Part shown: positions 1-64,000 of the stretch, piece after piece
Layout of the letters: each line of letters begins with the position of its first letter
Numbering within the stretch: position 1 is the stretch's first letter
Source of the DNA: Microcoleus sp.
GTDB taxonomy: Bacteria; Cyanobacteriota; Cyanobacteriia; Cyanobacteriales; Microcoleaceae
NCBI GenBank assembly: GCA_042408215.1
Contig: JAYFMW010000006.1
Span: 224,001 to 288,000 of the forward strand
Reading direction: 5' to 3'
DNA: 64,000 nt
Notes under the pieces: model-generated
The model's database searches: none
Seen by the model: only the letters and a program-made list of their open reading frames with translations
What the model was told of the DNA's origin: nothing
Program-made: the position numbers and the translations under genes

Positions 1-3000
1 ATCAGTGCCGTTGTTGGTGACTGCAACCGTGTAGGTGATGTTAGTTCCCGGTATTGCTGTATCGCGATCGGCTGTTTTAGTGACTGATAAATCTGCTGAT
101 TCTGTCACTTTAATCGGCAGCGGTGCGTAGCTGAAAACAGGTGCGTTGTTTTCATCCATCGCCATTGCGTAGACGTAGTAATCGCCTGTGGGTAAGCCTT
201 GAGTGTTCCAGATGAAGTTGCCTGCACCGTCTTTTTCCTCAAGGCCACCTTTGATTAAGATGCCATCGAAACCTTGGTTATCAGTGTCGTAGAACAGGCT
301 AACTTTGGCAGTGGAGTCAGAGTCAAAAGCGTTGTAATTGATGGTGACATTTTGCCCACTCACATCTTTAGATGGGGCAGTCACTTGAACAGTCGGAGCC
401 TGAGAATCCTGAAAAGCACTGTACTCCACAGTACCTAAAGCAGCGGAATTTGTTAAGTTGATATCCCAATTACCCGGTTGTGGATTGGCGATCATAACTG
501 CTTTAGTAGTTGTACTGGTGAGGGCATCAACAATTGCAATTTTATTGGCTGCAAAATCCGACTCTTTGAAAATAGCTCCATTGGGTGCTTTGATTTCAAC
601 AGGAGTATTAGCAGTGGCATTATCCCAGTTGGCGTTGAGAATTATCCACGGCGTGCCTGGGGCAACAGTAAAGCCTTGTATGGCGGAAGCTGTTTTATCT
701 GCACTAGCTTCAAGCTGATTGCTAGAGGCAACTCTTTCGATTTGACTAGAGGTAACGATAGAACTATTTGTTCTTGGGACTGGTTGACCTACACTAGCCG
801 AGGCTTTACCATCAAAGGAAACTTTGAGCGTCGCTTCATATTCTATTTTGATAGACTCCTTAAAGTTTAAAGGATTGAAGATTTCTATGGGTGGTAACTT
901 ACCATAAGCCTGAACAAAGTCGTTCGATAAATCGTTGTCATTGGAGTAGTTGAGCGCAAATTCTGCTTGTGCAAGTGGCTGACCTTTGAAGTTTAATTTT
1001 CCACCGCCTACCTCATTTCCAAGAATTTTTACTTTGGGAATTTCAAGGGATATATCTGGGAATTTGACGTTGGCACTACCACCCATCATGATGTTGAAAT
1101 TCTTATCGGTAGTAAATTTGCTTTTGGTATTGATTACACCCCCAAGCATTGAGAACTCACCCTCAGCATTGAAGAATTTTTTATTCCAATTGAGTTCAGC
1201 CTCACCTTTGCCCTCTGCTAATCCACCTGCTATTTTGATAGTACCGTTTGTTTTGAGACGATCGCGAGTGATACTACCGCTTGCATTAATCTCAACAGCA
1301 GACCCAATAATAATATCTTTTGCCGCCCAAGAAGGCGGTGATATCTTGATATCAGGACCAGCAGTCACTTTAACATCGGTAAGACTGGTCTCAATTTGAT
1401 CGGGTTTGGCGAGATTATTCACTTGCCCTGATATGCTCTGAAGAAAAGCACCAGTAGCACCAATAGGTTTGTTGAGGTTACTACCTCCTATTTTGATAAA
1501 GTTTAATTTCTTATCAACAAAACCAAGTCCGCCAATTAGTTCAATTCCTGCCGGAATAAGCATTCTACCTTCGCCCTTAACCTCTTTGGCTTCTGTATCC
1601 AAAGATAATTTTGCATTTCTAATTTCCCAGACATTTGGCACCAGCTTGATATTGTCTAAAGAAAATGACCCTTTGACATCCACAATGGGGTTAAAGTCAC
1701 GGTTTATCTTAATGTAATTGGGCTCGGCAAAGTTGGCAGTAAAAGTGGGAGTAGGGGTGGGAGTGGGAGTGGGAGTTGGAGTTGGAGTTGGGGGAAATGG
1801 AAGAAACTCGGCTTTACCTTGAAGCGTAATCCCTGCTTTAGGCTGAGAAGTATATCCTAGAGCTAAACCTTTCCCTTTAACGTCCAGTAATTGGCCAATA
1901 GAGAAGTTTACATCTGGGAAATCAATTTTTCCTCCTGTCACGCTCACACCATTCTCGCTAATCAGGATTTTATTGTTGCCCCTGATGTCTAACGTTAAAG
2001 GGGAAGTAGGAGTGGGAGTTGGGGTGGGAGTTGCAGCGGAATTGGAAGTTGGAGTTGGAGTTGGAGTTTTATCTCGGCTGAAGATTCCAGGTGGGAATTG
2101 AAGCGTCCCTTCTAATTCAATTCCTTTTTCTGTAAAAGCTAAGTTGGTAAACTTAACTTCTGTTCCAGCTAGCTTAAACTGGTTTGCTACTGCTTGAGTA
2201 GTTTCCTGAACAGATTTTGCAACCGCTTTGCCAACGTCAAATTCTAAATCACCTTCATACAAAGGTACTGTTATTAAGTCACCAATAGTGGGTGAGAATA
2301 TCCCATTAGCTTTGATGGTTTTGTTGTCGTAACTAACAGAGCCATTAACACTCAACAACGGGGGGCGATCTTTTAACCCTATTTGAATAGTACCGGATGC
2401 TTCGTAGCGTTTGGTTGTATTGTTAAATACGAATTGACCGTTAACTACTTTGAGCCTCAGCGGACTTAGATCCGGCTCGCTAATAGGAGGTGGTGTCGGA
2501 GTTGGAATTGGAAGAGTTATGGGAGTTGGCGTCGGAGTCGGAGTTAGGGGTGTTGGTGTCGGAGTCGGAGTTAGGGGTGTTGGAGTTGGAGTTGGAGTTA
2601 GGGGAGTTGGAGTTGGAGTTGGAGTTAGAGGAGTTGGTGTCGGAGTCGGAGTTGGTGTCGGAGTTGGTGTCGGAGTTGGGGGTGTCGGAGTCGGAGTTAG
2701 GGGTGTCGGAGTCGGAGTTGGAGTTGGTGTCGGAGTTGGAGTCGGGGGAGTTGGTGTCGGTGTTGGAGTCGCGGTTACAATAGATGTGGCTCCAAATATT
2801 CCACCGCTAACACCCGTAACATCTTTATCAAGAGTGCCTACTCCTGTTGCTGGATTGATAACAATCCGCTGGTTAGCTCCGGTGAAGCCGAACAGATTCC
2901 CATCTTTGCTGGATAAACCATACACTTTACTGAAGCCGATGTTACCAATCTTGGTAGCCTGACCAGTTAAGGATATGGAGAATAAGCTGTTATCACTGTT

Positions 3001-4830
3001 GACCCCAGATGTAGCTAAAAAGCGATTACCAACAGGATCAAATAATAGATCGCCACTAGCATCAAAGTTAGATCCCAGATTAGCAACCAAGGATGCTGCA
3101 CCCGTAGTTTGATTAATGGTATATAAGTTAGAACCGCCAGTTGCATAAAGTACATTACTAGGAGAAAATGCCAAACCAACTATGTCTACACTTGCACCGA
3201 GGTTTCCAATCGGTGAGGATGAACCTGAGACTGGATCGACGCTGTACAACTGGCTATTAGTGATGCCAAACAACTTGTTGTCACTAGATAAGGCGATATC
3301 ATTTAAACTTGGGCTAGTTGCAATCTTTACAAACTTTCCTGCTGAGTCAACGCTTCCGACTTGCCCGCTATCTGTAGAAACCAAAGATGATGCAGTCCCC
3401 AAAGAGCTAGTTTTGAAGGTATAGTTTCCTGTCTCGTTCGCATTCAAGCTAGTAGCTCGAATCGCGTAATTCACACCGGGAATTGCTGTGAAACTTAACT
3501 GTGAATTCTTACCACCATTGATTAAGTCATCGTTAAAGGCAATCACTTCACCTGTTGAAGCATTTATCAGTTGTAGGTAACTGTCAATAGCCGCAGTCGA
3601 ATCCATGTTAACTTGAACTTGCTGCCAATTGGAAATCCCAGTCAAGGTATAGTCATCGGAGAAGCTACCCAATCTTTTAGGGTTTTTAGTATCAGTGCTA
3701 CTCAAACTTTCGTTAATCGTTTCCCCTAAGCCAATAGTCAGGGGTGTCGGGGTTGGTGTTGGAGTCGGAGTTGGAGGGGTCGGAGTTGGAGTTAAAGTTG
3801 CGATCGGGATAGACCCTGCACCACTAATCGTATAGCCATTGGTAAGACCTGTGATATCACTATCAAAAGTCCCTTCTCCTGTTGCTGGATCAATAATAAT
3901 CCGCTTATTATCTTCTGTGAAACCAACAAGAGTGCTTCCCTCAAAAGACAAGCCAACCACATCATCAAAGCCAATGTCACCAATTTTAGTGGATTGGCCA
4001 GTTAAGGACACAAAAAATAAGCTAGAGCTAAAACCACTACTTTTAGCAAACAAAAATCCGTTATTGACAGGATCAAATACTATGTCGCCACCTGAAGTTT
4101 CGTCCAAAGAAAAGTCTGCTATTGATGATGCAGTCGCATTTTGAGGATTAACGGTGTATAATTTAGAGCTATTAGAGCTATTAGAACGACTAGCTCCATA
4201 CAGTGTGCCATTAGGCAAAAATTCCAGGGCAGCCATCTGCACACCAGAAGGGAAGTTGCCAATCACCGACGATGAACCTGAGTCTGGATCGATACTGTAC
4301 AACTGGGTAGGGAGGCTATCTCTCTTAATACCCAAAAGCTTGTTGTCATTAGAAAAAGCAATGTCAGCAAATTCTGAGTTACTTGCGGCTTCAACAAAAT
4401 TTCCTATCGATACAAATCTTCCTAATGGATCAACTGTTCCGGCTTCTTGTCCATTCCTCGTAACAACTAAAGATGATGCAGTTCCTAACGAGCTAGTTTT
4501 GAAGGTATAGTTTCCTGTCTCGTTCGCGTTCAAGCTAGTAGCTCGAATCGCGTAATTCACACCCGGAACTACTGTGAAACTTAACTGTGAATTCTTAAGA
4601 CCATTAATTAGGTCATCGTTCTCGGCAATCACTGCACCTGTTGAAGCATTTACCAGTTGTAGATAACTGTCAATAGCAGCAGTCGAATCCATGTTAACTT
4701 GAACTTGCTGCCAATTGGAAACCCCAGTCAAGGTATAGTCATCGAAGAAACTACCTAATTTTTTAGGATTTTCAAGATCAGTGCTGCTCAAACTTCCGTC
4801 AATCGTTTGCCCTAAGCCAATATTCGTCAT
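1..4830 (-). CDS. Large secreted/surface protein (>1600 aa, runs off the left edge): two PPC-like + beta-propeller-like modules, Pro/Thr linkers, DUF11 repeat
   Basis: ATG at 4830 ([22 protein letters not shown]...). The same frame reads ...[20 protein letters not shown] (DUF11-like) at position 1. Absent from the ORF track, apparently because no stop lies in the window; I checked both ends, not every codon. PT runs at about 1745-1795, 2005-2070, 2490-2775 and 3745-3790. Confidence 0.85.
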
Positions 4831-5126
4831 AATCCCATCTCCTCAAAAATATAGTTGCGTCAAAACCAGCAAAGCCCGCCTAGCAAGCCTTCCTAAATGT
4901 TTATCAGGGCCTTCATCTGCTTTTTATGCAAATCGCCCTATTTTTGTAACAAAACTTTACATTACTCCCAAGAGCAGATAAGCTGTATGCCCGATCGCCC
5001 GCCAGATTTACCCTAAAACTAGGTAAGCTACGATCGCCCTTAATCTCCCTAGCTTCACCTCCGTAGCTGAAAGCCAGACTCATCACTTCACAATACTCCA
5101 GAATCCCTACACTGTATCGGCAAAAC

Positions 5127-5197
5127 GGCTCACCATTTGGCTCAGCAAAAAAGGCTCATTTGGCTCATTTGGCTCATTTGGCTCACTTTTTGGCTCA
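5127..5197. promoter_or_regulatory. Seven GGCTCA direct repeats (mostly TTTGGCTCA) in a divergent promoter region; candidate operator
   Basis: GGCTCA at 5127, 5139, 5153, 5162, 5171, 5180 and 5192. Confidence 0.45.
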
Positions 5198-5249
5198 CCA
5201 GATCGTGTAACATTCTTGACTAACGCAGAGTTTCCGTAGAGGAGTCGCA

Positions 5250-7022
5250 ATGGCTGGTTTGCTCAGAGCATCTGAAGAAGGGCTAAAAATCATTGACATG
5301 GTGCGACGCAACCTCGGATGGAATAAAAGTGAGGATACTCTGGTGTCAAGCTGCTCTAACTTCAAAAGCCACTTTAAAGCGATTTTGGGCGCAGAAACCG
5401 AATTAGACGAGAGAACATTTATCGATATTTGCAAAGCTGTAGGAATGAATAACTGGGAAGACATTGTTGAGCGCAAAATATCAAGAAACAGAATTACTTT
5501 TAGCCGCCGCGATCGCAGATATCCCCCTAGACAACCAAACCGATCGCACATTCCCCCTCCCAGAAAACTTACCCCCCGTCAGAAACTGGGTACAGCGCAC
5601 CAAAGAAATCGACACCTTAAAAACCCTAATCGCTACTCCCCCCCTTACCAAGGAATCGCCCACTCCTACTCCCCCCCTTACCAAGGAATCGCCCACTCTT
5701 GCTCCCCCCCTTACCAAGGAATCGCCCACTCTTGCTCCCCCCCTTACCAAGGAATCGCCCACTCTTGCTCCCCCCCTTACCAAGGGGGGGCTGGGGGGGG
5801 TTCCCATCGCCATCTCAATAGTCGGATTACCCGGAATCGGAAAAACCACCCTCATCAGCCAACTAATCCGCCAACTCCACACCGAAAAAACCCCCTTCAC
5901 CATGCGCCGCTTGGCAATCCTTGCAATCCGCAACAGGCAAAGCACCCCCGTGCGATCGCACAATTGACTCCCTGCTATTCACCCTCTCCAACGGCGACAT
6001 TACCGCAGCCGTCAACGCTCAAAATGACTGCGGCAAAAAAACCGAAAATCTGCTCAAAATCCTCAGAGAAAAACCTTGCTTAATTGTATTCGATCGCGCC
6101 GACACACTTTTGAAAGCAGGAGAAGCCAAAGCCGCCGGTTATTTCGCAGAAGATTGTGCAGAATATGCTTGGTTATTCAAACAACTATTAGAAACAGAAC
6201 ATCAAAGCAAAATCATCTTCACCAGTCGCGAAAGCTTAGCCGAATTGCCGCCAACAGTCACCCGCGAAATCCAGCTCAACGGATTGGATCGAGATGCGGC
6301 AATTTCCCTGTTGCAATCTTTCAATCTGACTGCAAATGCAGAGGAATTAGCGGAAATGGGCGATCGCTATTCAGGACATCCCAAAGCCTTACAACTCGTC
6401 GCAGCCTTGATTCGAGATGATACCGAGTTTCAAGGAAATGTCGGGAATTTTCTACACCAGAGAGACTGGTTGCTGATTCGAGATATTGAGAGATTGATTG
6501 ATGAAATCATAGCCCGTCTCAGCGACGGCGAACAAACTTGTCTCAGCCGAATTTCTGTCTATCAAACCTCAGAATATCCCCTATCTTTTGCAGGAATTAG
6601 CGCTCAAATGCCAGAAGTTCAGCAAGTATGAACTTAAAGAAAATATTATCCTTGCACTCAAGCGCCGACAATTGCTATATTACGATTACCAACGAGAATC
6701 CTATCAATTGCATCCGCTAGTTCGAGAAAAGGGCGAACATCTGCTAAATCAAAATCCCGAAAATCTCCGTACCGCCCACAGCCAAGCCTATAATTATTAT
6801 ATCAGCATTCCGCTCAAACCGGAATCTGAATGGCAAGATATCGAGGATATTCAGCCCTTAATTAGAGCGCACTATCATGCCTCTCAAGCAGGAGATTTAG
6901 ATGCTGCAAATGGGATTATTTCTAAAGTTTATGAGTATTTGCGGCAGTGGAATTGTGCAGAGTTAGTATGTGGAAATATAGAGTTACCATTGTTAGCAGA
7001 AGTGAAAAATATTAGCCTTTGA
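5250..7022 (+). pseudogene. HTH + NB-ARC/STAND-type P-loop ATPase, split by several +1 frameshifts (decay or sequencing error)
   Basis: Fragments 5250, 5464, 5921 and 6588 lie in successive +1 frames. Walker A GLPGIGKTT, Walker B-like LIVFDRAD, IIFTSRES, GHPKALQLVA and YQLHPLVRE motifs. Confidence 0.8.
5635..5800 (+). repeat. Four 33-bp in-frame tandem repeats (PPLTKESPTLA) ending in the CCCCCCTTACCAAGGGGGG palindrome
   Basis: Read directly; encodes (PPLTKESPTxx)x4-PPLTKGGLGG just before Walker A. Confidence 0.9.
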
Positions 7023-7027
7023 TGGGC

Positions 7028-7086
7028 GGGCAAGATGCCCATCCCACAAGAAACTTGATGTGCTGTGGAAGGGGCATCTTGCCCGT
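7028..7086. repeat. Inverted repeat between convergent genes, likely acting as a terminator
   Basis: CGGGCAAGATGCCC...GGGCATCTTGCCCG arms. Confidence 0.6.
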
Positions 7087-7168
7087 TTTCTTAGTCTCGC
7101 GTTGCGCGGACTTTGTTGGTGTAGAAGCGATTTAAATCGCCGATTAAAACCGCCTAATTTTTCTTCTA

Positions 7169-8563
7169 TTACTCCCCCGCCAAATCAGCCCGAATTATCT
7201 CCACAACTCGATTCAACTCAACCGAATGAGAAGCCTTAAATAAAATGCGATCGCCATTTTCTACAAACTCCAACAACCGCTTTGCTAAATCTGCCCGCCC
7301 CTGCTGGGCCGCAATATCTCCGAGCTCCACAAAAGGCAAACCCGCAGCACCAGCCGCCATCGCCGCCGCTTCCTCAAAATCAGCAAAAATAAACAAAGCA
7401 TCCAGATTAAAGTCTCGCGCCGCCTTTCCTACTTGTCGGTGAAATTCGATCGACTTTTCGCCCAATTCCTTCATCGTTCCCAACACCGCAATCCGGCGCT
7501 TTCCCGGAGTATCTGCTAACAATCTCAGCCCCGCCAACATCGACTCCAAACCGGCATTGTAAGTCTCATCTAGAATCACAATATCATTGGGCAATTCGTA
7601 GCGGCGAGCCCTTCCATCTGGCAATTCTACGGACAAACCTTGCTTTAAAACTTCCCAATTAATATCTAAAACTTTCCCTACCGCCAAAGCCGCCAAATAA
7701 TTCACAGCATTGTGACGCCCCGGTAATGGCAATGGCAATTCTATACCATCTACAATTATTGTATCATTATTTGGTAATTCCCCGCACAAATCCCCACCTT
7801 CTAACCCGTAAGTTAAAGTTTTTCCCTGCCAAACTTTCGCCGCAGTTGCGATTAATCTCCGATCGTGATTGAGAATAGCAATGCTGTCAGCAGGCATTTC
7901 GGCTAACAACTCGCACTTCGCGATCGCGATCGCCTCTTCGGAGCCCAATCGCCCAATATGCGCCGTTCCCACATTAGTAATCACCCCAATATTCGGCCGC
8001 GCAATTTGCGAAAGCAGCGCAATTTCACCCTGGCCGCGCATTCCCATCTCAATTACAGCATAATTGTGTGACGGCGAAAGCTCCAACAACGTTTTCGGCA
8101 CTCCAATTTCATTGTTGTAGTTATATTGAGTTTTCAGAACATTTCCTTTAGTTGACAAAACTGCCGCAATCAGCTCTTTTGCAGTAGTTTTACCTACAGA
8201 ACCAGTAACAGCAACTATCGGTATGCTGAATTGGTCGCGCCACCAGTGGGCGATCGCCTGATAAGCTATTAAAGTATCATCAACTCGCAACAGTGGAAAA
8301 TTGGGAATTTCCAGCGGCCAAGTGCGATCGACAATCGCCACAATCGCCCCCAAATCCCGCGCTTTTCCCACAAATTGATGCCCGTCAAAATTATCTCCGC
8401 GCAGCGCCAAAAACACTTCGCCCCCCTGAAGAGTGCGCGTGTCTGTAGCAATACCTGTCCCTAAAGTTGTCAAAACACTCTCAGACACAGCAGGCAAAGG
8501 TACAGCTAAAATTTCAGCAAGTTGGGAGATACTTACGCGACAAACCATATTACCAGAACTCAC
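7169..8563 (-). CDS. murF: UDP-N-acetylmuramoyl-tripeptide--D-Ala-D-Ala ligase
   Basis: VAVTGSVGKTT, NNEIGVP, VIEMGM, DETYNA, VLGTMKELG and LFKASH motifs; 464 aa. Confidence 0.95.
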   Translation of the reverse strand: MSSGNMVCRVSISQLAEILAVPLPAVSESVLTTLGTGIATDTRTLQGGEVFLALRGDNFDGHQFVGKARDLGAIVAIVDRTWPLEIPNFPLLRVDDTLIAYQAIAHWWRDQFSIPIVAVTGSVGKTTAKELIAAVLSTKGNVLKTQYNYNNEIGVPKTLLELSPSHNYAVIEMGMRGQGEIALLSQIARPNIGVITNVGTAHIGRLGSEEAIAIAKCELLAEMPADSIAILNHDRRLIATAAKVWQGKTLTYGLEGGDLCGELPNNDTIIVDGIELPLPLPGRHNAVNYLAALAVGKVLDINWEVLKQGLSVELPDGRARRYELPNDIVILDETYNAGLESMLAGLRLLADTPGKRRIAVLGTMKELGEKSIEFHRQVGKAARDFNLDALFIFADFEEAAAMAAGAAGLPFVELGDIAAQQGRADLAKRLLEFVENGDRILFKASHSVELNRVVEIIRADLAGE

Positions 8564-8959
8564 GCTTCAAATAATTATTTTTAGAGCTAACCCTACCTCG
8601 CCCCAGCTCAAAATTCACTCTGCGAAGGCTGCCAAACAGGATTTGCTTTAACAATCCTAATACTAAATCGCCCGCCGACCCAACAAATCCTCTACTCTCC
8701 ATCCACAATCTTTACCCGTTGACAAAAAATATGGTGATTTTCAGTCTTGCTAATTGACAACAATTTATGTCATGCTGGTATTGGTGAAGATTTTAACTAG
8801 GAAAAAATATCGCTCGTCGGGTTAAGATGCTGACTGCTTCCACCCTAAAGCCTTGGAAAACTAGAACATAGGTTAACTGAATGCAGGCGCTGGCTTAAGC
8901 CAATTCATCCAGCCAATAGTGCTGAAAAGCTTCAGCTCAAGCCTCGGAGGGCGATCGCA

Positions 8960-9001
8960 GTGAACAATACCTGGACAAACATTTACAACCGACAAATTCA
9001 T
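8960..9001 (+). pseudogene. Detached 5' end (14 codons) of the gene at 10683..11945
   Basis: GGAGG RBS then GTG AAC AAT ACC TGG ACA AAC ATT TAC AAC CGA CAA ATT CAT. Joins in frame to CCA GAA GAA at 10692 when 9002..10691 is removed. Confidence 0.8.
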
Positions 9002-9139
9002 CTCAGCCCCCAGGAGACCCACACCATAGCTGTACTCAGCTTGGTGTTGGGAGGAATGGGGGTGAATTGCGAAACGTCCCCTGAGTGAATTTTTGCGTTA
9101 GCAAAAACAGGGATGGGGACAGTTGAGTAATTCACAAAC

Positions 9140-10411
9140 TCAAAATGCATAGTTATATCCGTCCTTTTGGTGAATGGTTTTGCAATATTTGAAATTAATA
9201 CCCTGAACCAAGGTATCTGCGGAGATATTGAACGAACCGCTAGACCTAACGGCAACACGCCCGACATACGTGCCAATTTTCTTGCCACTGGTAACAGTTG
9301 CCCTCACGATGTCGCCAGTCTGAAACCCTTTGACAAACTTAAGTCGTGGCACATAGCGAGATGGGAAACCAAATTTATCCGTGCGACACATTTGACGAGT
9401 ACCGTATCCCGTCGTCTTAATTAACAACGGCTTGTTTGTCAGCACAGATAACGATTCAACTTGACCAACACAAGCTGCATCAAGCCAATGGGTTTTAGCT
9501 AGTTTCAATCGAGTCCGGTTGAACTTAGTTAATCCACCCGAACCAGTCGAAACAGGCAATCCCGTTTCTTTAAGGCGATTGAACAATGCCCATCTGGTAG
9601 AGTTGACGGCTGCTGCATCCTTGAGAGGACGTTTAGCTTGTGCAAGAATGCACTTCAGAACGTCTGGTTTCTTGGCTAAGAATTGCTCGACATCCTGAGT
9701 ACCTTTCTTGAGGTTGCACTTCTCACAAGCAAGGCAAAGGTTAGAAATGCGATCGCTGCCACCTTTGGCTTTGGGATGAATATGTTCAATTTGCAAAGGT
9801 ACATTTTCAACACTACAGTAAGCGCATTTCCTGTCCCATTTTTTCAATAGATATTCCCGAACTTCGTAGCCAGCTAATTCCCCTTGCTGATATTCAATGC
9901 CTGAATTTTCAGGATTTTCTAATTGTTGTAAATCAAACCTGACCAGTTCTTGAACAATTGAACCGATGGGGGCAAACCTAATTAATTTGTTCACCCAAGT
10001 TAGGGTAGTTTCTACACGATGTTGCAGACTTGGAGCCAGCCAGCCTTTGGTGCGGGTGCGATTTAAAAATCTTGCCTGACGATAACGAGTATGACGATTT
10101 CTCCTTGAGCGACGCAACTCGCTTCGGGACTCCAAAGACGCTTTAATTGTTTGACCTCGATGGCTTAATTCCGCACCAAAAATAACTTGCTCGTCTTGAA
10201 CCAAAGCAATCCCTGTAGTTTGAGAACCCGGATCTAATTTGAGAATAATTAATTCAGGAGTTGCTGTCACCGCCTTTTTGAGAATGATGGTAAATGGATA
10301 CCTTCTAAAAACCGCAGCTTTTCCTGCCGTTAACAACTTGTGAGCCATTGACGGCTTACAGGGTGTGAGCGGTTTTTTATTGGTATCAAGTACGAAAACG
10401 AGATTAGACAT
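9140..10411 (-). CDS. iscB: RNA-guided endonuclease IscB (PLMP/RRXRR + RuvC + HNH), apparently intact
   Basis: PLTP motif, RuvC-I KLDPGS, RRSRRNRHTRYRQARF bridge helix, QELVRFD, CAYC...EHIHPKAKGGSDRISNLCLACEKCN (HNH), HWLDAA. Confidence 0.95.
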   Translation of the reverse strand: MSNLVFVLDTNKKPLTPCKPSMAHKLLTAGKAAVFRRYPFTIILKKAVTATPELIILKLDPGSQTTGIALVQDEQVIFGAELSHRGQTIKASLESRSELRRSRRNRHTRYRQARFLNRTRTKGWLAPSLQHRVETTLTWVNKLIRFAPIGSIVQELVRFDLQQLENPENSGIEYQQGELAGYEVREYLLKKWDRKCAYCSVENVPLQIEHIHPKAKGGSDRISNLCLACEKCNLKKGTQDVEQFLAKKPDVLKCILAQAKRPLKDAAAVNSTRWALFNRLKETGLPVSTGSGGLTKFNRTRLKLAKTHWLDAACVGQVESLSVLTNKPLLIKTTGYGTRQMCRTDKFGFPSRYVPRLKFVKGFQTGDIVRATVTSGKKIGTYVGRVAVRSSGSFNISADTLVQGINFKYCKTIHQKDGYNYAF

Positions 10412-10419
10412 TGTTGTGT

Positions 10420-10691
10420 CTCTCCACTTGCGCGTAATGTTAGCTTCGTCAATGTTTAAGGTCGGTAACTATGTCAAAAGCACTGGTTTAACCCTTAAGC
10501 CTGTTTAACTTCTGAGTTCTAGAGCAGTGGACTAGCTTCGCATCCACTGGTAGGTCTTTAACTCTTGCCCTAAACGTAGTAAAAGTGGCTCCACTGAGCG
10601 AAGCCGAAGTGTTCTCTTACTTAGACTGGTCAACTAGGCGAATTTCTTGCCCCCGCTATATCGGTACTCCGATTAGCGGTGGGTGATTGAC
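10420..10691 (-). ncRNA. IscB omegaRNA (HEARO-like) scaffold
   Basis: Non-coding structured region upstream of iscB with the typical CTAGTTGACCAG...ACTACGTT...CCTACC..GATGCG..GCTAGT..GCTCTAG...GTTAAACAG...CCAGTG...AAACATTGACGAAGCTAACATTAC pattern. Boundaries approximate. Confidence 0.8.
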
Positions 10692-11945
10692 CCAGAAGAA
10701 CAGCTACTTTACAACCACTGGCTGGAGCTTGTACAGCTAGAGACGCCGGCCGAACTCATCGATCGCTTTCGGACTTTATTTATCCACTGTACAGGATATC
10801 CCGATCGCTCGATCGCCCAGGCCCTGGAAAAATTAGCAGCATCAAAACAGGCGGAACAAGAATTTAAATACATTTTGAACCGCTGCTGTCACATCCCGAT
10901 CAACCGCTGGCAAACATACCCCAGCAAGCAAGCAGCCATCCCCGAATTGATTGCTGTGTTTGAAGATGCGCCCTTCGTAGTATTTGGAAACAGTCGCTCG
11001 CGGGCGATCGGCTGCATACCCCAATTAGTACATCAATTTATCGCAAGCGAACAGTATCTCACACTCAAACGCTTCGCCCAAGTCATCACCCACAATTGGG
11101 AAGACAGCAGCAACAGCAAAACCCCTACTAGCAAGGCTCTCGGAACTTTAATTCCCCGCTACCCCTACCTTTACCAACACTGTCTCCTCAGCCAAGACAG
11201 CACCTACGAACAGCAGAAAATCATCAAAAAAATCCAAGCTCAAAAGCAGCAGCAATTTGAAATCGACCTCTCTCAATATGTAGCTCACCAAGTGAGAAAA
11301 ACCCAAATAGCCCGCCGAGCAACCTCTATCTCCTTCGCTCGTACTATACATAGTATAAAAAATCCCACCCTCTTGAGCGACCCCGAACTGTTCTGTGCCC
11401 TCAAGCAATTTGTCGGAAAAGTAGAAGGCGCCGATACTTACAGACAGCTCGCCTCGCGCTTCAGAGCGAACGCCAGCCAAACTCAGAACTACGGATCCTT
11501 TAAAGACGACTTGTACGAATACCTAATTTCTTCTGTCACCGACCACCGCTACGGCAAATGTCAATTTAACGATAAATTGTATAAGCAATTACAAAGTACC
11601 TTTCCCCACAGCGATGCTCAGAAGTTCAACGAATTTTTAACGATCAGAACTTGCAGCCAGTTGTTAAACTTTTTAGTAGTAGAGAGTCCTCAGCGACCCA
11701 ACCACTTTGTGTTCATTGACCTGATCTCAAACCTCGGCCCCACCCAAACCACAGGTCTGCTGCTGAAAATTTTACTAATTTGCCACCAAGTCAAACCCTA
11801 CCTAGAAAAGCGGCTGGCAATTTTGTTCGCCCACTACGAATTCTCGACCAGAGCAGGCGTAATGTGGTTAGTCAAAGCCCTCGAAAACCTGAATCTCGCT
11901 TTGAGTACCAACTTTGGCAAGGTAGACGTATCTTTCCTGCGGTAA
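10683..11945 (+). CDS. Conserved cyanobacterial hypothetical protein; native N-terminus displaced by the IscB element
   Basis: 420-aa ORF whose first three codons (GTG ATT GAC) come from the element end. Confidence 0.8.
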   Translation: MIDPEEQLLYNHWLELVQLETPAELIDRFRTLFIHCTGYPDRSIAQALEKLAASKQAEQEFKYILNRCCHIPINRWQTYPSKQAAIPELIAVFEDAPFVVFGNSRSRAIGCIPQLVHQFIASEQYLTLKRFAQVITHNWEDSSNSKTPTSKALGTLIPRYPYLYQHCLLSQDSTYEQQKIIKKIQAQKQQQFEIDLSQYVAHQVRKTQIARRATSISFARTIHSIKNPTLLSDPELFCALKQFVGKVEGADTYRQLASRFRANASQTQNYGSFKDDLYEYLISSVTDHRYGKCQFNDKLYKQLQSTFPHSDAQKFNEFLTIRTCSQLLNFLVVESPQRPNHFVFIDLISNLGPTQTTGLLLKILLICHQVKPYLEKRLAILFAHYEFSTRAGVMWLVKALENLNLALSTNFGKVDVSFLR

Positions 11946-11995
11946 ATAGCATTGGCACAACTAACTACTAAAACCCGTTGAAAAGAGGCTATTCT

Positions 11996-12175
11996 CGAAA
12001 AATTGGGTGGAAAACCCCGTCCTAAAAGGACGGCTTTGTGTTAAAATGGCTTCAAGTCGGGATAGGAAACTGCCACGACTCTAAATGGACCTAGAGAAAA
12101 CGTAAGACTATTTCGGTAGCAGATTTCTTAGAAGTGTCAAGAATCACCGCACCTGATAGTCGGTGAGTGTTTCAA
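11996..12175 (+). mobile_element. ORF-less IS200/IS605 mini-element (PATE-like): left-end hairpin + TnpB omegaRNA/right end
   Basis: cgaaaaattgggtggaaaaccccgtcctaaaaggacggcttt resembles the left end of the 15166..16504 element. Ends in AGAATCACCG...CGGTGAG..TCAA like its right end. Confidence 0.75.
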
Positions 12176-12319
12176 ATTTTAAAGTACCAAGTGTGAATCA
12201 GATTCGGTTGCAGGCTTTGTTCATTGCTACAGAATTGTCTAAAAACTTGCCCTTCTGTATCGGCAGGGAACTCTCCGAAACTGAAATCTTACACCATCTA
12301 AATTTTGGAGTTATTCCCC

Positions 12320-12667
12320 ATGTCGATATACGTCGGTAACTTATCCTATAAAGTTACCCAAGAAGACATCACCGCCGTCTTCGCTGAATACGGAACCGTT
12401 AAACGAGTACATCTACCTACAGACAGAGAAACGAGTCGCCCCCGTGGCTTCGGTTTTGTAGAAATGTCAACCGATGCAGAAGAAGATGCAGCCATTACGG
12501 CTCTCGACGGAGCAGAGTGGATGGGTCGTGACCTCAAGGTTAACAAAGCCAAGCCTCGCGAAGATGAAGGCGGCCGGGGCGGCGGCAGCCGGGGCCCCGG
12601 CGGCCCAGGAAAATTTCCTCGCGGAGAAAGAGGAGGAGAAAGAGGAGGAGAAAGAGGACGTTATTAA
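12320..12667 (+). CDS. rbp: RRM RNA-binding protein with Gly-rich tail (Rbp family)
   Basis: MSIYVGNLSY (RNP2), RGFGFVEM (RNP1), ALDGAEWMGRDLKVNKAKPR; TCTCCGAA box in the 5' UTR; GGAG RBS. Confidence 0.93.
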   Translation: MSIYVGNLSYKVTQEDITAVFAEYGTVKRVHLPTDRETSRPRGFGFVEMSTDAEEDAAITALDGAEWMGRDLKVNKAKPREDEGGRGGGSRGPGGPGKFPRGERGGERGGERGRY

Positions 12668-12776
12668 TTTCCTCGGAATTTCCTCTGACGCAGATTTGAG
12701 ATTTGAGATGGGAGATCAAGAGCACCTAGCTCCGAACCGCCTTCTCTTCAAATTTCCTGCTCTACGGTAAATACAC

Positions 12777-12810
12777 GCTAAAGCCAAGGGTCAAGCCCTT
12801 GGCTTTTAGC
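12777..12810. terminator. Hairpin downstream of rbp
   Basis: GCTAAAGCCAAGGG-tcaag-CCCTTGGCTTTTAGC. Confidence 0.6.
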
Positions 12811-12816
12811 TTTGAC

Positions 12817-12909
12817 AGTCCTGGACGCAAAAACAGAAGAGCAACACTATTGGTAGCGGTAAGGTGTTCTTAGGCGCACCCTACAGATCTAGTTTATGCG
12901 TCCAGGGCT
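12817..12909. repeat. MITE-like repeat (CCTGGACGCA...TGCGTCCAGG); related copy at about 14204..14310
   Basis: Terminal inverted repeats visible at both loci. Confidence 0.6.
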
Positions 12910-12997
12910 ATTTGAGTTAAAAGCGCGATTAGCGAATCTAGTTAAGACCGATCGAATTTTTGGTTGAGATGGCAGACCCCTGCTGTGTACTCAGAGT

Positions 12998-13279
12998 CTA
13001 TTCGTCAGATTCGATGCTACTGCTCAATCCGTGATTGTTCAGCGTTTCGCAGTAAAACTCAGCGTGTTCTAGAGCACAAACAATCACCAGTCCCAGCCCG
13101 TTAGTGTGAGCTTCCATCATAATGTTCACAGCCTGTGGCTGAGTCAGACTCGGTACCGTCTGCATCAGAGTCTGCACCACATACTCCATAGGGTTGAAAT
13201 CATCATTGTGGAGCAGAACGCGATAGCGCGGTGCAAGCTTACGGACCGTTGAAGGCTTTACAAGAATTTCGACAGACAC
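12998..13279 (-). CDS. clpS: ATP-dependent Clp protease adaptor ClpS
   Basis: YRVLLHNDDFNPMEYVV...IMMEAHTNG...EHAEFY. Confidence 0.95.
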   Translation of the reverse strand: MSVEILVKPSTVRKLAPRYRVLLHNDDFNPMEYVVQTLMQTVPSLTQPQAVNIMMEAHTNGLGLVIVCALEHAEFYCETLNNHGLSSSIESDE

Positions 13280-13594
13280 TACTTTGTATCCTCCTGCTGG
13301 GTCAAATGTTAAAATTTGTGAATAATCTAGAGCCGGATTCCTCCGCTGTGCAATGGTATCCGACTTTTAGTTATTTTAAATGAATGGAGATGCTGTTAGG
13401 TAATGAAATTCAAAGAAAGCAGCCAAAAAGTCGATCGCCACCTTTGAACCCAAAACCGGACGCAGATGCGGTTTTTTCCAACTCCAGTATCCAAAGCCAA
13501 TCGCCCTACCTTCCTAGCGCCGTACAATTAGAATACAACAGATCAAAATAACAAACTACTACCTGTCGAGTCTCCAGAACTGAGTGAACGCTAT

Positions 13595-14197
13595 ATGAAA
13601 CGCAAACCTAAACCCTTCAACGACAGATTCAGCGCCGACGCACCAGGGGGAGAAGATGACTCCGACTACTCCGGCCCCTTTGGCGGACAGTCGCGACGCC
13701 AACCTCAGTCTGGTAAACCCTCCTTCCTCAACTACACCTCCCTGGGCATTTTAGCAGCCGTTTTTATTCTCGGAATTGGTATTGGCATTGCTTTTAGCTC
13801 CACCGCTACCATTAGCCCAGAAAATGTAGCATCCCGCGAATTTATCGATCGCAGTGCCCCGAATCCCGAACTTTGCGTGCAGTTTGGAGCCAGCGCGATG
13901 GTGACAGATATGCGCGCCTACGTCACCCTCAACCCTTTCAACGTCTACATTTCACAGCCGACTATGCGCCCCGGATGCGTGCTGCGAACCAACAACTGGG
14001 CAATTCTGGAACAAAGAAAACTCGTCAGCCAAAACCAAGTGCGCGAGTGCAAAAATCGGATGAATACATTTGGCTTCACCGGTGCCCTGGAAAGTCAACC
14101 CGACATCAACTGTATCTATCAAAACGACAGCGCCAAAAACCTGTTTATCAACCAGCCCGGTTCAGTGGCTCCAACCACAGATAATCAGAATTTCTAA
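13595..14197 (+). CDS. DUF3172-family single-TM cyanobacterial protein
   Basis: TM helix then SREFIDRSAPNPELCVQFGASA...PGCVLRTNNW. Confidence 0.8.
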   Translation: MKRKPKPFNDRFSADAPGGEDDSDYSGPFGGQSRRQPQSGKPSFLNYTSLGILAAVFILGIGIGIAFSSTATISPENVASREFIDRSAPNPELCVQFGASAMVTDMRAYVTLNPFNVYISQPTMRPGCVLRTNNWAILEQRKLVSQNQVRECKNRMNTFGFTGALESQPDINCIYQNDSAKNLFINQPGSVAPTTDNQNF

Positions 14198-14413
14198 CTT
14201 TGATAGTCCTGGACGCATCAAAACCTTAAGAAACCGGGTTTTTTGGGTTTTGATGGGCTGTAACGAAGTCTTGGAGCAAAAACCCGGTTTCTGACCACCC
14301 GTGCGTCCAGTTGTTTCGGAATGATTTAACCGCAGAGACCGCAGAGACCGCAGAGTCGGAGAAGAGAGAGATGAATCATTCTGATACCAACGGATTTGAT
14401 ATGACTATTAAAG

Positions 14414-15142
14414 CTACTGTTTGGGAAGCGGTTCACCAAAGTTGATGATGATTATCCGCCGTTCTGGTGCGGCAGGACGGGGTATAGGAGCAACAGGTAT
14501 CCCCCGCCGTTCTTGAACCGCAACCCTGACTAAAGGCACTGTTATCGGTCGGATTTGGTCGTTTTGAGTTGTTGGCTGGGAAGGATTTCGCTCGTAAGTT
14601 TGAGTGGCGATCGGCTGGGGCTGCGGTACTTGTGTTGTTGATGGGGTTTGGGTTTCGGTTGTGTTACGACTCGAACTTGGGGCGATCGCGGGCACTAACA
14701 CCCAGCGATTGGCGGCCCCGATTTTTTGGAATTGAGTGCGATCGGGCTTTACAGCAAATCCTGGTGCCAACTCCATCACAATTCTCACCCTTCCCGGTTG
14801 AATTTGACTCATTCCCACAGAACGTACTAATCCTTTTGGGTATAATTGAGTCGCATCTACTGAGATTTCAGTATTGGGCAAATCCACAGCAATTTGATTT
14901 GGGTTTAATACAGAATATTTGGGCGTGGTTCCCTCTGGGAGGGTAATTACTAACTCATTTGTGGCCGGATCGAATTGCCAAATTGGGACTGTGGAAGCGG
15001 TGGCTTGTTGTTGTCCGATTTGCATCGAAACTGTGGCGGCGACTGCTAGACTCAGACTCAGTGACTTGCTTGCTAACAATCTGGGTGTTAGAGAATTAAC
15101 AGTCAATTTTTGTAAGTCTTGCCAAAATCTTTTGTATTGCAT
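14414..15142 (-). CDS. AMIN-domain secreted protein
   Basis: Signal-like segment then WQFDPATNEL...IAVDLPNT...VRIVMEL. Start placed at ATG 15142 because the upstream ATGs lie in the IS right end. Confidence 0.75.
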   Translation of the reverse strand: MQYKRFWQDLQKLTVNSLTPRLLASKSLSLSLAVAATVSMQIGQQQATASTVPIWQFDPATNELVITLPEGTTPKYSVLNPNQIAVDLPNTEISVDATQLYPKGLVRSVGMSQIQPGRVRIVMELAPGFAVKPDRTQFQKIGAANRWVLVPAIAPSSSRNTTETQTPSTTQVPQPQPIATQTYERNPSQPTTQNDQIRPITVPLVRVAVQERRGIPVAPIPRPAAPERRIIIINFGEPLPKQ

Positions 15143-15165
15143 GGCTGCTGTGTGAAAGTTTTGAT

Positions 15166-16504
15166 TTGACATTCTCACCGGGCTGAAGCCACGGTGATTC
15201 TAAACATCACTGTTTAGGCTTCCTCTTTCGGCGATCCGACTTATTTAAAAGAGTTTCCTCATTCAAACTCTTGTTGATATCTCCAGAGGCGTTTGAGGTT
15301 TCCGTGTGCCCCACGGTACGCAATCCAAGTTCTAATATGTTGCGAGCGGCGTTCCAATCTCGGTCTAAAACGAATCCACAATGTGGACAAATATGTGTTC
15401 TTTGACTTAATGACTTTTTCGCCACTTTCCCACAACTAGAACAATTTTGACTTGTATAGTGTGGCGGTACTGCAACAGTTGCCACCCCAAACACTTTGCC
15501 AAAATATTCAATCCAATTTCTAAAAGCTGTCCAAGCCGCATCTGATATCGACTTGGATAGCTTTTTGTTTTTGACCATGTTACGCACCTGCAAGTCTTCA
15601 TAGGCTACCAAGTCGTTAGACTGGACTACGCACCTTGCTAATTTCACAGCAAAGTCTTTACGCCGCCTGCTTACCTTGAGGTGTTTTCTACTTAAACAAT
15701 TTCGAGCCTTAGCTCTATTTTTAGAACCTTTCTGCGTTCGAGAAAGTCTACGATTAAGCTTTTTTAACGATCTTTCGGACTTTCTTAGATGGCGCGGGTT
15801 CTCTACGGTGTTACCGTCAGAGTCTGTGTAGAAATGAGTTAGCCCTACATCCAAACCGATTGTTTTTCCGGTCTGCTCCCGCTTTTCGTTTCGTTCAGTG
15901 TCAATACAAAATTGCACGTAGTAGCCATCGGCTCGACGAACTACGCGCACTCGTTTAACTTGACTTAGCCGATAGAAATGTAGGTCACGAGTTCCCCATA
16001 ATTTAAAAATTCCGGCTTTAAATCCATCAGTGAAAGTTATATTTCGTCGGTCTTCAGAAAGCTTCCACCCACAGGTCTTGTATTCAACAGAACCGTGCGT
16101 TTCATGCTTTTTGAAGTGCGGAAAACCTTTCTTTCCTGGTTTTGCCTTCTTGCAGTTGTCAAAGAATCGTGCAATCGCTGACCAAGCTCTTTCAGCAGAA
16201 GCTTGCCTTGCCATTGAGTTGAGTTTACTGGCCCAAGGAAATTCTTTGGCAAGAACTACGCAATAAGCGCTTAAGTCGTAGCGACCTACCCCTGGGGTAT
16301 CCATCCAGTACCTGATGCAGCTATTACGAATGAAGCGAGCAGTACGAATGGCTTCGTCTAGCCGTTCGTACTGCTCGCTTTTCCCTTCTAGCTTGGCTTC
16401 AAATACTAACATTTACGTCGAGTGAGTGAATATAAAGACTATAACAGAGTTCTGGAGAAATTAAAGCCGTCCTATAAGGACGGGGCTTTAGACCCAGCTT
16501 TTTG
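15166..16504 (-). mobile_element. IS200/IS605-family tnpB-only element
   Basis: Left end TTAC|caaaaagctgggtctaaagccccgtccttataggacggcttt; right end agaatcaccgtggcttcagcccggtgagaatgTCAA. Confidence 0.85.
15207..16412 (-). CDS. tnpB: RNA-guided endonuclease TnpB, apparently intact
   Basis: IGLDVG, VAYEDL and DRDWNAA catalytic motifs; CSSC/CPHC zinc finger; 401 aa. Confidence 0.93.
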   Translation of the reverse strand: MLVFEAKLEGKSEQYERLDEAIRTARFIRNSCIRYWMDTPGVGRYDLSAYCVVLAKEFPWASKLNSMARQASAERAWSAIARFFDNCKKAKPGKKGFPHFKKHETHGSVEYKTCGWKLSEDRRNITFTDGFKAGIFKLWGTRDLHFYRLSQVKRVRVVRRADGYYVQFCIDTERNEKREQTGKTIGLDVGLTHFYTDSDGNTVENPRHLRKSERSLKKLNRRLSRTQKGSKNRAKARNCLSRKHLKVSRRRKDFAVKLARCVVQSNDLVAYEDLQVRNMVKNKKLSKSISDAAWTAFRNWIEYFGKVFGVATVAVPPHYTSQNCSSCGKVAKKSLSQRTHICPHCGFVLDRDWNAARNILELGLRTVGHTETSNASGDINKSLNEETLLNKSDRRKRKPKQ

Positions 16505-16598
16505 GTAAACTAGATTTGAGAATAATTGGGCATCGGGCATCGGGCATCGGAAAAAGCGTGTTCCTTGATGGTCGAATCAAGGTATTATAACTATTTAA

Positions 16599-16780
16599 TA
16601 CCAATTTTTTATGAGGCTGCATAGAATCCGATCCCCCTAACCGAGGGCGGGCACGGGGGCACCGCCCCTACATTCGGGGAGTAGCGGGGGACAAGATTCC
16701 GATCAAAGTCAACCCCTACTCCCCTTCTTAAGGGGGATTTAGGGGGATCGAGATATGTGCAACGACCCATTAAATTGGTA
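16599..16780. mobile_element. MITE, TIR TACCAATTT, TAA target duplication
   Basis: TAA|taccaattt...aaattggta|TAA; inverted relative of 46703..46866. Confidence 0.8.
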
Positions 16781-16826
16781 TAATCGGAATCGCGATCGCC
16801 TTAAAATTCCTGCCGTCAGAACACCT

Positions 16827-19800
16827 ATGACTTACAGTAACAGCGAACTTGAGGGAAAATCTTTCTATCAATCGGAACCTTTAATCGCCAGATTGAGGGG
16901 AATTATCCGCGATTATCCCGAAGGTGTGGGGATTCTCAAAGAATTAATTCAAAATGCTGACGATGCGAAAGCCACGCGGGTAGAAATAACTCTCGATTGG
17001 CGGAACCATCAAGTCGAAAAATTGCCGGACGATCGCATGGTACGGTTAATGGGGCCGGCGATGTTAGTCTACAACGATCGCGTGTTTGCAGACAAAGATT
17101 TTGACAGCATTCGCAGTTTGGGACAAAGCGAAAAAGCGCGAGACTTGCAGAAAACTGGTAGGTTTGGCGTCGGGTTTAATGCAATTTATCATGTTACAGA
17201 TTTTCCCAGTTTTGTGTCGCGCGATCGCATCATCTTTTTTGACCCTCACGGTGTGGCGATTCCCGGTACTTCGAGACAGGAACCGGGGCGCGAGTGGAAT
17301 TTGGCTGATGCTAAATGGTATGATAAATATCCCGATTTTATGCAAGTCTACGCAGCGGGAGGATTGCCGTTTGGAGATACCAACTTTCAAGGTACTCTGT
17401 TTCGGCTACCTTTGAGAACAACAGAAAGCGCCAAAAATAGCGAGATTCGCAAACAAGCTTTTACTGAATCAAACGTCAAGGAACTGCTAGATGAATTGAG
17501 ACAGTCGGGTGAAGAACTTTTGCTATTTTTGAAGTCTGTTCAGGAAATTAGAGTTTATGAAATTTTGGCTAACAGTCAAGAAACCAGACAAGAAATTCTG
17601 GCGATTGTTACCAAAAATCCGCAAGAAGTCAGAGAAGCGCGACAAAAACTCCTCGATGCAATTCCCGATACTCCCGACAAACTGCTGGAATTGTGCCACC
17701 ATAATCCTGACGGTTTAGTGTCAGTTTCTTACCGCCACGAGATAGAAACGATTAGTTGCGATCGCACAATCAAGTCTACTTGGAGAACAGTCAGTTTAAT
17801 TCGCACAGACTCAGGCGACGATTTGGCAAAAGTGATCGCAGCAATGCACGAAAGCCAAGAAAAAGTCGTACCTTGGGCCGGTGCTGCTGCTAGAATTAGT
17901 GCTGTTAGTACCGAGGGAAATCTGCCGCCTGTTTCCGGGAAAGTTTACTGTTTTTTGCCGCTTCCTCTGGAAACTGGTTGGCCGGTTCACATCAACGGTT
18001 TTTTTAACTTAAATAGTTCGCGGGATAACCTCAGCAGCGACAGCGGACAAACTGGAAAAGACCGACCTAGATCTATTTGGAATCAGCTACTCGCGCGCCA
18101 TGTTTTGGCTCACGCTTATGCTAACTTAATTGTCGATTTAGTACAAGATATCGGACGGTTTCAAGCAGAGGAGTTTTACAAATTTTGGCCGATTAGCAAA
18201 ATCACTACTAGCAAAGCTCTGGAAGAATTACACAATTTTGTGATGCAGTTATTGTACCACAAACCAGTTGTGCGATCGGCTGTCAAACATATTGTAACTG
18301 AAGGTCAAATTAACGAGACAAGATGGGTAACACCTCCGACAGTTCAAAATCTACCCTCAAAAAAGTGGTGGGATGAATTATTAGCACCGCTGTGTGCCGA
18401 TAATATTGATATTCCCAATCCGCCCTTGCCCGATTCGATTTTAGCAGCTTTTAAAGATGCAGGTTTGCCCTTACCAACATTCACTGCTACCAATTTGCGA
18501 AAGCATTTAACCGAAAATAAATCCCTAGGGGTTTCGCTGTCGGATGCACCGAAAGCCAGCCTGCGAAATCGCCAATGGATTGGGAATATGCTGCGCTATT
18601 GTCTCAGCGATAAATGCCAAGATTTGCGCGGTTTGCCGCTAGCTATTCTGGCTGACAATACTTTGCAGGTATTTGGATATAATGCGATCGGCACTATTTA
18701 CATTGCAGATGAGGCGCAGAGGGGAATATTTGCCAATTATCCCGACTGGTTTCTCCACCAAGATTTAACTAAATTATTGCCGGGATACAATATAATTGGC
18801 ATCTCAAACATGACTGCTGCGGAAGTAGCAAAGAAGTTGGTGAATGTCATTGGTTCAACTCAGTCAGAAATTGATTGGAATCCCGATGCACCGCATCCGC
18901 CAAATGCAGAATGGTTGACTTTAGTTTATCAATATTTTTACAATATCAGCCCCAGATATCTATCGCAAGAAACAGTCGAAAACTTGAAAAAAGTAGCGCT
19001 GGTTCCGGGAAATCATGGTAAGCTTTATAAAGGGGGAACTGTTGACACTCCTTTGTTGCGCGGCGATAAAATTGAGGCGGAAACAATTGCAGCGGTAGAA
19101 TATTTTGGGGCGACACTTGTCAAAGCACCGGCAAAACTTGAAGGCGCGATCGCACAATTTGCCGATCGCCACAAAAATCAGTTAGTCTATTGTATCACCG
19201 GCCCGGATATCCTAGACATAGTATATTCGCGGTGCGATCGAGGTTTGCCGCCTTACGACGAACAGCATTATACACATCTGCTCAATTTCCTAGCAAGTCT
19301 AGAGCAAAGAAATTACGATGAAACTAGGCAAAATAAGCTGCGCCAACTGCCAATTTACCCCACAACTTCCGGCGAAATAGTTTCTCTGAATAGTGAAAAT
19401 GTCTACCTGACTGGCGATGGATACGCACCGCCAGAAATTGCAGGTAATTTGAGGCTTTTATGCTTAGGTAAAAACCGGGAATGGCTGTCGCTATTCCAAT
19501 ATTTGCAAGTGCCAATACTCAACCGCGCGAGACTGATTCGCGACTGTTTGTTGCCAGAATATGCCTCATTTTCCCCAGAAGAACAGTTAATAGCGCTAAC
19601 TTGGATTCGGGATAACTTGACTAAAGCTAGCATTGAGTTAGAAAAGGGAGGAGAAAATGCTTTAGGATTTAATGAAGAGCTGAAAAAGGCTCGTCTGGTG
19701 CGCTGTAGTGACAGGAGATTGCGATCGGCCCAATTGATTTACAATCCTTTAAGTGAGGTAGTTAGGGATATTATCGGCAATGTAGCAGCGATTCCAGACA

Positions 19801-21476
19801 TGGAATTTTACTCCCAGGATTCTGAAAGTTGGCTGAATTTTTTCTCGGATTTGGGAATGAGGCAAAATCCCGATGCTGACGACATTTTAGCCTGCATTGA
19901 CAATCTAATTCAAACCGCAAATCGATCGAGTACAAGTGCTGTTACTGATAGCTGCATTGCTGTTTTCAACTACATTGTTGACAACTGGGATGCGCTCAAA
20001 AATAGCAGAATTGCTAACAGCAACAAAACACTACCAGAAGCACTTACAGATAAACCTTGGCTTCCTGTCGAGGGAAATCCTGAGAAGTTAAGCCAATATT
20101 TCGGTGCTGCAAAACCTGAAGCGAGACTTTACCGTGCTAAAGGTTTGTGCTTCATTCAAGATGCTTGTTTAGTTGCTAGCCAAAAACTCATATTGGCGCG
20201 TCCTCAGCGAGACTTGCTGAAGGTAGAAATCAGGAATGCCCTTGGTTTTGAGCCTGTAGAACCAAATACAGTTATCGACCACTTTGATGTTATCATAAAA
20301 CTTTGGGAAAATTATATAATTCAATTATCCAACAATCAAAATACACTATTAGAATCAGTAAAGACAATTTACAAGTATTTTTATGATACTTTGGTAAAAA
20401 GCGGTATTTCGGGCGATCGCCAGAGGCAAATTCAACAGCGGTTTGCTCACCGCCAATGTCTGTGGGATGAGTCTACAGGCAAGTTTTGGCAGCCGAAACA
20501 CGCCTTTTTAGAGGATGTGCCGTTTTTCGGAAATCGCCGCACAACCATAGCTAGTTCTAATTCCCATTGCGAAGTTTATCAGTTGTTAGGACAAAGGCGA
20601 TCGCCCGTCGTACAAGACTACTTAGATTTCCTCACAGAACTAGCAGCAGAGTACGGCAACAACTCCTTAAATGAAGCGGATAAAAACTGTGCGATTCAGG
20701 TACTTAGCCGCCTGGAATCTCAACAGTTGTTAGAGGGAGTCGCAGTGAAAAATATACCGATTCTTACCGCGAACAACACACTTTGTCCAGCGGAAAAAGT
20801 TCTCATCCCCGACGCACCTTGGCGCAAAGATTATATTGACCCCAACCGGATACTTCACGAGCTAGTTTCTGCTAAATTTGCTAAATCCGTTGGCTGTCTT
20901 TCTTTACTAAAAGATGCAATAGAACGCCCGACAGAAGTCAAAACTTCTCGCAACACAAAAAGCTGCGATTGGTGTCTAGAATGGCAAAATACATTAAATT
21001 CAGCAGAATTTCGATCGGGTTTGCAGCGGTTGATTTTTCACGATCGCGAATCCGAACCAATTTTAGATGTAATCTGGCTCGCTCAAGCTAAAGTTTCCGC
21101 CGCCAGTCAAATTAATGTAGATTTATTTTTGAGCGATGAAACCAGAATTGCCACAGATATACCGGGCACTCAACACTTCGAGGAATTTAATAAAACTTTT
21201 CAGATTATCAGTAGCGGTAGCCGATATATTATGCTATGCTTTTTAACAGAAAGCGTTAACGCTAGACTCGGAGAATATGCAGTTAAAAATTTGCTCCCGC
21301 TAGCCAGCATTATTGATGCTAAACCGAGTATGATTAATAGTTTGCTAAACGAGTTGCGAATTAGGTCTTTACCATCGCTTGTTACTGCTACTGAATCGGA
21401 AAATCCAGAAGATAATATGACTAAAGCGGCGACAAATTCTAGGGGCGAGTCTTCAATTTACTGGGGCGCGTTTTGA
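16827..21476 (+). CDS. Sacsin-like protein (Hsp90-like GHKL ATPase, single sacsin repeating region), 1549 aa
   Basis: ILKELIQNADDA, VYND..F...DF, KTGRFGVGFNAIYHVTD, FFDPH, GTLFRLPLRT, LLFLKSV, YCFLPLP..TGWPVHINGFF. The track start at 16755 lies inside a MITE, so ATG 16827 is used. Confidence 0.85.
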   Translation: MTYSNSELEGKSFYQSEPLIARLRGIIRDYPEGVGILKELIQNADDAKATRVEITLDWRNHQVEKLPDDRMVRLMGPAMLVYNDRVFADKDFDSIRSLGQSEKARDLQKTGRFGVGFNAIYHVTDFPSFVSRDRIIFFDPHGVAIPGTSRQEPGREWNLADAKWYDKYPDFMQVYAAGGLPFGDTNFQGTLFRLPLRTTESAKNSEIRKQAFTESNVKELLDELRQSGEELLLFLKSVQEIRVYEILANSQETRQEILAIVTKNPQEVREARQKLLDAIPDTPDKLLELCHHNPDGLVSVSYRHEIETISCDRTIKSTWRTVSLIRTDSGDDLAKVIAAMHESQEKVVPWAGAAARISAVSTEGNLPPVSGKVYCFLPLPLETGWPVHINGFFNLNSSRDNLSSDSGQTGKDRPRSIWNQLLARHVLAHAYANLIVDLVQDIGRFQAEEFYKFWPISKITTSKALEELHNFVMQLLYHKPVVRSAVKHIVTEGQINETRWVTPPTVQNLPSKKWWDELLAPLCADNIDIPNPPLPDSILAAFKDAGLPLPTFTATNLRKHLTENKSLGVSLSDAPKASLRNRQWIGNMLRYCLSDKCQDLRGLPLAILADNTLQVFGYNAIGTIYIADEAQRGIFANYPDWFLHQDLTKLLPGYNIIGISNMTAAEVAKKLVNVIGSTQSEIDWNPDAPHPPNAEWLTLVYQYFYNISPRYLSQETVENLKKVALVPGNHGKLYKGGTVDTPLLRGDKIEAETIAAVEYFGATLVKAPAKLEGAIAQFADRHKNQLVYCITGPDILDIVYSRCDRGLPPYDEQHYTHLLNFLASLEQRNYDETRQNKLRQLPIYPTTSGEIVSLNSENVYLTGDGYAPPEIAGNLRLLCLGKNREWLSLFQYLQVPILNRARLIRDCLLPEYASFSPEEQLIALTWIRDNLTKASIELEKGGENALGFNEELKKARLVRCSDRRLRSAQLIYNPLSEVVRDIIGNVAAIPDMEFYSQDSESWLNFFSDLGMRQNPDADDILACIDNLIQTANRSSTSAVTDSCIAVFNYIVDNWDALKNSRIANSNKTLPEALTDKPWLPVEGNPEKLSQYFGAAKPEARLYRAKGLCFIQDACLVASQKLILARPQRDLLKVEIRNALGFEPVEPNTVIDHFDVIIKLWENYIIQLSNNQNTLLESVKTIYKYFYDTLVKSGISGDRQRQIQQRFAHRQCLWDESTGKFWQPKHAFLEDVPFFGNRRTTIASSNSHCEVYQLLGQRRSPVVQDYLDFLTELAAEYGNNSLNEADKNCAIQVLSRLESQQLLEGVAVKNIPILTANNTLCPAEKVLIPDAPWRKDYIDPNRILHELVSAKFAKSVGCLSLLKDAIERPTEVKTSRNTKSCDWCLEWQNTLNSAEFRSGLQRLIFHDRESEPILDVIWLAQAKVSAASQINVDLFLSDETRIATDIPGTQHFEEFNKTFQIISSGSRYIMLCFLTESVNARLGEYAVKNLLPLASIIDAKPSMINSLLNELRIRSLPSLVTATESENPEDNMTKAATNSRGESSIYWGAF

Positions 21477-21597
21477 GGGAGTAATAATGGAGTAATATCA
21501 GATCCGCTCTTCATCGTCCTGTATTCATCTCTCCGATCTCCCTCTGTGTTCTCTGCGTTCTCTGTGGTTAAATCATGACTATGCAAGCAGATGACAC

Positions 21598-24500
21598 TTA
21601 AACTGACAGGAAATCCGACTCTGTAATCTGGTTATTAGCGCCAATTACCCTAGCCAAAACTTGATTAGTTCCGGCTACTTGCAGTAAAAATTCATTCGCA
21701 GTTTGGCTGATTTGCAATTGTTGGAAACTCAGGCCACCAGCCAGGACAAACTTGTCAACTCCTACTTCAAAATTGAGTATGGTATCGGTACCGCCGTTGT
21801 TAGCGCTTAACACGAAGCGATCGCCCCCAACACCTCCAATCAAAGTATCCTCGCCCCCGTCGCCAAACAGCCAGTCATCGCCCATACCTCCAGAAAGAAC
21901 ATCACGATCGTTCCCTCCCTTGAGAGTATCGTTACCATCATCGCCATTGAGAGTATCTTGACCCTCATTCCCATAAAGCAAGTCATCGCCACTGTCGCCG
22001 TTGATACAATCTTCCTGCCCGATCGCCCCGAATGCAACTCCTTGGTCATCAGCCCGATCGCCAAAAATGGTATCGTTACCCTCATCACCGCACAAAATAT
22101 CGCCACCGTCATCACCGTAAACTAAATCATCGCCAGCATCTCCGTGTACCAAGTCGTCATCCTTGTCGCCACGAAGGGTATCGTTACCAAAACCCCCACT
22201 CAAAGAGTCGGAACTTTCGCCACCATTCAGGAAGTCATTCCCATCTCCGCCAAACAACAAATCGCGGCCATTAACATCACTAACTAACTGGTTTTGTAAA
22301 CCACCGTAAAGCGAGTCGTCCCCCCGATCGCCGATGATCGTGTCAGCGCCGAGTTCGCCCCAAATCATGTCATGATCTTTGCCACCATAAACTAAGTCGT
22401 TACCTTTACCGACGAAAATGCTGTCATCGCCACAGCCACCGCCGATGATATCGTCATTGTTATTGCCAAAAATTAAGTCACCTTCGGAAGTAGCCACAAT
22501 ACTGCCAAAAACAGTGCCGTAATCGCCGAGTATGGTGTCAGAACCTCGGCCGCCGTAGAGTGTGTCGGTGTCAGCTTCGCCGAAAATGCGATCGCCCCCC
22601 TTTCCGCCAAACACCAAATCGCGACCACCACCACCCAGCAAACTATCATCATTCTCTTGACCATTGAGTAGGTTGTTACCGTCCCCTCCAAACAGCAAAT
22701 CGCGCCCGTCAGAGTCGCCAGTGAGGGAATTGAGAACACCGCCGAACAGGGAATCGTCTCCCTTGTCACCCAGCAAAGTATCCGCGCCCCGATCGCCCCA
22801 AATCAGGTCATTATCCTTGCCACCGTGGGCGATATCGCCACCTTTACCCCCGTACACGGTGTCATTACCTTGATTGCCGCCGATCGCATCAGCACCTTCT
22901 CCACCGAAAATTAGGTCGCCGTCGTCACCGGTCAGGTCAAAATTGTTACCATTGTCACCGACGATCGTATCCGGGCTGCGATCGCCATACAATGTGTCGG
23001 AATTGCGATCGCCAAAAATGCGATCGTCATCCTTACCCCCAAAAACCAGATCATTCTCTTTGCCGCTATAAACGACATCATTACCACTCCCCGCAGCAAT
23101 CAAGTCCCGTCCTTGGTCCCCGAAGACAATATCGGCCCCGCCTTCACCTAAAACCGTGTCATCGCCCGCTTCACAAACAAACAATTCGTTAACATCCGAA
23201 TCTGTTAAAAAATCGTTTCCGGGAGTGCCGAAAACAGCATTTCCGATGTCTCCTGACTCTGCGGCATTTGACTCAAAGTTAAGTACCGGCGGCTGCGGGG
23301 GCTCGATAAAAGTTACCGAAGGCACCAGGGACAGAGGTTCGCAACCGCAACCCGCATCCGGTTCAGGTACCCGATTCAGGACGGGAGTCGGCTTTTCGGT
23401 TGGAGTTGGAGTCGGATTTTCGGTTGGAGTTGGAGTCGGCGTCGGTTCGGGGATTGGAGTCGGCTTTTCGGTTGGAGTCGGAGTCGGAGTCGGCTTTTCG
23501 GTTGGAGTCGGAGTCGGAGTCGGATTTTCGGTTGGAGTCGGAGTCGGAGTCGGATTTTCGGTTGGAGTCGGAGTCGGAGTCGGATTTTCGGTTGGAGTCG
23601 GAGTCGGAGTCGGATTTTCGGTTGGAGTCGGAGTCGGAGTCGGATTTTCGGTTGGAGTCGGAGTCGGAGTCGGATTTTCGGTTGGAGTCGGAGTCGGAGT
23701 CGGATTTTCGGTTGGAGTCGGAGTCGGAGTCGGATTTTCGGTTGGAGTCGGAGTCGGAGTCGGATTTTCGGTTGGAGTCGGAGTCGGAGTCGGCTTTTCG
23801 GTTGGCGTCGGAGTCGGAGTCGGATTTTCGGTTGGAGTCGGAGTCGGAGTCGGATTTTCGGTTGGAGTCGGAGTCGGAGTCGGATTTTCGGTTGGAGTCG
23901 GAGTCGGAGTCGGCTTTTCGGTTGGCGTCGGAGTCGGAGTCGGAGTCGGCGTCGGAGTCGGTGTTTCGGTTGGAGTCGGAGTCGGCGTTTCGGTTGGAGT
24001 CGGCGTCGGCGTCGGCGTTTCGGTTGGAGTTGGCGTCGGCGTCGGTTCCTGAAGCGGAATGACAGAGACAGTAGCAACTGTCGCACTGGTGGCGCCGAGG
24101 TTGTCCGTAGCGCTGTAGGTAAAGCTAGCCCCTGTGAAATTGTCAGCAGCCTGGAAAAACAATTGGCTAATTTGATCCGGCGTCAGGGTTTGACCCCCCG
24201 TCACCCGCACTCCCAGGCTGGGTTCGCCCAAAAACAGGATGCCTTGAATTGTTGGCGGCAAAGTCTCGATCGCAAAAGAAGCTACCCAGCCGTCCGCATC
24301 TCTACCTCCGAGTCCGCCAATTTTGACAGCGCTATTGGGTGCCACTGTAGCGTTGCTGTTGTCCGCTACAGGGGCTTGGTTGGGGGTTGTAGGGGGGAGT
24401 AAGATGCTGGTGATGACAGTGGCCCTGGACTCGGAACCGTTGTTGTTGCTTGGTTCGAGGTCGGAGGTGGTCGATCGACTGCTGGAAGTATTTCTGATGC

Positions 24501-27327
24501 TGCTGGCGATCGCTGGAACCACTAAAGTTACCAAGCGATTAGTGCTGCTACTAACAGCCAAATTAGGAATAGTCGGAAATGTGACCACCCCTGAAACTAG
24601 ATCGTAAGTACCACCATCCGATACGCTGACACCTGTTAACCCCGGAACAATACTGTCAGCGATCGTCACCCCTTCTGCGAGACTAGGGCCATTGTTGACA
24701 GTAGTAATCCTGTAGGTAACAGTCTCACCAGTCGCCGCCGTCCTAGGCCCCGATTTAGTCGTTACCAGGTCAGCGTTTGGAGCGATCGTTGTAGAGACAC
24801 TAGAGTTAGTGGGAGTGCCGTCTTTGTTGGTTGCTGAGCCGTTGTTGTTGGTACTCACCGGGTCGGGAGTCGTTGAGCTGCTCCGAGCCGTGTTGCTGAC
24901 CGATTTAAGGGTCGCTGGGGCGATGAAACTGACGGTGCGGGTGGCAGTATTTGCATTTGCCAGCGTCCCTAGTACGGGGAAGGTGACAAGGCCCGAAACA
25001 GGGTTATAACTGCCACCATCCGATACGCTGACACCCGTTAAACCTGGAACAATACTGTCAGAGATAGTGACATTGCTTGCCGAGTCCGGCCCCTTGTTGA
25101 TTGTGCTCAGGGTGTAGGTGATGCTTGACCCGGCCCCAATAGTCACAGGCCCACTTTTCGTAGTAACTAAATCCGCTACCTCACCGACAACAGTCGTAGA
25201 GATTACACCAGGCCCCTCGGATTGTCCCGGCGGCAGTACACCATTGTTGTTGCTCAGGTCGGAATCGAAAGTCGAGGTAGTGCTGAATGCAGTATTGGTA
25301 AAACTGCTACCGCCCCCTAAGCCTGGGGGTACAGAAACAGTCAGCGTATAAGTCACAGTCTCCCCCGGATTCAGCCGGGGAATTAGCGGCCAGGTGACAG
25401 ACCTCGTGGCGTTCTGGTAAGTGCCGTTGTTGGAATTAGTCAGAACCGGAGGTAATCCGCCTGGGAGAAGCAGTTCTGAGGGTATTTCGTCTTGAATCAG
25501 CACATTTTCGGCCGGGGATGGCCCCCTGTTTGTCGTCGCGATCGTATAGGTAATGCTACCCCCAGGCTTGACGAATTGCGGCCCAGTCTTAATCGTGGTA
25601 ATGTCGGTCGCGATCGTCGGAGGAGCGATCGTCTCAACCACTAAATTTTGAACCTCGTGATAATTATTAGCCTCTCCCGTTGAACTAGCAAAACCAAATT
25701 TGAAAGTAGGCGGCATCAGAGGGCCATTCACAGCATTCAAATTAGGGAGATCAACCACAGTTGTCTCGAAAGAGCCATCAAAATTAGTATCAAATGCAAC
25801 CCTCAGTCCATTAGGATTGACAGGATCATTAGGGGGATTCAGCGTAATTTGAACCGATCTCCTGGCTGCAATCCGATTAGTTGTCAGCGTAGTGCTAAAA
25901 GTACCAGGAGGTAGAGGATTTATATTAGAAACACCTGCATGGCCTGGAACATTATCTATGCCAAAACTAACCGACTGCGTAGCAATTAAAGGATACCCCA
26001 ACAAAGAAGTAGCCCCTTGACGCCCTCTAATTGTTACCGAATCCGGTCTTTGTCCAGTATCGCGAATACTTACTGGATTACCACCTAAACCATTGTCGCC
26101 TGGAGGTTTTTCATCTTTACTAGAAAACAAGCCAAACTCATCTAACCCGACACCCAAATAGCCTCCCAAAATTCCCGGTATAGGGGCAAAAGTGGGATTT
26201 GGTGGGTAGATAGTTCCGGGATATTTCGGGGCATAGGCCAGAGAACCGCCAAAGCCTCCAGCCTTTGTTGGCGAAGCAGTACCGTCAACTAAAAAGAAAC
26301 TAATGCCGTCCCCTGGCTGCGGTTGTAGATTTGGATCTAATTGAAATTGCTGAGTGGAACCGTAGGAATAGAAATCAAACTTAACCCTCAGACCATCAGT
26401 GGAAGAAATGGGGTTATTGTAAATAACAAAAGAATCCCGAATGTTTTGCGCTGAAGTTAATCGCAGAACTCCACTACCCGAAGTATCTCCGCCCAAAGCT
26501 GGAAGTACCCCCGATACTGTTCCTCCCGTAATCCCAGGGATAGATTGATTAGCCGGTGGAGTCGGATCGCTAGGATCAAACAGCCTCCCGCCCGTTCCCC
26601 CGTATAGCCAAGGCCCCCTAACAGTAGAATTCTTGAAAGTCTCATTAACCAATGTGACAAGAACATAACCGTAGGCCTTCAGCACCTCTTTTTCAATAGC
26701 GATATCTCTGAGAATTTCCCCTGTTGCAAATTCTAATTCCCAGTCGCCACCGAGAGCCGCATTCCCCGTCAAATCCTCCGAAGCCGCCATATCAGCACCC
26801 GCAATTTCGCTCAGCCGCCGCAGGAAAGCTCTGCCACTTTCCCCTGCTGCGATGCTGCATCCGAATAATAAGATATTCCCTCTCTCGCTGAGGGCTTTTC
26901 CCCACTGTTGCAACAAATGGCTGTAGGTTTCTAAGTTGTCGCTGTTGAGTTCGAGCGACCCTATTTGCACCCCGGCTGGTCGGCCGTGTGAAACTATCTG
27001 AAGGCTGTCTAAATCGCTGTAATTAGCCAGAATGCTAGTAATTTGCTCGACTCCATCCCGCGTCGAGTCGAGTAGGAATACCTCTGTTCCCGCTCTTGCT
27101 CCCTTTGCCAAGTTCTCCCAGTTTTCTACTCTCGAATCGATGAACAGTAATTGGGAATTGGGAATTGGGCATTGGGAATTGGGCATTGGGAATTCGTGGC
27201 TCACCTGGTGGCAGTATTTTGACTCTGGATAAGTTGCTGTTGTTCGGGAGTTTTTGCCAGCAATGTTTGTGGTGCAGCTACCTGCTTGTTGGGTGGGAAA
27301 TACTGGTTTGTTGCAGATGCTTTGCAT
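21598..27327 (-). CDS. Giant RTX-type surface protein: DUF4347, lectin-like domain, three DUF11 repeats, PT linker, hemolysin-type Ca-binding repeats
   Basis: LLFIDSRV...LQIVSHG...LFGC...GGDWELE (DUF4347); GDGISFF...GVGLDEFG...FGFASSTG (legume-lectin-like); [10 protein letters not shown]...ITYT...N.GP repeats; many GGxGxD motifs. Confidence 0.88.
23385..24045 (-). repeat. Coding tandem repeat, mostly 30-bp units ([10 protein letters not shown])
   Basis: cggattttcggttggagtcggagtcggagt repeated near-perfectly. Confidence 0.95.
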
Positions 27328-27448
27328 GGTTATATGACCTCACATATTGTCGTTCAGATGCCGATTTTACCGATGATAATTATCACATCTTGAACCTATT
27401 GAATTGAAGACTTGGACGCTAGGACTGCTTGACGGCACTGGCGATAGT

Positions 27449-27496
27449 ATGTTGTCGAAGATGTTGTCGAAGATGTTGTCGAAGATGTTGTCGAAG
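27449..27496. repeat. Four perfect copies of ATGTTGTCGAAG upstream of the RTX gene
   Basis: Read directly. Confidence 0.9.
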
Positions 27497-28267
27497 AGGC
27501 AGATTTTTTTCAGCGTATGCGATCGGCAGAGGCCCTTGCTATCTTGCTATTTGAGCGCACTAAAAATATTGCCTAACGAGCAGCAATGCTGAACTTTCAA
27601 ACCCCAATAATTTATCTATCGGTTTTGAGTTTTTCTGATGCTTTGTGTCTGCAATAAATAACGACCGAACGTCTCAAAAATGGATTTATGAATTTGTCTG
27701 TAGCTCTTCTACTGGACTTGATTTAAACAGAATTTTCACAGTAGCAACCAGAAAATAACTATGGTTGCGATTGCTTGGCCGTGATGGATGTGACATAATT
27801 TGGCCCGTAGTACGCTAGTTTTCATTCTCTAGAAATTGGCATACCCTGTATCGAGGCTTCTGCAATATTCAGGACTTGCAGTCGGGAAACAAAAAATCAA
27901 CGTTTGAGATTGCTTTGCTTCGATCGCAAAAACAGAACATTGCTATGGACAGCCAAGTTATCGAACTGTAAACTTAGAGTCTTTGAACAGTTTTTTTGTT
28001 AAAGTAGATAATTTGGACAATGTTCCACGTAGATTTTTTGAGGTGCTGTTTGAGAAGTCGGCTGGCAAATTTGCCATCAGGCTAATGGGGAGTTGTCTTA
28101 GTTAATTTTCTTAACTAGAAACATACTCACTGCAATCGACCAGTTATACCAAGGTTCTAAAGCTGAGCCCTGAGAAAAAGCTCAAACAACAATCCTTACA
28201 CGTAAGTACATACTAACCGATGATTAGTACATCCGCAAATACTCGTAGATACAAGCCCCAATACAAG

Positions 28268-28588
28268 CTAGATCTTTTCACCGCGAACGTCAATAGTTCT
28301 GGCTTTGTAGTGCAGACAATCTTTACAGGGGCCATCTGGGTTGATGGCGCAGCGCAGATAATTAGACCGCGCATTGTACTCGCAAGTGAGATCTCCGATC
28401 GAATAACCGAAGCCTTGTATATAAGTTCGATCGCCCGTTTGTACTTGAGTGCCCCAGGGTCTATTTGCTACCGCCAGCCTGGCCGCTGCAATTCTTTCGC
28501 GGGTTTCGGTTGTTGAATTACGCATCACCCACAAAGATAGCAACCACGGAGTTAAACCGATGAAAAAAATTAGGATAGGTGTTAACAC
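28268..28588 (-). CDS. DUF6464-like small membrane protein with Cys cluster
   Basis: N-terminal TM; IGDLTCEYNARSNYLRCAINPDGPCKDC. Confidence 0.75.
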   Translation of the reverse strand: MLTPILIFFIGLTPWLLSLWVMRNSTTETRERIAAARLAVANRPWGTQVQTGDRTYIQGFGYSIGDLTCEYNARSNYLRCAINPDGPCKDCLHYKARTIDVRGEKI

Positions 28589-28742
28589 GTTTTCTAAGCT
28601 TGTGTTGAAAATATTTTTTTAATTGAGACGATCGATTTAAGAAAATTAGTTAAACGCAGACGGTTTGAAATTTAGAAAGTTCCCGGTCGCTGTCTCATAA
28701 TATTCAGAAACTTTTGAGTTTTAAGTTAACCAACAGAAGGTC

Positions 28743-28786
28743 CAGCCCCCCGACTTCTTTAAGAAGTCGGGGGGCTAACAGCTATG
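28743..28786. repeat. Palindromic dispersed repeat after ppsA; related copy at about 54075..54119
   Basis: AGCCCCCCGACTTCTTTAAGAAGTCGGGGGGCT followed by aacagctatgg, which both copies share. Confidence 0.7.
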
Positions 28787-28793
28787 GTGTGTT

Positions 28794-31274
28794 CTATGAA
28801 ACCTGCGCTACATCCATCACCAAATCCATCGCAGTCGCCGCACCCTCCACCTTAGCAACATCCAACAAAGTCTTCAAAACCGAATCAGGATTCAAACTAA
28901 TCGAATCAATTCCCAACTCAACCAAGAAGCGAGCAAATTCTGGATAATCACTAGGCGCTTGACCACAAATTCCAATCTTGCGGCCATACTTCTTCGCGGC
29001 TTTAATCGCAATTTCCACCATCCGCTTCACAGCTTCATTCCGTTCATCAAAGATGTGGGCGACTAAAGCAGAATCCCGGTCTAATCCCAATGTTAGCTGA
29101 GTTAGATCGTTAGAGCCGATCGAGAATCCGTCAAACACTTGCGCGAATTCATCAGCAAATATGACATTGCTAGGCAATTCGCACATCACATACACCTGCA
29201 AGCCATTTTCGCCCTTGACTAAACCGTGTTTCGCCATCTCAGCTAACACTTTTCGCCCTTCCTCCGGCGTGCGACAAAATGGAATCATTGGAATCACATT
29301 TGTCAAGCCCATTTCATCCCGAACTCGCTTCAATGCCTTGCATTCCAAAGCGTAAGCTTCGCGGTAATTCGGGTCGTAATAGCGAGACGCGCCACGCCAC
29401 CCAATCATCGGGTTTTCTTCCTGGGGTTCAAATTGCCGCCCTCCCAAAAGATTAGCATATTCGTTGCTCTTGAAATCGCTCATCCGCACGATTACTGGAT
29501 TGGGATAAAATGCGGCGGCGATTGTACCAATCCCGTGGGCTAATTTGTCGGTGAAGAAATCGGGTTTGTTTTGGTAAAGTGCTGTCATTTCGGCAATCTT
29601 TTCCTTGACAGATTGATCTACCAATTCGTCAAAGTGAATCAGTGCCAGCGGGTGTGCTTTAATGTGATTGGCAATGATGAATTCCAGTCGCGCCAAGCCT
29701 ACGCCGTCGCAAGGAATTGCTGATAAACCAAAAGCTTCTTCTGGATTACCGACATTCATTAAAATTTGAGTGCGAGTGCGGGGCAAATTGTCGATCGCAG
29801 TTTCTTGAATTTCAAAAGGAACCAAACCGGCATAAACTCTGCCTTCCTCTCCTTCTGAACAAGAAATCGTGATTTCTTGTTTGTTTTTCAAGACTTTGGT
29901 AGCGTCGCCGGTGCCGACAATTGCGGGAATTCCCATTTCCCGTGCGATGATGGCGGCGTGGCAAGTGCGGCCGCCGGAATTGGTGACGATCGCACTGGCT
30001 TTTTTCATGATTGGTTCCCAATCGGGGTCAGTTTTATTGGTGACTAAAACTTCTCCTGCTTCAAATTCAGCGATTTTGTGAACGTCTAAAATTACGCGGG
30101 CTTTTCCTTGTCCGATCGCTTCGCCAACGGCGCGTCCTTTTGCCAAAATTGCGCTGGAACCTTGCAATTTGTAGTTCCGCAAAACTGTAGCAGACTTTTG
30201 AGATTGTACTGTTTCTGGTCGCGCTTGGACGATAAACAATGCGCCAGTATTGCCGTCTTTTGCCCACTCAATGTCCATCGGGGTGTAAGTTCCGCGCACT
30301 TGGGAGTAGTGTTCTTCTATTAGTACGGCCCACAGTGCTAATTGCAGAATTTCGTCATCCTCAATGGCAAATTTATCTTGTTCTGTTGCCGGCACCGCTA
30401 GGTTTTTGGTGTATTTGGAACCGCCAATATCGTACACCATTTTGAGTTCTTTGCTGCCGAGGCGTTTGTCTAAGATTGGGCGAAAACCTTGTTTTAATGT
30501 AGGTTTAAATACAAAGAATTCGTCGGGGTTTACGGTACCTTGGACAACGTTTTCGCCTAATCCGTAGGCGGCGGTAACTAATACGGCGTTTTTGAAACCG
30601 GTTTCGGTGTCGATGCTGAACATGACGCCGGAGGATGCTAAGTCCGATCGCACCATTTTTTGCACGCCGACTGATAACGCGACTTCAAAGTGGTCGAATC
30701 CTCGGAGTTCGCGGTAGGAAATCGCCCTGTCGGTGAATATGGAAGCGAAGCATTTGTGGCAGCATTCGAGCACGCTGGTGTAACCATGAACGTTCAGGTA
30801 AGTTTCTTGCTGTCCCGCGAAACTGGCGTCGGGTAAGTCTTCGGCGGTGGCGGAGGAACGCACTGCTACGTCTGTACTGTCGCCGTATACAGTGCACAAT
30901 TTATCGTAAGCTTGGGCGATCGCCACTTGCAAGTCTTGCGGAAACGGCGTGTCGAGAATCAGTGTCCGCGCTTGCTTGCCTTTTTGGCGCAGGTTATTGA
31001 CATCTTCTACTTCCAAGTCGGCAAATATTTCGCGCAATTTAGCATCTAAACCCGCCGACTCGATGAAGTAGCGGTAAGCGTATGCTGTAGTTGCAAATCC
31101 GTTCGGAACATTCACTCCTTTGGAAGTTAGCTGTTGAATCATTTCCCCCAAAGAAGCATTTTTGCCGCCGACTAAGGAGATGTCAGCGATGCCGACTTCA
31201 TCGAACCACAATACTAAGGCTTTGTCTTTGGGAATTTGAATCTGCTTTTCTTGAATTGTTAATTTTTTCGTCAT
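28794..31274 (-). CDS. ppsA: Phosphoenolpyruvate synthase
   Basis: VGGKNASLGEM, VAVRSSATAEDLPDASFAGQQETYLN, GGRTCHAAIIARE, DGFSIGSNDLTQ, GICGQAPSD. Confidence 0.97.
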   Translation of the reverse strand: MTKKLTIQEKQIQIPKDKALVLWFDEVGIADISLVGGKNASLGEMIQQLTSKGVNVPNGFATTAYAYRYFIESAGLDAKLREIFADLEVEDVNNLRQKGKQARTLILDTPFPQDLQVAIAQAYDKLCTVYGDSTDVAVRSSATAEDLPDASFAGQQETYLNVHGYTSVLECCHKCFASIFTDRAISYRELRGFDHFEVALSVGVQKMVRSDLASSGVMFSIDTETGFKNAVLVTAAYGLGENVVQGTVNPDEFFVFKPTLKQGFRPILDKRLGSKELKMVYDIGGSKYTKNLAVPATEQDKFAIEDDEILQLALWAVLIEEHYSQVRGTYTPMDIEWAKDGNTGALFIVQARPETVQSQKSATVLRNYKLQGSSAILAKGRAVGEAIGQGKARVILDVHKIAEFEAGEVLVTNKTDPDWEPIMKKASAIVTNSGGRTCHAAIIAREMGIPAIVGTGDATKVLKNKQEITISCSEGEEGRVYAGLVPFEIQETAIDNLPRTRTQILMNVGNPEEAFGLSAIPCDGVGLARLEFIIANHIKAHPLALIHFDELVDQSVKEKIAEMTALYQNKPDFFTDKLAHGIGTIAAAFYPNPVIVRMSDFKSNEYANLLGGRQFEPQEENPMIGWRGASRYYDPNYREAYALECKALKRVRDEMGLTNVIPMIPFCRTPEEGRKVLAEMAKHGLVKGENGLQVYVMCELPSNVIFADEFAQVFDGFSIGSNDLTQLTLGLDRDSALVAHIFDERNEAVKRMVEIAIKAAKKYGRKIGICGQAPSDYPEFARFLVELGIDSISLNPDSVLKTLLDVAKVEGAATAMDLVMDVAQVS

Positions 31275-31950
31275 TGCTTTTTCCTCTAAACTTCAGCTCA
31301 GTTCGGTCTAAGGACAGGACAATTTATTGATGTAGTTTTGTTGCCAAAACGATCTCGAAATATTAAGAAGTCTTGACTTCCGAGTCGTGAGTTGTTAGCT
31401 GTATCCTGTCCGCCAATCATTAAAAATGATTAACTCACCTTGACAGCTAGCTTTTCCTCGTGCTAAGCATCTTCTAGATAATCACTAAAAGTTTGATCCC
31501 CGGCTAGTAAAAGTGAATTAGAGTGTAATTTTCGCGCTGATTATGCCATAGGCTGCATTAATCTATTTTTTTGTTGCCTCTATTTATAGACTATCACTTT
31601 TTTAGCAAAATACAAGATAGGTGCGAAATTTTCCCTTGGTTTCCAAAAGTAAAAACATGGCAGTGGCTAGGGTGTGTTTTCTTGCCCCGGAGATCCCCCC
31701 TAGCTTTCCCCCTAGCTTTCCCCCCTAGCTGTCCCCCTACTCACACCCTACTCCCTTCTGAAGGGGGGAGAATGAGCGTCTTTCGTCAACCCCTACTCAC
31801 ACCCTACTCCCTTGAGAAGGGCGATTTAGGGGGTTCTGAATCTGATGGGAAAGATCGATTAAACTATTCCCTATTGTATATTTCAGCATTGAATTGTTTA
31901 TATGCTATAATGCTCAGTACGACTGCTTTACGATAAAAATCTGGGTATTT

Positions 31951-34900
31951 ATGATATCAGTTTTGAACCCAACCGCAGAGCGAAACGGCTTTAAGGTTCT
32001 TCTCGTCGAAGACAATCGGGACGAAGCGGAGCTGATTGAAGAATTATTATTAGAAACTAATGTGGGCCGACAGGTGTCTCAAAGGTTGTCAGTAAGCTCT
32101 ACAGATCGTCTCAGCAAAGCGCAGCAGCTTTTACTAACAGAAAAATTTGATGTCATTTTACTAGACCTTTCCCTACCCGACAGCCAAGACTTAACTACAA
32201 TTGTAAAAATTCAAGAATACAGCGTAAATACTCCGATCGTTGTACTCACGGCCCGCAACGATGAAGAACTAGCCCTGCAATCAATCCAAACAGGAGCTCA
32301 AGATTATCTAGTCAAAAGAAAAATCGACAGCGAACTGTTAATGCGCTCCATGCGCTACGCAATTGAGCGACAGCACAATCAAGAAGCTTTGCGAAAAAGT
32401 GAAGAAAAATATCGCTCGGTAGTCGAGAATTCCCTAGTCGGAATCGCCATTATTGCCCCTCCTCCTTCCCCGTCAGAAATCCAGAAATTCGGCTGGCTAG
32501 AAGTCAACGATGCTTTGTGCGATTTGCTGGGATACGAGCGCGAAGAACTGTTGCAGGAGAATTGGGAGCAATTGAGTTTTCCTGAAGACTGGCCAGCCAG
32601 TTTAGATGAGTTAAATAAACTTTTAGCAGGTACTGGCGACAGCTACGTTTTAGACAAAAGGTGGCGCAAAAAAGACGGAGAAATAGTTTATACTAGAGTT
32701 TCGGTGCGCTGCATCCGCCGCCCGGACGGAGCGATCGACCGGATGATTAAAGTCGTCTTGGATGTGAGCGATCGCTACCGCTACGAACTCCAATTAAAAA
32801 CATCAGAAGAGTTTTTAAAGCACACGATTAATGCTACTCCCGACCCAATTTTTGTCAAAGATGAGCGACACCGCTGGGTTGTATTAAATGACGCTTTCTG
32901 CGAGTTGATGGGAAAACCGCGACCAGAACTTATAGGCAAGTCTGGATACGACTTTTTACCCCAAGAAAAAGCAACATTGTTTTTCCAAAAAGACGAAGAG
33001 GTATTGAGAACTGGCATCCCTGATGAAACAGAAGAACAATTTACAGACAGCGCCGGCAAAGAACGCATCATCTCGACTAAAAAAAGCGTATTTAAAACAA
33101 ATGACAGCAGTAAAATGTTAGTCGGCACAATTCGAGATGTCACCGAGTACAAAGGCCAACAAGCAGCTTTGGAACAGAGCGAAGCTAGGTTTCAAAAAAT
33201 GGTAGCCAACGTGCCGGGAATGATTTATCAATTCCGCGTCGAGGCGGGCGGGAGAAAGTATTTTACCTACGTTTCTTATGGCTGCAAGAACCTTTACCAA
33301 TTAGAACCGCAAGAAATAGAAAACAAGAGAGATTTGGCTTGTGAAACAATTCATCCAGATGAGCTCACAGGCTTTGAACAATCGATCGAAATTTCAGCAA
33401 CGACTCTGGAACCTTGGCAACACCAGTGGCGGCAAATTATCCACGGCCAAGTGAAGTGGCTGCAAGGCGCAGCGAAACCGGAAAAGCAAGCCAATGGCGA
33501 TCTAGTTTGGGATGGTTTGGTGATGGATGTTACCGAATTAAAACAAACTCAGCAAGAGCGCGATCGCTTTTTTAGCATTTCGCTAGATTTGCTTTGTATT
33601 GCAGGTTTTGACGGCTATTTCAAACGCTTAAACCCCGCTTGGCAAACTGCATTAGGTTACAGCACAGCCGAACTTCTAGGGAAACCTTTTATAGAATTTG
33701 TGCATCCAGAAGACCGAGAAATAATCATAGCTGAATTGGAAACACTCAAAGGTGGCAACCCCGTTATCAACTTAGAAAACCGCTATCTTTGCCAAGATGG
33801 TACTTATAAATGGCTGTCGTGGACGGCATCGCCATTTGCTGAAGAAGGTTTAATTTATGCAGTTGTCCGCGACGTGACATTAAACAAGCAAGCAGAAACA
33901 GAATTGCGACACAGCGAAGCCACCAACCGCGCTCTTTTAAACGCCATACCAGACATGATGTTTCGATGTCGCGCTGACGGCACTTTTGTAGACTTCAAAC
34001 CCGCAAAAGACCTCCGTACTATCATACCGGAAAATATATTTTTAGGGAAAAAAGTACAAGACATTTTGCCGTCTGCTTTTGCTGAAAAAATCGTATCTGG
34101 CAACAAACAAGCGATCGACAACGGTGAGATTCAAATCGTAGAATATCTCATGTCAGTTAATGGTGAACTGTACGATTTTGAAGCGAGAATTGTGTTTTGT
34201 ACGGATGAGGAAATTATCGCGATCGTCCGCAATATCACTGAGCGGAAACGCTCCGAGTCAGCAATCCAGCGACAAGCAGCAGCAATGGCCGCCGCTTCCG
34301 AGGGCATCGGCATCGTCAATGCTGACGGAGAGATGATTTATTGCAACGCAGCTAAACTCAAAATGTACGGTTACGACTCTCCCGAAGAATTGTTAGGCAA
34401 AAGTTGGAAAATATTCTACGAAGGTGCAGAACTGCAAAAGTTCGAGCAAGAAGTCATGCCGGCTTTAGTGCAGAAAGGTTGTTACAGCACCGAAGCTGTA
34501 GGATGCCGCCGCGACGGCTCAAAATTTCCTCAAGAACTCTCGCTGACAATGCTTGCAGGTGGCGAAGTTATTTCTATTGTTCGCGATATTTCTGCTAGAA
34601 AAAAAGCCGAACTAGAGCTGCAAGATAGTCAGCGGTTCGCCGAAATAATTGCTGAGGCTAGTCCTAATATTTTGTATGTTTACGACTTGAGAGAACACAA
34701 AGTTATTTATGCTAATGCTTCTATAGTTCACATTCTCGGCTATACAGTAGAAGAGATTCAGGCAATGGGGGTGGAGATGGTTTCAACTTTAATGCACCCC
34801 GAAGATTTAATAAAAATGCCCAATTATTTACAGCAAGTAGAAACTGGTGGCAAAGGCGATATCTTTGAAATTGAATACAGAATGCAGCATAAGGATGGTT

Positions 34901-37900
34901 CTTGGCGCTGGATTGTCAGCCGAGATACTGTATTTATGAAAACAGCATCAGGTCAATTAAAACAAATTCTCGGTACGGGAACTGACATTACTGAACGCAA
35001 GCAAACAGAAGATGAAATTAAGTTGTTGCTAGCAGCAACTCAAGCCATTAGTCAGTCGGCAGATTTCGATCGCGCTCTCGCCAATATTTTGCGGTTGCTG
35101 TGCAATGCGATCGGCTGGAATTTTGCCGAAGCTTGGATACCCGCGGAGGACGGTACTGTTTTGGAATACAGCCAAAGTTGGTACGCTAGCGACCAGAATT
35201 TAGAGGCCTTCGGACGCGAAAGCAATAAGTTTGTATTTGCACGGGGAGTCGGAGTGCCTGGGCGAATTTGGCTGACTAAACAAATGGAGTGGAGAGAAGA
35301 TATATCGAATTGCGTAAATCCCGTTTTCTCGCGATCGCAAATCGCAGCAAAAAGTGGATTGAAAGCTTGTTTCGGAATACCAATTCGCGCTGAGGGAGAA
35401 GTGCTGGCAGTTTTAGTATTTTACCAGCGCCGCCCATCGACTCTAGAGAGCCGTATAGTAGAGTTAGTACAGGCAGTCGCGACTCAGTTGGGTTCTCATA
35501 TTCAGCGCAAACAAGCAGAAGAAAAATTGCGAAAAAGCGAAGAACGTTGGCAGTTAGTTCTTAAGGGAAATCAAGACGGAATTTGGGACTTGAACCTCAA
35601 AACAAATGAAGTTTTTCGCTCGGCTCGCTGGAAAGAAATCATCGGTTACGCAGACAGTGAAATTGATGCTCTTCAAAGCGAATGGACTGAGCAAATTCAC
35701 CCCGAAGATGCCTCGCGAGTCCAAGCTGCTATCCAAGATTACCTCGATCGCCAAACCCCGAATTACGCCGCCGAATATCGCCTGCTGTGCAAAGACGGCA
35801 GCTACAAGTGGGTACTCGCCCGGGCTCAAGCAGTGTGGGATGCCGGAAAACCCCTGCGGATGGTGGGTTCCCTGACTGATATCAGCGATCGCAAACAAGC
35901 AGAATTAGAGCTGTTGCAAGTCACTCAAGCCGTCGAAAGTACCAGCGACGCGATCGTGATTACCGACTTGAAAGGACGCTCTATTTACCACAACCAAGCC
36001 TTCATTCAGCGGTACGGCTACACAGTTGAAGAACTCAACCTTACCAATGCGGCCGAGGCGATGTACGTCCAACCTCAAATTTACAAACAGATCTATAAAA
36101 CCATTCGCAGCGGCTTGTCATGGAGCGACGAAATTGAACTGAAAACTCTGAACGGTGAAGCAGTAACAACTCTGGTTCGAGCCGACAAGATTCAAGATGA
36201 GAATGGCAAGTTTAGCGGTTCAGTTGGAGTAATTACTGATATCAGCGAACGCAAAAAAGTCGAAGAAACTTTGCGCCAGCAATTAAAACGGGAGCAACTA
36301 GCAGTAGCCATGCTCGAACGCATTCGCTCTTCTTTAAATTTAGCAGAAATTTTGACCAAAGCAGTCGAAGAAGTGCGGCATTTTTTGCAAGTAGACCGCA
36401 CTGTTATTTACCAATTTAGTCCTAATTGGAGCGGGTTTATAGCTGTCGAGTCGGTGGACGAAAATTGCATGGCACTTGCGGGCATGGAAATTTACGACCC
36501 CTGTTTTGGCGAAGCCTACGTTTCCCTGTACAGAGACGGCAGAATTATAGCTACAGATGATGTTTACAATGCTGGCCTCGCCGACTGCCACTTGAATCTG
36601 TTAACTCAGCTTCAGGTAAGAGCTAATCTGGTAGTACCGATTTTGCAAGGCGAAAACTTGTGGGGGTTGTTAATTGCCCACCACTGCACGGGCCCCCGGA
36701 ACTGGCAGCAATTTGAGGTCGAGTGTCTGAAGCAATTGGGCGTGCAGTTGGCGATCGCGATCCAACAATCTACTTTGTTTCAAAAGGCGCAAACTGAAAT
36801 TGCCGATCGCAAACAAGCAGAAGCCGCCCTGCAATTAGCTAAAGAATCCGCCGAAGCTGCCAACCGCGCTAAAAGTGACTTTCTCGCCAACATGAGTCAC
36901 GAACTTCGGACACCTTTGAACGGCATTTTAGGATACATTCAACTACTCAAACCGGATAAAAATTTAACTGCGGAGCAACAGGAGAGCCTGATTAACGTTC
37001 AACATTGTGGCGAACACCTGCTGATGCTAATTAATGACGTTTTAGATCTAGCGAAAATAGAAGCTAGTAAAATGGAAATCTCCCCGACTGATGTGAATTT
37101 TCCTAACTTGATTAAAAGTATTGCTGACTTGTTTCAGATGCGAGCGGATCAAAAAGGAATTGCCTTTAATTTCGAGCAGTTATCCCCGCTGCCAGACTGC
37201 GTTTTAGCTGACGAAAAAAGGCTGCGACAAGTTTTGATTAATTTGCTGAGCAATGCGGTGAAGTTTACTAAGCTCGGTGGAGTGAAATTCCAAGTTGGTT
37301 ATGTGGAGAATGCCACGGAAAATTCAACTCAAATAAACGCAATTAATTCTAATATAAGAGCGGAGGTTAGCGCTCAGAAAGTAAACTCGACGGGGAATAT
37401 AGAACCGGAGAAAGAGTCGAAACCACCGCGAAAAACCAGAAAAGTGCGATCGAGCCTCACAGCAGCAAATTCGGCCGCCTCCCCCGCCACTAAAATTCGC
37501 TTTCAAATTGAAGATACGGGTATTGGCATCCAACAGAACAAATTAGAAGAAATATTTTTGCCATTTCATCAAGTGGGCGATCGTCACAATTTTGTTGAAG
37601 GTACCGGATTGGGACTTTCCATCAGCCAAAAAATAGTTACCCTGATGGGCAGCCAAATTCGCGTCCAAAGTACCTTGGGCAAAGGCAGCATTTTTTGGTT
37701 GGATCTAGACTTGCCCGCAGTCGCCCAGTGTTCTGAAGTCCCCTCAGCGCCTGAAAAACGCCGACTTGTCGGTTTTGTCGGTAGCCAGCGCAAACTGCTA
37801 TTAGTAGACGACAATGAAGTAAATCGCGCCATGCTGCACAGGATGCTTTCTCGTTTGGGCTTTGAAATAGCACAAGCCACAGACGGCGAAGACTGCTTGC

Positions 37901-38445
37901 ACAAAGCACTGGAATTTCAACCGGATCTAATTTTAATGGACTTACTGATGCCCGTAATGGACGGCTGGGAAGCTACCAGGCGGCTGCGGCAGTTGCCGAA
38001 ATTCAAAGATACAGTTGTTCTTGCTCTATCCGCTAGCGTTTACGAGACTACCAGACAAGAGAGTATACTTGCAGGTTGCGATAATTTTCTCACCAAACCT
38101 ATTGAAACTAACGAGCTTTTAGAATTGTTGCGCGTACATTTGGCACTAGAATGGATTTACGAAGACGGATCGTCCGGCAAAAAACGGAAAGCTCAAACCC
38201 CAAAAACAGCATCAGACTTGGCTGCTGCTGACGGGGCGATCGTGTCTCCAGCCTCGGAGTCAGTCTTGGCATTGTTAAGATTGTCTGCAATGGGCGATAT
38301 TGAAGCTATTCTGGAGGAAATTACTAAACTTGAAAATTCTGACCCCAAATTAGTTCCTTTCGTTCACCACTTGCGCCAACTTGCTAAAGGATTTCAGCTT
38401 AAGCAAATTCGAGATTTTCTGAAGCAACATTTGTCGGATAATTAA
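31951..38445 (+). CDS. Hybrid sensor kinase: REC, multiple PAS, GAF, DXCF cyanobacteriochrome GAF, HisKA/HATPase, REC
   Basis: LLVEDN...DVILLDLSLPD; many PAS/PAC motifs; YDPCF...LADCH; FLANMSHELRTPLN; NLLSNAVKFT; GTGLGLSI; DLILMDLLMP. Confidence 0.92.
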   Translation: MISVLNPTAERNGFKVLLVEDNRDEAELIEELLLETNVGRQVSQRLSVSSTDRLSKAQQLLLTEKFDVILLDLSLPDSQDLTTIVKIQEYSVNTPIVVLTARNDEELALQSIQTGAQDYLVKRKIDSELLMRSMRYAIERQHNQEALRKSEEKYRSVVENSLVGIAIIAPPPSPSEIQKFGWLEVNDALCDLLGYEREELLQENWEQLSFPEDWPASLDELNKLLAGTGDSYVLDKRWRKKDGEIVYTRVSVRCIRRPDGAIDRMIKVVLDVSDRYRYELQLKTSEEFLKHTINATPDPIFVKDERHRWVVLNDAFCELMGKPRPELIGKSGYDFLPQEKATLFFQKDEEVLRTGIPDETEEQFTDSAGKERIISTKKSVFKTNDSSKMLVGTIRDVTEYKGQQAALEQSEARFQKMVANVPGMIYQFRVEAGGRKYFTYVSYGCKNLYQLEPQEIENKRDLACETIHPDELTGFEQSIEISATTLEPWQHQWRQIIHGQVKWLQGAAKPEKQANGDLVWDGLVMDVTELKQTQQERDRFFSISLDLLCIAGFDGYFKRLNPAWQTALGYSTAELLGKPFIEFVHPEDREIIIAELETLKGGNPVINLENRYLCQDGTYKWLSWTASPFAEEGLIYAVVRDVTLNKQAETELRHSEATNRALLNAIPDMMFRCRADGTFVDFKPAKDLRTIIPENIFLGKKVQDILPSAFAEKIVSGNKQAIDNGEIQIVEYLMSVNGELYDFEARIVFCTDEEIIAIVRNITERKRSESAIQRQAAAMAAASEGIGIVNADGEMIYCNAAKLKMYGYDSPEELLGKSWKIFYEGAELQKFEQEVMPALVQKGCYSTEAVGCRRDGSKFPQELSLTMLAGGEVISIVRDISARKKAELELQDSQRFAEIIAEASPNILYVYDLREHKVIYANASIVHILGYTVEEIQAMGVEMVSTLMHPEDLIKMPNYLQQVETGGKGDIFEIEYRMQHKDGSWRWIVSRDTVFMKTASGQLKQILGTGTDITERKQTEDEIKLLLAATQAISQSADFDRALANILRLLCNAIGWNFAEAWIPAEDGTVLEYSQSWYASDQNLEAFGRESNKFVFARGVGVPGRIWLTKQMEWREDISNCVNPVFSRSQIAAKSGLKACFGIPIRAEGEVLAVLVFYQRRPSTLESRIVELVQAVATQLGSHIQRKQAEEKLRKSEERWQLVLKGNQDGIWDLNLKTNEVFRSARWKEIIGYADSEIDALQSEWTEQIHPEDASRVQAAIQDYLDRQTPNYAAEYRLLCKDGSYKWVLARAQAVWDAGKPLRMVGSLTDISDRKQAELELLQVTQAVESTSDAIVITDLKGRSIYHNQAFIQRYGYTVEELNLTNAAEAMYVQPQIYKQIYKTIRSGLSWSDEIELKTLNGEAVTTLVRADKIQDENGKFSGSVGVITDISERKKVEETLRQQLKREQLAVAMLERIRSSLNLAEILTKAVEEVRHFLQVDRTVIYQFSPNWSGFIAVESVDENCMALAGMEIYDPCFGEAYVSLYRDGRIIATDDVYNAGLADCHLNLLTQLQVRANLVVPILQGENLWGLLIAHHCTGPRNWQQFEVECLKQLGVQLAIAIQQSTLFQKAQTEIADRKQAEAALQLAKESAEAANRAKSDFLANMSHELRTPLNGILGYIQLLKPDKNLTAEQQESLINVQHCGEHLLMLINDVLDLAKIEASKMEISPTDVNFPNLIKSIADLFQMRADQKGIAFNFEQLSPLPDCVLADEKRLRQVLINLLSNAVKFTKLGGVKFQVGYVENATENSTQINAINSNIRAEVSAQKVNSTGNIEPEKESKPPRKTRKVRSSLTAANSAASPATKIRFQIEDTGIGIQQNKLEEIFLPFHQVGDRHNFVEGTGLGLSISQKIVTLMGSQIRVQSTLGKGSIFWLDLDLPAVAQCSEVPSAPEKRRLVGFVGSQRKLLLVDDNEVNRAMLHRMLSRLGFEIAQATDGEDCLHKALEFQPDLILMDLLMPVMDGWEATRRLRQLPKFKDTVVLALSASVYETTRQESILAGCDNFLTKPIETNELLELLRVHLALEWIYEDGSSGKKRKAQTPKTASDLAAADGAIVSPASESVLALLRLSAMGDIEAILEEITKLENSDPKLVPFVHHLRQLAKGFQLKQIRDFLKQHLSDN

Positions 38446-38529
38446 CTATCGCTAAGAAGTTGTAAGTTGACAGTTATGATTGTGACAAACAAATCAAAAT
38501 CATTGGACTGCGATTTCAACTCACAAGTC

Positions 38530-38657
38530 ATATCAAATCCGTTAGCATCGGAATAGTAAATTTGAGTTAACAGTTAACAGTCAACAGTTAACAGTTAACA
38601 GTTAACAGTCAACAGTCAACAATCAACAATCACCTGACGGTGCAACCGGAATTGATC
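38530..38657. mobile_element. MITE carrying an internal AACAGT(T/C) heptamer array; sibling at 61597..61740
   Basis: Shared TATCAAATCC...TCGGAATAGTAAATTTGAGTTAACAG...TGCAACCGGAATTGAT. Confidence 0.75.
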
Positions 38658-38691
38658 TCGCAACTATCAAACTTGATTTATCTCCTTGATT

Positions 38692-39900
38692 ATGAACCCC
38701 AAAAATTCCGAAAGAAGCATCATACTAATTGTCGATGACAACCAGACAAATCTCGACGTACTTTTCGAGTTGTTGAGGAATTATGGGTTTAAAGTATTAG
38801 TGGCTCTCGACGGTGAAAGTGCGATCGAGCAAACTGAATATATCCACCCAGACCTGATTCTTTTGGACATCATGATGCCGGGAATTGACGGGTTTGAAAC
38901 TTGCCGTCGCTTGAAAGCAGACCCGCCAACCCGAGATATTCCCATCATATTTATGAGCGCCCTTTCCGATACAATTGATAAAGTAAAAGGCTTTCAGGCT
39001 GGAGCAGTTGACTACATTACCAAACCGTTTCAGCACGAAGAAGTATTGAGCCGAATTGAAACTCACTTGACTATCCGCAGCTTGCAAAAAAAACTGCAAG
39101 AGAAAAACGCAGAACTTGCCCACCTCAACCAAAACCTGGAAAGACTGATCGAACAAAAAACTAAGCAACTCATCGACCAGGAAAAAACAGCCATCATCGG
39201 TCGCTTGACCCAAGGAATGGTTCACAACCTAAAAAGTCCGCTGCAAGTGATCCAGACTAGCGTCGATTTGATTGAAACAAAAGCGACTAAAATTCAGGAA
39301 GACTCATTTTATAATTATACCAAGTATATTATTCAATCTGTCACAAAAATCAATCAGATTATGGATACTCTGATGATTAAAAGCAGAAAAGAGCAAAACC
39401 AAGATTTGCAGCTTGTTAATATTAACGATTTAGTGCAGCGAGAACTTCAGCTATTGGAAGGAAATTTGTATTTTAAAAATAAAATTAAGAAAAAATATGT
39501 TTTTGACGAGCAAATTGATAGCATTCCCTTACTGTATTCTTATATTTCTCAAGTATTTTACAATTTAATTAACAATGCGATGGATTCTATGTGGGAAAAA
39601 AAAACCAGGGAACTGACTATTGTTACTAGGCAAGATGAATCGAAAATATATATGGATCTTGCCGATACAGGCTGCGGAATAGCACCGGAAGATTTGTCAA
39701 AACTTTTTGACCCTTTCTACAGTTCAAAACCACCTAAAGGAGAGGAAAAAAAAGAGGGCGAACCCACTGGAACTGGACTGGGACTTTATACTTGCATTGA
39801 ACTTTTAAAACCTTTTAACGGCGAGATTGCAATTAGCAGCAATCTCGGCAAGGGCAGCGTGTTTACAGTTGTGCTACCAAAACAGCAGAAAGCTGGATGA
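38692..39900 (+). CDS. REC-histidine kinase hybrid
   Basis: IVDDN...DLILLDIMMPGIDG...DYITKPF; GMVHNLKSPL; NLINNAMD; GTGLGL. Confidence 0.9.
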   Translation: MNPKNSERSIILIVDDNQTNLDVLFELLRNYGFKVLVALDGESAIEQTEYIHPDLILLDIMMPGIDGFETCRRLKADPPTRDIPIIFMSALSDTIDKVKGFQAGAVDYITKPFQHEEVLSRIETHLTIRSLQKKLQEKNAELAHLNQNLERLIEQKTKQLIDQEKTAIIGRLTQGMVHNLKSPLQVIQTSVDLIETKATKIQEDSFYNYTKYIIQSVTKINQIMDTLMIKSRKEQNQDLQLVNINDLVQRELQLLEGNLYFKNKIKKKYVFDEQIDSIPLLYSYISQVFYNLINNAMDSMWEKKTRELTIVTRQDESKIYMDLADTGCGIAPEDLSKLFDPFYSSKPPKGEEKKEGEPTGTGLGLYTCIELLKPFNGEIAISSNLGKGSVFTVVLPKQQKAG

Positions 39901-39965
39901 AATTGGCTAGAATGGCAAACTGCCAGGACTTATGCAAAGCCTCTATCTGTAGGGAGACGGCACTG

Positions 39966-40180
39966 CCCATTCGTGTCAACAACCAGGTTAAACTTATTAC
40001 CAGTCTCTGTCTTCCTTCTACGGTCTTCCCGATCCCCCCTAACCCCCCTTAATAAGGGGGGAACCGGAAAGGATCAAAGTCAACCCCTACTCCTCGACTA
40101 TCAGGGGGATTTAGGGGGATCTAGACTCAGGTAAAAGCGATATTTATCAAGGGTTTTAGTCTTAAGTTGACACCTATGGG
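39966..40180. mobile_element. MITE with TIR CCCAT..GTGTCAAC and 5-bp CACTG duplication
   Basis: CACTG|cccattcgtgtcaac...gttgacacctatggg|CACTG. Confidence 0.75.
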
Positions 40181-40215
40181 CACTGCCCTCTTATTTTTTA
40201 TTAAAAATTAGCAAA

Positions 40216-43200
40216 ATGATATCTGTTTTTGACCCAACTTTGACGCCTGGCTTGAAAGTTCTTTTAGTTGAAGACTGTGCAGAGGATGCGGAACTAATTC
40301 AAGAACTGCTGTTAGAAAGCAGACTGGGAAAATCTATTAATTTGACAAATGTTGTTCGCCTCAGCGCAGCTATAGAAATTTTAAGCAACGAGATTTTTGA
40401 CGTAATTTTGTTAGATATTTCCCTACCTGACTGCCAACAATTTAATCCTCTTTTCCGGCTGCAAGATTACGGTATAAATACTCCGATCGTCATTTTAACT
40501 GCCACCGATGACGAAGAACTAGCCGTCGAGTTAATTGCCGCAGGTGCCCAAGATTATCTGGTGAAAAGACAAGTAGACAGCCGGTTGTTGATGCGGACGA
40601 TCAGGTGCGCGATTGTCCGCCAAAAACGGCAAGCAGAATGGCAAGAAAATACAGACAAAGTTTTAGTCCAAGAACAATTGGAAGCTAGTAAAAATTTTTT
40701 GAATTATACGATAGATGCACTTGCCGATCCAATTTTTGTGAAAGACGAACAGCACCGCTGGATACTGGTAAATGATGCTTTTTGCAATTTGCTCGGTAAG
40801 CAGCGTCAGGAACTGCTAGGCAAGTCAGATTATGACTTTGTGCCAAAAGCAGAAGCTGATATTTTTTGGCAGAATGACGAACAGGTATTTAGGACAGGGG
40901 AACAAAACGAAAACGAGGAAATATTTACTGACACCTGTGGCGAAAAGCACATTTTGTCTACGAAAAAAACTGCATTTAATCATACCGATGGTAGTAAATT
41001 TTTAGTGGGTGTAATCCGAGATATTACTGAAGATAGGCGCAAACAATTAGCGCTGCAAAAAAGCGAAGCTAGACTGTCGCAATTAGAAGAAAGATGGCGA
41101 TCGCTTGTTAAAAATATCCCTGGTGCTATCTACCGTTGTCAGTACGATACTGATTGGAGGATCGAATTTATTAGCGATGAAATTGAGGCAATTAGTGGCT
41201 ACCCTGCTGGGGATTTTATCGGCAATCACCGCTTGAGTTTTGCTAACATTGTTCACTCCGAAGACACTGCAATGCTCGATCGCAAAGTTAGGGAAGCGGT
41301 AGAGTCCAGACAGCCTTACTATGTAGAATACCAGATTGTCCGTGCTGACGGCGCGGTGCGGTGGATGTCGGAAACAGGCCGACCAAGTTATGATTCAGCA
41401 GGGCGAGTTTTGTGGCTGGATGGAGCGATTTTTGATATTACCGATCGCAAACAAGCCGAACTGACTCTGCGCCTGGTGACTCAAGCTGTCGAAAGTGCTA
41501 GTGATGCGATCGCGATCGCAGATTTGGACGGCTATTCAATTTATCACAATCAAACATTTATTCAGCGCTATGGCTATACAGTTGAGGAACTAAATAACAG
41601 CGGCGGCCCAGCAGTAATGTACGCAAAATCTCAAGAGTTGAGGAAGTTATTTAGGGTGTTGCGGAAAGGCTTGCCCTGGAGTGGTGAAATCGAACTTAAA
41701 GATAAAAATGGCGAAATTATCGCAACCCAATTGCGGGCTGACTGCATTAAAGATAGCGATGGCAAACCAATAGGAATGATGGCGATCATTGCCGACCTCA
41801 CAGAACTAAAACGTGCCGAATCGGCATTGCGACTCTCTCAAGAACGATTGCAGTTGGCAGTATTGGGCAGCTCTTTGGGGCTGTGGGATTGGAGTATAGC
41901 TACTGGCGAAACTTATTTCGATTCGCAGTGGAAAGCAATGCTCGGCTATGCAGAAACTGAAATAGAAAATAATGTAAAAGCTTGGGAAAACCTGCTGCAT
42001 CCCGAAGACAGACTGAAGGTGATGTCAGTTTTACAAACTTATTTAGAAGGTCGCAACGATCTCTATGAAGTTGAATTTCGGATGCTCAACAAAACCGGAA
42101 ATTGGCAGTGGATTATGGCGCTGGGGAAGGTGGTAGAGTACGACGAATGGGGGGCACCGCTGCGGATGGCTGGTACTCATAAAGATATCAGCGGCCGCGT
42201 TGCAGCCGAAGCTGAAAAAACGCAATTAATCGCATCATTACAACAACTTGCTGCTCAGTTGCAAGAAGCGCAAAAAATTGCCCGCATTGGCAATTGGGAA
42301 TTCGATCTTGCCACAGGAATGATTAGTTGGTCGCAGGAAGTGTTTCGAGTTTACGGTCGAGAATTGGGCCTACCGCCGACGCCGGAGGAAATTGTAGAGC
42401 AAATTCATCCCGATGACAGAGAAAGGTTTACAGAAGTTCTGCAAAGGGCAATGAATGAAGGGACTGCTTGCGACATCGACCACCGTATCTGTTTTCCCCT
42501 CGGAGAAATCAGGTATGTCAATACTAAAGGACAGGCTCTTAATAATGAGTTAGGTGAGGTGGTGCGGCTATTTGGAACCGCAATGGATCTTACAGATCGA
42601 AAACTTGCAGAAATTGCTTTGCGAGAAAGCGAACAGCGATTTCGGGCTGTCTTTGAGCAAGCGGCAATTGGCATTGTTCAAGTCTGGCTAGACGGTCAAT
42701 TATTGAAGGTTAATCAAGGGTTTTGCAATATTGTTGGATACTCAGTAGCGGAACTGAGGTTGCGAACTGTTTCGGAGATTTCTCACCCGGAAGATTTAGA
42801 TTCGGAAATCGAGTCGGGGAGCAGAATGCTGGCTGGCGAAATTTTGAATTATTCCATTGAGAAACGCTTTCTTCGCAAAGATGGTTCATTTGTTTGGACA
42901 AATGTGACTGTATCTTTGGTGCGGGATGCGTTTGGGGAACCGAGTTACATAATTAGCGTTGTTGAAGATATTAGCGATCGCAAACTTGCAGAGGCAATCT
43001 TGCGGCAGCAATTAAAGCGAGAACGGCTGGTAGTAGCGATACTGGAACGTATTCGCTCCTCTCTTAATTTAGAAGAAATCTTAACAACAACTGTTGCAGA
43101 AGTGCGGCAGTTTTTGCAAACAGACCGGACAATTATTTATCGATTTAATCCCGATTGGAGCGGGGTTGTAGTTGTCGAGTCTGTCGGCGAAAATTGGATT

Positions 43201-44478
43201 CAGATACTGGGAATGACTATTGAAGATTCGTGCTTTGGAGATAGCTATGCTTTAACTTACAAGCACGGTCGAATTCGAGCTGTGGATGATCTTCACAAAG
43301 CTGGTATTGCCGAGTGTTACATTAATTTATTAGCTCAATTTCAGGTGCAAGCTAATCTGGTAGTGCCGATATTGCAAGGGGAGAAGTTGTGGGGGTTGCT
43401 GATTGCTCACCACTGCGCTGCTCCCCACCGGTGGCAGGAAATTGAGGTGGAATGCCTCAAACAAATTAGCGTGCAGTTGGCGATCGCGATCCAGCAATCA
43501 ACACTATTTGAACAAGCACAAGCTGAAATTGCCGATCGCAAACAAGCAGAGTTAGCCTTGCTGGAATCGGAAGCACGAGAACGCTCGAAGGCCCTACAGT
43601 TAGAAATAGCTATTAACCAGCTCAAAACTACTCAAGCTCAGCTAGTTCAGACTGAAAAAATGTCTTCTTTGGGTCAATTAGTTGCTGGAGTAGCTCACGA
43701 AATTAATAATCCTGTCAGCTTTATTTTTGGCAATATCAGTTACGCCAAAGATTACACAAATGATTTATTGAATATTTTGGAACTTTACCGCATTGCTTAC
43801 CCAGAATCCACAGCAGAAATTGATGCAAAAATTCAGGAAAGTGACTTAGATTTTATCAAAGAAGATTTGCCAAAATTGCTGGAGTCAATGCAGATAGGAG
43901 CCAATAGAATTCAGGAAATAGTCAAGTCTTTGCGGACTTTTTCCCGTCTGGACGAAGCGGCTTTTAAGGAGGTTAATTTGCACGAAGGAATTGACAGCAC
44001 TTTGATGATTTTGGCTCACCGTTTGAAGCCAAAAGGCGATTATCGTGGTATTTCGGTAATTAAGGAGTATGGCAATTTGCCGCAAGTGGAATGTTACTCT
44101 GGTCAACTGAATCAGGTGTTTATGAATTTGTTGAGTAATGCGATCGATGCTTTAGAAGAAGGCGCAAGCACTCTTAAATCGGCTGGCGATTCATCGCCAA
44201 TTCCGACAATTAAGCTTCGCACGGAGGTTGTTCAGGGCGAGCGCGTGCGGATTGCGATCGCAGACAGTGGTGTTGGCATTTCCGAGTCTGTGCAGCAGCA
44301 GTTGTTTGACCCATTTTTTACTACCAAACCTGTTGGGAAAGGTACTGGATTGGGATTGGCTATTAGTTACGAGATTGTAGTTAAAAAACATCAAGGAAAA
44401 TTACTGTGCAAGTCGGAATTAGGGATTGGTACGGAATTTGCGATCGAAATACCGCTCCGTCAACCGAAGGTAGAATGA
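40216..44478 (+). CDS. Sensor kinase: REC, multiple PAS, DXCF cyanobacteriochrome GAF, NtrB-like kinase
   Basis: EDSCF...IAECY GAF; AGVAHEINNPV; NLLSNAID; FDPFFTTKPVGKGTGLGL. Confidence 0.92.
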   Translation: MISVFDPTLTPGLKVLLVEDCAEDAELIQELLLESRLGKSINLTNVVRLSAAIEILSNEIFDVILLDISLPDCQQFNPLFRLQDYGINTPIVILTATDDEELAVELIAAGAQDYLVKRQVDSRLLMRTIRCAIVRQKRQAEWQENTDKVLVQEQLEASKNFLNYTIDALADPIFVKDEQHRWILVNDAFCNLLGKQRQELLGKSDYDFVPKAEADIFWQNDEQVFRTGEQNENEEIFTDTCGEKHILSTKKTAFNHTDGSKFLVGVIRDITEDRRKQLALQKSEARLSQLEERWRSLVKNIPGAIYRCQYDTDWRIEFISDEIEAISGYPAGDFIGNHRLSFANIVHSEDTAMLDRKVREAVESRQPYYVEYQIVRADGAVRWMSETGRPSYDSAGRVLWLDGAIFDITDRKQAELTLRLVTQAVESASDAIAIADLDGYSIYHNQTFIQRYGYTVEELNNSGGPAVMYAKSQELRKLFRVLRKGLPWSGEIELKDKNGEIIATQLRADCIKDSDGKPIGMMAIIADLTELKRAESALRLSQERLQLAVLGSSLGLWDWSIATGETYFDSQWKAMLGYAETEIENNVKAWENLLHPEDRLKVMSVLQTYLEGRNDLYEVEFRMLNKTGNWQWIMALGKVVEYDEWGAPLRMAGTHKDISGRVAAEAEKTQLIASLQQLAAQLQEAQKIARIGNWEFDLATGMISWSQEVFRVYGRELGLPPTPEEIVEQIHPDDRERFTEVLQRAMNEGTACDIDHRICFPLGEIRYVNTKGQALNNELGEVVRLFGTAMDLTDRKLAEIALRESEQRFRAVFEQAAIGIVQVWLDGQLLKVNQGFCNIVGYSVAELRLRTVSEISHPEDLDSEIESGSRMLAGEILNYSIEKRFLRKDGSFVWTNVTVSLVRDAFGEPSYIISVVEDISDRKLAEAILRQQLKRERLVVAILERIRSSLNLEEILTTTVAEVRQFLQTDRTIIYRFNPDWSGVVVVESVGENWIQILGMTIEDSCFGDSYALTYKHGRIRAVDDLHKAGIAECYINLLAQFQVQANLVVPILQGEKLWGLLIAHHCAAPHRWQEIEVECLKQISVQLAIAIQQSTLFEQAQAEIADRKQAELALLESEARERSKALQLEIAINQLKTTQAQLVQTEKMSSLGQLVAGVAHEINNPVSFIFGNISYAKDYTNDLLNILELYRIAYPESTAEIDAKIQESDLDFIKEDLPKLLESMQIGANRIQEIVKSLRTFSRLDEAAFKEVNLHEGIDSTLMILAHRLKPKGDYRGISVIKEYGNLPQVECYSGQLNQVFMNLLSNAIDALEEGASTLKSAGDSSPIPTIKLRTEVVQGERVRIAIADSGVGISESVQQQLFDPFFTTKPVGKGTGLGLAISYEIVVKKHQGKLLCKSELGIGTEFAIEIPLRQPKVE

Positions 44479-44495
44479 AGGAGGAAGATAAGTTT

Positions 44496-44697
44496 TGGGA
44501 ATGGGGAATGAGGAATGGGGAATGGGGAATGGGGAATGGGGAATGGGGAATGGGGAATGGGGAATTGGGAATGGGGAATTGGGAATGGGGAATTGGGAAT
44601 GGGGAATGGGGAATGGGGAATGGGGAATGGGGCTACGAGTAGGGAATTACGAATTACGAATTATTCACTCGTAATTCGTAATTCGTAATTCGTAATT
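44496..44697. repeat. Heptamer tandem repeats (GGGGAAT/GGGAATT; inverted AATTACG arrays) between convergent genes
   Basis: Read directly. Confidence 0.9.
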
Positions 44698-44751
44698 TTT
44701 AATTCTTCCCTCTGACTTCTTCCCTCTGACTTCTGACTTCAACATCTGTTT

Positions 44752-46413
44752 TTACAACATCACTGGGGAAGATTGAGGATTACTAATTGCGTGACAAATG
44801 CGATTTTTGCCTTCAGCTTTCGCTTGATAAAGGGCGCAGTCAGCGCTGTGAATTAGAGTGTCGGGAGATTGCTCCGGGGAAGGAATAGCCGTAGCAATGC
44901 CGCAACTGAGGGTAACGTAGGGCCCGATCGACGATCGCGCGTGGGGGAGTTTCAGGGTGGAGAGGCGATCGCAAATTGCCAGGGCGACAAGGTTCGCCCC
45001 TTCGGCGGTAGTGTCGGGTAGCAGTACGGCAAATTCTTCGCCACCGTAGCGGGCGGGCAAATCTCCAGCCCGCTTGACACAGGAGGCGATCGCCCCTGCA
45101 ACTTGCTGCAAGCAGTCGTCGCCGGCGAGGTGCCCGTAGAAGTCGTTGTAAAGTTTAAAACAGTCGATGTCAAACATCATCAAAGACAGGGGCAATTCTG
45201 CTCTTGCCAACCTACGCCACTCTAACATCAAAACGCGATCGAACTGGCGGCGGTTGGCCATTCCAGTCAGTCCGTCTGTAGTTGCCAGTTGCTGCAATTT
45301 TTGGTTAGCTCTTGCTAGCTGATGGTACAGTCGAGATTGTTCGATCGCGATCGCCAGTTGATTAGCCAAATGTTTTAAAAAATCTATTTCCCACTGCTGC
45401 CATTGCCTAACAGTGCTGTAATTATATGCTGTCAGTATTCCCCACAAATAATTCCGATTTGACGCGCCGGAGTCAGGCGCACTTTTCCACTGCATCTGAT
45501 GCAGACTCTCCCCCAGCATCGCCAGGGAATTTTCGGCAGAGTATTCATTTTTTTCGGCTTCCCAAACAGTGTCGTCTAGTGATTTTATTGCCGTTTCCCA
45601 GTCTCCAGATTGCCAGATTGGAACGCTTAAAACTGCTGTAATTTCACAATTTGCCAGCAACTCTTTAGAATTGCCAGCCAAGTTCGCCGCCCTGACATCT
45701 GCTATTGCTTGTACCGCATTGGAATCGGCAATAAACAGGCACGACTCCGCCAAAGCAGCACCAATATTTTGGTTGTCAATATAGCCGGATGGCAAACCGT
45801 CATCTGCGACGATCGCGCTTTTTTGCTCTTGGCTATCGAGTTGAGGCTCCGAATTCTGACAGCGATAAATTAAAACCCGGTCTGTTTTGAGAAATTGGCG
45901 CACTTCTGCGACGGTATTTTGGAGAATACTTACCGTGTCTATTGACGATCGAATGTTTTCGATTATTTTGCCCAAAAGTCGCTCTCTTTGGGCTTGTTGG
46001 CGCAGTTGTTCTTCTATCTGTTGACGTTCGATCGCGTAGTGGATTGCCCGCACCAGCAGAGTTCTCTGAAATCTTCCCTTTACCAAACAATCTTGAGCAC
46101 CCGATCGCAATACCGACAGCGCCGTATTTTCATCGTTAATATCTGTCAGCACCACAATTGGTACTGTGGGCGATCGTGCTTTCAGAATCGAGATCGCGTC
46201 ACTTCCCCCCAAGTCGTCTTGCACTGACAAGTCTAAGATGATCGCGTCAAACTCTACTGCTTCCAGACACTTTACCGCTGCTGAGAGAGAGTGAACAGTT
46301 TCAAAACAAAACAGAGCCTCACTGAATGACCCTAAAAGGTCTTGGAGCAGCGCTGCATCTGAGGGATTTTCCTCAACCAACAGAATTTTCAGAGATTGCT
46401 TACTGGTTAACAC
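44752..46413 (-). CDS. REC-GAF-GGDEF diguanylate cyclase
   Basis: DAIILD; split GAF; DGLTGMANRR, DIDCFKLYND.YGH..GD, RAGD I-site, RYGGEEF. The track start at 46479 lies in the IS end, so GTG 46413 is used. Confidence 0.88.
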   Translation of the reverse strand: MLTSKQSLKILLVEENPSDAALLQDLLGSFSEALFCFETVHSLSAAVKCLEAVEFDAIILDLSVQDDLGGSDAISILKARSPTVPIVVLTDINDENTALSVLRSGAQDCLVKGRFQRTLLVRAIHYAIERQQIEEQLRQQAQRERLLGKIIENIRSSIDTVSILQNTVAEVRQFLKTDRVLIYRCQNSEPQLDSQEQKSAIVADDGLPSGYIDNQNIGAALAESCLFIADSNAVQAIADVRAANLAGNSKELLANCEITAVLSVPIWQSGDWETAIKSLDDTVWEAEKNEYSAENSLAMLGESLHQMQWKSAPDSGASNRNYLWGILTAYNYSTVRQWQQWEIDFLKHLANQLAIAIEQSRLYHQLARANQKLQQLATTDGLTGMANRRQFDRVLMLEWRRLARAELPLSLMMFDIDCFKLYNDFYGHLAGDDCLQQVAGAIASCVKRAGDLPARYGGEEFAVLLPDTTAEGANLVALAICDRLSTLKLPHARSSIGPYVTLSCGIATAIPSPEQSPDTLIHSADCALYQAKAEGKNRICHAISNPQSSPVML

Positions 46414-46702
46414 AATTATAGCGATCGGATCGGGTTGACGGAAACTTTTTAGATTGACAGACGGGAATCCCCACACCAATGGTGACAGCTTGTGGTTGGT
46501 GTGGGATGGACCAGAAGGGTCAACCTAGCCACGGAGTTGACCAAATTTGTGTATACTGAGAAATAGTAACAGGAATCGGCAAGCAAATGAGGACTGCATA
46601 CCAGTACAAACTACGCCCCACAAAGTCACAAGCCATTGAGATTGACAGATGGCTGTCGATGCTTTGCGCTCAATATAACTATTTGTTGGCCGATCGATTT
46701 AA

Positions 46703-46866
46703 TACCAATTTAATGAGTCGTTGCATAGATCTCGATCCCCCTAAATCCCCCTTAATAAGGGAGTAGGGTGTGAGTAGGGGGTGACGAAAGAGCAGAATCT
46801 TGTTCCCCCCTTATTAAGGGGGGTTAGGGGGGATCAGATTCTACGGGGCCTCATAAAAAACTGGTA
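46703..46866. mobile_element. MITE nested in tnpB, TAA target duplication
   Basis: TAA|taccaatt...aactggta|TAA; removal restores ...CGA TTT AAC TGG TAC. Confidence 0.85.
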
Positions 46867-47013
46867 TAACTGGTACGAGCAAAACCGTTCTCCGATTAAT
46901 GCTTGCCCTCTGGTTTGTCACCTACCTGAATTACGAGATAACCCAGATTATTACAGTCAGAAAAAGACGCTACCTCAACTCAAAAAATCCCGTCCTTGGT
47001 ATGCCGAGATTTA

Positions 47014-47172
47014 TACTAATTCTCAAAACTCATGCAACAGTATCTGTAGGGTGCGTCGCCATCCTTAAATCTTAAAGAATATCCACAATCTTTGAGCGAC
47101 GCACCTTACACGAGCGGGTGAGCGTAAACAAACCCACACTCATCATTCTTGCAAGACTTTAGAGAATTGGTA
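47014..47172. mobile_element. Second MITE nested in tnpB, TTA target duplication
   Basis: TTA|tactaattctc...gagaattggta|TTA; removal restores ...GAG ATT TAC TCT CAA. Confidence 0.85.
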
Positions 47173-48156
47173 TTACTCTCAATTCCTCCAAGATGTAGTC
47201 AAGCGAGTAAAGGTTACGTTTGATAGATTTCTTAAGGGAGATAGCAATGGAAAGCGTAGCGGTAGACCTCGTTTCAAGGCACGCAATCGTTACCGAACTT
47301 TCACTTATCCCCAGATCAAAGACGGATGTCTGCAAGACAAATTAATAAATTTGCCAATGTCCGGAAAAGTTAAGGTAATCTTACATCGCCCTCTGCCTGA
47401 TGGGTTTGAGATTAAAACTGCCTCCATTACCAAGAAATCTGACGGATTGTATTTGACACTTTCACTGGAAGACAAGACTGTTCCCGAAATTAAACCAGAC
47501 TTCAACCCAGATCAAATCACTGGAATTGATGTCAAGCTGAAGGAATTCTTGACAACTTCATCAGGCGAAACGGTTGCCATTCCTCAATATTACCGCAAGG
47601 CACAAAAACACGGGTAATCCAGAAGCGTGTTTCACGACGCAAAAAAGGAAGCAGCCGTAGGCAAAAAGCAGTTAAACAACTGGGAAAGCAACACAAGAAA
47701 GTTGCAGATAAGCGCAAGGACTTTCACTTCAAGACGGCTAATTACCTGCTGTCAAAATACGACGTAATCGCAGTTGAAGATTTAAACGTCAAAGGACTTG
47801 CTAGTACAAAATTGGCTAAATCTGTGTTGGATGCTGGGTGGTCAAGCTTTCTGTCAATACTAACAAATAAAGCCGCAAATGCTGGGAAAGTTGGTAGTCC
47901 CAGTAAGCGCCTATAACACTTCACAAGATTGCTCCAATTGTGATGAGAAAGTACCTAAACAACTGCCGGAAAGATGGCACGATTGCCCTCATTGTGGGTG
48001 CAGTCTTGACCGCGATCGTAATGCAGCTATTAACATTAAAAACAGAGCGGTAGGGCATTCCGTTCTTAAAGCGCAACGCCTCCTAAGCGATAGCCGGATT
48101 GGTTGCGAAGCCTACACCAATGGTGACAGCTTGTGGTTGGTGTAGGAGATGTCACC

Positions 48157-48612
48157 TTACAAATCTTCGGGTGGGAGCGAAACGATTTCAAACCAATACT
48201 GACACAAAGTCTTCATTACTTCAACCAATCCTTCAAAAGTGACTGGTTTGGATATAAAAGAATTGGCACCCAAGCGGTAGCAAAGCAAGATATCTTCACT
48301 GCTGTGCGACGTTGTAAGAATCACGATCGGGATTTGTTGCAAGTCGGAGTCAGATTTAATCAAAGTTAGCGCTTCTCGCCCGTCCAGCCTCGGCATATTC
48401 AGATCTAAAAGTATCAGGTCTGGGCGATACCAATTGCTGACACCCGCATATCCTCCGCGACAGTACAAATAGTCTAGCACCTGTTCCCCATTCTCAACAC
48501 ATTCGATCCTAATTGTTAATCTCACTTCTCGCAGTGCTTCCAGCACCAGAAAGCGCGCGTCTTCGTCGTCATTCGCCATTAAAATAGTAAATTTTTTATT
48601 TTTATAACTCAC
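48157..48612 (-). CDS. Single-domain response regulator (Rcp1-like)
   Basis: PDLILLDLNMPRLDG, IPIVILTTS, GANSFISKP, YWFEIVSLP. Confidence 0.9.
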   Translation of the reverse strand: MSYKNKKFTILMANDDEDARFLVLEALREVRLTIRIECVENGEQVLDYLYCRGGYAGVSNWYRPDLILLDLNMPRLDGREALTLIKSDSDLQQIPIVILTTSHSSEDILLCYRLGANSFISKPVTFEGLVEVMKTLCQYWFEIVSLPPEDL

Positions 48613-49509
48613 GGCTTTGCCTCACTACCAAAGGCTTTTGTGAAGAGACGGGACTTGGGTGAACATTCGGGTGCCTGCAAATATAATAGGCTATAATTGG
48701 CCAAAATCTGGATAAACATACTGAGTTGGGAACGCACCAATTTATGTATTTGCCTTGCTCGTAAACCGAAGCCGCCAATGGTTTCACTACTTCAGTTGCT
48801 CCCAAAACTGGCCAGCAGCAAAGACATCACAAATACTTGCCTACGAGAGCCTCTGGAAACTAGACTAGGCACAACTGAGACCCCCTCGATACAGTTAAAA
48901 CAACCGGACAAGTTTGGCACATACCCCTGGTCAATTTTCATCATAATTGAGTGATCGACACTTATAATAATGGATTTTTTTTTCTATGTCATCAGTGAAT
49001 ATGCTACATTTTTTTGCACTTTTGTAAAGATATTATAAACTTATTTAAAGCTTAAGTGGAAGGTCATCGGAAGGCAGAGGGCAATTACTAATTACCAATT
49101 ACCAATTACCGATTATAGCAGATCTTGAAGGAAGAAGGCTATAGCGGCGAAGCTGAGCGGGTAAAAAGAAGTCGATGGGTCAATGCAATTACTGGCAATG
49201 GTTTCAGCGATTAAGAATGTCCTGACCGCCGCTCAGGTTTCTATACCAATTACCAATGACCAATTACCAATTACCAATTACCAATTACCAATGACTACGG
49301 ACTTCGGGAGGCACAGTCAGAGAAACATAAAAAGTTGAGCCTCGATCTGGCTCTGATTCTAGCCAAATGCGGCCACCTTGCCGATCGACAATTTTTTGAC
49401 AAATTGCTAAGAAGTAAGTAAATCCACTTAATTAAACGTAAGATACAGGTGGCGAAAAAGCTGGCTGTATGAGCATTCTTCCGACTTCCATTTCTCGACT
49501 TCCATTTCT

Positions 49510-49685
49510 CTTCTACTTAACTGCGACTGTAGCCGTTGGAAGTTTTGCTTTTTTAGCTGCTGTTGCAGTTTTTTTAGGGAGACTTGCTTGTCGATGCGCG
49601 AGCGAATTTCTGCTACTTTAAATGGTTTGGCAATCTAGTCGGCTCCGCCCACTCTCAAAACTTGTAATTTATCGTTAATATCTGA
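49510..49685 (-). pseudogene. Receiver-domain C-terminal fragment with internal stop
   Basis: Reads DINDKLQVLRVGGAD*IAKPFKVAEIRSRI...LKKLQQQL. Confidence 0.6.
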
Positions 49686-49724
49686 TTATAAAATCAATTT
49701 AGTTAAACGCACTATCCTGTCGAG

Positions 49725-50905
49725 TCAGTAATCGGCGAGCAAATCCTTTAAACCATCAGCTAAAGTTGGATGACTTTCACAGATGCGATCGACAATTTGA
49801 ATCGCCAACTCTTCATTAACATCATTAGCAGCTTCGTCAAGTTCCTTTACCCAATTATCAGGCATCTCCGTCAGCAAAGGCAAGAAAAATGAATCCGGTT
49901 TTTCGCTAACAAAATAACGCCGACTAGCAGTCGATTTCAATGCAGGCAACTCTCGATCAAAATAACGCACTCCCAAGTAGTAAGCCATCTTTTCAAATAG
50001 GATCTCTTCTTGAAAAGGTTTCCACACAAAATCGTCGCAACCTGCTGCGATTATTTCGCCTTTCCTTTCCTCAAAAGTGCTGGCAGTCAGAGCTATAATT
50101 ACCGTTCGCGGCTGAGTTGCTTTCTCTACCTCTCTAATTTTTCTGACTGCTTCAAAACCGTCCATCACTGGCATTCGCGTATCCAGCCAAATTAGATGAG
50201 GCTGCCAACTTTCCCAGAGTTCAACCGCTTGGTGGCCGTTTTCGGCTTCTCGGACTTCAAAGCCAATTGGTTGCAGCATTTTAACTAGCAACAGCCGATT
50301 TTCTTGATTGTCGTCAACTACTAAAATCCGATAAACTGGTTGCTCCGGTTCTAGTCCGATCGCCCGCTGCAATCTTGTTACCGTTACTTCCGACGAATCT
50401 GCGAGAGATATTTTGATCTTAAATTTAAAAGTTGTTCCCTCACCTAAAATACTGCTGATCCCAATATTTCCGCCCATTATTTCCACGTATTTTCGAGTAA
50501 TTGTTAAACCCAAACCAGTCCAGACCGCCGTTCTTTTGCCCGCTTATGTTTGCACAAAAGCATTAAATCAAGTGCCTATTTCTGCTGCTATTATGCCAAT
50601 TCCAGTGTCTTCAACTTCAAAGGCAATTAAATATTTTTCCGCCGAGATCGAGTTAGGAATAATTTCTGTTTCTCCTGGCTGCTGCTCATTTTCCCTGCTC
50701 GCACGCATTGAAATGCTGCCGCCTTCGTCAGTAAATTTAATTGCGTTTCCCCGCAGATTAATTAAGCAGACGCGCAGCTTTTTATCGTCGGTTTTGATAG
50801 ATTGGGGAACCTGCGATCGCACCGAAAATCTCAGTTGCAAATTTTGGGTTTCAGCTTTGATTTGAAACATCTCTTCGAGAGTGTCGAGGAGTTGATAGAT
50901 GTCTA
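49725..50905 (-). pseudogene. 5'-truncated, frameshifted hybrid histidine kinase (HATPase-REC)
   Basis: Fragments 50568..50870 (NLRGNAIKFT, VEDTGIG) and 49725..50513 (LVVDDN, WLDTRMP); no H-box or sensor part. Confidence 0.8.
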
Positions 50906-51113
50906 GATCGCTCTGTTAACGGATTATTGCTCAATGCAGACATTAATGGTGCAGCAAATATCATCATAAAATCTCAAGTAGCCACAGACTCAATAATCTC
51001 GCTGTGTGGGTAGGGGGTTGCTGACTAACCCTTTAAGAATCCAACTTTTTGTGGATTCATCCCAAAAAGTTTGTCCTCAAGAATCCCCGTGTAAGCGTAA
51101 CCGGGAGTGTCAA
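50906..51113 (+). mobile_element. tnpB 3' remnant with right end
   Basis: Reads NGLLLNADINGAANII; ends AAGAATCCCCG...CGGGAGTGTCAA. Confidence 0.75.
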
Positions 51114-51125
51114 ATTTGCCCAGGA

Positions 51126-51186
51126 TTCTCAATAATCACCCTGCCCAGAAATGTTTACACACAGAGGCCGGGTGATTATTGAGAAT
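51126..51186. terminator. Long hairpin downstream of the small ORF
   Basis: TTCTCAATAATCACCC...GGGTGATTATTGAGAA arms. Confidence 0.6.
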
Positions 51187-51247
51187 TAAGAATTATTTGG
51201 TTTTGAGTTAACAGGTACTACTTATCTCTCTTTGCTTCCAGCAGGCG

Positions 51248-51367
51248 CTACTCACCCAATCGGGTTATTTTAGCGCTGCGCTCTGCCAACATCAGTAGCA
51301 AATAAATAGTCATTACATAGCCCGCGGCCAGAATGGGAATAATTAGAGGAATATCACGGTAAATCAT
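51248..51367 (-). CDS. Putative 39-aa single-TM small protein
   Basis: MIYRDIPLIIPILAAGYVMTIYLLLMLAERSAKITRLGE*; below the ORF-track cutoff; followed by a hairpin. Confidence 0.55.
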   Translation of the reverse strand: MIYRDIPLIIPILAAGYVMTIYLLLMLAERSAKITRLGE

Positions 51368-52028
51368 AATTAGAACCAAAAGTCAAGGATGAGGAGGAGC
51401 ATCAGGACAAGTTCAAGACCTACTACATTAAGTCAGCACGCAAGACTAAGCCTTGGTTCTGAAGGGTGCTTTTCCAGATCAAGCTATCGGGAACATTTAA
51501 ATGTTCCCTGTCAATCATCATTTACTGCTTGACAGATGCTCAAACACACTAAAGTCATCCACTTTAGCTGCTTTGAGCTACTGTGCACATAAGATGCGCT
51601 ACTTTTAACTCCTGAAAATTTTCAGATCCTAGGAACTAAAAATCTCTCTCAGAAATTTTGGCTGCGATCGGACTAACAAGGCTGGCTCTACGAAGATCCT
51701 ACAGGTATCTCAAAGCTACCTGCCAGTCTAGCTGTACTTGTCTAGCCGTACTTAATGTATGGAATTGTTTAAATCCTTAATGCTTATTGTAGCACAGGGT
51801 TTCTGGGATTTAGAGATTTTTGAGCAGTGTCCTTAACAATTCGTTACAATAGGGAAACTCCTGTGGCCGCGGGCCGATCGCCGGAGGCAGTCGGGTGAGG
51901 AGGGCCGGTGGCCGATCGCAAATAACTGCCGATCGAATAGATTTTTCTTCCCTATTGCAGAGAATTACCTTAAAATAAAGATATGATATGTAAAATTTTG
52001 TTACTTTACGGCTTGAGTCGGCGTATCC

Positions 52029-53000
52029 ATGATCTCTAGCACTCTCCTATTTTCCTCGGTTGAAGAAGACCTGCAACTGTTGACAGAAAACTTGAAACAG
52101 TTAGTGGGTGCCCGTCATCCCATTTTGTACGCGGCTGCGGAATACTTATTCGGCACAAAGGGAAAACGGGTGAGACCCGCAATAGTCTTGTTGGTCGCCA
52201 AGGCGACGATGCCCGATCGGGAAATCACGGAAAAACACCGTCGCCTCGCCGAAATCACGGAAATGATCCACACAGCAAGTCTAGTCCACGACGACGTGGT
52301 GGACGAGTCGGATCTGAGGCGGGGAGTGCCGACGGTTCACAGTCGGTTTAACAATCGAGTGGCAGTATTGGCGGGAGATTTTCTGTTTGCTCAATCCTCC
52401 TGGCATTTGGCAAATCTGGACAACCTGCCAGTAGTCAAACTGCTTTCAGAAGTGATTATGGATTTAGCAGAAGGGGAAATTCAACAGGGACTAAATGGAT
52501 TTGACACCAGTTTGTCGATCGAAGCGTACCTAGAAAAAAGTTATTACAAAACAGCCTCTTTAATTGCCAACAGTTCCAAAGCAGCGGGCTGTTTGAGCGA
52601 GGTTTCAGCGGAAATAGCAGAGGATTTGTACAACTACGGTCGCCACATTGGTTTGGCATTCCAAATAGTAGATGATATATTAGATTTCACCGCTTCAACG
52701 GAAACTTTGGGGAAACCCGCCGGTTCGGATCTGATCGGCGGTAATCTGACAGCGCCAGCACTATTTGCCCTGGAAGAAAAACCTTACTTGGAAGTTCTCA
52801 TAGAACGGGAATTTGCTCAAGATGGAGATCTAGAGCAGGCCCTGGCACTGGTGGAAGATTCTCAAGGCATAGAGCGATCGCAAGCACTAGCCACACAGCA
52901 CGCACAGCAAGCAGTCGAATACTTAGCTGCGCTACCGCATTCAGAATCCCGCCAAGCTTTGATTGATTTGGCAGATTACGTTTTGAGCAGACTTTATTAG
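52029..53000 (+). CDS. sds: Solanesyl diphosphate synthase
   Basis: GKRVRP, HTASLVHDDVVD, YYKTASL, AFQIVDDILD; 323 aa. Confidence 0.92.
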   Translation: MISSTLLFSSVEEDLQLLTENLKQLVGARHPILYAAAEYLFGTKGKRVRPAIVLLVAKATMPDREITEKHRRLAEITEMIHTASLVHDDVVDESDLRRGVPTVHSRFNNRVAVLAGDFLFAQSSWHLANLDNLPVVKLLSEVIMDLAEGEIQQGLNGFDTSLSIEAYLEKSYYKTASLIANSSKAAGCLSEVSAEIAEDLYNYGRHIGLAFQIVDDILDFTASTETLGKPAGSDLIGGNLTAPALFALEEKPYLEVLIEREFAQDGDLEQALALVEDSQGIERSQALATQHAQQAVEYLAALPHSESRQALIDLADYVLSRLY

Positions 53001-53083
53001 AAGTCAGAAGTCATTAGTCATTAGTCATTAGTCAGTGGTGATTGGTTATTTGTTATTTGTTACTCGCTTGGGGCTGCTAATAA

Positions 53084-53333
53084 CCAATGCCCAATGCCCA
53101 ATGCCCAATGCCCAATGCCCAATGCCCAATGCCCAATGCCCAATGCCCAATGCCCAAGGCCCAAGGCCCAAGGCCCAAGGCCCAAGGCCCAAGGCCCAAT
53201 GCCCAATGCCCAAGGCCCAAGGCCCAAGGCCCAATGCCCAATGCCCAATGCCCAATGCCCAATGCCCAATGCCCAATGCCCAATGCCCAATGCCCAATGC
53301 CCAATGCCCAATGCCCAATGCCCAATGCCCAAT
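53084..53333. repeat. About 35 heptamer units (CCAATGC/CCAAGGC) between convergent genes
   Basis: Read directly. Confidence 0.95.
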
Positions 53334-53349
53334 TACTAGCAACTCAGTA

Positions 53350-53838
53350 TCATGCGATATCCGGCGGGAGATTGCTAGAACTAGATTGAGGAGTCGATCG
53401 ATACTGTTGCAAGTAAACATTAATTAAGTTCTGCACTTGCTCGCGACGGACTTCAGTGCCGACTTCCAGATTGCCGGGAGTTTCAAAAAAGACAATACTG
53501 TCAAGACCTTCTAGAGCCAGCATCTGAAATAAAATGTGAGTAACAGGCATGGATACCGGCCTCTTCGCGCGATCGCCCGCAGCAGTCGCAGCCAGGGAAG
53601 CATCTTGAAGAGTAGTCCAAGCATAAATCACCCTTTTCTCTCGCCCCGGTTGCTTGAGATTGCTCAAAACCGCGATCGCCCAACTTTGCTCGAAAGTTTG
53701 CAGAATCGAGTATTCGAGATGTTTGAGCTGTTGCGCGAGCAAAAGCAGAGCCGGGGCGATCGCCTTTAAAATCTGTGGCGTCGAACCATCGGGGGGAGCT
53801 TTGTCGATCAGTGATTGAATCTGTTGGTCTAAATCCAT
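53350..53838 (-). CDS. Conserved cyanobacterial hypothetical protein
   Basis: 162-aa [18 protein letters not shown]...LPPDIA. Confidence 0.75.
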
Positions 53839-53910
53839 CAGTCAGTTACTTTGAGATGTTAAGATGGAGAATTTGAGCCTAGGCGGTGCGCCCCAAACTC
53901 TAGGAACACT

Positions 53911-54019
53911 TACAGCGGAAACCGCTGTTATGAGGTACACCCACTTATCGTTCAATCCTCGTAGGGACAAGGCTCTTGGAGTGTCCCTACCGTGTTTCAT
54001 AACAGCGGGAACTGCTGTA
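53911..54019. mobile_element. MITE-like inverted-repeat element upstream of hetZ
   Basis: TACAGCGGAAACCGCTGTTATGA...TCATAACAGCGGGAACTGCTGTA. Confidence 0.65.
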
Positions 54020-54234
54020 TATCAAAATATAGTCTAGTTTTGATAAGTAAGCCCACCTAAAAAAACAAAATACCCAGCTCCCCAACTTCTTAAACAAGTC
54101 GGGGAGCTAACAGCTATGGCATTTTACATTTAAGCAGAACGACCTACTTATCTAGCACCGCCCGCTATGAAATGTAAAATCCTCAATCAAAAGTGGCATC
54201 AGTGTGCTACGTTGAATGTTAGCTGTAAACAATC

Positions 54235-55416
54235 ATGCGGGAAATCTGCCAGAGCGTGGAAACCATCTTTCAACTGCTGTTAGACGAACTCAAAAAGTCC
54301 ACTAGCGCGTCTGAGCAGAACTGCCGGGATGTTGCAGGACGACTCGCAGCAGAAGTCAACAGGATATGCACAGAAAGCCAGCGGATTCAAGCCTCTGGAG
54401 ACATAAAAGGTTCGGCCGTGAGCCTGGCCCAGCATCGCTTGCAACAAAGCCTCCACTATTACAGTTTAGGCTCCGGGCCGGGGCGAGTAGAATTGCACAG
54501 TACCCTCAGCGCGATCGTGTACCGCTACATAACTCCTCCCCAGGTGCAATCTAGCTACCAAGCGCGAGTAGAACTGATCAAAGATTTTTTACAAGGATTT
54601 TATCTCGAAGCTTTAAAGGCATTCCGGCGCGAAATGCAACTAGAAGTTACCTACAGCCCTCGCACTCGCTTAGAACTAGCAGAGTACATGGCATTTGTAG
54701 AGCGCTTTGGCAAACGGCGGATTCCTTTGCCGCGGAACCGCAGCCAACAACTAATTATTTTACGGGCCCAAACCTTTTCCCAGCAGCAGCCCAGAGAAAC
54801 CTCCGTAGACATGGAACAAGCCGCAGACGGGGGGGCCACAGATTCCGATCGCACCTGGAACGACAGCTCAGTATACTCCGTGCGAGAGGCGATGGCCGGG
54901 CAGGGTTCGGCTGCAATTCGTCCTCAAGGCGACGAGTCAGAGTCCCTGCGGCAGAACGTGATCGAGGAATTAGTCGCTTATTTGAAAGAGAAGAAGCAAC
55001 AAGACTGCGCCGATTATTTTGTGCTCAGGTTGCAAGACTTGCCGACTAATGAAATAGAGTCGATTCTGGGCATCACTCCCCGCCAAAGAGACTATTTACA
55101 GCAGCGCTTCAAATATCATTTGCTCAGGTTTGCGATGTCGCACCGCTGGGAACTGGTTCACCAGTGGCTGGAAGCAGACTTAGATCGAAATCTGGGTTTG
55201 CTGCCTTCTGAGTGGCAAGCTTTTTGCGAGCAAATTGGCCCAGAGGGACAGCGTTTGTTAAAGTTGAAGCAACAGGGTCTGTCAGATTCAGCGATCGCAC
55301 AAACCCTCAGCAGCACGGTAGCCCAGGTACAGAAACGGTGGTTTAAGTTGCTGGAACTGGCCTGGGAATTGCGTAATCGTTCAGATTCCGGAGAAGGGGC
55401 ATCTAGTGATGAATAA
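54235..55416 (+). CDS. hetZ: HetZ-family regulator
   Basis: RLAAEVNRIC, GRVELHSTLSAIVYRYI, LELAEYMAF, RQRDYLQQRFKYH; position after sds and before patU as recalled for Anabaena. Confidence 0.82.
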   Translation: MREICQSVETIFQLLLDELKKSTSASEQNCRDVAGRLAAEVNRICTESQRIQASGDIKGSAVSLAQHRLQQSLHYYSLGSGPGRVELHSTLSAIVYRYITPPQVQSSYQARVELIKDFLQGFYLEALKAFRREMQLEVTYSPRTRLELAEYMAFVERFGKRRIPLPRNRSQQLIILRAQTFSQQQPRETSVDMEQAADGGATDSDRTWNDSSVYSVREAMAGQGSAAIRPQGDESESLRQNVIEELVAYLKEKKQQDCADYFVLRLQDLPTNEIESILGITPRQRDYLQQRFKYHLLRFAMSHRWELVHQWLEADLDRNLGLLPSEWQAFCEQIGPEGQRLLKLKQQGLSDSAIAQTLSSTVAQVQKRWFKLLELAWELRNRSDSGEGASSDE

Positions 55417-56464
55417 CGAAACCAACAGGGATGCAGAGGCTTTCGAGCGTCATTTTTTGAACTGGATATTGCAGACGCCTGAGAATGCCTTAAGCCGAAA
55501 TGAGGAAAACCTCACCCAGCCGCCTCCCTCAGCAGAGTGGGGCGATACAGAAGATTATGCTGGGGTGGAATACTGGGAATGGGACGAACCAGACCCGATC
55601 GATACAGAAGTGGGGCCGCACAGCAATGCAGTCGCACAACCGATGACATTTGGAGAAATACCGACCGTGCAAGATCGTTTTCAGACTTTATTAAAACAGA
55701 GGCTTAAAGCCGAAATTGAATCAAACCCGCCACTGTTTCCTTGGGAAACACAAATTCAAAGCTACGACCACGATTACCCAGACGATGCAGCCCCACGATG
55801 GGTTCCCCCCCTGCACATCTGGACTCCCCAACTGCAAAATCTCAGATGGGGACGCCTGCCAATTCCGATCGCCCAAGGAGTTTTTGCTCAACTGCTAGAA
55901 CCTTGTCAGGAACTGGTAATGTCGTCGCTGCGGGAAGGCTCGAAGTTAGTTCGGGCTGTAGATAGCCTGTTTCCGGGCCAGTCTCAGGAACTCAACGAAT
56001 TAGCTGGTTTAGTGCTTAGAGGTGCTTTGCGGGGACTTTTAGATTTAGAGGATTTTCCGAATTACGAAGCGGCGACAACCGACCAACAAATGGTGCTGTC
56101 CCTGATGGCCGCGCGGGAAATTATTGATTCTCTAACTTTGAATTGTCCGATAAATCAGCCGCCGGTTTCCCGGGAGTGGCTGACTGGATTGGGTTCCCTA
56201 ACTCTCAAGGCTCAATACCTGTCGAATGGCGACAGAGAACAGCCGATTCCATCTTTAAGAGTAGAGTGCCAATTTCCGGGGGGAGGAAGTTTGGAACTCA
56301 AGGGAGGGGATGCCGAAGCAACTGCACAGCGACCGAATTCAGGTCATTTAAGTGTGGAGTTGTTTGACCCGCAACCTCACAAGACTTATGCGCTAGAAGT
56401 TCGGTTCCAAAACTTCGAGGCCAGACCTTTGATGTTTGCTATTCGTCCTACAATTGCAGGCTAA
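55409..56464 (+). CDS. patU: PatU-family protein (single ORF)
   Basis: GEIPTVQDRFQTLLKQRLKAEIESNPPLFPWE; overlaps the hetZ stop. Confidence 0.75.
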   Translation: MNNETNRDAEAFERHFLNWILQTPENALSRNEENLTQPPPSAEWGDTEDYAGVEYWEWDEPDPIDTEVGPHSNAVAQPMTFGEIPTVQDRFQTLLKQRLKAEIESNPPLFPWETQIQSYDHDYPDDAAPRWVPPLHIWTPQLQNLRWGRLPIPIAQGVFAQLLEPCQELVMSSLREGSKLVRAVDSLFPGQSQELNELAGLVLRGALRGLLDLEDFPNYEAATTDQQMVLSLMAAREIIDSLTLNCPINQPPVSREWLTGLGSLTLKAQYLSNGDREQPIPSLRVECQFPGGGSLELKGGDAEATAQRPNSGHLSVELFDPQPHKTYALEVRFQNFEARPLMFAIRPTIAG

Positions 56465-56658
56465 AATAGGAACAAAAAAGCCAGAATAAATTAAGTAACT
56501 GCGTTTTTTAATTGTGTTGTTACCTCACACAAATATCAACACAATGCCCAGACTAAAGTCGTCGAGAGCAACAAACTTTAGAGATTAGTTAAAAGCCTCA
56601 GATTTATCTGTGGATTCAATCTAAAATCTAAAATCTAAAATCTAAAATTGTTGGATGG

Positions 56659-59031
56659 GTGCAAATGACAACTGATAACCTGCGAAATATACCTGTTTTT
56701 GGTAAGCTGTGGGAGCAGATTGAGGCAATGCCTCCGCCGGTGATCGAGGATTCTTTACTGCTGCGAATCCTAGTTCAGTTGTTGGTAATAGTGGGAATTG
56801 TGGCTACGGATGTTGCTGTTGAAGAGAACCTGAATCTTTGGGCAGTGCCTGTTAGTATTGTGGGGGCAACTTGGAGTTGGTACCGTCGGCGCGATCGCAA
56901 TATAGCAGCTCAATTCTGCATAGCTATTGGAATGCTAGTGGCGCTGTTCGCTTTTTTGAGCCGTTTAGTGGGAGAATTGAATGATACGCGGTTAGTTTTG
57001 GCGCAACTGTTAATTCAACTTCAAGTGCTACACAGTTTCGATTTGCCGCGCCGCAAAGATTTGGGCTACTCGATGGTAATCGGGCTAATTTTGTTGGGGG
57101 TAGCGGCGACTCTCAGCCAAACCTTGACTTTTGGGCCGCTGCTGTTGGTGTTTTTGGCTTTAGCGCTTCCGACTTTGGTTTTGGATTATCGATCGCGCTT
57201 GGGACTCAAGAAGGTAGAAGATAGAAAGCAGAAGGTAGAAGGTAAAGGGAAAAATGAAAGCCTGTCGCTATTTGCGGCTACCTTATCTCCCAAGTATTTT
57301 GGCTTGCTGTTGCTGATAATTGTCGGGTTGGGGCTGACTATTTTTGCGTTTTTGCCGCGCCTCCCTGGCTATCAGTTGCGGACATTTCCGGTGAGTGCTC
57401 CCATTGAATATAAGGGGGATTTTGACTCACGCAGCATTCTGAATCCGGGGTATGTCAGAGGGGGAAATCAAAAAGGGACTGGCCCAGGAAGGGGGAGAAA
57501 CCCAGACAAAGGCCCAGGAGAGGTAGACTCTACTTTTTATTATGGTTTCAACCAGCGCATTAATCAAAATTTGCGGGGCGAGATGAAACCTCAAGTGGTG
57601 ATGCGGGTGCGATCGCAAGCGGCGGGTTTTTGGCGGGTATTGGGGTTTGATAAATACACCGGTCAGGGTTGGGAAATTTCTCGCAACGAACAAGCTCAAA
57701 AGGTGAATAGACCTAGGTGGTCTTATCAATTTTATCTGAATCCGTATCCCAATGCGCCCCGCACTCAAGAGGTGATTCAAAGTTATACTATTGTTGCTCA
57801 GTTGCCGAATTTGATTCCGGCTTTAAACAAGCCGAAGGAACTGTATTTTCCGACGACGGATGTGGCGGTTGATGCGGAGGGGGGTTTGCGATCGCCTGTG
57901 GAATTGGCGGAAGGTTTGACTTATACGGTGATTTCAAATGTGCCTTTTCGCGATCGCTCTTTGTTGGGTAAAACAGGTACGGATTACCCGAAAAATATTC
58001 GCAAGTTTTATTTAGATGTGCCACCAAAAATTGCCGATAAAGTGCGGAAAAAAACTGAGGAAATATTGCTAGCAAGGACGAGAGTATCTACGTCTGATAG
58101 ACCGATAGATTCTCCCTACGAAAAAGCTTTGTATTTGGCTCAATATTTGAAGCAAAACCCGAATTATAAAATTGAAAAAGCCTTGCCTTATTTAGAGGAA
58201 AGTGAGGATTTAGTCGAGGGTTTTCTGTTTGGCTACAAAAACACCCAGGGCGGCAAAAAAGTTATCGGCGGATATCCAGACCATTTTTCGACGGTACTGA
58301 CAATTATGCTCAGGTCGATCGGGATTCCGGCGCGCATGGTTGGCGGTTTCGATACGGGGGAATTCAACCCGTTTACAGGTTTGTATATTGTGAAAAATAC
58401 CGATGCTTTCTTGATGACGGAGGTATATTTTCCTAATAATGGCTGGTTTGCTTTTAATCCGATTCCCGGTTATCCTTTGATTCCGGCTTCGGTGGAAGAT
58501 AACCAGACTTTTAGCGCGCTGGAATCGTTTTGGAAGTGGATAGCGGGTTGGCTACCAACGCCTGTGAGAAGCGGGCTGGATTCGGCGATCGGTTTTGTGA
58601 TTGGCTGGATTAGTTTGATTGTGGGCTGGTTTTTGGCGCAGTTTGCTAAGGGCTGGGTGGGGTTATTTACTGGTTTGATTAGTGCGATCGCATTTGGCTT
58701 CATTGGCTGGTTAATTTGGCAACTGTGGCGCAAGTGGCGCTACCGTCGTTGGCTGGGGAAGTTGCCGCCTGTGGAGGGGGTTTATCAGGAAATGTTGAAG
58801 GATTTGGCGAGTCGGGGATTTGTGAAGCCTCGCGCTCAAACGCCTTTGGAGTATGCTGAGGCGATGCGCGGTAATCATGCAATTGATGAAGCAGAGGTGA
58901 TTGAGGAGGTTTCGCAAGCTTACGTGCGCTGGAAGTACGGCGGGGAAACGGGAAATTTGGGCCAGTTGCGGCTGTTGGTGAGGAATTTGAGGCGATCGCA
59001 CTTAAAGAAGCTCAAAAAGCGCTGGTTTTAG
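56659..59031 (+). CDS. Membrane transglutaminase-like protein (DUF3488-TGase-DUF4129, TgpA-like)
   Basis: Multi-TM N-terminus; FWRVLGFDKYTGQGW; GYPDHFS...MLRSIGIPARMVGGF; QTPLEYA...YVRWKYG. Confidence 0.85.
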   Translation: MQMTTDNLRNIPVFGKLWEQIEAMPPPVIEDSLLLRILVQLLVIVGIVATDVAVEENLNLWAVPVSIVGATWSWYRRRDRNIAAQFCIAIGMLVALFAFLSRLVGELNDTRLVLAQLLIQLQVLHSFDLPRRKDLGYSMVIGLILLGVAATLSQTLTFGPLLLVFLALALPTLVLDYRSRLGLKKVEDRKQKVEGKGKNESLSLFAATLSPKYFGLLLLIIVGLGLTIFAFLPRLPGYQLRTFPVSAPIEYKGDFDSRSILNPGYVRGGNQKGTGPGRGRNPDKGPGEVDSTFYYGFNQRINQNLRGEMKPQVVMRVRSQAAGFWRVLGFDKYTGQGWEISRNEQAQKVNRPRWSYQFYLNPYPNAPRTQEVIQSYTIVAQLPNLIPALNKPKELYFPTTDVAVDAEGGLRSPVELAEGLTYTVISNVPFRDRSLLGKTGTDYPKNIRKFYLDVPPKIADKVRKKTEEILLARTRVSTSDRPIDSPYEKALYLAQYLKQNPNYKIEKALPYLEESEDLVEGFLFGYKNTQGGKKVIGGYPDHFSTVLTIMLRSIGIPARMVGGFDTGEFNPFTGLYIVKNTDAFLMTEVYFPNNGWFAFNPIPGYPLIPASVEDNQTFSALESFWKWIAGWLPTPVRSGLDSAIGFVIGWISLIVGWFLAQFAKGWVGLFTGLISAIAFGFIGWLIWQLWRKWRYRRWLGKLPPVEGVYQEMLKDLASRGFVKPRAQTPLEYAEAMRGNHAIDEAEVIEEVSQAYVRWKYGGETGNLGQLRLLVRNLRRSHLKKLKKRWF

Positions 59032-59042
59032 GCGGTAAGGGT
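58912..59042 (+). repeat. Direct repeat copy 1 (3' end of the transglutaminase gene)
   Basis: Matches 61278..61412 with a few substitutions. Confidence 0.92.
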
Positions 59043-59173
59043 TGCGATATTAGACTTAAGGAAATGCAAGAGCAGATGAAGTCTTAGGGTTAGGCAGTCT
59101 AAATCCGACTATCTTGGCTGAAAGTTCTCTAGCAATCTTGACTATTTCCTCATAAACAGCCGACCAATCACAA

Positions 59174-61241
59174 TCATAATTCAGCCATCAGGTAAACCAA
59201 CCATAACGCTCCTATCGAACCCATATCTGACAGGTATAACGTTTTCCCGAACCAGCGGGGACGTTTACCAGTGGTCTTCACCCCAAGCCACGCCGTGAAC
59301 AACGAGTCCGTGCATGAGCTGACACCAGGCTTAGTCGCAATCCATATGTAACCTTGCTGCCATTCCAGAACCGGAAGGGTATGCAGAATATACATCTACT
59401 AGCATGGGCAAAAACTACCTTTTCATAATTAGTGCTGCCAATTAGAGCAGTATATTTGAATATTAGAAGGCAAAAGAGTGGAGCATTTGATTCAGAATAT
59501 CCTTTTCCGCTGGCAATCATCGACTCCGCCCAAGGGTATCTTCGACTTCGTGGCGCGCCCACCCATCAAAAACTACTCCCAGATTAGGAAACTCCTCCGC
59601 TAGTTTTTTGATGATATTAGCATTTCCCTCCACCTGAGATACCCAAGTTCTACTACTTCTAATTTGGATACACAAAAGAGGAAAATGTTTTTTAGCCCTT
59701 TCCACTTCTTCTAAAAACTCTGGATTCTCAGAACACTTTTTCATGGAAAATTGAGTCACGCGATCGGCTAACTCTTGACTAAGAAATAAGTCATTTACTT
59801 GAACAGCAAAATAGTTATTATCTAAAATCGTTTGAAATAGCTCGTCAGTATTAGCTAATTTACTAATTTTAGGGCTGGGTATTTCAGGGAAACAACCGCC
59901 GACATTAAAAAACTGTTTATCACCAACTAAAAATATTTCTATTTTCTCTAAAAGATTGTTGTGCTGAAGATAGAGAATACCTGATAATTCATTCCAGTAG
60001 TAGTGTCCAAAATTTCTACCAAATCCTATATCAAATACAAGTTTTTTAGGAAGTTCGGTTTGTATATAAAATTTTACTTTTTGATAACTACTGACTAGAG
60101 AAATTTTTAACCTATTGATAATTATCTTAATTTCATCGGAAAGTAACCAGGGAGGAGAAAATTTTATAATTAGTTCTTTTCCGGGTAGAAAAATACACAT
60201 CTTACCCCGACAAGTATTACCAATTACTAAGTAAAATATTTCCTTTCCAACCAAGCGGTAAATGTGCATTGATACCCCATTTTCATAATAAACATAAAAT
60301 GATTGATTCGACTTGACAATTTTACCACTAAAAGGGCATACAGAGTAAAGATAACCTGTTTCTACCATCGCCTTACTACAAGCATGGTTTTTATAAGGTT
60401 CCCAAACTTTCGATACAGTTTCTACAAATTTTAGAGAAAGTTTTACTTTGGGTGTGGGATGAAAACTATTAATATAAATTTGTTCTAAGTTAAGATCGTC
60501 TTTTTTTATTAGTTGTAAATTAGCCAAGGATATGCCATACTCATTGAGCAAATTTTGATCTACTTCAGTTAAATTATTTAGATCGATAATTGTATAGTTG
60601 CTGTTTTTTTCAAAATAGGCTTCTGCCTCAGCTTTTGTGGGAATTGGCTCAGAGATATCATCAATTTTTCCTAATTGATTTAAGTTTTTCCACAAAATTT
60701 CAGAAATTTCTACTGTTTCAGGGAATTTCTCTCGATCGCGCTTATTATTAAGTTCCTGGTTATGACTAAATTGCGGGGCTTTCTGGAAAAGCGCGATCGC
60801 GTCATCCATTAAATCTCTTTCTGCCAAATACAGACTAAAATCATAATAAACCATTGCCTGATGAGGATCGCGCTTTAACACAGAATCAAAACAAGCAATA
60901 ACTCGATCAAGTCCCCCTTGCTTAACTAAAACCACACCCAAATTAGGATTTAACTCAATGGCCCGATAATAGGCTAAATTAGCTCGATCGAGCTGTCCAT
61001 TTTGTGATAATACTTGGGCCATACTATAATAGGAACTGGCACCACCGGGATTAAGATCGATCGCCTGTTGGAAGGACGCGATCGCCTCATCCCATCGGGA
61101 AAGCTTGGTCAAAGTTTCGCCTAAATTATGGTGAGAGCAATGGAATAAGGGGTTTTGTTTGATCGCGATTTGGTAAAATTCGATCGCGTCTGCGAATTTT
61201 CCTTGTTGCTTCAGTTGGTTAGCAGTTTCAAAATAAGTCAT
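59174..61241 (-). pseudogene. TPR-repeat protein, AT-rich, with frameshifted C-terminus (main ORF 59517..61241)
   Basis: N-terminal TPRs (HNLGETL..WDEAIASFQQAIDLNP); NFGHYYWNEL; coding appears to continue in other frames (STNYEKVVFAHA; WIATKPGV). Confidence 0.7.
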
Positions 61242-61277
61242 TACTATAGGAACCAATCTTGCAGGCATAATATTTTC

Positions 61278-61412
61278 TCGCAAGCTTACGTGCGCTGGAA
61301 GTACGGCGGGGAAACGGGAAATTTGAACCAGTTGCGGCTGTTGGTGAGGAATTTGAGGCGATCGCAGTTAAAGCAATTGAAAAAGCGCTGGTTTTAGGCG
61401 ATCGGTAAGGGT
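61278..61412 (+). repeat. Direct repeat copy 2 (orphan duplicate of the transglutaminase 3' end)
   Basis: Encodes SQAYVRWKYGGETGNLNQLRLLVRNLRRSQLKQLKKRWF*. Confidence 0.92.
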
Positions 61413-61449
61413 AGTAAAAAAATTGTAGCACTTTTTTTGACGCCTCAAA

Positions 61450-61591
61450 TATAGCATTTCTCTGTCTGCTGAGGTACAGGAGCTTGATCCCCCCAACCCC
61501 CCTTAATAAGGGGGGCTTTTCCGGTTCCCCCCTTATTAAGGGGGGTTAGGGGGGATCGTTTTTGTAATTCATATAATTGAGAAACGCTATA
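61450..61591. mobile_element. MITE (TATAGC.TTTCTC TIR) carrying the CCCCCTTAATAAGGGGG core
   Basis: tatagcatttctc...gagaaacgctata. Confidence 0.7.
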
Positions 61592-61596
61592 CTTCA

Positions 61597-61740
61597 TATC
61601 AAATCCTCTCTTCATCGGAATAGTAAATTTGAGTTAACAGTTAACTGTTAACTGTCAACCGTCAACCGTTAACAGTTAACTGTTAACTGTTAACCGTCAA
61701 CCGTCAACAATCATCTCCAAGAGTGCAACCGGAATTGATA
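61597..61740. mobile_element. MITE with heptamer array, sibling of 38530..38657
   Basis: tatcaaatcc...ggaattgata. Confidence 0.75.
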
Positions 61741-61747
61741 TCACCTC

Positions 61748-62035
61748 CTAAAACATTCGACTCAGAAAATCTCCACCATCGGACAAATGAGTCAATTCCC
61801 GAAGGAAGGATTGGATCTTTTTGGATGAAACCTGCCGCCCTTGACTCACAATCCTGCCATCAATCACTAAAGCTGGAGTACAGCGCAGTCTGCGTCGTTT
61901 CACTTCTTCAATATCTGCAATGCAGTTAACTTTTGCGGAGAGGCCCAGTTTAGCGATCGCCGTTAAAACATTGTCCTCCAGAAAATGACAATTCTCGTTA
62001 TAAGTGCCAATAATTTCAATGTCAAATGTATGCAT
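61748..62035 (-). CDS. Thioredoxin-like small redox protein (MTH895-type)
   Basis: IEIIGTYNENC...TPALVIDGRIVSQGR. Confidence 0.72.
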   Translation of the reverse strand: MHTFDIEIIGTYNENCHFLEDNVLTAIAKLGLSAKVNCIADIEEVKRRRLRCTPALVIDGRIVSQGRQVSSKKIQSFLRELTHLSDGGDFLSRMF

Positions 62036-62196
62036 TACTAAGTTTCTCCAAATAGACAAGGCGGACGTTGACGAGGGCAATTTAAGGATGACAACAGTTG
62101 CTTAATTGTTGCTCCTAGTTTCATCGGTTAAACGGTTGGTGAAGAGTTCCCTTTGACGATAGAGAAAAAAGGTGAAAGCAAGTATCACTGGCATTT

Positions 62197-63879
62197 TCAG
62201 CGTTTAATCAGTTCTTCAGGCACACTAACTGATGGAGGAGAGAGAGGACAACTGATGGCCGTTGGAGTTAACGCACAAACTGCTGCATCGGTTGTCTCGA
62301 AACAGTTTTCTTTACCAATTTTGTCCAGCAATCCGCTGCGTTCTAACAAGTTTTGAACTTCCGGCTGTAAGCCAGTCAAAAGAAGGCGACAGTCATGTCG
62401 TTTCAAATCGCGATAGATGTCTTCCAAGGCCACGATTCCAGTAGTGTCCATATTGGGTACGAACCGCATCCGCAAAATTAGATACTTCACTTCAGGTTCA
62501 TCCCGCAGGAAGGTAACAAACCGCTCTGCTGCCCCAAAAAATACAGGCCCATCAACCCGATAAACGGCAATTTGTTTGCTCAATTCCAGGGGTACACCGG
62601 GCGGAAAGGCTTCTGTTTCGGGGATTTTCGCCAAATTGAGCTCGCTCATGCGCTTAATGAATAACGCCCCAGCAGCAATTAGCCCGACCTCCACCGCCAG
62701 CACCAAATCAAACAGAATGGTGACCATCCAAGTGAGCATCATGACACCGAAGTCGGAGTAGGTAGCCCGCATCAGTAAGCCGATCGCTTCCCACTCAATC
62801 ATCCGCACACTCGTCACCATCAAAATTCCTGCCAATGCTGCCAGGGGAACTTGAGCGGCTAAAGGTGCTAATGTCAAAACGATGATTGCGAGTGCAACCC
62901 CGTGAATGATTCCAGACAAGCGGGTTTTGCCGCCCGATCGCACATTCACCGCTGTACGGGCGATCGCTCCCGTTGCTGGAATACCGCCAAAGAATGGTAC
63001 CACAATGTTTGCTAAGCCCTGACCAATCAGTTCGCGATCGCTGTTGTGTTTCTCGCTGACAGTCATACCATCGGCAACCACAGCAGATAGGAGCGATTCA
63101 ATACTGCCCAATGCGGCTAAAGCTAATGCGGGATTAATCAATTCTCGGATCACCCTAAAATCATTAGCGTGGGGAATCCCTTGGGGCATAGGCAACGATT
63201 GTGGGATAGAACCAATGGTGGGAACATCGAGGTGAAAGAAGGAGGCGATCGCCGTAGCCAGCACCAACCCTACCAAGGAACCCGGTATAGCAGTCGTAAT
63301 CCTTGTCCAAAATAGCTTGGTCAGAATCACCACAGTTGCCAACCCGACAGCCTCAAGGTTTAATCCCTCCCAATGGGTAAAAGTCTGCCATATTCCCGGT
63401 AAAAAATGTTCACTACGGGGCAACTGCAACCCAAAGAAATTATTCAACTGTCCGCAAAAAATAATCACAGCGATGCCGTTGGTAAAACCTGCTGTGACTG
63501 GATAGGGAATAAACTTGACCAGTCTACCTAGTTTGGCGACGCCCAGGGCAACTTGAATAATTCCTGCCATTACCCCGGCAATCCACACCTTCTCGATACC
63601 ATACTTAGTGACAATACCAATCAGGACAACCGCCATCGCTCCGGTAGGCCCTGTAATCTGCACCGGGGAACCACCAAATACCGCCGCCACGATTCCCGCC
63701 ACAATTGCCGTGTAGAGCCCGGCTTTGGGCTCGACACCACTGGCCACAGCAAACGCCAGGGCGAGAGGAAGAGCCACCACGGCAGCAGTCAGCCCACCAG
63801 TCAAATCACCCCGCCAATGAGCAAAGGTGCGATCGAACCAAAACCGCAGACCACCCATGAAACCGTTTGCTACTGTCAT
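62197..63879 (-). CDS. SulP-family anion transporter with STAS domain
   Basis: GDLTGGLTAAVVALPLALAFA, GPTGAM, IESLLSA, RELIGQG, GAIARTA, DGPVFFGAA, MDTTG. Confidence 0.95.
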   Translation of the reverse strand: MTVANGFMGGLRFWFDRTFAHWRGDLTGGLTAAVVALPLALAFAVASGVEPKAGLYTAIVAGIVAAVFGGSPVQITGPTGAMAVVLIGIVTKYGIEKVWIAGVMAGIIQVALGVAKLGRLVKFIPYPVTAGFTNGIAVIIFCGQLNNFFGLQLPRSEHFLPGIWQTFTHWEGLNLEAVGLATVVILTKLFWTRITTAIPGSLVGLVLATAIASFFHLDVPTIGSIPQSLPMPQGIPHANDFRVIRELINPALALAALGSIESLLSAVVADGMTVSEKHNSDRELIGQGLANIVVPFFGGIPATGAIARTAVNVRSGGKTRLSGIIHGVALAIIVLTLAPLAAQVPLAALAGILMVTSVRMIEWEAIGLLMRATYSDFGVMMLTWMVTILFDLVLAVEVGLIAAGALFIKRMSELNLAKIPETEAFPPGVPLELSKQIAVYRVDGPVFFGAAERFVTFLRDEPEVKYLILRMRFVPNMDTTGIVALEDIYRDLKRHDCRLLLTGLQPEVQNLLERSGLLDKIGKENCFETTDAAVCALTPTAISCPLSPPSVSVPEELIKR

Positions 63880-64000
63880 TGAGTTTTAAAATCTCCCTAT
63901 GTGTGTGAATTTTTATATCTTGCTATATTCAAAGTCTTGCATATAGATTAACACTCGTGCTAGATTGTGGCAAGCAGCAATCGACCAGAGAATTTCTACT

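Follow-up and report, generated by a model that had tools for sequence, protein, structure and literature searches.

An intergenic region of this Microcoleus genome carries a 180-bp protein-free mini-element of the IS200/IS605 group (a PATE), with exact limits at 11996-12175 of the window (the whole stretch of 64,000 nucleotides analysed, G000:C6:224001-288000, where G000 is the genome itself and C-numbers are its contigs). We consider it probable that this PATE has kept its ends together with its guide-RNA scaffold, that a -10 box within it starts an RNA at the scaffold, and that the copy now acts as a promoter of the downstream gene rbp, with homing being weak at this site.

In this model, a tnpB-type IS200/IS605 transposon would have lost its gene while retaining the two ends and the complete guide-RNA scaffold. 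The -10 box would be placed so that transcription begins at the first base of the scaffold, which would replace the 5' cut made by TnpB in its own mRNA. TnpA would have moved the element in trans, and the RNA could be loaded by an MKARY-clade TnpB encoded by another element. For the family as a whole, the empty donor site would be cut after excision, and repair from an element-bearing copy would restore the element. In the copy studied here, the left hairpin would end transcription arriving from upstream, and a single RNA made from the element's promoter would comprise the scaffold, the guide, the rbp leader and rbp.

Setting and insertion history

The element is located between a 420-aa gene that matched no family and rbp, which starts with the ATG at 12320 (Table 1). 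Hairpins are found near both ends, terminal inverted repeats are absent, and the 4-base DNA guide in the left end has the role known from IS608. The left-end hairpin was scored as terminator-like for the upstream gene in a promoter/terminator scan. No ORF of at least 60 aa lies inside the element, and the residual tnpB frame amounts to only 10 open codons ahead of the scaffold; no Rfam family matched the element or its longer siblings (see below). From its conservation and its match to the consensus, we infer that the flank at 12176-12195 is a promoter region of rbp; in this genome the G of the native TG is replaced by T at 12178. A first-pass annotation, made from the letters alone, had proposed a 180-bp element with a left hairpin, a TG/TAAAAT box, a TCAA end and a guide at 12176-12195, and each of these parts was recovered where it had been placed. 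The same annotation had likened both ends to those of the nearby tnpB element (15166-16504), which holds for about the terminal 50 nt on the left and 35 nt on the right and fails for the interior. Elsewhere in the window, an IscB gene with a HEARO/omegaRNA (121 bits) is found at 9140-10691 (-), 1.3 kb upstream of the element, and a weak match to the right-end hairpin with TCAA at 51043-51113 (+) is probably another IS605 end.

Table 1. Features of the mini-element and its surroundings (window coordinates)
Feature	Position	Strand	Remarks
Target tetranucleotide TTCT, left of the insertion	11992..11995	+	TTCT in 19/20 empty alleles, CTCT in 1/20
IS200/IS605 left end	11996..12037	+	AAAA DNA guide 12012-12015, hairpin 12017-12033, T-tract
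Extended -10 box	12039..12047	+	TG 12039-12040, TAAAAT 12042-12047; start predicted at about 12054-12055
OmegaRNA-like scaffold including the right end	12054..12175	+	Last 122 nt of an 'MKARY'-clade tnpB element; right end with GAAT 12141-12144, hairpin 12144-12166, TCAA 12172-12175
Flank, would-be guide	12176..12195	+	Putative native rbp promoter region, TG-n-TAAA(A/G)T in 20/20 empty alleles
rbp, RRM RNA-binding protein with glycine-rich tail, 115 aa	12320..12667	+	NF058537 Rbp_regulator, 113.7 bits (cut-off 100)
Neighbouring tnpB-only IS, target TTAC	15166..16504	-	Same end family, different scaffold

A search for the locus in 25 genomes of the genus, including the genome itself, yielded it in 24. 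The element was absent from 20 of the 24 loci, in which the base before 11996 is joined directly to the base after 12175; the empty sites that the first-pass annotation had suggested looking for thus exist, and they fix the limits of the element independently. The empty joint consists of the tetranucleotide given in Table 1 followed by R-TG-Y-TAAA-R-T, and there is no target duplication. The whole element was found in three alleles (L001-L003), and in a fourth (L004) an assembly gap comes directly after the left end. On the tree of the flanking genes, the four carriers group together on one branch (support 98/96; none of 500 label shuffles was as clustered), indicating a single old insertion. 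An exact match to a junction pattern was obtained for 3 of 79 genomes of the genus; 11 of the 14 matching genomes had one mismatch, and the four of these that were inspected were all unrelated. In two Microcoleus or Microcoleaceae records (L060 and L090) the identical site is occupied by the same element, with the scaffolds of L003 and L002, respectively, and these were not counted as further alleles. Damage to the left hairpin is seen in L002 and L003 (folds of -7.4, -6.0 and -4.1 kcal/mol), and in this genome the hairpin is intact. All three complete alleles retain the -10 box, and in all three the scaffold pairs at 32-33 of 35 positions, despite differences at 16 of 122 nt between L001 and L003. 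From a possible faster decay of the DNA upstream of the insertion in the carriers we draw nothing, because this DNA also varies when set against the empty alleles. In L015 (G011), an unrelated IS605 mini-element of about 280 bp has inserted independently in the same intergenic region, about 60 nt upstream.

Where the left end has the AAAA guide, the insertion is preceded by TTAT in 9 of 10 tnpB-bearing and 14 of 21 gene-less elements, a motif thus deduced from insertion sites and not from the nuclease; for the window copy and C6:457018 the preceding tetranucleotide is TTCT, which differs from TTAT by one base. The TTCT site, the damaged left hairpins of L002 and L003, and a scaffold only 82% identical to the nearest tnpB-linked one in the genome (C30:317035) together suggest that the homing role of this copy is probably weak. 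A search of the genome for guide targets beside TTAT, TTCT, TGAC-like and related motifs gave best sites with at least 5 mismatches in 20, and no guide match was evident by eye in the leaders of the rbp paralogues. As long as the element is inserted, it keeps the target motif and the guide match apart and thus does not target itself.

This copy could also be dead as a guide, an immobilised relic whose terminator and -10 box drive rbp and whose scaffold is just the rbp leader. Such a relic would account for a single old insertion retained in four genomes, for left hairpins that have worn in L002 and L003 while the -10 box stays, for the TTCT site and the loss of the native TG at 12178, for the lack, among the sites found elsewhere, of a motif-adjacent target with fewer than 5 mismatches in 20, and for a transcript that runs on through rbp (see below). 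However, the scaffold has kept its pairing in the three complete alleles in spite of its sequence divergence, and the left hairpin is intact in this genome. We regard a dead guide as unlikely, if far from negligible, and prefer a PATE that has kept a scaffold that may still act as a guide RNA.

Promoter box and RNA cover

The 36 gene-less loci comprise 14 distinct linkers, and every one of the 14 has the hexamer TAnnnT with its end 7-9 nt ahead of the G in the scaffold's GTC; TG precedes the hexamer in nine of them. The linkers are related, and the counts are not independent. TAnnnT was found in this register in none of 37 distinct tnpB-linked upstream sequences, and in none of eight other sequences, among them longer mini-elements with a box further upstream. 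Five more distinct linkers, read by eye in hand-picked loci (30 and 15, six of the latter with the scaffold), also fit; a loose pattern was used only for picking loci, and its counts were near those of its reversed control. In one of these five the box lies 15 nt from the left end, which suggests that the box follows the scaffold. The usual spacing between a -10 box and the start of transcription would place the start at 12054-12055, at the first base of the scaffold.

Two origins of the box were considered for the window copy and rejected. Derivation from tnpB codons is possible for the C12 and C23 linkers, which resemble AKNIEK codons, and was rejected here because the linker is unlike that of the closest parent, L102. 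Copying of the -10 box of rbp, whose same 10 letters occur in 9 of 20 empty alleles, was rejected because an identical linker start occurs in L072, which lies at an unrelated site. The latter locus (L072:270-640, a Plectonema record) belongs to the same subfamily, has a broken left end and lies upstream of what appears by eye to be a tRNA gene; it is a second old copy that precedes promoter-like sequence. Likewise, four Microcoleus records (L043, L047, L054 and L098) share a single orthologous old mini-element whose 3' flank is conserved and which lies just upstream of a TG-TTAAAAT-like box.

RNA cover was examined in four metatranscriptome runs from four studies, of 21, as assembled contigs that are strandless and have no DNA control. 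A single contig spans 12065-12788 in X2 and 12063-12769 in X8, both running through rbp and both starting with letters that are presumably sequencing adapter. In both runs the stretch from about 11810 to 12053 is without cover, an upstream gap that we do not take as proof. The two contigs fit a transcript from about 12055 through rbp to a hairpin near 12781-12808, a hint of the read-through into rbp that the earlier annotation had considered possible. In X1, a contig at 12014-12865 (depth 290) is joined to one that starts at 11776 (depth 66), and in X4 the rbp contig begins at 12179; these two runs neither support nor exclude a start at about 12055. A contig end at 12043 in X1 was considered as a termination point and is read as an assembly branch, with a 30-letter overlap with the next contig. 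In the X1 and X8 strains, ends of the neighbouring tnpB IS family are inserted after TTAC in the upstream gene (window 11775/11776), a sign that the neighbouring IS moved recently.

It seems improbable to us that the element is an ordinary internal-deletion PATE, in which the -10 match would be due to chance in AT-rich DNA and the RNA cover to read-through or to DNA. The chance of TAnnnT in register is indeed about 0.11 per shuffled linker, the hexamer occurs just after the hairpin in 9 of 45 tnpB-bearing left ends, X1 has cover upstream, and the promoter scan of the element returned no -35/-10 pair (0 sites). Against this, 14 of 14 linkers, and the five of five read by eye, have the box in register; TG and the hexamer occur together in only 1 of the 45 tnpB-bearing left ends; the contigs of two studies begin 8-10 nt after the predicted start; and the 122 nt that were kept exceed what the transposase requires, as IS200/IS605 transposases need only short ends. 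Persistence in four genomes, the kept -10 box, the loss of the native TG at 12178 and the RNA contigs are signs that the element is of importance to rbp. Glycine-rich Rbps are often cold-induced according to the text consulted of PMC12232666, a statement that concerns such proteins and not this rbp.

Scaffold, siblings and candidate partners

With a covariance model built from 27 tnpB-linked ends only, the element scored 121.2 bits over all 122 positions. The proteins of the tnpB clade concerned begin with MKARY, and most of the best 29 loci from the order's other genomes lie directly after the DRDEN-AAKNI codons of such a gene or of its remnant. The closest tnpB-linked end, in another genome, is that of L102 (92% identical). 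The closest parent tnpB, represented by L102 and L103, occupies one position in both of the genomes concerned, and no left-end hairpin motif was found within 1.5 kb of it; this tnpB adjoins a gene whose counterpart in our genome is C17:765280-765654, and it is possibly immobile.

Across 22 gene-less copies, 682 of 759 cells (90%) conform to a fold derived from 32 tnpB-linked ends, compared with 97% in the parents, and the window copy keeps 32 of the 35 consensus pairs and breaks three. When the fold was derived from the very alignment tested, that of 14 protein-free scaffolds, pairing holds in 96.2% of the cells and both sides have changed in 13 of 28 pairs, with none of 500 shuffles as high; this covariation may in part be inherited from the tnpB parents. 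Taken by itself, the sequence of the element folds no more stably than expected by chance (z -1.49, with 13 of 200 shuffles at least equalling it), so that the structure rests on the comparison with relatives. The processed scaffold of AmaTnpB has 106 nt and four stem-loops, and its 5' end is cut by TnpB, which does not trim the 3' flank, according to the parts consulted of PMC10278001.

End profiles run on the genome found 169 left ends, 111 of them paired with a right end; 57 of the pairs surround tnpB (one element counted twice) and 51 are gene-less and shorter than 700 bp. This scaffold lies directly after a left end at 20 loci, and the window element has no close copy among the other 19. 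The earlier proposal of a stand-alone cassette made of a promoter and an omegaRNA scaffold is supported, and the sibling elements that it suggested searching for exist at these loci. A promoter-blind pattern applied to 185,579 species genomes gave 61 matches, 15 of which have the scaffold, all in cyanobacterial records; the other 46 lack it and were dropped as chance matches. Matches to some part of the element occur in 145 of 301 genomes of the order.

Several relatives depart from this plan. In longer siblings (L025-L028) the -10 box and the scaffold are separated by about 110-170 nt of additional sequence, in which GTTGAAA, GGGCAAT, a short hairpin and GAAGCAA recur; longer-sibling loci are C30:248490-248779, C14:9600-9940, C6:457018-457356, C20:494746-495072 and C5:595255-595600. 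Further gene-less classes, measuring about 290-310 and 430-460 bp, have the same ends and different conserved interiors (for example, C30:147494-147922, C6:1066314-1066771, C17:207417-207875 and C5:534048-534355), and these interiors are possibly guide RNAs of other nuclease clades. The mini-elements at C12:75295-75360 and C6:580180-580235 abut the left ends of other IS605 elements.

Proteins that could act in trans are encoded in the genome. The Y1 transposase gave 20 matches, and in two cases an unbroken tnpA frame is carried by an element with these ends. Together with the dispersed siblings, these frames would be in keeping with movement by TnpA in trans; the window copy itself is single and old. 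In the MKARY clade, six of nine examined genes have an unbroken frame, the D, E and D residues and the zinc finger; these are the intact copies found elsewhere in the genome. A nuclease-dead partner of the TldR type was not found among the nine members examined, since the eight that reach RuvC-III keep D, E and D; nor did the search for motif-adjacent sites give a second target for a TldR-type repressor. The intact TTAT-class member of the clade at C30:317034-318351 is the candidate partner that fits best. The first-pass annotation had the element borrowing TnpA and TnpB in trans, for which both kinds of protein are available, and had named the neighbouring TnpB (15207-16412), which belongs to another clade and is, from sequence comparison, very probably the wrong protein. 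That the RNA guides this neighbour is very improbable: the two elements have their end family and TCAA in common, and the neighbouring IS is intact, with near-identical copies in the genome and new-site insertions in other strains, but its 3' end scores only 40.6 bits, mainly from the terminal hairpin, the scaffold query found no match in it at E<=1, its TnpB is 34% identical to the MKARY-clade protein, and its target is TTAC.

Relation to known systems and significance

IS elements can supply promoters to downstream genes when they insert into a promoter region and transcription runs from them into the host gene. The present case would differ in that the outward transcript is the guide-RNA gene itself. 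With the PATEs described by Dyall-Smith et al. (2011; PMC3119063), in the parts of that article consulted, the element has in common the absence of inverted repeats, of a target duplication and of a protein, the near-terminal hairpins, strain-specific insertion and an IS605-type origin; HqIRS71 in that work likewise keeps part of the tnpB 3' end. It differs from those PATEs in being cyanobacterial; a breakpoint fixed at the first stem of the scaffold and a -10 box in register are not described in the parts consulted.

Meers et al. (bioRxiv 10.1101/2023.03.14.532601) state, in the text consulted, that PATEs often encode omegaRNAs that need the TnpB of other IS elements, and their excise-cut-restore model is the one adopted here; in that text we found neither a promoter nor RNA data for PATEs, nor transcription continuing into a host gene. 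The stand-alone omegaRNAs of OMEGA systems, as described in the portion consulted of PMC10691335, are likewise mobilised guides without effector or transposase that act in trans, and their role is called unknown; here, a partner clade, a start site and a target motif can be named from sequence. The IStron preprint, as far as consulted, shows a PATE and an expressed omegaRNA that is used in trans in E. coli. Thus, this kind of element and guide-bearing PATEs used in trans are already in print. In the literature searched, partly in excerpt, we found no report of these cyanobacterial elements, of a fixed promoter register in PATEs or of apparent read-through from one into a host gene; figures and supplements of the preprints may show PATE promoters.

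Guide-bearing PATEs have so far been described mostly by inference. The family described here offers a precise design, with a promoter, a predicted start, a 122-nt scaffold, a partner clade, a target motif and some RNA support, and it locates the 5' end of a compact omegaRNA belonging to a TnpB clade that is widespread in cyanobacteria. The copy upstream of rbp is a candidate for the takeover of host-gene transcription by a guide-bearing PATE. A bolder and rather doubtful extension is that the mini-transposon has become both the promoter and the 5' leader of a host stress gene, rbp, and still folds as a scaffold, so that the same RNA may serve as rbp mRNA or, once bound by TnpB and trimmed, as a guide against the element-free rbp promoter. 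If so, rbp expression could be adjusted through the level of TnpB, and the lineage would be guarded against loss of the insertion and against a return to the ancestral allele.
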